DNA from: Candidatus Iainarchaeum sp.
GTDB lineage: Archaea; Iainarchaeota; Iainarchaeia; Iainarchaeales; 0-14-0-20-34-12
DNA: 32,000 nucleotides
NCBI GenBank assembly: GCA_030649345.1
Contig: JAUSKK010000051.1
Span: 1,249-33,248 of the forward strand
Reading direction: 5' to 3'
Shown: positions 1 to 32,000 of the stretch, piece after piece
Position numbering within the stretch: the stretch's first letter is position 1
Layout: each line of letters starts with the position of its first letter
Position numbers and translations under genes: made by a program
Notes under the pieces: generated by a model
The model's database searches: none
What the model was told of the DNA's origin: nothing
Seen by the model: only the letters and a program-made list of their open reading frames with translations

Positions 1-409
1 CGTAGTCGACGCTAATATTGTAATGGCTGCATTGATTAAAGATTCCTTTACTAGGAATATGCTGCTTAAATCTGAATACTTATTTTATTTTCCTGAACCT
101 GCATTAACTGCTCTTAAAAAATATAAACCATATTTAATCAAAAAATCTGAATTAACAGAATTTGAATTCACTGAATTAGTTAATCTTCTTTTTGAATACA
201 TTTCAATAATTCCTACTCAAACTATCTTGCCGTATTTGAATCAAGCAAGAAAAAGTATTGGATTTCAAGACAAAGAAGATATTGTAATTTTAGCCAGTGC
301 ATTCAGCATCCCTAATTCTGTAATTTGGTCCAACGATGTTGATTTTGAAAAACAAACTGAGATTATTGTGTTTAAAACAAAAGATTTGGCAAATTTAAGT
401 TTTAAATAG
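1..409 (+). CDS. PIN-domain nuclease-like protein, 5' end cut by the window edge
   Basis: The frame of ORF 23..409 stays open back to nt 2 (VVDANIV-MAALIKD...), giving the N-terminal D-x-N acidic signature typical of PIN domains. The distal DKEDIVILASA...WSNDVDF resembles the C-terminal PIN acidic residues. Confidence 0.5.
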   Translation, partial: VVDANIVMAALIKDSFTRNMLLKSEYLFYFPEPALTALKKYKPYLIKKSELTEFEFTELVNLLFEYISIIPTQTILPYLNQARKSIGFQDKEDIVILASAFSIPNSVIWSNDVDFEKQTEIIVFKTKDLANLSFK

Positions 410-433
410 AAGTTTAACTATTATCTAATACAT

Positions 434-1135
434 ATGCCGTCTAGTTCCACCGAAGTTTCTCAAATTGACCTGTTGGTTCATATGGCTTTTTTGCATCAAA
501 GTCATACTGCAATTTCTGAAAGAAGTTTTCATACTCCAGAATATTTAGATTTTTTAGTTCGATTGTATAAGCAAAGAATTGACCAAATTGCGCGTGATCC
601 AAAACGAGTCATGATTTTTATGCCGTCCATTACTGCAGATATAGGATTTTTTTCACCGCAAAGATGGAATCAACATTTACGAGACATTGCAGGTCAAGAA
701 GAACCTGGCAAAGCAGTTCATGAATTAATGCAGTATGCAAAACAAAAATTAGGAAAACGTTTGATTGTAATTGTTTCAGGAATTCAGGATGCAGCTGAAC
801 GAGGAACCAGTGTTTCCAAATTAATGAAAGCACGAGGCCTTCAAATTGATCCATTTAAAATTAAAGTAGAAGCCTACGGAGAGTACGCGCATGGTTGTGT
901 GAAAGGAGAACTGGAAGATTTTTGCAGGGAATTAAAAATTAATTTGCATGATCCCAATAAAGCGAATGTGAAACTAGATTTATGCGGAGACAAACCTGAG
1001 TTGGTTTTGGCGACACAGGTGCGGAAAAAACTATTGGCACGATTTAAATCAAAGCCAAGGATTAGACGAAAGCTTAGGAATAAAATTCAAAGAAAAGGAA
1101 TTCTAAAACGACACAAGCAATCATTACTTCGCTGA
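434..1135 (+). CDS. Orphan protein with a C-terminal Arg/Lys-rich tail, no domain recognised
   Basis: 702-nt ORF in an AT-rich sequence where stops are frequent by chance. The last ~38 aa (nt 1019-1132) read VRKKLLARFKSKPRIRRKLRNKIQRKGILKRHKQSLLR. The KPRIRR core (1052-1069) matches cores in other orphans of this window. Confidence 0.6.
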   Translation: MPSSSTEVSQIDLLVHMAFLHQSHTAISERSFHTPEYLDFLVRLYKQRIDQIARDPKRVMIFMPSITADIGFFSPQRWNQHLRDIAGQEEPGKAVHELMQYAKQKLGKRLIVIVSGIQDAAERGTSVSKLMKARGLQIDPFKIKVEAYGEYAHGCVKGELEDFCRELKINLHDPNKANVKLDLCGDKPELVLATQVRKKLLARFKSKPRIRRKLRNKIQRKGILKRHKQSLLR

Positions 1136-1251
1136 GCGTGAGCTTTAAAAATCATTCTTTTCAATATACGTAGATTCTAGATGGAATTCAATTTTTTTCG
1201 ATTTCTTTTAAGTTTTTTAAGTATTATTTGCGTTAAAAGGAGGGCTTTTGC

Positions 1252-2358
1252 TTGCCTAAAAGCATGCTAAAAGCTCAGCTTGTTTTAGAAAATGGTTCAG
1301 TATATCATGGGTGTTCTTTTGGTTTTCCAGCCTGCACGTCTGGAGAAGTTGTATTCAATACAGGCATGACTGGCTATGCCAGAACTTTAACTGATCCCAG
1401 CTATAAAGGACAAATTTTGACTTTTACATATCCTATGATTGGAAACTATGGAGTGCCTTCTGAAGACGAGCATGAACTAGGGTTATTAAAAAATTTGGAA
1501 TCTGGAAAAATTCAAGTTCAGGCAGTTCTTTTAGCAGATTATTCAGTAAATCCAAATCATTGGCATGCTCAAACTACTTTGCAAGAATGGTTAGAGAAAG
1601 AAAAAATTCCAGGAATTACTGGATTAGATACTAGAGCTTTAACTCAAGAACTCAGAGAACATGGAACCATGTTAGGCAAAATTATTATTGAAAAACAATC
1701 CTTGCAGGAATTTTTTGACCCCAATAAAGTAAACTTAGTCAAAGAAGTAAGTTGTACTCAAGTAAAAAAATACGGAGAAAAAAATACTGGTTTAACAATC
1801 GGAGTATTAGATTGCGGTGTCAAAAATAATATTTTGCGTTGCTTGATTAAACGAAATTGTACGATTATTCGTTTTCCTTGGAATTATGATTTTTTAGAAA
1901 ACAATATTTCCATCGATGGCTTGCTGGTCAGCAATGGCCCAGGTGATCCCAAAATGGCGAAAGAAAGTATTGAAATTATTCGAAAAGCCATGGAAAAAAA
2001 TTTGCCAATGTTTGGAATTTGTTTAGGTTCTCAATTAATGGCTTTGGCTGCTGGCGCAAATACCTACAAACTCAAATACGGGCATAGAGCTCAAAATCAG
2101 CCAGTTCAAGTGGTGAATGAAATGAAAGGATTTATTACTTCGCAAAATCATGGATTTGCAGTGGATGTAAAAACTTTACCGAAAGGATGGATTAATTGGA
2201 TGACTAATCTGAATGATGAAAGCAATGAAGGAATTAAACATGAAAGCAAACCGTTTATGGCTGTGCAATTTCATCCAGAAGCAAGTCCTGGGCCAACAGA
2301 TACTGAATTTTTATTTGATGAATTTTTAGAATTAGTAAAAAAACAAAAAAAAGATTGA
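1252..2358 (+). CDS. carA: Carbamoyl-phosphate synthase small (glutamine amidotransferase) subunit
   Basis: N-terminal CPSase small-chain motifs (GEVVFNTGMTGY, LTDPSYKGQI). Class I GATase active-site context GICLGSQL plus FHPE. AAGGAGGG sits 6 nt upstream of the TTG start. Confidence 0.9.
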   Translation: MPKSMLKAQLVLENGSVYHGCSFGFPACTSGEVVFNTGMTGYARTLTDPSYKGQILTFTYPMIGNYGVPSEDEHELGLLKNLESGKIQVQAVLLADYSVNPNHWHAQTTLQEWLEKEKIPGITGLDTRALTQELREHGTMLGKIIIEKQSLQEFFDPNKVNLVKEVSCTQVKKYGEKNTGLTIGVLDCGVKNNILRCLIKRNCTIIRFPWNYDFLENNISIDGLLVSNGPGDPKMAKESIEIIRKAMEKNLPMFGICLGSQLMALAAGANTYKLKYGHRAQNQPVQVVNEMKGFITSQNHGFAVDVKTLPKGWINWMTNLNDESNEGIKHESKPFMAVQFHPEASPGPTDTEFLFDEFLELVKKQKKD

Positions 2359-2359
2359 T

Positions 2360-2866
2360 ATGAATACACACGAAGAACCAGAAATGTTGACTGTAGTCAA
2401 TGAGTTAGATACTGTGCTTGGAAAAGCTACCAAAGACCAAGTTTTAAGTGAAAATTTATTGCATCGCGGAATAGGTGTTTTGGTGTTTAATCTCAAAAAC
2501 GAATTATTAATTCATCAAAGACCTGCGGATAAGAAAACTTCACCGAATTTATGGGATTGTTTTATTGCCGGCGGAGTGCGATTTGGAGAAACCTATGAAA
2601 AAGCAGCTATGCGTGAATTAGAAGAAGAAATTGGTGTCAATGTTGATCGAATTAATTTTTTATTCAAAGAATTAATGGTTTTAAAATATAGTTTTATGCT
2701 GGCTGTGTTTGAAACCAAAATTTCTGAAAAAATTAAACCTAGTGCAAGAGAAGTTTTAAATCCAGAATTTATAAAACTAAGTGAACTTGAAAAAGTATTA
2801 AAGGAACGAGAGTTTTCAAAAAAAAATTATATGTTAATCCCAAAATATTTGAAGGAATTTCAATGA
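2360..2866 (+). CDS. Nudix hydrolase, IDI-like subfamily
   Basis: Perfect Nudix box G-x5-E-x7-REUxEExGU in GGVRFGETYEKAAMRELEEEIGV. LLHRGIGVLVFN...LLIHQR resembles type-1 IPP isomerase-like Nudix proteins, but I do not see the IDI catalytic Cys. The start lies 1 nt after the carA stop, and the stop overlaps the carB ATG (ATGA). Confidence 0.8.
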   Translation: MNTHEEPEMLTVVNELDTVLGKATKDQVLSENLLHRGIGVLVFNLKNELLIHQRPADKKTSPNLWDCFIAGGVRFGETYEKAAMRELEEEIGVNVDRINFLFKELMVLKYSFMLAVFETKISEKIKPSAREVLNPEFIKLSELEKVLKEREFSKKNYMLIPKYLKEFQ

Positions 2867-5800
2867 CTTTGAAAAGTAAAATAACTAAACCTAAAAAAGT
2901 TTTAATCCTTGGTTCAGGTGCTTTAAAAATTGGGCAAGCTGGAGAATTTGATTATTCAGGGTCTCAGTGCTTGAAGGCTTTGAAAGAAGAAGGAATTCAA
3001 ACTGTTTTAATTAATCCCAATATTGCAACCATTCAAACCAGTCATGAGTTAGCAAATGAAATTTATTTTTTACCGGTTACTTGTGATTTTGTAGAAAAAG
3101 TTATTGAAAAAGAAAAGCCTGACGCTATTATGTTAGCCTTTGGCGGACAAACTGCACTCAATTGCGGTATTGAATTATTCAAAAAAGGAATTTTGAAAAA
3201 ACACAATGTGCAAGTTCTAGGAACTCAAGTTCAAACTATTATTGATACTGAAGATCGAGAATTATTTAAAAAAAAGCTGGCTGAAATTCAAGTAGATATG
3301 CCCAAAAGCATTGCTTGTGAAACTTTAAATGAATCATTAAAAGCAGCTGAAAAAATTGGTTATCCTGTATTAATTCGCGGAGCATTTGCTTTAGGCGGAG
3401 AAGGATCTGGTTTAGCCAATACAAAAACAGAACTCGAAGGATTGGTTGGAAAAGCATTAACGATTTCTCCGCAAATTTTAGTAGAAGAATACTTGAAAGG
3501 CTGGAAAGAAATAGAATACGAAGTTGTACGAGACCAATATGGCAATTGCATTACTGTGTGCAATATGGAAAATTTTGATCCTATGGGAATTCACACAGGA
3601 GAAAGTATTGTGGTGGCGCCTTCTCAAACTTTGTCCAATGGAGAATATCATTTATTGAGAACAATTGCCATTCGAACCATTCGGCATTTAGGAATTGTAG
3701 GAGAATGCAATATTCAGTATGCTTTAAATCCAACTAAAAAAGAATATAGAGTCATTGAAGTAAATGCAAGACTATCCAGAAGCAGTGCTTTGGCCAGTAA
3801 AGCTACAGGTTATCCTTTGGCATTTATTGCAGCTAAGTTAGCTTTAGGAAAAAGTTTATTGGAATTAAAAAATTCAGTAACTCAAAAAACAACTGCTTTT
3901 TTTGAACCTGCTTTAGATTATTGTGTGGTTAAATTTCCGAGATGGGATTTAGAAAAATTCCAAAAAGTCAGCAAATATTTAGGTTCGGAAATGAAAAGTG
4001 TCGGAGAAGTCATGGCTATTGGACGAACTTTTGAAGAAGCCATCCAGAAAGCCATTCGAATGCTGGACTTAAATATTGAAGGATTTACTGAACATTCGTT
4101 TGAATTCAAAGATGTAGAACAAGAACTCAAACATCCGACCGATAAACGTTTTTTTGCAATCTATCAGGCTTTAGATAAAGGATTAAGTCCTAAAAAAATC
4201 CATGAATTGACTGGAATAGACTCTTGGTTTTTGCATAGATTAAATCACATTTTTGACGTCAAAAATAAACTAGAACAATATCCTTTGACGAAAGATTTAT
4301 TGTTGGAAGCTAAAAAAACAGGATTTAGTGACAAAGGAATTGCAGTTACTGTAAAAAAGAAAGGACAAGAAATTAGTCAATTACGAAAAAAATGGAAAAT
4401 TCAGCCAGTCGTAAAACAAATTGATACTCTGGCAGCAGAATGGCCTGCGAAAACAAATTATTTGTATTTAACCTATCATGGAATAAAAGACGATATTGTT
4501 TTCAAACAAAAAAAGAATGTCATTGTCATTGGTTCAGGGCCTTACAGAATTGGTTCCAGTGTAGAATTTGACTGGTGTTCAGTCAATGCTGTGAATACTT
4601 TAAACAAAACAGGATATACGACTACTTTGATTAATTTTAATCCAGAAACAGTCAGCACAGATTACGATATTTGTGATCGCTTGTATTTTGAAGAACTATC
4701 TTTTGAGCGATTGTTAGATATTTATGAAAAAGAAAAACCTTTGGGTTTAATTTTAAGCACTGGCGGACAAATTGCCAATAACTTAGCGCCTTATTGTAAG
4801 CAATTTGGTTTGAAAGTTTTGGGAACCCAGCCTCAAAATATTGATTTAGCTGAAAATAGACACAAGTTTAGTGCTTTATGTGATGACTTAAAAATTGGCC
4901 AGCCGGAATGGAGTGAACTTGTAACTGAAAAACAAGCCGTGGAATTTTCAGACAAAGTTGGATTTCCTGTATTGGTTAGGCCGAGTTATGTTTTAAGCGG
5001 TCAAGCTATGCGGGTTGCATTTAATGAAACTGACTTACAAGAATATTTGAAGACTGCAGTTCAAGTTTCCAAAAAATATCCTGTGACTATCTCTAAATTT
5101 ATCATCAATGCCAAAGAAATTGAAGTCGATGCCGTAGCTCAAAATGGGAAAGTGTTATGTTATGCTGTCACAGAACATGTCGAAAATGCAGGCGTACATT
5201 CCGGGGATGCTACCATTGTAATGCCGGCTCAAAAAATTTATATTCAAACAGCCAATGAAGCCTTAAATATTACTGGCCAGTTAGCTAAGGCATTGAAGAT
5301 TACAGGGCCGTTTAATGTACAATTTTTGGCTAAAAATAATAAAGTCAAAGTCATTGAATGTAATCTAAGAGCCAGCCGAAGTTTTCCGTTTGTCAGCAAA
5401 GTTACTGGGTCTAATTTTATTGAAGTGGCTGTGAAAGCCATTATGAAACAAAAACAAAAATTGAAACAAATTAGTCCATTTGAATTAAATCATGTAGGAA
5501 TTAAAGCCCCGCAATTTTCATTTTCTAGATTACGCGGAGCTGATCCTGTGTTAAGTGTAGAAATGGCTTCTACAGGTGAAGTTGCTTGCTTAGGTACAGA
5601 TATTTCGGATGCATTTTTGAAATCCATTATAGCCACAGGATTTAAGCTGCCGAAAAAAAATATTTTAATTTCTATTTCAGGAGATAAAAACAGAATTAAA
5701 TTACTGGAACAATTAAAACATTTAAAAAAACAAGGATTTGTACTTTACGGAACAGAACATACTGCTGAGTTTTATTCAAGTCAAAAAATTCCTGTAAAAA

Positions 5801-6072
5801 TGGTTCATAAATTGCATGAAAAAAAAGAACCCAATATTGGAACATATTTAAGAGAAAAGAAAATTGATTTAGTAGTATGCGTTCCAGAAAATGTTACACC
5901 CAAAGAATTATTGGATGAATTTGAAATCCGAAGAATTGCTGTAGACTTTGGAGTTCCATTAATTACCAATATTCAGTTAGCTAAATTGTTTTTTAATTCA
6001 TTGACTCGCATGAGCTCTAAAGAATTTGAAATCCAGCCGTGGAGTTATTATTTAAAAAACATGAAAAAATAA
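2863..6072 (+). CDS. carB: Carbamoyl-phosphate synthase large subunit
   Basis: 1069 aa with two ATP-grasp halves. Each half starts with a K-x-(V)LI(L/I)GSGP/A-x-IGQ-type motif (VLILGSGALKIGQAGEFDYSG and VIVIGSGPYRIGSSVEFDW). IEVNARLSRSSALASKATGYPLA is present, as is a C-terminal MGS-like domain. Confidence 0.95.
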   Translation: MTLKSKITKPKKVLILGSGALKIGQAGEFDYSGSQCLKALKEEGIQTVLINPNIATIQTSHELANEIYFLPVTCDFVEKVIEKEKPDAIMLAFGGQTALNCGIELFKKGILKKHNVQVLGTQVQTIIDTEDRELFKKKLAEIQVDMPKSIACETLNESLKAAEKIGYPVLIRGAFALGGEGSGLANTKTELEGLVGKALTISPQILVEEYLKGWKEIEYEVVRDQYGNCITVCNMENFDPMGIHTGESIVVAPSQTLSNGEYHLLRTIAIRTIRHLGIVGECNIQYALNPTKKEYRVIEVNARLSRSSALASKATGYPLAFIAAKLALGKSLLELKNSVTQKTTAFFEPALDYCVVKFPRWDLEKFQKVSKYLGSEMKSVGEVMAIGRTFEEAIQKAIRMLDLNIEGFTEHSFEFKDVEQELKHPTDKRFFAIYQALDKGLSPKKIHELTGIDSWFLHRLNHIFDVKNKLEQYPLTKDLLLEAKKTGFSDKGIAVTVKKKGQEISQLRKKWKIQPVVKQIDTLAAEWPAKTNYLYLTYHGIKDDIVFKQKKNVIVIGSGPYRIGSSVEFDWCSVNAVNTLNKTGYTTTLINFNPETVSTDYDICDRLYFEELSFERLLDIYEKEKPLGLILSTGGQIANNLAPYCKQFGLKVLGTQPQNIDLAENRHKFSALCDDLKIGQPEWSELVTEKQAVEFSDKVGFPVLVRPSYVLSGQAMRVAFNETDLQEYLKTAVQVSKKYPVTISKFIINAKEIEVDAVAQNGKVLCYAVTEHVENAGVHSGDATIVMPAQKIYIQTANEALNITGQLAKALKITGPFNVQFLAKNNKVKVIECNLRASRSFPFVSKVTGSNFIEVAVKAIMKQKQKLKQISPFELNHVGIKAPQFSFSRLRGADPVLSVEMASTGEVACLGTDISDAFLKSIIATGFKLPKKNILISISGDKNRIKLLEQLKHLKKQGFVLYGTEHTAEFYSSQKIPVKMVHKLHEKKEPNIGTYLREKKIDLVVCVPENVTPKELLDEFEIRRIAVDFGVPLITNIQLAKLFFNSLTRMSSKEFEIQPWSYYLKNMKK

Positions 6073-6151
6073 TCACATGCAGTCGAAGTTTTAGCTGAAA
6101 AAAGTAATATACTTAAAAACTTGAATTCCGTTTTTTTATAGGTGAGCCTTT

Positions 6152-6670
6152 TTGTCTGAACTTGAATGGATTACTTTAGTGAATGAACACGATACAATAC
6201 TCGGAAAAGAAGATCGAGTGATTGCCCGTAAAAAAGCTTTACTGCATCGCGGTGTTGGAGTCTTGGTCTTTAATTCCAATCAAGAATTATTGGTTCACAA
6301 ACGATCTTCCGAGAAAACAGTGTATCCTAATTTGTTTGATGTTATTGTAGGCGGCAGTGTTTTATGGAACGAAAGTTACTCACAAGCAGCTATTCGTGAA
6401 CTCCAAGAAGAAATTGGATTGAATTGTTTAGATTTAAAATTTTTATTTCCATTCAAATATCGTTCCATTGAACGCAATCTAAATTTTGAAATTTTTACCT
6501 GCATCATGAATCAAAAAGCAGTATTGCAAAAAGAAGAAATCAAATACAGTTTATTTTTGAATCTAGATCAAGTGATTGAATTAATGAAAAGCGAAGGATT
6601 TTGTCCTTACGCGCACGGAATCATGAACGAGTACTTTAAATTAATTCACAAGCCTTTGGTGATTGAATGA
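6152..6670 (+). CDS. Nudix hydrolase, paralogue of 2360..2866
   Basis: Nudix box GSVLWNESYSQAAIRELQEEIGL. Collinear similarity to the first Nudix (VNE.DT.LGK, LLHRG.GVLVFN, ELL.H.R, PNL.D). TTG start preceded by AGGTGAG. Confidence 0.8.
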   Translation: MSELEWITLVNEHDTILGKEDRVIARKKALLHRGVGVLVFNSNQELLVHKRSSEKTVYPNLFDVIVGGSVLWNESYSQAAIRELQEEIGLNCLDLKFLFPFKYRSIERNLNFEIFTCIMNQKAVLQKEEIKYSLFLNLDQVIELMKSEGFCPYAHGIMNEYFKLIHKPLVIE

Positions 6671-6685
6671 ATTCAAAACCACTGG

Positions 6686-6772
6686 TTTTGAAAATTTGTG
6701 AAAATTTAGCGAATTTTCACAATTATAAAATTCAAAAGAATTTTATATTTTTAAAATTCAGGAGAATTTTAA
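6686..6772 (+). promoter_or_regulatory. Putative promoter/operator of the citryl-CoA synthetase operon
   Basis: Two GAAAATTT boxes (6690-6697, 6700-6707). Perfect 9-bp inverted repeat GTGAAAATT/AATTTTCAC (6698-6706 / 6712-6720), i.e. TGAAAA-N9-TTTTCA. A/T-rich TATA-like ATTATAAAA (6722-6730). SD CAGGAG (6759-6764). Block 6713-6746 is 31/34 identical to 15190-15223. Confidence 0.5.
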
Positions 6773-7966
6773 ATGAAACTGTTTGAGTTTGAAGGAAAAC
6801 AATTATTTCAAAAATATAAAATTAGTATTCCCATGAGTACTGTTTTTTCCAAGGAAGTAAAAATAAATTTACTGGAATTCAAGCAAGGATATGCTGTGAA
6901 AGCTCAAGTAACTGCAGGCAAACGCGGAGTTTCCGGCGGCGTGGTATTAACTCATTCAAAAATTGAAGCTGAACAAGCAGTGCACGAATTATTTTCTAAA
7001 AAAATTCATGGCTTTCCAGTTGAACATGTATTGGTAGAAGAAAAACAGAATATTGAGTGCATGTATTATTTTTCAATTACGTATGATACTGTAGAAAAAT
7101 GTCCGGTTTTGTCTTTTTCAAAAAATGGCGGAATTGATATTGAAAAAATGGTTGACTTATACAGACTAGATATTCCTATTGAATATAATTCTAAACAAGT
7201 TTTAGATTGGCTGAATTCTATTGGTTTACAGAAAGTGAATTTAAGTGATTTAGAACAACTGATTTGTCAAGCATTTACTTGTTTTTTAGAAGAAGATTTA
7301 CGAGTCTTAGAAATCAATCCATTGGTTTTTTCACAAGAACAAAAATGGATTGCGTGTGATTCCAAAATTTTAACAGACGATGATGCTCAGTTTCGACACA
7401 AAGAAAGAATTTTTCCGTCAAGGAATGAGTTTGGAAAAATTCCAACCATTCGAGAATTGCAAGCTAAAGAAATTGACCAAGATGATTATCGAGGAGTAGG
7501 TGGAAAGTATACTGAATTGACTGGCAATATTGCTATGTTGACTGCTGGCGGTGGTGCTAGTTTAACGAATATGGATGCTTTGTTAGCGTATGGTGGAAAG
7601 CCTGCGAATTATACTGAATATGGGGGTAATCCTCCACAAGAAAAAGTCTATAAGTTAACAAAAGTTATCTTATCTAAACCTGGTTTGGTGGGTTGTTGGC
7701 ATGTAGGTGGAACTGCAAATAATACTCAAATTGATGTCACAATGAAAGGTTTTGCTTTAGCTTTAGAGGAAATTAAGCCAGAGTATCCGATTGTGGTTCG
7801 AAGAGATGGACCAAATTCAAGTGAAGGTTTTAGAATTTTAGAAGAAACTGCTAAAAAATTAAAATTGAATTTGAAATGGTTTGACAAAAATATGCCTATG
7901 ACTGAGAGTGCAGAAGTGTTAATGAAAATGGTTAAAGAGTATCAAAAAAAGAAAGGATTGAATTAG
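6773..7966 (+). CDS. ccsA: ATP-grasp beta-type subunit of citryl-CoA synthetase / ATP-citrate lyase family
   Basis: The N-terminus is SucC-like (MKLFEFEGKQLF). The C-terminal half carries motifs I associate with ACL rather than SucC. These are LTAGGGAS, PANYTEYGGNPPQEKVYKLTKVIL, GGTANNTQIDVTMKGF and IVVRRDGPNSSEGFRIL (compare ACLY AGGGASV, ANYGEYSGAP, GGSIANFTNV, VRRGGPNYQEG). Confidence 0.7.
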   Translation: MKLFEFEGKQLFQKYKISIPMSTVFSKEVKINLLEFKQGYAVKAQVTAGKRGVSGGVVLTHSKIEAEQAVHELFSKKIHGFPVEHVLVEEKQNIECMYYFSITYDTVEKCPVLSFSKNGGIDIEKMVDLYRLDIPIEYNSKQVLDWLNSIGLQKVNLSDLEQLICQAFTCFLEEDLRVLEINPLVFSQEQKWIACDSKILTDDDAQFRHKERIFPSRNEFGKIPTIRELQAKEIDQDDYRGVGGKYTELTGNIAMLTAGGGASLTNMDALLAYGGKPANYTEYGGNPPQEKVYKLTKVILSKPGLVGCWHVGGTANNTQIDVTMKGFALALEEIKPEYPIVVRRDGPNSSEGFRILEETAKKLKLNLKWFDKNMPMTESAEVLMKMVKEYQKKKGLN

Positions 7967-7967
7967 T

Positions 7968-8858
7968 ATGAGTATTTTGGTTGGAAAAGGTTCCCGAATT
8001 TTAATTCAAGGAATTACTGGAAGAGAAGCTTCTATGATTTTGCCGGATATGTTAAAATATGGTTCGAAGGTTTTAGCTGGAGTAACTCCAGGAAAAGGCG
8101 GACAAACCATTCAAGGAATTCCTGTGTATGATTCTGTTAAAGAAGCTTTGGATATTCATTCAGAAATTAATACTTCTTTGGTTTATGTTCCTCCGTTTGC
8201 TGCAAAACAAGCATGCATGGAGGCTTTAGATAATGGAATTCATTTATTGAATGTTGTAACTGAACGAGTACCTGTACGCGATAGTTGGGCGATTATTAAG
8301 AAAGCCAAAGAACTGAATGCTCGAGTTATTGGTCCAACTTCTTTGGGAATTATTTCTCCAGGCAAATGTAAGCTGGGTCCAATTGGAGGAAATGATCCTA
8401 GTTCAGTGTATCAAGAAGGTTCAATTGGTGTAATGTCTAAAAGTGGGGGTATGACTACTGAGACTTCTTGGGTTTTGCGTTTGAATGATTTTGGTCAAAG
8501 CACTGCAGTTGGTTTGGGCGGCGATGTATTAATGGGTTCTATGTTTACAGACTTGTTGCCTTTGTTTAATGAAGACCAGCAAACCAAGGCTATTGTAATA
8601 TTCGGAGAATTGGGTGGCTTGCAAGAGAATGCTGTGGCAGAATATGTAAAACACTTTGGCCAGCCTAAGCCCATTGTTGCTTTTATTGCTGGAAAGTTTT
8701 CAGAACACTTGCCTCAAGCCATTTTTGGTCATGCCGGTGCCATTATCCAAGGCGGTAAAGATTCACCACATGAAAAAATTAAAGAATTAGAAACTGCAGG
8801 AATACGCGTTGCAAAAGTACATCACGAGATAGGGGAAATATTGAAGGAAGTTTTATAA
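7968..8858 (+). CDS. ccsB: CoA-binding alpha-type subunit of citryl-CoA (or succinyl-CoA) synthetase
   Basis: SucD-like throughout: MSIL..., GVTPGKGG, SKSGGMT. Phosphohistidine loop FGHAGAIIQGGK. The start is 1 nt after the upstream gene's stop. Confidence 0.7.
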   Translation: MSILVGKGSRILIQGITGREASMILPDMLKYGSKVLAGVTPGKGGQTIQGIPVYDSVKEALDIHSEINTSLVYVPPFAAKQACMEALDNGIHLLNVVTERVPVRDSWAIIKKAKELNARVIGPTSLGIISPGKCKLGPIGGNDPSSVYQEGSIGVMSKSGGMTTETSWVLRLNDFGQSTAVGLGGDVLMGSMFTDLLPLFNEDQQTKAIVIFGELGGLQENAVAEYVKHFGQPKPIVAFIAGKFSEHLPQAIFGHAGAIIQGGKDSPHEKIKELETAGIRVAKVHHEIGEILKEVL

Positions 8859-8881
8859 GCAAGAAATTTCGTTAATTAATT

Positions 8882-9352
8882 ATGCCCATCAATTTCCCTA
8901 AATTATTTGTTTCTATTTTCATTTGTTTTTTAGCTGGTTTAATTGGCTCAATTTTTACTTTTTCTGCAATTCCAACTTGGTATGCTGGATTGGTTAAGCC
9001 TTGGTTTTCTCCGCCTAATTTTTTGTTTGCACCAGTTTGGACAATCTTGTATGTATTAATGGGAATTGCTTTGTATTTAATTTGGCGTAAAGGATTTCAA
9101 GAAAACAAAACATCCATAAAAATATTTTTTGTTCAATTATTGCTTAATGCTTTTTGGTCAATTGTGTTTTTTGGATTCAAACAATTATTCAATGCATTCA
9201 TTGTGATCATTTTCTTATGGATCAGTATTCTGGCATGCATTTTATTATTTTATAAAATTGACAAAAAAGCAAGTTACTTGTTAATTCCTTATTTAGCTTG
9301 GGTTAGCTTTGCAGGAATCCTAAACTATTCTGTCTGGGCATTAAATGGTTAA
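8882..9352 (+). CDS. tspO: TspO/MBR family tryptophan-rich membrane protein
   Basis: Five hydrophobic segments and the family-typical W/P-rich motifs WYAGLVKPWFSPPNFLFAPVWTILYVLMG and YLAWVSFAGILNYSVW. Confidence 0.85.
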   Translation: MPINFPKLFVSIFICFLAGLIGSIFTFSAIPTWYAGLVKPWFSPPNFLFAPVWTILYVLMGIALYLIWRKGFQENKTSIKIFFVQLLLNAFWSIVFFGFKQLFNAFIVIIFLWISILACILLFYKIDKKASYLLIPYLAWVSFAGILNYSVWALNG

Positions 9353-9403
9353 AAATATAAATAGAATATTAGATTTAAAAACAGAATAAGCACTCTATTT
9401 AAT

Positions 9404-9526
9404 ATGAAATTCAAAAAATCTTCTAAAACTGGAATTATGAAGTTTGCAGGCATGCTAAAGAATCCACAACATTTGTCTGCCATGGATTTAATGAAAAAAC
9501 ATGGTTTGAGAATGGAAGACGCTTAA
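9404..9526 (+). CDS. Possible mini-ORF (40 aa), candidate antitoxin partner of the downstream PIN gene
   Basis: ATG..TAA ORF I translated by hand: MKFKKSSKTGIMKFAGMLKNPQHLSAMDLMKKHGLRMEDA. It ends 44 nt upstream of the PIN gene. Position is the only argument. Confidence 0.2.
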   Translation: MKFKKSSKTGIMKFAGMLKNPQHLSAMDLMKKHGLRMEDA

Positions 9527-9570
9527 TTTTAGAAAATAAAAATAATATTAACGCTAAGAGAGTTGGTGAA

Positions 9571-9990
9571 ATGAGTCACTTAATATATTTAGATACTGGC
9601 ATATTCATTGGATTTTTACTAAAAGAAAGCCCAGAATACAGATCTTGTAAAGAAATAATTACTGCAATCAGAGAACAAAAACAAAAAGTACTTTTTTCAG
9701 TCTTAAATATTTCTGAAGTATTTTATATTCTGCAACGAGAACATGTAAGTACAGATAGAATTAGAAAAGCTATTGAAGAATTAGCAAAACTACCTTATGT
9801 TACACTAATTGAAGTACCTATTAAAATTGAACTAAATGCGCTTAAAATTGCAGAAAAATATAATATTGACTTAACCGATGCAACAACCTATTTGCTAATG
9901 AAAGAAAACAAAATAAAATTCATTTATGCTTTAGACAAACATTACGACCGATTCAAAGACCTTCAAAGGCTAACTGAATTAAAATATTAG
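9571..9990 (+). CDS. PIN-domain (VapC-like) ribonuclease toxin
   Basis: IYLDTGIFIGFL N-terminal acidic motif. Later NISEV, DLTDATTYLL and ALDKHYDRF supply the other conserved acidic positions. GGTGA SD upstream. Confidence 0.7.
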   Translation: MSHLIYLDTGIFIGFLLKESPEYRSCKEIITAIREQKQKVLFSVLNISEVFYILQREHVSTDRIRKAIEELAKLPYVTLIEVPIKIELNALKIAEKYNIDLTDATTYLLMKENKIKFIYALDKHYDRFKDLQRLTELKY

Positions 9991-10048
9991 TTGGAAAAAA
10001 CCGAACCATTACAATAAACTATTTAAATAGCTGAATTATAATTAAAGT

Positions 10049-11326
10049 ATGAAACAATTTTTCATTATTGGAACTTTACTTGTTTTATTAATTGCTGGAT
10101 GCACTACCCCAATTCAAGTACCTGGAAACAATGATGAACCAGAACCAGTTATTACCGAAAAACCAGTTCTAGATGACAGCCAAGCTACAATTGAAGGAGT
10201 TAACCAAATTGTACAAGGTAATAGTCAATTTGGATTCAATCTATATTCTAAATTACCTCAAGATTCAAGCAATGTATTCTTTTCACCGTATAGTATTAGC
10301 ACAGCCATTGCTATGGCTTATGAAGGAGCACAAGAACAAACAGCTCAAGAAATACAAACAGTATTCGGTTTCCCAGTAGACAATTCAGTTTTACGTTCCG
10401 CAAATGCAAGTATTTACAATAAATACAATAAAAAAGATTTGAATTACATTTTGTCTACAGCCAATGCTTTATGGGTGCAACAAGATTATACTTTGTTAGA
10501 TAATTACAAAAATGTTGCCCAAAATTCTTACGGCGGAAAAGCAAGCAATGTAGACTTTGTTAACCAAACTGAACAAACAAGGCAAACTATTAATTCATGG
10601 GTTGAAAATGAAACTTATGGAAAAATCAAAAATTTATTCGGGCCAGGAAGTTTAACTCCAGATTATCGTTTGGTTATCACAAACGCAATTTATTTTAAAG
10701 GAAAATGGAAAGAAAAATTCAACGAAGAATCCACGGAAAATCAAGACTTTACTTTAGCCAATGGAAGTAAAGTACAAGTTCCAATGATGAGACAATTTAA
10801 TGAAGATTTTAGATATGCTGAAACCAATGAATGGAAAGCGCTTGAAATGGATTACGAAGGAAACGATTTATCTATGTTAATTTTATTGCCCAAAGAAAAT
10901 AATCTAACTGAACTTGAACAAAATTTAACTCTAGAATCTGTAAAAAATTTAAAAGAACAAATGAGCTATGAAACAACCAATGTATTTTTTCCAAGATTTA
11001 AATTCAATACAAAATATTCACTCAATGATTCTTTAGGCCAATTGGGAATGCCGACTGCGTTTTCAAATGCTGCTAATTTTTCAGGAATTACAGGTTCTCA
11101 AGACTTAAAAATTGGAATTGTAATTCACCAAGCATTTGTGGAAGTCAATGAAAAAGGAACTGAAGCAGCTGCAGCTACCGGGATAGGATTTGAATTAACC
11201 TCTGCTCCATTTGAACCGGAAGAACCTAAAGAATTCAAAGCAGACCATCCATTTATTTTCGTTATTCAAGACACAGAAACAGGCAATATTTTGTTTATGG
11301 GAAAAGTCAATAATCCTTTAAATTAA
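10049..11326 (+). CDS. Serpin with lipoprotein-type signal peptide
   Basis: Lipobox LLIAGC (Cys18). Serpin core motifs FFSPYSISTAIAMAY and NAIYFKGKW. Inhibitory-type hinge EKGTEAAAATG (about nt 11150-11218). C-terminal signature FKADHPFIFVIQD...GNILFMGKVNNP. Confidence 0.9.
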   Translation: MKQFFIIGTLLVLLIAGCTTPIQVPGNNDEPEPVITEKPVLDDSQATIEGVNQIVQGNSQFGFNLYSKLPQDSSNVFFSPYSISTAIAMAYEGAQEQTAQEIQTVFGFPVDNSVLRSANASIYNKYNKKDLNYILSTANALWVQQDYTLLDNYKNVAQNSYGGKASNVDFVNQTEQTRQTINSWVENETYGKIKNLFGPGSLTPDYRLVITNAIYFKGKWKEKFNEESTENQDFTLANGSKVQVPMMRQFNEDFRYAETNEWKALEMDYEGNDLSMLILLPKENNLTELEQNLTLESVKNLKEQMSYETTNVFFPRFKFNTKYSLNDSLGQLGMPTAFSNAANFSGITGSQDLKIGIVIHQAFVEVNEKGTEAAAATGIGFELTSAPFEPEEPKEFKADHPFIFVIQDTETGNILFMGKVNNPLN

Positions 11327-11871
11327 AAAAATAAAAAACTAAGTCCTAACAAAACAAATACTAGGCCTGCAATCTTGTGCAATAAAACATAATTCATTTT
11401 TTGGCTTAATATTTTTCCTGCAAAAATAGCTAAAGCAGACAAAATTAATAAAGCCAGCCAGGCACCCAAGAATACAAAAATTGGATTAAACTTGGTTGAA
11501 AACAATCCAGAAACTAACTGTGATTTATCGCCCATTTCTGCAATCAAAATTAAACTTAAACCAGAAAAAAATGGATTGCTTAATGTAGGCACTGTATCTG
11601 ATTTTGCATGATCTAGCCAAGTTTTGACTCCAAATATAATAAATAAAACTCCTGCAATTAATTTAATCCAAGCAAACGGAATAACTGAAGAAATCCAAGA
11701 ACCTAAAAAGACAGCCACAATCGTAGTGATTAAAAAAGCCAAACTTATGCCCAATAATAATTTTCCGTGTTCTTTGGTTTTTGAAGAAAGCACTAAAATA
11801 GTTAATTGTGTTTTGTCACCCAATTCACTTAAAGCAATGGTAAAAAAAGGCAATAAAAAATCAGTGATCAT
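11323..11871 (-). CDS. UPF0016/GDT1 (TMEM165) family putative Ca2+/Mn2+ transporter
   Basis: Two-repeat membrane protein carrying the family motif E-x-G-D-K-(T/S) twice (ELGDKTQL and EMGDKSQL). Its stop overlaps the serpin stop by 4 nt (convergent). Confidence 0.85.
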   Translation of the reverse strand: MITDFLLPFFTIALSELGDKTQLTILVLSSKTKEHGKLLLGISLAFLITTIVAVFLGSWISSVIPFAWIKLIAGVLFIIFGVKTWLDHAKSDTVPTLSNPFFSGLSLILIAEMGDKSQLVSGLFSTKFNPIFVFLGAWLALLILSALAIFAGKILSQKMNYVLLHKIAGLVFVLLGLSFLFF

Positions 11872-11925
11872 ATAAAAATATTCTAAATCTAATGCTTTTT
11901 AAACTAGTTCTTCCTAAAGTTTAAC

Positions 11926-12114
11926 ATGGTTCGAGGAATTATTTTAGGAATTCAGTTACTGTTGGAATTGGGTTTAGCTTATTTTTTGGTTTTATTAATC
12001 TCCAATATTGCAGTATTTAATTTTGGAATGGAAACCATTCAACTGGTTATTGCTAGTTTGCTTTTTATAGGATTGCTAATTTTCACTGTGAAAAAATTAC
12101 CGTATCAAGAATAG
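11926..12114 (+). CDS. Possible small two-TM membrane protein
   Basis: 62-aa ORF, two hydrophobic stretches, ending 15 nt upstream of the citryl-CoA lyase gene. No family recognised. Confidence 0.3.
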   Translation: MVRGIILGIQLLLELGLAYFLVLLISNIAVFNFGMETIQLVIASLLFIGLLIFTVKKLPYQE

Positions 12115-12129
12115 TTTCGAGGAATTGAA

Positions 12130-12855
12130 ATGAAATTTGTTACAGAAATTGGTTACAGCAGTCCAAAAAAAACCATTGTACGCGGACATGACATTCAAGA
12201 CTTAGTGAAAAATAATACGTTTACAGAAGGAATTTTTTTAACCTGGCAAGGAAGATTACCCAATGAAAAAGAACGAAAAATGCTAGATGCTATTCTGGTT
12301 TCCTGCATGGAACATGGACCCAATGCACCCACTATTTTGAGTTCCAGAATTGTAGCCAGTGCAGGTAATTCATTGAATGCCAGTGTAGCTGCCGGAGTAT
12401 TAAGTGTCGGAGAACATCATGGTGGAGCCATTGAACAATGTGCTAAACTTTTTCAAGAACAAATAAACCAAACTGGAAAACAAATTGTGAAAGAATTTGA
12501 AGAAAAGAAAAAACGAATCCCTGGATATGGTCATAAAATTTACACCACAGATCCTAGGACAGTTCAATTATTGGAAATAGCACAAAAACTTGGATTCTTT
12601 GGAAAGTTTGTAAAATTAAGTTTAGAAATTGAAAAAGAATTAGAAACTTTAAAAGGAAAAAAACTATGCTTGAATGTAGATGGATGTATTGCTGCCTTGA
12701 TGAGTGAATTAGGCTTTAGCTGGCAGTATGGCAAAGGTTTTTTCATTATTAGCAGAACCACTGGAATTATTGCGCATGCAGTTGAAGAAACTGTCAAAGA
12801 AAAGCCTTTCAGGAGATTGGATGAATCTGAAGTCGAATATATCGGCAAAAAATGA
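12130..12855 (+). CDS. ccl: Citryl-CoA lyase (stand-alone citrate-synthase-like domain)
   Basis: 241 aa covering only the catalytic part of the citrate synthase fold: SCMEHGPNAPT, VGEHHGGAIE, IPGYGHKIYTT.DPR, LNVDGCIAAL. The size and motifs fit Ccl or the ACL C-terminal domain, not a full citrate synthase. Confidence 0.7.
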   Translation: MKFVTEIGYSSPKKTIVRGHDIQDLVKNNTFTEGIFLTWQGRLPNEKERKMLDAILVSCMEHGPNAPTILSSRIVASAGNSLNASVAAGVLSVGEHHGGAIEQCAKLFQEQINQTGKQIVKEFEEKKKRIPGYGHKIYTTDPRTVQLLEIAQKLGFFGKFVKLSLEIEKELETLKGKKLCLNVDGCIAALMSELGFSWQYGKGFFIISRTTGIIAHAVEETVKEKPFRRLDESEVEYIGKK

Positions 12856-12894
12856 TTCCAAATAATTAAAAAGGCACTGGACATCAAATAATTC

Positions 12895-14310
12895 ATGGTT
12901 GAATTTCGAATTGAAAAAGATTCTTTGGGTGCAATAAATGTGCCAAAAGATGCATTTTATGGTTCTTTTACTGCAAGGGCTTCTGCTAATTTTCAATTAT
13001 CCGAAAACAAATACCCACGAGCAATTTTGGAACAGTATGTTTGGCTTAAAATTACGGCAGCTCAAATAAATTTACAATTAGGTGTATTAAGCCAACGAAA
13101 AGCAAAGGCCATAGAGCAAGCAGGAAAAGAAATCTTAAATGGAAAATTTAAAGATCAATTTCAAATTGATGTATTTCAAGCTGGCGGCGGAACAGTTTAC
13201 AATATGAATGTCAATGAAGTATTGGCCAATCGAGCGAATCAAATCTTGGGCGGAAAGTTAGGAGTTTATGATCTAGTTCATGCCAATGATGATGTCAATT
13301 TAGGGCAATCCAGCAATGATTTAGGACCCACAGCTATTCGATTAATGTGCTTGAAAGAATCACAAAAACTATTGAAAACTTTAACAAATCTGGAAAAATC
13401 TTTTTTAGTTCAATCCAAGAAACACAAAAACACAATTAAAAGCGGGCGAACTCATTTACAAGATGCTTTGCCAGTTTTTTTTGGACAAATCTTTGAAACC
13501 TATGCTTTAAGTATTCAAAAAAGTAGGGAAAGAATTCAAGAAAGTTTAATTCATTTACGTGAATTGGGCATTGGAGGAACTGCAGTTGGAACTGGATCAA
13601 ATACACATTCCAAATTTCATTCTTTAATGGTTAAACAATTAAGCAAAAATTTAAACCTTAAATTGAAAACTTCTAAAAATTTATTTTATCACCAGCACAG
13701 TTCAGTGGAACAGTTGGCTTTTATGAATTCGTTAAGTGAATGCTGTATTGAGGCCAGTAAAATTTGCAATGACTTAAGACTACTGGCTTCAGGGCCTAGA
13801 ACCGGATTTGCTGAAATTATTTTGCCTGAAGTAGAACCAGGGTCAAGTATTATGCCAGGAAAAGTTAATCCCAGTATTATAGAAGCAGTGCAAATGAGTT
13901 TAATGCAAGTGCAAGGATATGCAAAAACTACCGAATTGGCCAGTATGCAAACTCAATTGGAATTGCAGACATTTATGCCAGTCATTGCTTGGAATTGTTT
14001 GCAGGGAATTGAATTATTAAACAATGGTTTGGAATTATTGAATAAAAAATGCATTCAAGGAATTCAAATAGATAAAGAAAAATGCCAAACTTATTTTGAA
14101 AACAGTTTGTCTTTGGTTACTTTTTTAGCTCCAGTCATTGGTTATGTTAAATCAGCTCAATTGGCCAAACAAGCCATGAAAGAAAATAAAAGTATAAAAC
14201 AAATTGTAATCGAAGACGGAATTATGACTGAAAAAGAATGGAATAATTTAATGAATCCAAAACAATTAACGAAAGCGAATTTAGAATTTTTAAATAAATT
14301 TAAAAAATAA
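12895..14310 (+). CDS. fumC: Class II fumarate hydratase (fumarase/aspartase superfamily)
   Basis: Superfamily signature GSSIMPGKVNP. N-terminus ...IEKDSLGAINVPKDAFYG. TNVNEV-like NMNVNEVLAN and HANDDVNLGQSSND. MPGKVNP looks more fumarase-like than aspartase-like, but aspartase is not excluded. Confidence 0.8.
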   Translation: MVEFRIEKDSLGAINVPKDAFYGSFTARASANFQLSENKYPRAILEQYVWLKITAAQINLQLGVLSQRKAKAIEQAGKEILNGKFKDQFQIDVFQAGGGTVYNMNVNEVLANRANQILGGKLGVYDLVHANDDVNLGQSSNDLGPTAIRLMCLKESQKLLKTLTNLEKSFLVQSKKHKNTIKSGRTHLQDALPVFFGQIFETYALSIQKSRERIQESLIHLRELGIGGTAVGTGSNTHSKFHSLMVKQLSKNLNLKLKTSKNLFYHQHSSVEQLAFMNSLSECCIEASKICNDLRLLASGPRTGFAEIILPEVEPGSSIMPGKVNPSIIEAVQMSLMQVQGYAKTTELASMQTQLELQTFMPVIAWNCLQGIELLNNGLELLNKKCIQGIQIDKEKCQTYFENSLSLVTFLAPVIGYVKSAQLAKQAMKENKSIKQIVIEDGIMTEKEWNNLMNPKQLTKANLEFLNKFKK

Positions 14311-14319
14311 TGTGAAAAA

Positions 14320-15117
14320 ATGAAGCCCAAATTTAGTGGAAAAGGAATTTTGTCTAAAAAACATGGGGCTGTTTTAAGCAGATTGTTGAAAGGAAAACAA
14401 AAACGAGCCATTGCCCGGGAATTGAATCTCAGTGAAGCTGGTGTGGAAACCCGATTGAATATTCTTTGGCCGTATCTTGGAGAAAGTACTCAGCAGTTGA
14501 TTGAATCTAGGCGAAGAAGTTCAAAAACAGAAAAACCTACTTTGGATTCAAAAAAATTAATTGATTCTTTAGATCGGGAATTAGAAAGTAATCCAAATCT
14601 AAGTACTTTGAAAAAATTAGCAGAAGAATTTAAAGTTAAACCAGCAGTTATTTTGCATGAATTGAAATTGGCTGGAGTTTTTTTTAAACCAGAACTTGCA
14701 AGAAAATGGCTGGAATTCTGGAAAGAAGTAGCACGTGTAAGAAAATTACATTTAGTAGATCAAGCTCAAGTACTCCGAATTAGTCCGGAAAAAGTGCGTA
14801 AATTGCAGCGTCGATTTCAGCAAGGATTTCAAATAAAAGAAATGCGAACTTTTTTAAAAGAATTAACTAGAGCCGGTTGGTGGAAAAGTGATTATAGGTC
14901 TAAGCTTGGAGGGCGTGCAATTCAAAAAAGAGATTGGCAAGTCAAAGAAGATCTGGCTTTACTGAATAGTTTAGCTGAAGCATCCAGTGAAACATATGCC
15001 GCTTTGATGGGTTCACTTTTTAATCAATACGCCATCCAAGAGTATGCATTCAGGAAAAAAAATAAGCTGCCAATTCCCAAGTTAATTGCAACTATTGTCG
15101 AGGTAGATTCTACATGA
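14320..15117 (+). CDS. Orphan DNA-binding protein with N-terminal LuxR/GerE-type helix-turn-helix
   Basis: aa 11-54 (nt 14350-14481) LSKKHGAVLSRLLKGKQKRAIARELNLSEAGVETRLNILWPYLG follows the GerE pattern L(T/S)xxExxVLxLLxxGxxxxxIAxxLxxSxxTVxxHxxxIxxKLG. Basic N-terminus MKPKFSGKG. The remaining ~200 aa are unassigned. Confidence 0.6.
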   Translation: MKPKFSGKGILSKKHGAVLSRLLKGKQKRAIARELNLSEAGVETRLNILWPYLGESTQQLIESRRRSSKTEKPTLDSKKLIDSLDRELESNPNLSTLKKLAEEFKVKPAVILHELKLAGVFFKPELARKWLEFWKEVARVRKLHLVDQAQVLRISPEKVRKLQRRFQQGFQIKEMRTFLKELTRAGWWKSDYRSKLGGRAIQKRDWQVKEDLALLNSLAEASSETYAALMGSLFNQYAIQEYAFRKKNKLPIPKLIATIVEVDST

Positions 15118-15118
15118 T

Positions 15119-15250
15119 TTTAAATTTGAGAAATTTAAAAACTTTTGAAAATTTAAGAAATTTCAACACTATTGTTGAAAACTTAATAGATTTTCAAAAT
15201 CATAAAATTCAAGAGAATTTTATTGCTTTAAAAAACCAGGAGGTTTTTTA
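15119..15250 (+). promoter_or_regulatory. Putative promoter/operator of the SdhA/FrdA flavoprotein gene
   Basis: AAATTT-containing boxes at 15122-27, 15131-36, 15149-54 and 15158-63. TGAAAA (15176-81)-N9-TTTTCA (15191-96). Block 15190-15223 is 31/34 identical to 6713-6746. SD CAGGAGG (15237-43) lies 7 nt before the ATG. Confidence 0.5.
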
Positions 15251-16996
15251 ATGAATGAAAAAATAACAGAGTATCAAACAGATGTTTTAATTGTTGGATC
15301 CGGCGGATCTGGACTGCGGTGTGCCATTGAATTATGCGATCAAGGAATTAAAGATATTTTAGTTATTGGAAAATGCAAATTAGGAGAAGCCCACACCAAA
15401 GAAGCTGAAGGCGGAATTAATGCAGCTTTAGGAAATGTAGACAAAGAAGACAATTGGTTATGGCATGTAAAAGATACTTTAAGTGAAAGTGGTTATTTAG
15501 CCAATGGAAAACAAGCAGAATTGGTATGCAAAAATATGATTCCAGACATTCAAGAATTGCAAACCATGGGTGTTCCATTTAATCAAACAAAAAATGGAAA
15601 AATAAATCAAAGACAATTCGGAGGGCAAACATTTAATCGAACTTGTTTTGTAGGAGATTATACTGGAAAAGCAATATTGGAAACTTTAGTAAAACAGGTT
15701 CAAAAAAGAAAAATTAAAAATTTAGAAAATATTTATGTAACCCAGTTATTGGCCAGTAAAGGAAAAATTTCTGGAATCTTTGGACTTGATTTTGAATCAG
15801 GACAATTTGTACAAATTCAGGCAAAAATTGTTGTTTTGGCCACTGGAGGATATACTCGGGTGTACAAAACAGCCAGTTCAGATCAATTTGTGAATACAGG
15901 GGACAGTATTTGGCTTGCATTGAATGCTGGTTTAGAATTAAAGGACATGGAATTGGTTCAATTTCATCCAACTGGAATGGTTTGGCCGGAAGAAGCTCAA
16001 GGAAAATTGATTACCGAAGGAGTCAGAAGCGAAGGAGGATATTTGACAAATTCTAAAGGAGAACGATTCATGCAAAAATATGATTCTGAACGCATGGAAT
16101 TAAGCACACGTGATCGAGTAGCTAGGGCAAATTTTTTTGAAATTCGCACAGGCAATACCACACCCCATGGCGGAGTTTGGTTAGATATAACACATAGAAC
16201 ACCCGAGTACATTGATGAACGCTTGCCGAAGATGATTCAACAATTCAAACAATACGGAAATGTAGATATCAAAACAGAAAAAATGGAAGTAGCTCCAACA
16301 GCCCATTATTCAATGGGTGGAATTGTAATTCAACCAGAAACAGGAGAAACTAAAATCAAAGGATTGTATGCCATCGGCGAAGCTACTGCAGGATTGCATG
16401 GCGGCAATAGGCTGGGGGGAAATTCTTTGGCTGAAATTATTGTTTGGGGAAAATTAGCCGGCAAAGATATTGCAAAAAAAGTAAAAAAATTTAAACAAAT
16501 TAAAGTGAATTCAAAAATAGTTCAAAACGAAATTGAACGAATTCAAAACTTGTTTTCTGGAACAAAATCTAACCCAGTTGTTTTACGGACTGAACTGCAA
16601 AAACTCATGTGGAATCATGCAGGCGTTGTAAAAAATGAAAAAGATTTACAAAAAGGATTAACTGAATTAGCTATTTTAAAAGAATTAACTAAAAATGCAA
16701 AAATTAAAACTGGATTAAAAAATAATTTAGAACTAATTACTGTACTGGATCTAGAAGCTCAATTGGCAACCAGTGAATGTATTTTAAAAAGTGCTTTGGC
16801 TAGAAAAGAATCCAGAGGAGCTCATTACCGGGAAGACTTTTTAAAAACAAAAAAAGAATGGCTGGTTAATTTAATTTGCCGGCAAGACTTAAAAGGAAAA
16901 ATTAAGTTAACAAAAAAGAAAGTAGTTAAACCCAGTGCTGAAGTTTTAAAATTTTTGAAAAAAATTAAAGAAAAATACGGTGAATGGAAAAACTAA
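15251..16996 (+). CDS. sdhA: Succinate dehydrogenase / fumarate reductase flavoprotein subunit (SdhA/FrdA/TfrA type)
   Basis: FAD fold DVLIVGSGGSGLRCA. AHTKEAEGGINAAL has His at the covalent-FAD position. FHPTG, HYSMGG and ESRGAHYREDF are present. 581 aa is SdhA-sized, not NadB-sized. Confidence 0.85.
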   Translation: MNEKITEYQTDVLIVGSGGSGLRCAIELCDQGIKDILVIGKCKLGEAHTKEAEGGINAALGNVDKEDNWLWHVKDTLSESGYLANGKQAELVCKNMIPDIQELQTMGVPFNQTKNGKINQRQFGGQTFNRTCFVGDYTGKAILETLVKQVQKRKIKNLENIYVTQLLASKGKISGIFGLDFESGQFVQIQAKIVVLATGGYTRVYKTASSDQFVNTGDSIWLALNAGLELKDMELVQFHPTGMVWPEEAQGKLITEGVRSEGGYLTNSKGERFMQKYDSERMELSTRDRVARANFFEIRTGNTTPHGGVWLDITHRTPEYIDERLPKMIQQFKQYGNVDIKTEKMEVAPTAHYSMGGIVIQPETGETKIKGLYAIGEATAGLHGGNRLGGNSLAEIIVWGKLAGKDIAKKVKKFKQIKVNSKIVQNEIERIQNLFSGTKSNPVVLRTELQKLMWNHAGVVKNEKDLQKGLTELAILKELTKNAKIKTGLKNNLELITVLDLEAQLATSECILKSALARKESRGAHYREDFLKTKKEWLVNLICRQDLKGKIKLTKKKVVKPSAEVLKFLKKIKEKYGEWKN

Positions 16997-17005
16997 CTTT
17001 TGCAT

Positions 17006-17035
17006 ATTGGAAGAATTAATTATTTTTCTTCCAAT
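17006..17035. terminator. Hairpin between the convergent sdhA and ferredoxin genes
   Basis: Perfect 10-bp stem ATTGGAAGAA (17006-17015) / TTCTTCCAAT (17026-17035) with a 10-nt T-rich loop, followed by TTTT. The right arm overlaps the last ferredoxin codons. Confidence 0.3.
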
Positions 17036-17259
17036 TTTACAATTTTAATAATGGCCACAGGACAAGCATCGGCTGCATCCAAAGCTGCTTTGTAATCTTT
17101 TTCATCAATTATTTTTACAAAATTTCCATTTTCGTCTTGTGATTGTTTTAAGTCTGCTTTTCCGTCATTGGCCATTTCAAAGTCATTCGGAGACATGCCT
17201 ACACAAGCGCCTGCACCAATGCATCCATTTCGATCATACACAATTTTATATTTCACCAT
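17020..17259 (-). CDS. Small single-cluster ferredoxin (Pyrococcus furiosus type)
   Basis: YDRNGCIGAGACVGMSPNDFEM...GKA...ADACPVAIIKI parallels the P. furiosus ferredoxin layout C-I-G-x-x-x-C...FEM..GKA...ACPV.AI. Only three candidate ligand Cys are evident, so the cluster may be 3Fe-4S. GGAGG SD. Confidence 0.8.
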   Translation of the reverse strand: MVKYKIVYDRNGCIGAGACVGMSPNDFEMANDGKADLKQSQDENGNFVKIIDEKDYKAALDAADACPVAIIKIVKLEEK

Positions 17260-17361
17260 TGTTTAGCCTCCAATAAAAGTAAACTAAAGAATAGAGTTAA
17301 AGTATTTAAAAAGGTTTTTAAGTTCAATTAAATTTAATAAGATTTAATGCCTTGTCTTTAG

Positions 17362-18129
17362 ATGAAACCTAAAAGAATGGTACGTATCCAGCGGCCTAAA
17401 AGAAGATTAAAACAAAGACAGCCAAGATCAAGGCCTTTGGCGCGATTTCGGCATTTGCAGGAATACAATAAAGTTCATGGAGCTGAAATTTTAAGAAAAG
17501 TATTTGAACGATTGTCATTACAGGCAAGAAAAAGAATTGCCGTTAGTCCAGCAGTGTATGTGAAACCAGTTAAATTTGAAAGTGAATTATGTGCACGCTT
17601 GGAGACATTTGCACAAAAATGTCCTCAAGCTGAGCGAATTTTTGTGCGAGGAAATATTGTTTCTAGTACGCATAAAAATAGACCTGAAAAATGGAATATT
17701 GCACCTCGCGGACATTTTGATCCAAAAACAGGAGAACTGCTGTGGGATACACCGCCTTACTCCAATCGAGAATCATGGGCGGAAACAGAATGGCTAATTT
17801 ATCCAACTCGTGGAAAAATGAAAATTAACCAAGATGGTGTGGTTGAAGTAAGAAAAATGGGTGGAAATACAATTGTAGTAGATATTCACAGTGCTGGATT
17901 ATTGGACCTTGAATTAAGACGTGAAGGACCTGTATTTTTAGACTTTGCCAAAAATAAAGTGGATGGAAATGCTCCACAGAATTTTGCAGCAGTGCAAGAA
18001 TTGATAGTTCGAATTATGCGGCAAAGAGAATTAGCTCGAATGTCGCATGGAAATACTTTAAAACTAAGATATGTCACTTGGAGAGATCAACCTGAGAAAA
18101 TGGAATTTTACGATTGCCTACTAACGTAA
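17362..18129 (+). CDS. Orphan protein with a 33-aa Arg/Lys/Pro-rich N-terminal leader
   Basis: 768-nt ORF. N-terminus MKPKRMVRIQRPKRRLKQRQPRSRPLARFRHLQ has no acidic residue. I recognise no domain in the remainder. Confidence 0.6.
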   Translation: MKPKRMVRIQRPKRRLKQRQPRSRPLARFRHLQEYNKVHGAEILRKVFERLSLQARKRIAVSPAVYVKPVKFESELCARLETFAQKCPQAERIFVRGNIVSSTHKNRPEKWNIAPRGHFDPKTGELLWDTPPYSNRESWAETEWLIYPTRGKMKINQDGVVEVRKMGGNTIVVDIHSAGLLDLELRREGPVFLDFAKNKVDGNAPQNFAAVQELIVRIMRQRELARMSHGNTLKLRYVTWRDQPEKMEFYDCLLT

Positions 18130-18173
18130 TTTGTTAAAAAATATGTTGGCAATGATGAGGTAAAAATCAATTT

Positions 18174-18836
18174 TTACTCCCATTTTTCTTTGATTAAATT
18201 TTCTTCTTTAAACCCTTGGGTTTTCATGAATTCAATTACTGAATCAATGGCTTTCGGCGGACCGCATAAATAAGTTTGAATTTCAGATTTAGGATTCTCA
18301 AATTGTGCATGTTCCATTACTATTTGAACATATCCTTGCTTTCCTTGAGACAAATCATGACTGGCAATAGAATGAACTTTAAAGTTCGAATGTTTTTTCA
18401 TTAATTCTTTGAGTTCATTTTGATAAACAAAGCAAGTATTGTTTCTAAAACCATAAAATAAATGCATGAATCTTTTTTCGTTAGAATGCAGTAAATGCCG
18501 AATCATGGAAATCAAGGGAGCAATTCCTGTGCCTAAAGCTACAAAAGCAATTTCTTTAAAGTCATTACCTAAAACAAATTTACCCCAAGGGCCTTTCATA
18601 TTCACAGTGTCTCCAATTTGTTTTTTGACTCCAACATGATTGGTTATTCCTGGAGTTTCATGTACTCGAATGCATAATTCAAGAGTTGATTCATGCGGTG
18701 CACTGGATAAAGAAAACGAAGCCCATTTTAATTGTAAATCATTGCCCCATAATTTATAATCATCGCAGGAAACCATGACAAACTGCCCAGGCTGATACGT
18801 AAATCCTGCGGGTTTTTCAAATCGAATGACTTGCAA
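18174..18836 (-). CDS. FNR-like FAD/NAD(P)-binding oxidoreductase
   Basis: FAD-binding half (PGQFVMVS, ASFSLSS in the RxYS position) and NAD(P)-binding motif ALGTGIAPLISMIRHLL. The annotated TTG start is probably too far downstream (see finding). Confidence 0.7.
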   Translation of the reverse strand: MQVIRFEKPAGFTYQPGQFVMVSCDDYKLWGNDLQLKWASFSLSSAPHESTLELCIRVHETPGITNHVGVKKQIGDTVNMKGPWGKFVLGNDFKEIAFVALGTGIAPLISMIRHLLHSNEKRFMHLFYGFRNNTCFVYQNELKELMKKHSNFKVHSIASHDLSQGKQGYVQIVMEHAQFENPKSEIQTYLCGPPKAIDSVIEFMKTQGFKEENLIKEKWE

Positions 18837-18911
18837 ATGATTTTGTTCATCTTGGCATTTTTCGACACTTAAAATTTTTGTTTTAAACTCAACTATATTC
18901 AGTCACCTTTT

Positions 18912-20603
18912 TTATCGTATTGGACAAACATTTACAGATAATTCTTCTGCTAAAGTTAAATTTTCAGAATAATCTACTGGCACGTCAATAATATGAATGC
19001 CTTCTGAATTTAAAGCTTTTTCAATGGTGGGTTTTAATTCTTCAGTTTTAGTAATTTTGTAACCATGGCATCCAAAGCTTTCAGCTAATTTTACAAAATC
19101 CGGATTGGTAAAAGTAGAACCAAATTGATTGTTCCATTTTTTTTGCTGTCTAGTTGTAATCGCACCATACATTCCGTCATCAAAAATAATTACTACAAAA
19201 GACAAACCTAAACGTTTGGCAGTCTCAAGTTCTTGGACATTCATTAAAAATCCACCGTCACCGCAGACTACAATTACTTTTTTATCCGGACAAGCTAATT
19301 TTGCTGCAATGGCGCCCGGCAAAGCAAAACCCATGCTGGCCAAGCCATTGGAAATCAAAACAGTATTGGGTTCATTGGTAAAATATTGTCTTGCCACCCA
19401 TAATTTATGCGAACCCACGTCACTTAACACAATGTCTGAATCACTAGTGCAGGTACGTAAATCTGAAATAATTCTTTGCGGTTTTATCGGAAAGTTTGGA
19501 TCTTTGCATTTTTGATGCAGTTTTTCTTTTAAAACTTCTTTCATGGTCTTGGCATACGTTGTATCATTTTGAGTAATGCGAACAGTACTTAATCTTTCTA
19601 AAGTTTCTTTAATGTCTGCAATAATTTCCAATTCAGGCAAATAACAATTATCTACTTCTGCAGACAAAGTATTCATGTGCAAAATTTTCTTTCCGCAAGT
19701 GGCATTAAATTTTTCCGGAGGAGATTCAACTAAATCATAGCCTATGGCAATAATTAAATCTGATTCTGCTACAGCACATAAAGCATAATCTTTAGAATGC
19801 AGCATTCCAATGGTAAATAAATTTAATTCATAATCATTGGGAACTACTCCTTTGCTCATATACGTATTGACTACAGGCAATTGATTGATTTCAATAAATT
19901 TTCTTAATTGCTGACTGGCTTTGTTTCGAATCACTCCGTTTCCAATTAAAACTATGGGAGTTTTTGCTTTAGAAATTAATTCAACTGCAGTACGTAAATC
20001 TGTTTCTTGAGGATGCGAATAATACGTTTTTGTTACAGGCAAAGGTTCACTGAATGCTTCAGCTTCTGATACGTCTTCGGGTAATTCAATATGGGTTGCT
20101 CCAGGTCTTTCACTTTGAGCAATTTTGAATGCTTTGCGGACAATTTCTGGAATTGAATTTGGAGAAACAATCGAAGTATTCCATTTGGTAATGGGCTCGA
20201 ACATTTTTACAATGTCAATAAATTGATGGCTTTCTTTATGGCCTCGAGATAAGCTTCCTTGGCCTGTAATTGCAACTACTGGTGCTGCATCTAATTGTGC
20301 ATCTGCTATCCCAGTAACTAAATTTGTGGCACCTGGGCCTAAAGTTCCTAAGCAAACTCCAGCTTTGCCAGTTAATCTGCCATAAACATCTGCCATAAAA
20401 GCAGCGCCTTGCTCATGCCGAACTGTAATAAATTTGATTTTTTTACTTTCACTTAAAGCCTGCGTAAAATACAATGTTTCTTCTCCAGGCAAACCAAAAA
20501 TGTATTCCACGCCTTCATTTTCTAAACATTTAACCAATAATTCGGAAGCATTCATAGACATCAAAAAGTATGTATTATTGGCAAAAAATACATAAAAAGG
20601 CAT
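18912..20603 (-). CDS. Thiamine-diphosphate enzyme, acetolactate synthase-like
   Basis: ELLVKCLENEGVEYIFGLPGEE, GPGATNLVTGIADA and the ThDP motif GDGGFLMNVQELETA. The true start is probably the internal Met at 20561 or 20555 (MSMNASELL), because the first 14 codons look non-homologous. Confidence 0.8.
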   Translation of the reverse strand: MPFYVFFANNTYFLMSMNASELLVKCLENEGVEYIFGLPGEETLYFTQALSESKKIKFITVRHEQGAAFMADVYGRLTGKAGVCLGTLGPGATNLVTGIADAQLDAAPVVAITGQGSLSRGHKESHQFIDIVKMFEPITKWNTSIVSPNSIPEIVRKAFKIAQSERPGATHIELPEDVSEAEAFSEPLPVTKTYYSHPQETDLRTAVELISKAKTPIVLIGNGVIRNKASQQLRKFIEINQLPVVNTYMSKGVVPNDYELNLFTIGMLHSKDYALCAVAESDLIIAIGYDLVESPPEKFNATCGKKILHMNTLSAEVDNCYLPELEIIADIKETLERLSTVRITQNDTTYAKTMKEVLKEKLHQKCKDPNFPIKPQRIISDLRTCTSDSDIVLSDVGSHKLWVARQYFTNEPNTVLISNGLASMGFALPGAIAAKLACPDKKVIVVCGDGGFLMNVQELETAKRLGLSFVVIIFDDGMYGAITTRQQKKWNNQFGSTFTNPDFVKLAESFGCHGYKITKTEELKPTIEKALNSEGIHIIDVPVDYSENLTLAEELSVNVCPIR

Positions 20604-20631
20604 TGGTGCAAATTTAGAAAATTGGACTTAT

Positions 20632-21078
20632 TTAGTCAAATGGCACAGCTACAATATCTACTTTGAGTTTTGCAATTTTTTCTGAACTTTCTTGTCCTGC
20701 AATAGGATAAGGTTCTATTGAAATTAGAGAAATTAAATATTGGTTTCCTATTTTGTCTTTGCGTGTAAAAGTCTGCGAAGAATTGGTGTCTAAAGTCAAA
20801 GTAATATTTTCTACTAAAATAGCATCTTGTTTTATTTCGAGAATTGTTTTTCCTTCTCCTTGCCAGACGCAGGTAACCTTTGAAGGACATCTAGAATCTT
20901 GAATTTCAATTAATTTAATTTCTAAATTATCTGAAAATTTTGCAGTTTGCCCTTGTGCTAAATTAAATTCTTCTTCGAATTTAGCATTTACAAAATTAGT
21001 TGGATTAACTGGTGGTTGAGTTACACAACCTAAAACCAGAACAATGAGTAAAGCATAAACTGCAATAATTGTTTTCAT
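20632..21078 (-). CDS. Hypothetical lipoprotein
   Basis: Signal peptide with lipobox LVLGC. Mature part contains DSRCPSKVTCVWQGEG. No family named with confidence. Confidence 0.5.
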   Translation of the reverse strand: MKTIIAVYALLIVLVLGCVTQPPVNPTNFVNAKFEEEFNLAQGQTAKFSDNLEIKLIEIQDSRCPSKVTCVWQGEGKTILEIKQDAILVENITLTLDTNSSQTFTRKDKIGNQYLISLISIEPYPIAGQESSEKIAKLKVDIVAVPFD

Positions 21079-21137
21079 AAAAGAATATTGGGCAAGGGTT
21101 AATTAAAAACTGTTGGAATGGTTCGGTTTCAGCCAAA

Positions 21138-22556
21138 CTATTGTTTTAGTTCAGTAATCAATACTTTTAATTCAGTAAATTCTTCAATTGCATATTTAGG
21201 CCCTTCTCTACCAAAACCAGAATCTTTAATTCCACCGTACGGCTGATTGTCTGCACGAAAAGTTGGAGTTTCATTAATTAAAACTCCGCCGACATCTAAT
21301 TCTTCAAAGGCTTGCAAAGCCTTATTGGAGTCTTGAGTAAATATTCCAGCCTGCAAACCATACTTTGAATCATTTACTAAATTCAATGCTTGCTTAAAAG
21401 AATCATAACTAACCAAAACTTTGACTGGGGCAAAAATTTCTTCCGAATAACATTTGCTTTTTGGATTTACATTGGCAAGCAAAGTTGGATAAAATAAATT
21501 TTTTTCTCTTTTCCCGCCCAGCAAAATTTTTGCACCTTCTTGGACTGCTTCCTGAAGCCATTGTTCTACACGTTCAGCTGAACTTAAGTCAATCATAGGC
21601 CCAACCATTACTTCAGGGTCTGCTGGGTTTCCGATTTTTAATTTTTGAATTTCTTGAATTAATAATACTTTAAATTTTTCATACACTTTTTTTTGTACAA
21701 AAATTCTTTGCGAACTAATACAGGATTGTCCAGCATATGCATACATGGCTGGCGCTAATTTTTTTGCAGCAAGCTCTAGATTAGCGTCATCGTGAACAAT
21801 AACTGCCGCATTACCTCCCAATTCCAGCAAGACGCGTTTTTTGCCAGCATTATTTTTTAAATTCCAGCCCACACTGGCAGAACCAGTAAAAGATAAAACT
21901 TTTATTCGTTCATCTTGAATTAAAAAATCCAAAGATTGTTTATCACTGCGATCAATTGGAAGAACTGATATTGCTTGTTTTGGCCAACCGGACTCCAATG
22001 CAATTTCAGCTAATTTAAATGAACTTAAAGGAGTACGCTCTGCTGGCTTTAGAATAATGGGACAACCGGCAGCAATGGCAGGCCCTAGTTTATGACAAAC
22101 TAAATTTAATGGAAAATTAAATGGCGAAATTCCTATGATTGAACCGATGGGAAAACGTTTAATTTTTCCTGTTTTACTTGAATCAATTTCAATAATTTGT
22201 TCAGTTAGTTTCAAAGATTCTTCTGCAGACAAACGCAAAGTAACTATAGCTCGGTCTACTTCTTTTAAAGCCAAAGAAATAGGTTTTCCAGCTTCTTCTG
22301 AAATTATTTTAGCCAATTCACTTTTTTGTTGTGTAATTAAATCAGCCATTTTGAGCAAAATTTTATTTCTTTCCAGTAAACTTAAATTTTTAGTAATCTG
22401 AAAAGATTCAGTGGTTAATTCCACTGCTTTTTGCACTTGTTCAAAAGAAGGCATGCATACTGTTGCAATTTCTGTTTGATTCCATGGATTCACTACAGGA
22501 TAAGTTTCTTGGGTTTCAGTCCAAGTTCCAGCCAATAAAAATTTCTGAGCTAACAT
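21138..22556 (-). CDS. NAD(P)-dependent aldehyde dehydrogenase
   Basis: ALDH motifs FTGSASVG and LELGGNAA (catalytic Glu), catalytic Cys in AGQSCISSQR, and C-terminal PYGGIKDSGFGREG. Confidence 0.85.
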   Translation of the reverse strand: MLAQKFLLAGTWTETQETYPVVNPWNQTEIATVCMPSFEQVQKAVELTTESFQITKNLSLLERNKILLKMADLITQQKSELAKIISEEAGKPISLALKEVDRAIVTLRLSAEESLKLTEQIIEIDSSKTGKIKRFPIGSIIGISPFNFPLNLVCHKLGPAIAAGCPIILKPAERTPLSSFKLAEIALESGWPKQAISVLPIDRSDKQSLDFLIQDERIKVLSFTGSASVGWNLKNNAGKKRVLLELGGNAAVIVHDDANLELAAKKLAPAMYAYAGQSCISSQRIFVQKKVYEKFKVLLIQEIQKLKIGNPADPEVMVGPMIDLSSAERVEQWLQEAVQEGAKILLGGKREKNLFYPTLLANVNPKSKCYSEEIFAPVKVLVSYDSFKQALNLVNDSKYGLQAGIFTQDSNKALQAFEELDVGGVLINETPTFRADNQPYGGIKDSGFGREGPKYAIEEFTELKVLITELKQ

Positions 22557-22608
22557 TTTAGAATTGGCTTGAAAACAATATATAAATCTAATTCAGCCTA
22601 GTTTTTGT

Positions 22609-23157
22609 ATGAGCAATTTTATTTTAGCAATTTCCGGAAGCCCAAAAAAAGGAAATACAGACACTATGCTAGAGCAAACAGTTAAGGGAGCAGAAAGCAC
22701 TGGCTTGAAAGTAAAAACTATTTTTTTGCGTGACTTAAACTTTTCAGGCTGCTGCGGCTGGACAGATTGTTTTTATGAAGGCTATTGTAAAATAGATGAT
22801 GAAATGCAAAACGTGTATAAAGATTTATTGACTTGTTCTGGCTTGATTTTAGCCAGCCCAAATTATTTCAACAGCGTTTCTGGTTTAATGAAAAATTTTA
22901 TTGATCGAACCAATCCCTATGCTTTGAAAAAACAATTGGCTGGAAAAAAAGCAATTTTGTTGACTTGTGGCGGTTGGTCTTTGGACAGTATTCAAAAAAC
23001 AGAAGATTATTTAAGAGAAATTTGCAGAATTCATAAAATTGAAGTTTTGGGTGCACAGAAAATCAAAGCAGATTATCCGAATGAAGCTCAAGAGCAAATT
23101 AAAGAATTAGAAAACTGTTTTGAATTAGGAAAACTGTTAGGCAAAAGTTTGATTTAA
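22609..23157 (+). CDS. Flavodoxin-fold NADPH-dependent FMN reductase / iron-sulfur flavoprotein-like
   Basis: ISGSPKKGNT phosphate-binding loop, ASPNYFNSVSGLMKNFIDR, and the Cys cluster GCCGWTDCFYEGYC (nt 22750-22788). Confidence 0.65.
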   Translation: MSNFILAISGSPKKGNTDTMLEQTVKGAESTGLKVKTIFLRDLNFSGCCGWTDCFYEGYCKIDDEMQNVYKDLLTCSGLILASPNYFNSVSGLMKNFIDRTNPYALKKQLAGKKAILLTCGGWSLDSIQKTEDYLREICRIHKIEVLGAQKIKADYPNEAQEQIKELENCFELGKLLGKSLI

Positions 23158-23561
23158 TTTTTAGGCATTGCTTTCAAGTCCATGTAAAAAAATTCCCATA
23201 AATGACCATTCAGATCCTGAAAACCTCGGCCATACATCCAGCCATGATCTTGGGGTTCGCGATATTCTAAAGCGCCAGCTTGAATGGCTGTGTTAACCAA
23301 AGAATCTACTTCTTTTCTACTATCTACAGATATGCCAATAATTGCTTCAGTATTTTTGCTTGCATCACAGATTTGTTTTTTAATAAATGTTTGAAAAAAG
23401 GGTTCAACCAATAGCATGACATAAATAGTTTCTGAAACAATCATGCAAGTTGCATGTTTATCAGTAAATTGCGGATTGAATGTGAATCCTAATTTTGTAA
23501 AAAATTCAATGGTTTTATTTAAGTCTTTTACAGACAAATTCAAAAACATTTGTTTAGGCAT
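23154..23561 (-). CDS. VOC (glyoxalase/bleomycin-resistance fold) family protein
   Basis: 135 aa. FLNLSVKDLNKTIEFFTKLGF at the N-terminus and GFQDLNGHLWEF at the C-terminus are typical of small VOC proteins. Its stop overlaps the upstream convergent gene by 4 nt. Confidence 0.7.
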   Translation of the reverse strand: MPKQMFLNLSVKDLNKTIEFFTKLGFTFNPQFTDKHATCMIVSETIYVMLLVEPFFQTFIKKQICDASKNTEAIIGISVDSRKEVDSLVNTAIQAGALEYREPQDHGWMYGRGFQDLNGHLWEFFYMDLKAMPKN

Positions 23562-23650
23562 GTATTCTATAAGATGTTAAATGGATTTAAATCTTTCCAA
23601 AAAACGCAAAAGAATAACTTTTTTAACTCTAAAAACACTCATTCTAATGT

Positions 23651-24355
23651 ATGGCTTACGAGCTTGCTTTAAGTTTTGGAATTATTTTGGCTTTGGTGCA
23701 CTTTTTCAGCGATAAAATTGAACAATTATTCGAGCAGAAAAAAATTGATTTTATTTCGTTTTCTGCAGGAATTTCTACAGCTTATTTGTTTTTAGTGCTA
23801 TTACCTGACTTGTATACAGGTTATCAGTTATTGAATTCATTTATTTTTTTGCTGGTATTGTTGGGATTTACTGTTTTTCACTTAACTGAAAAATGGGTTT
23901 ATCAAAACACCAGTGCTTTGGGTGATTTACGACATAAATTAAAAGAAGTACATGGAGTCACTTGGTTTGTGTATCATGGAGTATTGGGAATTCTTTTGGC
24001 TGAATTAACTCAAAGCAATCCAATTATGGGAATGTTATTTTTTGTGCCTATCTTGTTTCACACCGGAATTAGTACTTTTTCGCTAGAGCAATTGCATGAC
24101 AAATTAAAATATCATTTACCAGCACGTGCATTATTGTCCGTGTCCACTTTGGCTGGAATTTTACTGGCATCTCAATTAGCCATTCCTTCTTTGGTTACTT
24201 GGATTTTATATGCTTTAATCGGAGGAGCTTTATTCTTTATTGTAATCCGCGAATACATTCCGCCGGAAAGACAAGGAAATCCGCGCATGTATTTTATTGC
24301 AACCATGGGGTTTGCAATATTAGTATTTGTTTTAAATAACCTGAAACTAATATAA
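23651..24355 (+). CDS. Polytopic membrane protein, tentatively ZIP-like metal transporter
   Basis: About 7 hydrophobic segments with intramembrane His/Glu (VHFFSD, FHLTEK, LFHTG). The C-terminal GGALFFIVIREYIPPERQG resembles the ZIP/ZupT AAG..l....dEliPea segment. The canonical HNxPEG motif is not seen. Confidence 0.4.
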   Translation: MAYELALSFGIILALVHFFSDKIEQLFEQKKIDFISFSAGISTAYLFLVLLPDLYTGYQLLNSFIFLLVLLGFTVFHLTEKWVYQNTSALGDLRHKLKEVHGVTWFVYHGVLGILLAELTQSNPIMGMLFFVPILFHTGISTFSLEQLHDKLKYHLPARALLSVSTLAGILLASQLAIPSLVTWILYALIGGALFFIVIREYIPPERQGNPRMYFIATMGFAILVFVLNNLKLI

Positions 24356-24360
24356 TTTAT

Positions 24361-25413
24361 ATGCGAAAACCTGTTTCCAGAAGACCTAGCGCAAAAGTTC
24401 ATCGAATTGCAAGAATGGTAATTTTAGGTAGTTTAGCTGGAGCTAATTTAGGACCACATTCAGCAAAACCTTCAACTCCAGTTGTACAGCGTGCAGGAAG
24501 ATTAAGACACGATGCATTTTTGCAAGAACAACTGAAAGCCAGGTCGCGTGGAATTGAAAAAGTACGAAAAGAAGAAGCACGCAAAAAAGCAGAAGAATTA
24601 GAACGACAAAGATTGGAAGAAGTTCGAATAAAAAAAGAAGCAGAAGAAAGAATTGCACGAAAAGAAAAATGGCAAAAAAGTTTGGAAACATTAAAACGGG
24701 TTACACTGCAAATAAGACGTACGCGAATTTCCAGCAGATTTATGCGACAAAATTTGTCTAAATTTAAAAAATATTTAGATGAAAATGCAAGAGCATTGCA
24801 TAAAAAAATGCGAAAACATGAATGGGAAACTGGCGGGGTAGTTTTAATCGAACGTGGAAAAGTAAAAATGATTGATTTACCGGATCCAGAAGATACAAAA
24901 ATACGCGGATGGTTAGCAGAATTAAAGAAAGGGAATCTAACTAATTTTTCAGATATTCGTACAGCGATTCTGGAAAGATTTGAACGAGAAAAAGTAGGGG
25001 CTAGACCCAGTATTCAAATTGAAGTAGATGCAGATATTGAGGAAGCCCATCAGATTCAAAAAGAACTTGCTGAAGAAAGAAATGGGAAACCTGTTTCAAA
25101 AAATAGAAGAAAATCTATTTTGGATTTTTTAAAATACCATTTAGATATTGTTGGCCGGCATAGTTACAGTGGGTTGGCCAATAATTACTTAATTGATGAA
25201 GCCTATGCTTCTGCTTTTGATGAACAATCCGACAGTAGATATTTTGGAAGCTGGCATGTGCATACTCTTGGAAGCCCAGCCAGTAAACAAGATATTCAAG
25301 GAAGTACTGCATGGGGCCCTAAAATTGTTTTTTCACCTACTCGAACCGGAATGAAAGTGCATATTCTTCAATTAGGTCGAGTAACGAATACCTACACGTA
25401 TACTTTTAGATAA
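24361..25413 (+). CDS. Orphan protein: basic leader, weak hydrophobic segment, E/R/K-rich helix, C-terminal domain with HxH...S..D motif
   Basis: 1053-nt ORF starting 5 nt after the membrane-protein stop. N-terminus MRKPVSRRPSAKVHRIARMVILGSLAGANLG. aa 58-106 (nt 24532-24678) are almost only E/R/K/A/L. WHVHTLGSPASKQD lies at nt 25252-25293. Confidence 0.6.
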   Translation: MRKPVSRRPSAKVHRIARMVILGSLAGANLGPHSAKPSTPVVQRAGRLRHDAFLQEQLKARSRGIEKVRKEEARKKAEELERQRLEEVRIKKEAEERIARKEKWQKSLETLKRVTLQIRRTRISSRFMRQNLSKFKKYLDENARALHKKMRKHEWETGGVVLIERGKVKMIDLPDPEDTKIRGWLAELKKGNLTNFSDIRTAILERFEREKVGARPSIQIEVDADIEEAHQIQKELAEERNGKPVSKNRRKSILDFLKYHLDIVGRHSYSGLANNYLIDEAYASAFDEQSDSRYFGSWHVHTLGSPASKQDIQGSTAWGPKIVFSPTRTGMKVHILQLGRVTNTYTYTFR

Positions 25414-25503
25414 CAAAAACACTTTTTGCCGAAATGATTTGAAAAATTTCAAATAGGTATTTAATGGTTTCAGTCTTTTGAGGATAAGAAACTAAGTGAG
25501 ATT

Positions 25504-25800
25504 ATGAAAGGTTATGCAATTGAAAAAGTTGAAAATGGAAAGTTAGTCAAAATTAAAGTAGATTTTGATGAACGCATTAATTCAATTCAAATCTTGGGAG
25601 ACTTTTTCTTGCATCCCGAAGAATCCATTTTTGAAATGGAAAAACAACTCAAAGGAATTCCGTCCAGTCAAAGTCAGGAATCGATTCAGTTGATTTTAGA
25701 AAATTATTTGAAAACAAGTCATGCCAAATTAATTGGAATGACTGCAGAAGCAATTGCACGCACTGTAAAAAAGGCAATGAATGAAGGTGTTCAAAAATGA
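25504..25800 (+). CDS. lplB: Lipoate-protein ligase accessory (C-terminal domain) subunit
   Basis: 98 aa. GKLVKIKVDFDERINSIQILGDFFLHPEES matches the stand-alone LplA C-terminal domain known from Thermoplasma. Its stop overlaps the lplA ATG (ATGA). Confidence 0.75.
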   Translation: MKGYAIEKVENGKLVKIKVDFDERINSIQILGDFFLHPEESIFEMEKQLKGIPSSQSQESIQLILENYLKTSHAKLIGMTAEAIARTVKKAMNEGVQK

Positions 25801-26549
25801 CTTGGCGTGTCGTAAAACTAGAAGAACATTCAGCTGAATTAAATATGGCAATCGATGAAGCTGTTTGTGAATTTGTTGCAAACGGAAAATCTAAAGCAAC
25901 TATTCGTTTCTATAAATGGAAACCGAGTGCAGTCAGTATTGGATATTTTCAAAGCTTAGAAGATGAGGTTGACGTACGATTATGCAAAGATTTAGGATTT
26001 GATTTTGTTCGAAGAAGAACTGGCGGCGGAGCAGTCTATCATGACGCTAAAGGAGAAATAACATACAGTGTAATTGCTCCTGAAAAAATTTTCCCAAAAG
26101 GAATTACGGAAAGTTATCATGTAATTTGCGGATGGATTGTGGATTCATTAAACGAGCTGGGAATCACTGCAGAGTTTAAGCCTATTAATGACATTATTAC
26201 ACATGGAAAAAAGATTTCTGGAAATGCTCAAACAAGAAGAAACGGAGTACTATTACAGCACGGTACTATCTTGTATGATTTAGATGTAGAAACCATGTTT
26301 CGCTTGTTAAAAGTTCCTAAAGAAAAAATCTCCGATAAAATGATCTCCGATGTCAAACAAAGAGTCACTAGTATTCGAGATATTAAAGGAGATTCTGTTT
26401 CTGAAATGAATGTTGCAGCTGCATTGGAAAAAGGATTCACAAATGGGAAAGAATTTGAGTATGGGAAATGGACCAAAGAAGAACTTGTACGAGCACATGA
26501 ATTGGTTAAAGAAAGATATTCTAAACAAGAATGGAATTTCATGCGATAA
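25797..26549 (+). CDS. lplA: Lipoate-protein ligase A catalytic (N-terminal domain) subunit
   Basis: NMAIDEA, IRFYKW.PSAVSIGYFQ, RRRTGGGAVYHD, and KISGNAQ with the lipoyl-AMP-binding Lys. 250 aa, so the C-terminal domain is absent. Confidence 0.85.
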   Translation: MTWRVVKLEEHSAELNMAIDEAVCEFVANGKSKATIRFYKWKPSAVSIGYFQSLEDEVDVRLCKDLGFDFVRRRTGGGAVYHDAKGEITYSVIAPEKIFPKGITESYHVICGWIVDSLNELGITAEFKPINDIITHGKKISGNAQTRRNGVLLQHGTILYDLDVETMFRLLKVPKEKISDKMISDVKQRVTSIRDIKGDSVSEMNVAAALEKGFTNGKEFEYGKWTKEELVRAHELVKERYSKQEWNFMR

Positions 26550-26590
26550 ATACTGAAAAGCTTTTAAAGAACAAAACAAAGAATACTTGT

Positions 26591-26902
26591 ATGCCTTTAC
26601 CTATTAAACGAAGACCTAAATTGCGAGTTGTTCAATTTCATGAAATGGATCGAGAACAAGCTAGAGCTGATTTGCGCAGACGAATTGATTTAATGAATCA
26701 AGTAGGCAAACATTTATTGCCGGAAGTTCGGTTAGTGAATGCATTAACTGAACTTAGGATAGGCAATTTGGATCCTCAAGTGATTGCTGCTTTACGATCT
26801 CTTGCAAAAAATGGAACACGAAATCAGCAAGCAAGAGCACGAAAGGCATTGGGTAAATTTAAACTAGGCAAAAGACAAGTTTCCAAAGAAGGACATGCTT
26901 AA
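26591..26902 (+). CDS. Small orphan protein: basic leader plus HEAT-like repeat
   Basis: I place the start at Met21 of ORF 26531..26902, which avoids overlap with lplA. N-terminus MPLPIKRRPKLRVV. EVRLVNALTELRIGNLDPQVIAALRSLAKNGTRNQQARARKALGKF resembles PBS-lyase-type HEAT repeats. Confidence 0.5.
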   Translation: MPLPIKRRPKLRVVQFHEMDREQARADLRRRIDLMNQVGKHLLPEVRLVNALTELRIGNLDPQVIAALRSLAKNGTRNQQARARKALGKFKLGKRQVSKEGHA

Positions 26903-26939
26903 GGAAAATCATTTATTCTTGTTCTAACCTAAACTAGAT

Positions 26940-27698
26940 ATGCCTAAACATGGAGTCATTTCAAGTTTACGGAGAAAAAAACCAGGTGAACGTGGATATG
27001 AGCACACGGTTAAATTAAGAAAACAATTAAAAGAAGATTTACGGTTGGCACGTAGATTGCATAATCCAAACAATGAGTCATACGGCCAGCTTGGAACAAA
27101 CTATAGGCGTCTTAGGCTAATGTTCAAAGCACATTTTGAAGAATTTTTAGCAAGAAAAAAAAGGCAAGTCAGAGAAGAACGAACACATAATTCAAATGCC
27201 AAACTCAGATGGCTGGATATTGGCCCAGGTTTACCGGAAAATTTTTTGTCTGATTTTGATAAAATAGATCCATCCAGACTATTGGTTGAATTTCATACTT
27301 TAGGCCCTCAAGCAGTTAATCCCAAACGAAAACCTGAAATGCGAATGCGGGAAATTAAATTAAGCGAAGGGAGAACAGAACAAATTCGGAGACACGAATT
27401 AAATCCAGACTATAATCCATTGTTTACTCATCACGTAGGCGCTATTGAAACCTATGATCCCAGAAAACTGGGCGGAAAATTTGATTGTATTGTGTCAACC
27501 GGAACTCTTTTTTATGGAAAACAAATTACCGAAGTTCTTCCCAAAATTTGCGATTTATTAAATCATCAAGGCCGTGCATTTTTACAAGTTGGATTTGATG
27601 TTCCTGCTTTGATTGAATTTTTAAGAACTAACCTTCCAGTAAATTATGAATTACGGCAATTTAATAAAACTTTTTTAATGATTGAACGAGTTCACTAA
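26940..27698 (+). CDS. Orphan class I methyltransferase-like protein with basic N-terminal leader (paralogue 1)
   Basis: LDIGPGL (motif I, as in KsgA/Erm EIGPGLG), FHTLGPQ (beta-2), HHVGAIETYDPRKLGGKFDCIVS (motif II region), LLNHQGRAFLQV (LLKPGG-like). Collinear with 29192..30013. Confidence 0.6.
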   Translation: MPKHGVISSLRRKKPGERGYEHTVKLRKQLKEDLRLARRLHNPNNESYGQLGTNYRRLRLMFKAHFEEFLARKKRQVREERTHNSNAKLRWLDIGPGLPENFLSDFDKIDPSRLLVEFHTLGPQAVNPKRKPEMRMREIKLSEGRTEQIRRHELNPDYNPLFTHHVGAIETYDPRKLGGKFDCIVSTGTLFYGKQITEVLPKICDLLNHQGRAFLQVGFDVPALIEFLRTNLPVNYELRQFNKTFLMIERVH

Positions 27699-27701
27699 GT
27701 A

Positions 27702-29129
27702 TTAGTGTTTCTTTTTGCCTTGGTGTACACATTTGCCTAAAGCATCTTCTGCTGCTTCCATAATGGCTTCCGGCATGGTTGGATGCGGATGAATTACTGA
27801 AGCTAAATCTTCTAATTGGGCAGCCATTTCAATAGCTAAAGCACATTCACTAATTAAGTCTGAAGCATGTTCGCCTACAATTTGGATTCCTAAAACAATT
27901 TGAGATTCTTGGTCAGCAACAATTTTTACAAAACCTTCTGTTTTATTCATGGTTAAAGCTCGACCTAAAGCTTTGAATGGAAACTTTCCAATAACTACAG
28001 TATATCCTTGCGCTTTGGCTTCATGTTCTTGCAATCCAACATAAGCAATTTCTGGATCTGTAAATACTACGGCTGGAACCACGTGATTATCAAAAGCAAC
28101 ATTATGGCCGGCAATCACTTCAGCTGCAATCTTTGCTTGCCTGGAAGCTTTATGCGCTAACATTGGATTTCCTGTAATGTCTCCAATGGCAAAAATTCGA
28201 TTATCGGTTGTTCTGCATTGTTCATTAATTATCATAAAACCTTTTTCATCCAATTGAACTTTAGTGGTGTCTAATTGAAGTCCTTCCGAGTAAGGTTTTC
28301 TTCCAACTGCAACCAAAACTTTTTCAACTTCGATTGAAAATTTTTCTCCTTTATTTTTTGGATTCACCGACAAAATAACTGAGTTGTCTTTTTTTTCACA
28401 TCCTTCAACAGCGGATTGTAGTAAAATTTTAACTCCATATTTTTCGAGTTGCTTTTGTAATGGCACAATTAATTCAGGGTCTGTACCCGGCAATAACTGG
28501 TCTCCTAATTCAATGATTGTAACTTTGCATCCAAGTTTAGCGTATACAATTCCTAATTCTAATCCAATGTATCCTCCGCCGACTACTGCCAAAGATTCTG
28601 GAGCATCGCGTAAAGCCAAAGCGCCTGTTGAACTTAAAATTTGGCGTTCATCAAATTTCATGAAAGGCAATTCAACTGGTTTAGAACCAGTGGCAATAAT
28701 ACAGTAATCAAATTCTACAGTTGCTACATTTTTGTCATTCGGAATTCCAAGAGTACGAGAATCTTTAAAGAATGCTTTTCCTTTCAATATTTCCACACCA
28801 TAATTTTTGCATAAAAAAGCAATTCCTTCAACCAATTTTTTGACTACATCTTTTTTCCAAGACTGCATTTTTTCAGTATCCAAAGAAACAGCTTGAGCAC
28901 TAATTCCAAAGAGTTGACTTTCTTCAATATTTCGAAAAAATGAGCTTGCGTGAATTAATGCTTTGCTGGGAATGCAGCCAACATTCAAACAAACTCCGCC
29001 CAATTCTGTGTCTTCAATTAAAATTACCGATTTACCTAATTGTGCTGCGCGTAAAGCTGCTACATATCCACCTGGGCCGGAGCCAATAATGGCTACATCG
29101 TATTTGACTGCAATATCACCCATCACCAT
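27702..29129 (-). CDS. lpdA: Dihydrolipoamide dehydrogenase (E3)
   Basis: DVAIIGSGPGGY, redox disulfide GGVCLNVGCIPSKAL, second dinucleotide fold VVGGGYIGLE, C-terminal interface HPHPTMPEA. Confidence 0.9.
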   Translation of the reverse strand: MVMGDIAVKYDVAIIGSGPGGYVAALRAAQLGKSVILIEDTELGGVCLNVGCIPSKALIHASSFFRNIEESQLFGISAQAVSLDTEKMQSWKKDVVKKLVEGIAFLCKNYGVEILKGKAFFKDSRTLGIPNDKNVATVEFDYCIIATGSKPVELPFMKFDERQILSSTGALALRDAPESLAVVGGGYIGLELGIVYAKLGCKVTIIELGDQLLPGTDPELIVPLQKQLEKYGVKILLQSAVEGCEKKDNSVILSVNPKNKGEKFSIEVEKVLVAVGRKPYSEGLQLDTTKVQLDEKGFMIINEQCRTTDNRIFAIGDITGNPMLAHKASRQAKIAAEVIAGHNVAFDNHVVPAVVFTDPEIAYVGLQEHEAKAQGYTVVIGKFPFKALGRALTMNKTEGFVKIVADQESQIVLGIQIVGEHASDLISECALAIEMAAQLEDLASVIHPHPTMPEAIMEAAEDALGKCVHQGKKKH

Positions 29130-29191
29130 GTTACATCACAATAAGTAATGTATATTATAAAGTTTGAATTTAAAATAGTAATTGATTGATT

Positions 29192-30013
29192 ATGCTCAAA
29201 AGACCTAGAATTCGACAGCCTGTGAATAAACGAATTGAAAAACAAAGAAAACGCGGAGTAATTCCAAGTTTGTATGGATTTTTTGACCGAAAATATTCAC
29301 ATTTAATTGATTCACCGCGAAAAAGATTGAAGGACAGTATTCGAATGGCCCGCAAACATCAAATGCCTACAGGCACGTATTACAGCACGGTTGGCGGACA
29401 TTATGCAAATATGGATCACTATTTTGGAAAACTATTTGAAAGCTTTATTCAAGGACAAATTAAATTAACTCAAGCACAAGGACTTAAGCCTGTGCGAATT
29501 TTAGATATTGGTCCAGGACTAACAGAACGTTTTATGCATGGCTTGCGTAGATTGGATCCAACTTTAAAGCATATGCAAATTCACACCATTTCTCCGGAGC
29601 AAATTAATCCAAAAACAAGAAGAACGCAAAATGTTCAAAGAGTTTTGACTTTAAGCAGTGGAGAAAGATTACCTGTCTTTGAACAAGAACCCAATCCAAA
29701 CTACGAAAAAAGATTAAGACACCATGTTCAAGCGATTGAAACAATTAATCCTAAAAAATTCAAACGAAAATTTGATGTAATTGTTTCAGTTTGGGGAGGT
29801 ACACGATATGCTATTGAACCAGTAACTGAAACTATTATTAAAGTCGCACGATTATTGAATCCGAAAGGCAAAGCATTTTTGCATACAGCTACATTGCGTC
29901 CTGCTGATTTAGAAATATTGGAAAAAGAATTGGGAAAAAATTATGACATAAAAATAACAGATGGATCGAGAAAAACATTTGCTACGGCAATTATTATTAC
30001 ACGAAAAAGATGA
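29192..30013 (+). CDS. Orphan class I methyltransferase-like protein with basic N-terminal leader (paralogue 2)
   Basis: The ORF opens at TTG 29186, and ATG 29192 gives MLKRPRIRQPVNKRIEKQRKRG. LDIGPGL, IHTISPEQ, HHVQAIETINPKKFKRKFDVIVS and LLNPKGKAFLHT are collinear with 26940..27698. Confidence 0.6.
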   Translation: MLKRPRIRQPVNKRIEKQRKRGVIPSLYGFFDRKYSHLIDSPRKRLKDSIRMARKHQMPTGTYYSTVGGHYANMDHYFGKLFESFIQGQIKLTQAQGLKPVRILDIGPGLTERFMHGLRRLDPTLKHMQIHTISPEQINPKTRRTQNVQRVLTLSSGERLPVFEQEPNPNYEKRLRHHVQAIETINPKKFKRKFDVIVSVWGGTRYAIEPVTETIIKVARLLNPKGKAFLHTATLRPADLEILEKELGKNYDIKITDGSRKTFATAIIITRKR

Positions 30014-30057
30014 TAAATTCAAAATGTTACGAAAAAGAATTACTGGAAAAAATAATC

Positions 30058-31335
30058 TTAAATTACGTCAACCAGCATTAGCCCAGGATCTTGCAAATAT
30101 TTAATGACGTCATTCAAGAAACGTGCTGCTTCTGCTCCGTCAATAATTCTGTGATCAAAGGTTACTGTCAAATTCATCATTTTGCGTACAACAATTTCGC
30201 TGTTGCGTACAACTGCTCGGTCTACAATTTTATAAATTCCTAAAATTCCAACTTCTGGATAATTCAATACAGGCGTAGCCATAATTCCGCCAGCTGAACC
30301 AATATTAGTAATTGTGAATGTTCCGCCATGCATGTCTTCTGGTTTTAGTTTTCGTTCTCTGGCTAAAGTTGCTTTTTCTTGAATTTCTTTAGCTAATTGT
30401 AAAATGCTTTTTTTGTCTGCATCTTTTAAAACAAAAACCATTAATCCTTCAGCAGTGTCTACAGCAATTCCTATATTGTAATATTTTTTCAAAACAATTT
30501 CTTTGGTTGTGTCATCTACACTGGCATTCAAAAAAGTATGATCTTTCAAGGAAGCAACCAAAGATTTGATAATAAAAGGCAAAAAAGTTAGTTTGACTCC
30601 GCGTTTTTCAGCATCTGCTTTTTGTCTTTCTCGTAAAATAACCAAGTCTGTTACATCGCATTCATCTAAATGAGTCACTTGCGGTGCAGTATACACAGAC
30701 TGAATCATATGGTCTGCAACTGCTTTTCGCACACCCTTAAATGGAATGCGTTCAACTGTTCCTTCGGTTTTTATTGCAACAGCTTTCATTTCTCTGGCTG
30801 GTTGAGTATGTGCAGTCATAGTTGTTGAGGTTGGCACAGAAGTTTTTGTTACTGGTTTTTCATTGGCTGCATTGGCTACATCTTCGTCTGTAATTCGTCC
30901 ACCTGGGCCAGTGCCTTGAATGTTTTCTAAATTAACATTTAATTCGCGTGCCAGTTTTCTTGTAGCTGGAGTTGCTAAAATTCTTCCAATCGATACAGTT
31001 GATTGTGCTTGTTGGACTGGCATAGGTGCAGTTTGTTTAATTGGTTGAGACTGAACATGAACTTGTGATTGTGCAGGTGTTGTTGGAACTTTTTCTCCAG
31101 TTTCTCCAAAAGTTACAATTACATTTCCTACTGTAATAATTTCTCCAGCTTTAGCGTGTAATTTTAAAATAGTTCCAGTTTTAGGGCTAGGAATTTCTAC
31201 AACTGCTTTATCGGTTTCTACTTCAGCTAAAGGCTGGTCTTCTTTAATAGAATCTCCTTCTTGAACCATCCATTTCAGCAAAGTTCCTTCATGGATTCCT
31301 TCACCTACATCTGGAAACTTAAATTCGTAAACCAT
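30058..31335 (-). CDS. Dihydrolipoamide acyltransferase (E2) of a 2-oxoacid dehydrogenase complex
   Basis: Lipoyl domain with VETDKAVVEIPSP, a Pro/Ala/Gln-rich linker, the subunit-binding domain ATPATRKLAREL, and the catalytic motif DHRIIDGA. Confidence 0.9.
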   Translation of the reverse strand: MVYEFKFPDVGEGIHEGTLLKWMVQEGDSIKEDQPLAEVETDKAVVEIPSPKTGTILKLHAKAGEIITVGNVIVTFGETGEKVPTTPAQSQVHVQSQPIKQTAPMPVQQAQSTVSIGRILATPATRKLARELNVNLENIQGTGPGGRITDEDVANAANEKPVTKTSVPTSTTMTAHTQPAREMKAVAIKTEGTVERIPFKGVRKAVADHMIQSVYTAPQVTHLDECDVTDLVILRERQKADAEKRGVKLTFLPFIIKSLVASLKDHTFLNASVDDTTKEIVLKKYYNIGIAVDTAEGLMVFVLKDADKKSILQLAKEIQEKATLARERKLKPEDMHGGTFTITNIGSAGGIMATPVLNYPEVGILGIYKIVDRAVVRNSEIVVRKMMNLTVTFDHRIIDGAEAARFLNDVIKYLQDPGLMLVDVI

Positions 31336-31383
31336 AATAATCCTTGATACTGTTTTACTATTTTCACTAATTTATTATTTTTA

Positions 31384-32000
31384 CTAATAGTTCATTAATT
31401 CATTAATTGCTTTTCTTACTCTAAAACTATCTGGTAAATAATAATGTTCGGATTTAGCATACGGGAAAGGAACATCTAAGCCTGTGACTCTTTTAGGTGG
31501 AGCTTGCAAACTCAAGAATGCTTTTTCGTTCACCATGGCAATTAATTCTGCAGCAAATCCTGCAATTTTTTGAGCTTCGTGTACAATTAATAATCTTCCA
31601 GTTTTTTGCACAGAATCTAAAACTGTTTTTCGATCCAAAGGAGCTAAAGTTCTTAAGTCAATTAATTCAATGGAATAATTTTGATTTTTTTCTTTCAATT
31701 CTTTTAATGCATCTAAACAAACTCTTGTCATTCCACCATAAGTTACTAAAGTTAAATCTGTTCCTTCTTGAATAATTTTTGCTTGGCCAATCGGAACTGT
31801 ATACAATTCTTCCGGCACTTCTTCTTTGAATGCTCTATAATATCTTTTAGGTTCCATGTAAATAACTGGATCAGGATCTCGAATAGCAGAAACCAATAAT
31901 CCTTTAGCATCCAAGGGATTGCTGGGAATTACAACTTTTAATCCAGCTGTATGAACATAATAAGTTTCAGGTGCTTCTGAATGATGTTCTAAGGCTTTAA
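31384..32000 (-). CDS. 2-oxoacid dehydrogenase E1 beta subunit, N-terminal part beyond the window
   Basis: The frame remains open to nt 32000 (reverse strand reads ...VHTAGLKVVIPSNPLDAKGLL). Transketolase-C-like domain with PIGQAKIIQEGTDLTLVTYG. Confidence 0.85.
   Translation of the reverse strand, partial: KALEHHSEAPETYYVHTAGLKVVIPSNPLDAKGLLVSAIRDPDPVIYMEPKRYYRAFKEEVPEELYTVPIGQAKIIQEGTDLTLVTYGGMTRVCLDALKELKEKNQNYSIELIDLRTLAPLDRKTVLDSVQKTGRLLIVHEAQKIAGFAAELIAMVNEKAFLSLQAPPKRVTGLDVPFPYAKSEHYYLPDSFRVRKAINELMNY

Follow-up and report, generated by a model that had tools for sequence, protein, structure and literature searches.

We report here that the gaps in front of ccsA and of an SdhA/FrdA-type gene in a Candidatus Diapherotrites (DPANN) archaeon are homologous from end to end, and that a conserved 34-nt block common to both is only the core of this larger homology. 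We tentatively propose, with slightly less than even confidence, that the block is what is best preserved of a duplicated, lineage-specific spacer module of ~100-130 nt that would serve as a cis-acting adaptor, or relay. The evidence consists of two copies in one MAG, read from sequence alone.

CcsA, the SdhA-like protein and the HTH protein described below match proteins of this MAG with 100% identity. The MAG carries the locus tags Q7S92_, and the window, that is the whole 32-kb stretch of DNA that was analysed, has a G+C content of 34%. The source being archaeal, promoters of the BRE/TATA type are to be expected. All positions given below are those of the window, and all features with coordinates are on the + strand. 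Around the first copy the gene order is carB, a NUDIX gene (6152-6670), the spacer, ccsA (6773-7966), ccsB (7968-8858) and TspO, ccsA and ccsB encoding citryl-CoA synthetase-type subunits 3' of the spacer. Around the second copy it is a hydrophobic 62-aa ORF annotated by NCBI (11926-12114), ccl, fumC, a gene for an orphan tandem-HTH protein (14320-15117), the spacer and the monocistronic SdhA/FrdA-type flavoprotein gene (15251-16996), called sdhA here. The CcsA/CcsB-type and SdhA/FrdA-type assignments of the original prediction are borne out by Pfam domains, with ATP-grasp_2 and Citrate_bind in CcsA, CoA_binding and Ligase_CoA in CcsB, and FAD_binding_2 and Succ_DH_flav_C in the SdhA-like protein. 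No sdhB, sdhC or sdhD lies beside the sdhA-like gene among the neighbouring genes inspected, and a ferredoxin gene is found near it on the opposite strand. Elsewhere, exact matches to the proteins of the window were found in one Logan sample only, from the same population.

The two copies of the block, at 6713-6746 upstream of ccsA (right arm of H1, spacer and H2; hairpins are named below) and at 15190-15223 upstream of sdhA, are identical at 31/34 positions, as originally claimed, with three differing positions. The similarity indeed goes beyond AT-richness, since a degenerate pattern that fits both copies matches these two sites only within the window, with 0 expected from 100 dinucleotide shuffles. 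The inverted repeat into which the block reaches has the described geometry in both copies, with TGAAAA at 6699-6704 and TTTTCA at 6714-6719 in the ccsA copy, TGAAAA at 15176-15181 and TTTTCA at 15191-15196 in the sdhA copy, and a 9-nt spacer in each. Its right arms end 53 and 54 nt 5' of the ATGs at 6773 and 15251, respectively. We also retrieved the CAGGAG(G) motif 8 nt (ccsA) and 7 nt (sdhA) 5' of the ATG, as well as the additional GAAA(A)TTT boxes at 6690 and 6700 in the ccsA copy and at 15130, 15147 and 15157 in the sdhA copy.

The homology extends well outside the block. A gap-free repeat search returned 63 nt similar at 79%, and in a global alignment the entire NUDIX-ccsA gap (6671-6772) and the entire HTH-sdhA gap (15118-15250) are paralogous, from the upstream stop codon to the downstream ATG, with a column identity of 79%; the similarity ends at the ATG. 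The main difference between the two spacers is one 20-nt indel, the extra 20 nt of the sdhA copy being itself a nested hairpin, and a 1-nt indel is also present. No third copy of the block was found in the 32-kb window, the ccl-fumC operon included. Indeed, the promoter region of the smORF-ccl-fumC-HTH operon is an ordinary one and lacks the block. As the homology runs across the whole gap and takes in the loops and the ribosome-binding site, it points to a duplicated module and not to independent operator sites.

A row of four perfect inverted repeats tiles each gap, and the arms differ from one repeat to the next. In the ccsA copy, H0 (6672-6692) is a perfect 9-bp inverted repeat, TTCAAAACC-ACT-GGTTTTGAA, and H1 (6696-6722) a perfect 11-bp one, TTGTGAAAATT-TAGCG-AATTTTCACAA, which holds the TGAAAA-N9-TTTTCA palindrome. 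They are followed by H2 (6724-6747), TATAAAATTC-AAAA-GAATTTTATA, and by H3 (6750-6773), TTTAAAATTC-AGGA-GAATTTTAAA, with a folding energy of -6.4 kcal/mol. In the sdhA copy, H0' (15118-15140) reads TTTTAAATTT-GAG-AAATTTAAAA. H1' (15143-15199) is composite: its outer stem, TTTTGAAAATTTA / TAGATTTTCAAAA, encloses a nested hairpin (15161-15180; TTTCAACA-CTAT-TGTTGAAA) that corresponds to the 20-nt indel, and an alternative inner stem (15175-15197) is the TGAAAA-N9-TTTTCA palindrome, whose arm is 7 bp long here and 11 bp long in the ccsA copy (TTGTGAAAATT/AATTTTCACAA). H2' (15202-15223) is ATAAAATTC-AAGA-GAATTTTAT and H3' (15228-15251) is TTAAAAAACC-AGGA-GGTTTTTTAA, at -8.4 kcal/mol. The block thus contains a second perfect palindrome missed by the original prediction, ATAAAATTC-N4-GAATTTTAT (6725-6746 and 15202-15223), and a third one (6750-6773 and 15228-15251) encloses the Shine-Dalgarno sequence in each copy.

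Such structures are concentrated in these two gaps. When perfect inverted repeats with arms of at least 8 nt and loops of 3-7 nt were searched over the whole 32 kb, 11 were found, nine of them inside the two gaps (235 nt together); block shuffles gave a mean of 4.3 per window. The z-score of the minimum free energy of the whole spacer is -7.1 (+ strand) and -10.8 (- strand) for 6671-6772, and -6.0 and -6.6 for 15118-15250, and a separate fold test of both gaps against shuffles gave z from -5.7 to -7.8 on either strand. Strong folding is seen only in these 2 of the 19 intergenic regions, the other 17 ranging from -1.8 to +1.3 with the exception of one value of -3.6 on one strand. The fold energies of both strands are equal and the arms are perfectly Watson-Crick on both, so that an action at the RNA level and one at the DNA level fit alike; the sole strand asymmetry lies in two G-T wobbles, by which H1 and H1' become longer on the sense strand. 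Rfam gave no match at gathering score in the window and none at E<=1 in either spacer. A scan for sigma-70 promoters and intrinsic terminators returned no terminator-like site, and the sigma-70 promoter reading was dropped, the source being archaeal.

Comparison of the two copies suggests what is maintained in these hairpins. While the arms of H2 are identical between copies, in H3 (TTTAAAATTC vs TTAAAAAACC) three of the ten pairs differ between copies, in each case at both bases and never at one alone, so that pairing is 100%, against at most 67% in register-slid controls. A compensated change is also found in H1, where G6698-C6720 corresponds to T15175-A15197. Judged from the sequences of the two copies, it is base-pairing that is kept, rather than the sequence of a half-site. 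Palindromes of the A-rich/SD/T-rich type next to an ATG also occur sporadically in AT-rich bacteria, and H3 could be partly due to base composition.

The start signals of the downstream genes are embedded in the last two hairpins. In both copies the Shine-Dalgarno AGGA is the tetraloop of H3, and the last paired base of the hairpin is the A of the downstream ATG. The Shine-Dalgarno sequence of ccsA, AGGAG (6760-6764), lies in the loop and the closing pair of H3, and that of sdhA, AGGAGGT (15238-15244), lies in H3'. The TATA-like box that had been noticed beside the palindrome lies inside the block and was recovered in both copies: TATAAAAT (6724-6731) lies in the left arm of H2, 41 nt 5' of the ccsA ATG, and CATAAAAT (15201-15208) in H2', 42 nt 5' of the sdhA ATG. 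This distance of 41-42 nt resembles the 38 nt seen at the ccsA of L116, the locus that carries the closest CcsA (66% identity). We infer that the TATA-like box in H2 may be an internal archaeal promoter. If it were the main promoter, most transcripts would lack the start of the short ORFs described below.

The spacer is specific to this lineage, since it is absent from both loci that provide the closest relatives of the downstream proteins. In L116, carB is directly upstream of ccsA, the leader has a TTTAAATA box 38 nt 5' of a TTG start and a GGTGA Shine-Dalgarno sequence, and the upstream region contains neither the palindrome nor any perfect inverted repeat. In L118, which encodes the closest SdhA (68% identity), the sdhA ATG comes 5 nt after the fumC stop, and the fumC-sdhA junction has no HTH gene and no spacer; the sdhA copy thus occupies a junction that is tight in relatives. 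The palindrome, which a conserved promoter signal would place at orthologous promoters, is therefore missing from L116 and L118 alike, an outcome that the original prediction had itself listed as counting against it; these relatives are distant, however, and the test is a weak one.

Each gap is also spanned by a short ORF, which we call the relay ORF. In the ccsA gap it has 39 codons (6667-6786), its ATG overlaps the NUDIX stop codon (ATGA), and its own stop, TGA 6784-6786, lies 11 nt 3' of the ccsA ATG. In the sdhA gap it has 45 codons (15114-15251), starts within the HTH stop codon in the same manner (ATGA) and ends at TAA 15249-15251, which overlaps the sdhA start (TAATG). SD-like motifs precede both relay ATGs (GGTGAT, 6658-6663; GAGGT, 15100-15104); a SD 5-mer stands before 3.1% of all ATGs and 7/35 genes as background. 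Exactly one frame per gap is free of stops, whereas all three frames are interrupted by stops in the window's other same-strand spacers. The probability of an open frame by shuffling is 0.021 and 0.006, these values and those for the SD motifs being post hoc and not formal tests. We infer that the relay ORFs may be translated.

A straightforward reading of these frames would be that the spacers encode two genuine paralogous small proteins of 39 and 45 aa, the block being conserved as their coding core. Both frames are open, begin with a SD and an ATG and run in the same frame across the block; the 45-aa ORF was even called as a gene on Logan contig L129, although neither ORF is named in the NCBI annotation. 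The peptides are 56% identical over 25 residues, with a shared core ENLxxFxNxKIQxNFIxLK, but this identity follows from the similarity of the DNA. Indeed, the codons of the core show 2 synonymous against 8 non-synonymous differences, each of the three differences in the 34-nt block is likewise non-synonymous, and a small-gene test recovered the open frame with start signals and saw no purifying selection on the peptide. Moreover, the 20-nt and 1-nt indels shift the frame in which the homologous flanks of the core are read, and yet both copies are open. The frame shifts and the codon differences together argue for a constraint on nucleotides (the stems) and on openness, and not on the peptide. 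One would not expect a coding sequence to be covered by four perfect 8-11-bp palindromes either, and no further homologue was found among the loci compared, all of which makes this reading very improbable. The original prediction instead took the palindrome for the operator of a dedicated TCA regulon. That the two genes share a cis element that is not due to chance stands, but the operator and the regulon are not supported, in view of the absence of a third site in the window, the relatives without the palindrome and the compensated arms. In this reading, a regulator of dimeric or tandem-HTH type, for which the product of 14320-15117 is a candidate, would bind the palindromes of a small set of TCA genes, H1 lying 5' of the BRE/TATA as an activator-type site and H2, from the TATA to the start site, as a repressor-type one. 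The palindromes do flank or overlap a TATA-like box whose distance to the ATG is as in the L116 ccsA, both downstream genes are TCA-type, and GAAAATTT boxes are spaced by 10 nt. Position 14320-15117 does encode a DNA-binding-type, tandem-HTH protein, as predicted, and its gene adjoins the second copy. This protein has one close homologue (61% identity) and 11 remote relatives, all of tandem sigma-r4/GerE/HTH_23 type; its AlphaFold2 model has a pLDDT of 54.6. However, the HTH gene is found between fumC and sdhA in this lineage only and is not linked to sdhA in L118, and next to the close homologue (P0242) there is a 4-nt overlap between the HTH stop and the following gene, a hint that this locus lacks the spacer. 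The arms also differ among the four repeats, it is symmetry and not a half-site that is kept, and the homology covers loops, spacers and the ribosome-binding site, where independent operators would have unrelated flanks. Furthermore, the ccl-fumC operon of the window does without the block, and an operator leaves unexplained the open frames and the SD-ATG pairs at the upstream stop codons. Two further sequence motifs were set aside: a candidate third site 5' of ccl, TTTTCAC-T-GTGAAAA (12080-12094), is everted, lies inside the annotated 62-aa ORF and resembles pairs found in coding regions, and a CRP-like TGTGA...TCACA in H1 has a spacing of N15, not N6, and is not kept in the sdhA copy. A precedent for an archaeal operator of this kind is the palindromic TGM of Thermococcales, bound in Pyrococcus by TrmBL1 (TrmBL1/Tgr), with activation from sites 5' and repression from sites 3' of the BRE/TATA (PMC4706686). 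The present palindromes likewise are elements common to promoters of central-carbon genes in an archaeon. Nevertheless, the TGM is one ~17-bp motif of TATCAC-N5-GTGATA type, present at ~28-70 sites with unrelated flanks and served by a TrmB-family protein, whereas here four different perfect palindromes lie in a homologous spacer at two sites, with no TrmB gene nearby. Altogether, the evidence does not favour the operator, or a TCA regulon, and we regard this reading as improbable.

The hairpins could also belong to a REP/BIME- or MITE-like dispersed repeat of several hairpins, selfish or neutral and without a dedicated regulatory role, whose copies would be tolerated for bringing a ribosome-binding site and keeping the frame open. 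The spacers do contain clustered, extragenic, hairpin-forming palindromes with their pairing kept, the 20-nt indel is itself a nested hairpin, and the module is lineage-specific. Repeats of this sort exist in other genomes. In a GTDB scan for ATAAAATTC-N4-GAATTTTAT, the matches listed did not include the source contig and were mostly single chance ones in AT-rich bacteria, but multiple matches to this H2 palindrome were listed for three archaeal genomes, each within dispersed multi-hairpin repeats. In PEXL01, a second Diapherotrites genome, a 160-230-nt chain of 5-7 hairpins is present at no fewer than four loci, in both orientations, and one of these hairpins has the same arms as H2 (ATAAAATTC/GAATTTTAT). 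There, the repeats are found in the gaps of divergent and of convergent gene pairs, 5' of tRNA-Asn and 3' of the RNase P RNA, and whole hairpins are gained or lost between copies as modules. A JGI metagenome scan for the geometry of H1 plus H2 gave five matches, all to one ~75-nt element made of an outer stem and two hairpins, in unrelated contexts; in viral contigs the composite pattern had no match and the H2 palindrome had five, which is chance level. Neither the PEXL01 nor the JGI repeats show similarity to the spacers of the window outside the searched arms. We take them to be of the same kind, and not to be demonstrated homologues. In addition, stops interrupt all six frames of the PEXL01 repeats, unlike the open copies of the window; the latter number only two in 32 kb, point in the same direction, and are each delimited precisely by a stop codon and an ATG. 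A Pfam scan found no transposase, RAYT or IS200/IS605 gene among the window proteins scanned, and the alignment shows no evident target-site duplications or terminal inverted repeats. REP-like palindromes have been reported in archaea, and REP/BIME chains are thought to affect mRNA stability, termination and downstream translation (PMC12306157; PMC2817692). The window spacers resemble these in being chains of short hairpin palindromes that fill intergenic or intercistronic gaps and in keeping pairing over sequence. REPs, however, are usually G+C-rich, RAYT-linked, present in tens to hundreds of copies and marked by GTAG/CGTC heads, whereas the spacers have A+T-rich arms without GTAG/CGTC heads, two known copies and no RAYT seen, and their chain extends exactly from stop codon to ATG with a SD and an open frame. 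Rickettsia palindromic elements are found in-frame in genes, and Neisseria Correia elements carry promoters and form mRNA hairpins. Like these elements and the haloarchaeal PATEs (mentioned in PMC3119063 and PMC4810608), the spacers are small non-coding palindromic modules copied within a genome, which can lie in or beside genes with expression preserved and may donate expression signals, but they show no sign of mobility, with four short hairpins in place of one long TIR hairpin, no TIR/TSD and two copies. A selfish or neutral repeat thus accounts for the hairpin architecture and the lineage specificity but not for the stop-to-start boundaries or the open frames, and it seems unlikely to us; the remaining probability goes to chance or other explanations.

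The spacer module, read as an adaptor acting in cis, accounts for the homology from stop codon to ATG, the differing palindromes, their compensated changes, the SD in the loop, the relay ORF and the lineage specificity. An operator, on the other hand, explains the proximity of the TATA-like box and the HTH neighbour, but leaves the compensated symmetry, the homology of the whole gap and the open frames unexplained, as well as the absence of the block from the ccl-fumC operon and from relatives. The adaptor would act mainly on RNA. After finishing the upstream gene, ribosomes would reinitiate at the overlapping ATGA and read the spacer through its hairpins; the last of these would be melted on the way, and termination would fall on the downstream start. 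In this way the spacer, although long and structured, would let translation of ccsA and sdhA be coupled to that of the upstream cistron. A further role of the hairpins may be to stabilise or insulate segments of the mRNA, and the TATA-like box in H2 may provide an internal promoter as well, with a transcript that would begin at H3.

Parts of this scheme are familiar. Translational coupling by termination-reinitiation takes place at ATGA/TAATG overlaps, and leader peptides of the ermC/cat type are another known form of control by a short ORF. As in coupling by leader or relay ORFs, a short ORF here enters a hairpin that holds the downstream ribosome-binding site, and stop and start codons overlap. 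Unlike in the leader-ORF systems, the SD is in the loop and not in the stem, and the 2:3 pairing of arms is not available in both copies: an ermC-type attenuator was considered and rejected, as it could form in the ccsA copy only (6738-6759) and is impossible in the sdhA copy. We know of no hairpin or relay-ORF coupling device documented for DPANN archaea.

Under the adaptor reading, the two TCA genes have common signals because a spacer was copied within the lineage, and not because each acquired an operator. This would be a warning for motif-based inference of regulons in AT-rich genomes, where a pair of near-identical 'operators' can turn out to be paralogous spacers, their symmetry reflecting selection for structure. 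To our knowledge, almost nothing is known of gene regulation in DPANN archaea, whose reduced genomes are as a rule credited with little regulation. A broader idea, which we hold to be doubtful at present, is that DPANN archaea carry portable, 'translation-transparent' multi-hairpin adaptor cassettes that combine a TATA-like box, a loop-displayed SD and a relay ORF. Were this true, copying such cassettes into operon junctions could re-wire the expression of metabolic genes, and it would have placed ccsAB and a former member of a fumC-sdhA operon under the same signals. If the adaptor function is confirmed, these spacers would offer a testable case in which a hairpin chain, the display of a ribosome-binding site and a translated relay are joined between cistrons, and in which two central-carbon genes of a Diapherotrites archaeon gained common expression signals through a copied non-coding module.

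Only 7 of the 35 genes in the window are preceded by a match to a Shine-Dalgarno 5-mer. The majority lack this signal; ccsA and sdhA belong to the small group of strongly Shine-Dalgarno-led genes. In several cases (upstream of 10049, 22609, 23651, 29186 and 11926), a TATA-like box ends 19-24 nt ahead of the start codon, as is expected for leaderless mRNAs. Besides the hairpin-rich spacers upstream of ccsA and sdhA, the only intergenic fold outlier in the window is an inverted repeat at 29130-29185 (TACATTAC...GTGATGTA region; z -3.6, on one strand). It lies just 5′ of where the minus-strand gene 27702-29129 starts and forms a fold of -7.9 kcal/mol across that gene's initiation region. This DPANN archaeal contig also encodes a TspO/MBR-family protein (8882-9352, plus strand) and a full-length serpin (10049-11326, plus strand).

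Directly 5′ of ccl, we found a small plus-strand ORF (11926-12114, annotated by NCBI as Q7S92_06835), which encodes a strongly hydrophobic protein of 62 aa with two predicted membrane helices. The TATA-like CTTTTTAAAC ends about 24 nt upstream of its ATG, a leaderless-type geometry, and the ORF probably opens the ccl-fumC-HTH operon as its first gene. The product of the HTH gene (14320-15117, plus strand), which lies between fumC and sdhA in this lineage only, is an orphan protein; it is all-helical and has roughly three HTH-like units, with residues 10-44 being GerE-like. A search of 1.8 billion representatives returned one homologue at 61% and 11 remote tandem-HTH relatives. The SdhA/FrdA-type flavoprotein gene (15251-16996, plus strand) stands alone, without genes for iron-sulfur or membrane subunits, and is convergent with a small ferredoxin-like gene (17020-17259, minus strand). 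This solitary position and the convergent ferredoxin-like gene suggest that its product is not part of complex II but either a fumarate reductase of the soluble type or some other flavoenzyme.

Searches with the spacer hairpins also brought up repeated elements elsewhere. Five metagenome contigs of low GC content share, between unrelated flanks (L119 3611-3694, L120 3469-3561, L121 4432-4541, L122 1216-1267 and L123 667-716, in each contig's own coordinates), an element of about 75 nt that consists of an outer stem CTCAGAAATC/GATTTCTGAG around hairpins ATGAAAATCC/GGATTTTCAT and TAAAAATTC/GAATTTTTA. One reverse frame of its core is free of stops in 5/5 copies (core KSKNSKEFLGHEN..FHKS). The L120 and L122 copies are embedded in long open frames, a setting that recalls in-frame palindromic elements. 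In addition, "empty" outer-stem hairpins are present on their own (L119 1282-1303, L121 2752-2773).

Repeated elements with an identical 9-bp-arm hairpin, ATAAAATTC-N4-GAATTTTAT, whose closing flanks are G+C-rich, are present in both a Woesearchaeota MAG and a Thermoplasmata MAG. Sites among the matches listed for the two MAGs are L002 1210-1231, L068 1106-1127 and 1777-1798, L010 4992-5013, L021 380-401 and 1442-1463, and L079 3194-3215; two of the Thermoplasmata copies, those in L010 and L079, each have a tRNA-Ala gene about 300 nt away.

Finally, the genome PEXL01 (Candidatus Diapherotrites archaeon CG08_land_8_20_14_0_20_34_12) contains a dispersed repeat of 160-230 nt made of 5-7 consecutive perfect hairpins, with copies, among the matches listed, at L060 840-988, L075 1551-1750, L101 7728-7875 and L110 5542-5730. 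Arms are conserved between copies while loops vary, and copies differ by insertion or deletion of whole hairpins. They are found upstream of tRNA-Asn, downstream of the RNase P RNA, between divergent genes and between convergent genes. This repeat seems to represent a REP/BIME-like DPANN family that is as yet undescribed.

Follow-up and report, generated by a model that had tools for sequence, protein, structure and literature searches.

The gene for dihydrolipoamide dehydrogenase (lpd, the E3 component) in the Candidatus Iainarchaeum DNA studied here is bracketed by two related genes on the opposite strand, and it is of interest whether this arrangement reflects a functional link to the 2-oxoacid dehydrogenase (OADH) and lipoylation machinery, as a sequence-only reading of the locus had proposed, or rather the history of the locus. 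Based on the analysis of the whole stretch of 32,000 nucleotides (hereafter the window) and of related loci, we consider it probable that the two genes, here called A and B, are members of a methyltransferase-like family, most likely still active, which were placed around lpd by a lineage-specific rearrangement, and that they make up no functional module.

The gene lpd (27702..29129, minus strand) encodes 475 aa with Pfam matches to Pyr_redox_2 (E 5.6e-73) and Pyr_redox_dim (E 7.5e-40), and its product shares 51% identity with the E3 from an OADH cluster of Woesearchaeota. The same strand carries E2, the dihydrolipoamide acyltransferase (30058..31335, 425 aa; Pfam 2-oxoacid_dh, Biotin_lipoyl and E3_binding), and the 3' part of the E1 beta subunit gene (31384..32000), which continues past the window edge and was recognised by BLASTP to the E1beta ORFs of loci L008, L010 and L012. 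On the plus strand, a bipartite lipoate-protein ligase is encoded by lplB (LplA-C, 25504-25800; a sub-threshold match to Pfam Lip_prot_lig_C) and lplA (LplA-N, 25797-26549; Pfam LplA-B_cat, E 2.4e-56), which share a 4-nt overlap. They are followed by orf123 (26531..26902, plus strand), a very basic protein of 123 aa and pI 11.3 with no family assignment, and then by A (26940..27698, plus strand), the final gene of this tightly packed same-strand run. The stop of A ends at 27698 and that of lpd starts at 27702, so the gap is indeed 3 nt, as had been noted. B (29192..30013, plus strand, with an alternative TTG start at 29186) lies beyond the start of lpd at 29129, with a gap of 62 nt from its ATG or 56 nt from the TTG, and 44 nt lie between its stop at 30013 and the E2 stop at 30058; it does separate E2 from E3 on the opposite strand. 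This order is not a binning artefact, because a contig assembled independently from this sample (Logan L041, run SRR13727527, 4,535 bp) is 100% identical to positions 27469-32000 and shows the same succession of A 3' end, lpd, B, E2 and E1beta, with the E1beta gene call reaching the contig end. No Rfam family or tRNA gene was detected in the window.

A and B encode proteins of 252 aa (pI 10.0) and 273 aa (pI 10.6), and both are also annotated by NCBI (Q7S92_06925 and Q7S92_06935). In BLASTP, A (26940-27695) and B (29192-30010) align over 244 aa with 36% identity, 53% positives and 16 gap positions (E 4e-42), a similarity that excludes chance and agrees with the earlier description of a collinear pair about one-third identical. 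All motif pairs quoted in that description (LKEDLRLARR/LKDSIRMARK, LDIGPGL in both, NPDYN/NPNYE, HHVGAIET/HHVQAIET, KFDCIVS/KFDVIVS and LLNHQGRAFL/LLNPKGKAFL) are found in the alignment. The pair had also been called an ancient duplicate pair; paralogy stands, while a sister relationship is weakly supported, the A-B grouping having 16% bootstrap in a neighbour-joining tree and each of the two being as similar to family members of other genomes as to the other.

Both proteins are predicted to have a divergent class I SAM-methyltransferase fold. The AlphaFold2 model of A, built with a 25-sequence alignment, reaches pLDDT 91.4 and pTM 0.87 and supersedes a run with 4 sequences (pLDDT 67.8, weak Foldseek matches). 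Its predicted strands (89-94, 116-122, 162-166, 181-186, 207-216, 236-240 and 245-250) follow the order typical of class I methyltransferases, seven in number and ending in a beta6-beta7 hairpin. Foldseek against the PDB gives 259 hits at E<1e-3, and the best 50 are almost all methyltransferase entries with probability around 1.00; hhalign to a canonical methyltransferase gives 98% probability (E 2e-13). The motif order from which the fold had been proposed is thus well matched by model and profile comparison. At the level of sequence families the signal is weaker: Pfam Methyltransf_23 (PF13489) scores 24.4 bits with A and 17.5 bits with B, both below the gathering threshold of 27, while 19 of 25 family members match it at E<0.01 (best 7.3e-7). 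PDB sequence searches give weak methyltransferase matches (best E ~1e-3), NCBIfam, PHROGs and PADLOC give no meaningful match for the family, and NCBI gives one member the name 'class I SAM-dependent methyltransferase'.

With Methyltransf_23, Methyltransf_11 and Methyltransf_12 (PF13489, PF08241, PF08242) the family shares the predicted seven-stranded Rossmann-like fold and the motif order LDIGPG, probable post-I acid column, E170 after beta-3, FDxIVS and LLxxGGxAF. It differs from them in a Pro in the glycine loop, which is without the third Gly, in an invariant His-Thr/Ser after the probable beta-2 acid, in an added basic helical N-terminal extension of 80 aa, and in an optional beta-hairpin replacing helix B, besides the scores of A and B under the Pfam thresholds. 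The "~45-aa basic insertion" reported after beta-2 is present, although it is shorter (~30-40 aa); it is predicted as a beta-hairpin (residues 130-154) and is absent or far shorter in about half of the family.

Whether A and B still function as enzymes depends on the cofactor site, for which residues were counted in 24 core family members with the numbering of A. Motif I, canonically hh[D/E]hGxGxG, reads (R/K)(W/I/F)LD(I/V)GPG, with Asp/Glu in 24/24, Gly95 in 24/24 and Gly97 in 22/24, while its third Gly is not conserved. E170 after beta-3 and G211 of motif III, canonically LLxPGG, are both present in 24/24; in motif II, canonically FDxIxS, F181 is nearly invariant, and position 182 is Asp in 16/24 and His in 7. 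The acid at the end of beta-2, which binds the SAM ribose in canonical class I enzymes, had been described as replaced by Thr. However, hhalign and MAFFT place the canonical post-I Asp on E117, a column with Asp or Glu in 21 of 24 members, Gln in B, and Asn or Ala in two others, while HMMER against PDB 5doo places it instead on the invariant H119, whose column has Glu or Asp in 9 of 27 distant relatives. Of the three candidates, Thr120 has the weakest support, and the replacement is probably a misalignment.

These residues bear on the view that A and B are catalytically dead pseudo-methyltransferases, which have lost SAM binding and use the fold as a scaffold, for example as a basic RNA- or protein-binding module. 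The sub-threshold Pfam scores, the GPG form of motif I, the Gln of B at the probable post-I acid column and an anamorsin N-domain among the weak PDB sequence matches all point in this direction. So does the top Foldseek match by E-value (9.8e-7, TM-score 0.33), a fragment of human fatty acid synthase (PDB 5c37 and 6nna) which we take to contain an inactive pseudo-methyltransferase domain. That match is part of a multidomain protein, unlike A and B, and the A/B family, in contrast to it, retains the cofactor-binding signature residues. Although members are only 25-40% identical, they vary little or not at all in the glycine loop, the acid of motif I, Glu170 and the Gly of motif III, which is the pattern expected of a maintained cofactor site, and the probable post-I column stays acidic in all but three members. 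We therefore regard loss of the enzymatic function as unlikely. Judged from these residues, the family most likely still binds SAM and methylates some substrate; since its members have a high pI and a basic N-terminus, RNA or another acidic macromolecule would be our best guess for that substrate.

The family as a whole consists of proteins of about 250 aa with a median pI of 10 (range 8.6-11.1) and a Lys/Arg-rich, helical N-terminal extension, its named members coming from DPANN archaea (Diapherotrites and Micrarchaeota). Its detection required a full HMMER scan: word-index protein searches returned two relatives with A and none with B, and a 25-member profile mostly missed the family. Among 1.84 billion proteins, the full scan found 17 representatives at E<1e-30 and 24 at E<1e-10, and B itself scores 272 bits with the family HMM. 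A metagenome scan with a 4-sequence alignment gave four loci; a profile search of genome contigs with the family alignment gave no match. A third copy (Q7S92_05415) occurs in the same metagenome-assembled genome and adjoins unrelated genes, so this Candidatus Diapherotrites genome contains three or more members, A and B included, of a small, fast-diverging and strongly basic family. Tandem copies are found elsewhere, as a pair in locus L004 and as a triple in L034. Other family genes have varied neighbours, among them ThyX...PGK/GAPDH, pyr genes, Fic/HEPN, A-ATPase subunit D, AglB glycosylation genes and RadA. Comparison between loci showed no homology among the small ORFs that precede the family members.

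The OADH genes themselves belong to a conserved arrangement. An archaeal operon of E1alpha-E1beta-E2-E3 with the LplA-N/LplA-C ligase is described for the Thermoplasma acidophilum type, including the two-gene organisation of the lipoate ligase (PMC3904984), and it has the same gene set as the window, with lplB (LplA-C) overlapping lplA (LplA-N). Of the DPANN loci, the two whose lpd is closest, L008 (Woesearchaeota) and L012 (Nanoarchaeota), match the window cluster in content and orientation; both have contiguous E1beta-E2-E3 with E2 abutting E3, convergent with lplA-lplB, and from them we derive the ancestral cluster. Compared with the T. acidophilum type, the E3 of the window is severed from E2 by the opposite-strand gene B, and A and orf123 stand between E3 and lplA. 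In the clusters of L008 and L012, neither a family gene nor a homologue of orf123 was detected.

The proposal that A and B are dedicated accessory factors, which methylate or regulate E2, E3 or LplA, has to be judged against this comparison. It is suggested by the physical bracketing of lpd beside lplB-lplA, by the packing of A behind lplB-lplA-orf123, which would allow co-transcription, and by a weak profile match to the rickettsial protein-lysine methyltransferase 5doo (E 1.2e-3), although this match is no better than those to many unrelated methyltransferases. Homologues of E1, E2, E3 and LplA are absent from all 12 other non-redundant family loci (137 kb), the genome's own third copy has unrelated neighbours, and the related DPANN clusters do without any family member. 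Family genes thus occur at unrelated loci, relatives keep E2 and E3 contiguous, and the functional link suggested in the sequence-only reading is not borne out. Nothing ties A or B to the OADH complex, because the relatives show an insertion into a conserved cluster in this lineage only; synteny largely refutes the accessory role, which we regard as very improbable. A broader variant combines the two sides. It supposes a DPANN-specific, expanding family of basic SAM-methyltransferases with the unusual His-Thr cofactor-site signature, whose copies diversified across macromolecular targets, with one or both of A and B recruited to OADH or lipoylation proteins and A co-transcribed with lplB-lplA. 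To us this is likewise a rather remote prospect. Also to be weighed is that A and B were carried in by a mobile or viral element inserted twice around lpd. The family is multi-copy and patchily distributed, and some members lie near toxin-antitoxin, Fic and HEPN/NTase genes, as such an origin might predict. Yet the repeats detected around A and B are at chance level, apart from two that reflect their coding homology, with no terminal direct or inverted repeats flanking either gene, and no integrase or transposase is adjacent. A scan of viral contigs (IMG/VR) found no family member, and PHROG and PADLOC gave no matches. The spacers of 3-62 nt are too short to contain element ends, and A and B do not differ from the neighbouring genes in GC or GC3, so nothing points to a recent foreign origin. 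We find this origin barely credible.

The preferred reading, a lineage-specific rearrangement, is consistent with the following course. The ancestor would have had E1beta-E2-E3 convergent with lplA-lplB and E2 abutting E3, as kept in L008 and L012, and in the present lineage family genes came to flank E3 on both sides. The simplest route may have been a local segmental duplication of a unit of family gene plus lpd, after which the lpd copy nearer E2 would have been lost; alternatively, the two family genes may have inserted separately. The 44-nt spacer between B and E2 is such that duplication and loss leave no testable remnant in it. A duplication footprint had been the fallback of the sequence-only reading, and it is more plausible than the functional link.

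The importance of these results is limited on the whole. They add a Pfam-unassigned subfamily of class I methyltransferase-fold proteins which is multi-copy in DPANN archaea, and document a lineage-specific break in the archaeal E2-E3 operon. The locus is also a cautionary case, in which paralogues bracketing a metabolic gene resembled a functional module and comparative synteny pointed to local rearrangement. Should its members prove to be active methyltransferases of RNA or protein, diversifying through tandem duplication, the family could be of modest interest for the biology of DPANN archaea.

The rearrangement would also have a consequence for expression. With A and B on both sides of E3, and B splitting E2 from E3, lpd presumably needs a promoter of its own, which, together with that of B, would have to sit in the AT-rich divergent intergenic region of 62 nt (29130..29191). 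This had been anticipated for the 56-62 nt gap. In the region, TTTATAAT lies on the minus strand, its centre ~28 nt before the ATG of lpd, and TATATTATAAAG on the plus strand, its centre ~36 nt before the ATG of B, as possible parts of the candidate promoters of the two genes.

On the 34% GC contig, whose MAG is labelled Candidatus Diapherotrites archaeon, the gene layout taken from the ORF listing and Pfam runs lplB/LplA-C (25504-25800, +), lplA/LplA-N (25797-26549, +), orf123 (a 123-aa basic ORF from the ORF listing, 26531-26902, +), paralogue A (Q7S92_06925 in NCBI; 26940-27698, +), lpd/E3 (27702-29129, -), paralogue B (Q7S92_06935; 29192-30013, +), E2 (30058-31335, -) and E1beta (from 31384, -). 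A Logan contig from an independent assembly (run SRR13727527) has 100% identity to window 27469-32000, with identical order. The arrangement of A and B observed in the sequence-only reading is confirmed: they are full-length collinear paralogues (36% identity, E 4e-42), all the motif pairs quoted there are found in their alignment, and the gaps, 3 nt between A and lpd and 56-62 nt between lpd and B, are correct. Directly upstream of A, orf123 (pI 11.3) has a 19-nt overlap with the lplA stop; translation from an internal ATG at 26591 gives MPLPIKRRPK.... The ORF could be assigned to no family, and the corresponding clusters of Woesearchaeota and Nanoarchaeota yielded no homologue. Since B separates E2 from E3 and runs on the other strand, lpd cannot be transcribed by read-through from E2 unless antisense transcription crosses B. 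The 62-nt, AT-rich lpd-B spacer contains TTTATAAT, with its centre ~28 nt before the lpd ATG, as would suit an archaeal TATA box and a leaderless lpd mRNA, and TATATTATAAAG, with its centre ~36 nt before the B ATG; both are only suggestive, since a 34% GC genome gives such elements by chance.

The sequence-only reading also saw in A and B the motif order of a class I SAM-dependent methyltransferase, and the fold is borne out. The closest Pfam model, Methyltransf_23, matches A and B only below its threshold (24.4 and 17.5 bits, cutoff 27), and no curated family describing them was found in Pfam, NCBIfam, PHROGs or PADLOC, the last three giving nothing useful. When 1.84 billion representative proteins were scanned in full by HMMER with a profile of 4 sequences, 17 reached E<1e-30 and 24 reached E<1e-10. 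The members have ~245-285 aa and a pI of 8.6-11.1 (median 10), and share a basic N-terminus (consensus MP..E.RLEEIKA.QRKRGVIEPL.G) together with RWLDIGPG, (D/E)LHTLSPEQI, HHVGAIETY...KLGKFDxIVS, LL..GGKAF and a C-terminal ITR.K. The AlphaFold2 model from a 25-sequence alignment (pLDDT 91.4, pTM 0.87) has the class I methyltransferase strand layout, extended at the N-terminus by three helices (residues 20-82) and carrying an inserted beta-hairpin (130-154). Foldseek against the PDB gives 259 matches at E<1e-3, the best 50 of the 259 being almost all methyltransferase entries; the TM-scores are only 0.3-0.44, most likely due to the extension and the insert. The viral structure library gives matches chiefly to methyltransferases and capping enzymes, none of them a specific relative. 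Further, hhalign aligns the family to P0082, a canonical methyltransferase carrying five Pfam methyltransferase domains, with 98% probability (E 2e-13), Methyltransf_23 matches 19 of 25 members at E<0.01, and one member bears the NCBI name 'class I SAM-dependent methyltransferase [Candidatus Micrarchaeota archaeon]'. Because of these lines of evidence the predicted membership of the class I fold is well supported, the family being remote members of a superfamily like which they would work. An 'R..LA..IR.AR' helix at the N-terminus is common to a wider set of basic proteins of ~220-260 aa (P0029-P0068), along with a motif I of canonical form, LD(V/I)GCG, and with (H/E)G(L/I), HVG.(I/F)E.Y and KFDLIVS. 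The family of A and B would thus seem to form a single branch within a larger group of such small, basic, methyltransferase-like proteins.

Conservation of the cofactor site was counted over 24 core members, in the numbering of A. The motif I acid (Asp/Glu), Gly95, Glu170 (the acid after beta-3) and Gly211 of motif III are kept in 24/24, and Gly97 in 22/24. Selection appears to have kept these signature positions, a pattern that speaks for SAM still being bound. The earlier claim that Thr replaces the post-I acid does not hold up well, Thr120 being the least supported candidate, while the equivalent position differs among three alignments. By both hhalign and MAFFT the canonical Asp of P0082 aligns to E117 (Asp/Glu in 21/24, Gln in B, Asn or Ala in two others), which sits 18 residues past the nine-residue motif I block (WLDIGPGLP); Kagan and Clarke (1994) are said to give 17-19 residues as the usual motif I-to-post-I spacing. 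HMMER against PDB 5doo instead aligns the acid to the invariant His119, whose column has Glu/Asp in 9/27 distant relatives. The insertion described after beta-2 is present, but has ~30-40 aa rather than ~45, and about half of the family lacks it or has a short version. Because of the high pI and basic N-terminal extension, our best guess for the substrate would be RNA or another acidic macromolecule.

Archaea normally have the 2-oxoacid dehydrogenase (OADH) genes in one operon, E1alpha-E1beta-E2-E3, accompanied by a ligase in two parts, LplA-N and LplA-C (PMC3904984). Scanning the window lpd against GTDB species genomes gave 21 loci, of which the closest were analysed by an ORF and BLASTP script. 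In the two DPANN loci, L008 of Woesearchaeota (lpd 51% identical) and L012 of Nanoarchaeota (44%), E1beta, E2 and E3 follow one another without interruption on a single strand, with E2 abutting or overlapping E3, and a convergent lplA-lplB comes after E3; these clusters are the window cluster minus A, B and orf123. E2 overlaps E3 in the thaumarchaeal L011 too, and the family HMM has no match in the analysed lpd loci, these three included. From the contiguous E2-E3 without family genes in relatives, we infer that A and B are lineage-specific additions to a conserved cluster.

The loci of the family itself lie elsewhere. Members neighbour Fic, HEPN/NTase and ATPase_2 genes (P0002, L001), a ThyX ... 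VapBC ... PGK/GAPDH locus conserved inside one clade (P0003, P0009 and one more; L003, L030/L031, L040), pyrF/E/D/C in a locus of the same sample and GC as the window (P0007, L007), RadA, RPA, SRP54, eIF6 and ribosomal proteins (P0022, L036), and RadA with a primase-like Toprim (unnamed member, L037). Two tandem copies, 57% identical, occur in L004/L005/L006/L038 (P0005 and a second copy), and three beside trehalose and AglB glycosylation genes in L034 (P0012, P0011, P0014). The MAG that carries A and B has a third copy, P0016 (Q7S92_05415, L033), near HxlR, CDGSH, geranylgeranyl reductase and A-ATPase subunit D. Across 12 non-redundant family loci (137 kb) no homologue of E1beta, E2, E3, LplA or LplB was found, and IMG/VR contigs gave no family member. 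The proposed functional link to the OADH/lipoylation machinery is thus not supported, since relatives have family genes at unrelated loci and an intact contiguous E2-E3, which the sequence-only reading had named as evidence against it; the family is not a conserved accessory of this system. A convergent housekeeping gene is often tail-to-tail with the family gene with almost no spacer, as for A (26940-27698) and lpd (3 nt), P0007 (L007 702-1511) and pyrF (1 nt), P0016 (L033 4862-5722) and A-ATPase subunit D (4-nt overlap), and P0022 (L036 10001-10816) and a peptidase A24 gene (30 nt), which may simply reflect compact genomes.

The bracketing of lpd by A and B is a lineage-specific rearrangement. 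Local duplication by the family is clear from its tandem pairs and triple, and a tandem duplication of the segment X-lpd (X, a family gene), then deletion of the E2-proximal lpd copy, would give exactly lplA, X, lpd, X' (the second copy), E2, with the orientations as observed. No lpd remnant is apparent on reading the 44-nt B-E2 spacer. The alternative is two independent insertions around lpd. Independent events are unlikely, because there are only ~3-4 family copies in a small genome and two of them lie within 3 kb. A and B are each as similar to members from other genomes (40-41% identical) as to each other (37%), and they group in a neighbour-joining tree with a bootstrap of only 16%. As for a recent mobile-element insertion, no flanking repeats of A or B were found and their GC and GC3 match those of neighbouring genes, which argues against it. 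The finding is real but ordinary, namely a multi-copy DPANN methyltransferase-like family with two copies around lpd.

Several other genes of the window are noticeable. For two stand-alone PIN-domain genes (PIN_2, 23-409, +; PIN, 9571-9990, +), the scanned ORFs include no identified antitoxin partner. A very basic 350-aa ORF (24361-25413, +; pI 10.2) with a Lys/Glu/Arg-rich middle has no Pfam or PDB match; its C-terminal WHVHTLGSPASKQD is similar to the HxH...S..D motif of JAMM/JAB metalloproteases, and PADLOC JAB matches are weak only (E 0.011-0.019, aa 280-313). Succinyl-CoA-ligase-like beta (6773-8858, +; with a Pfam Citrate_bind domain) and alpha (12130-12855, +) subunits, both under the NCBIfam sucC/sucD cutoffs, and a citryl-CoA lyase passing its NCBIfam cutoff (281 bits vs 212) look like a two-step citrate-cleavage (CCS/CCL-type) set, and adjoin a class II fumarase (Lyase_1 and FumaraseC_C) and a succinate dehydrogenase/fumarate reductase flavoprotein. 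In addition, this DPANN archaeon has a full-length serpin (10049-11326, +; PF00079, E 3e-123).
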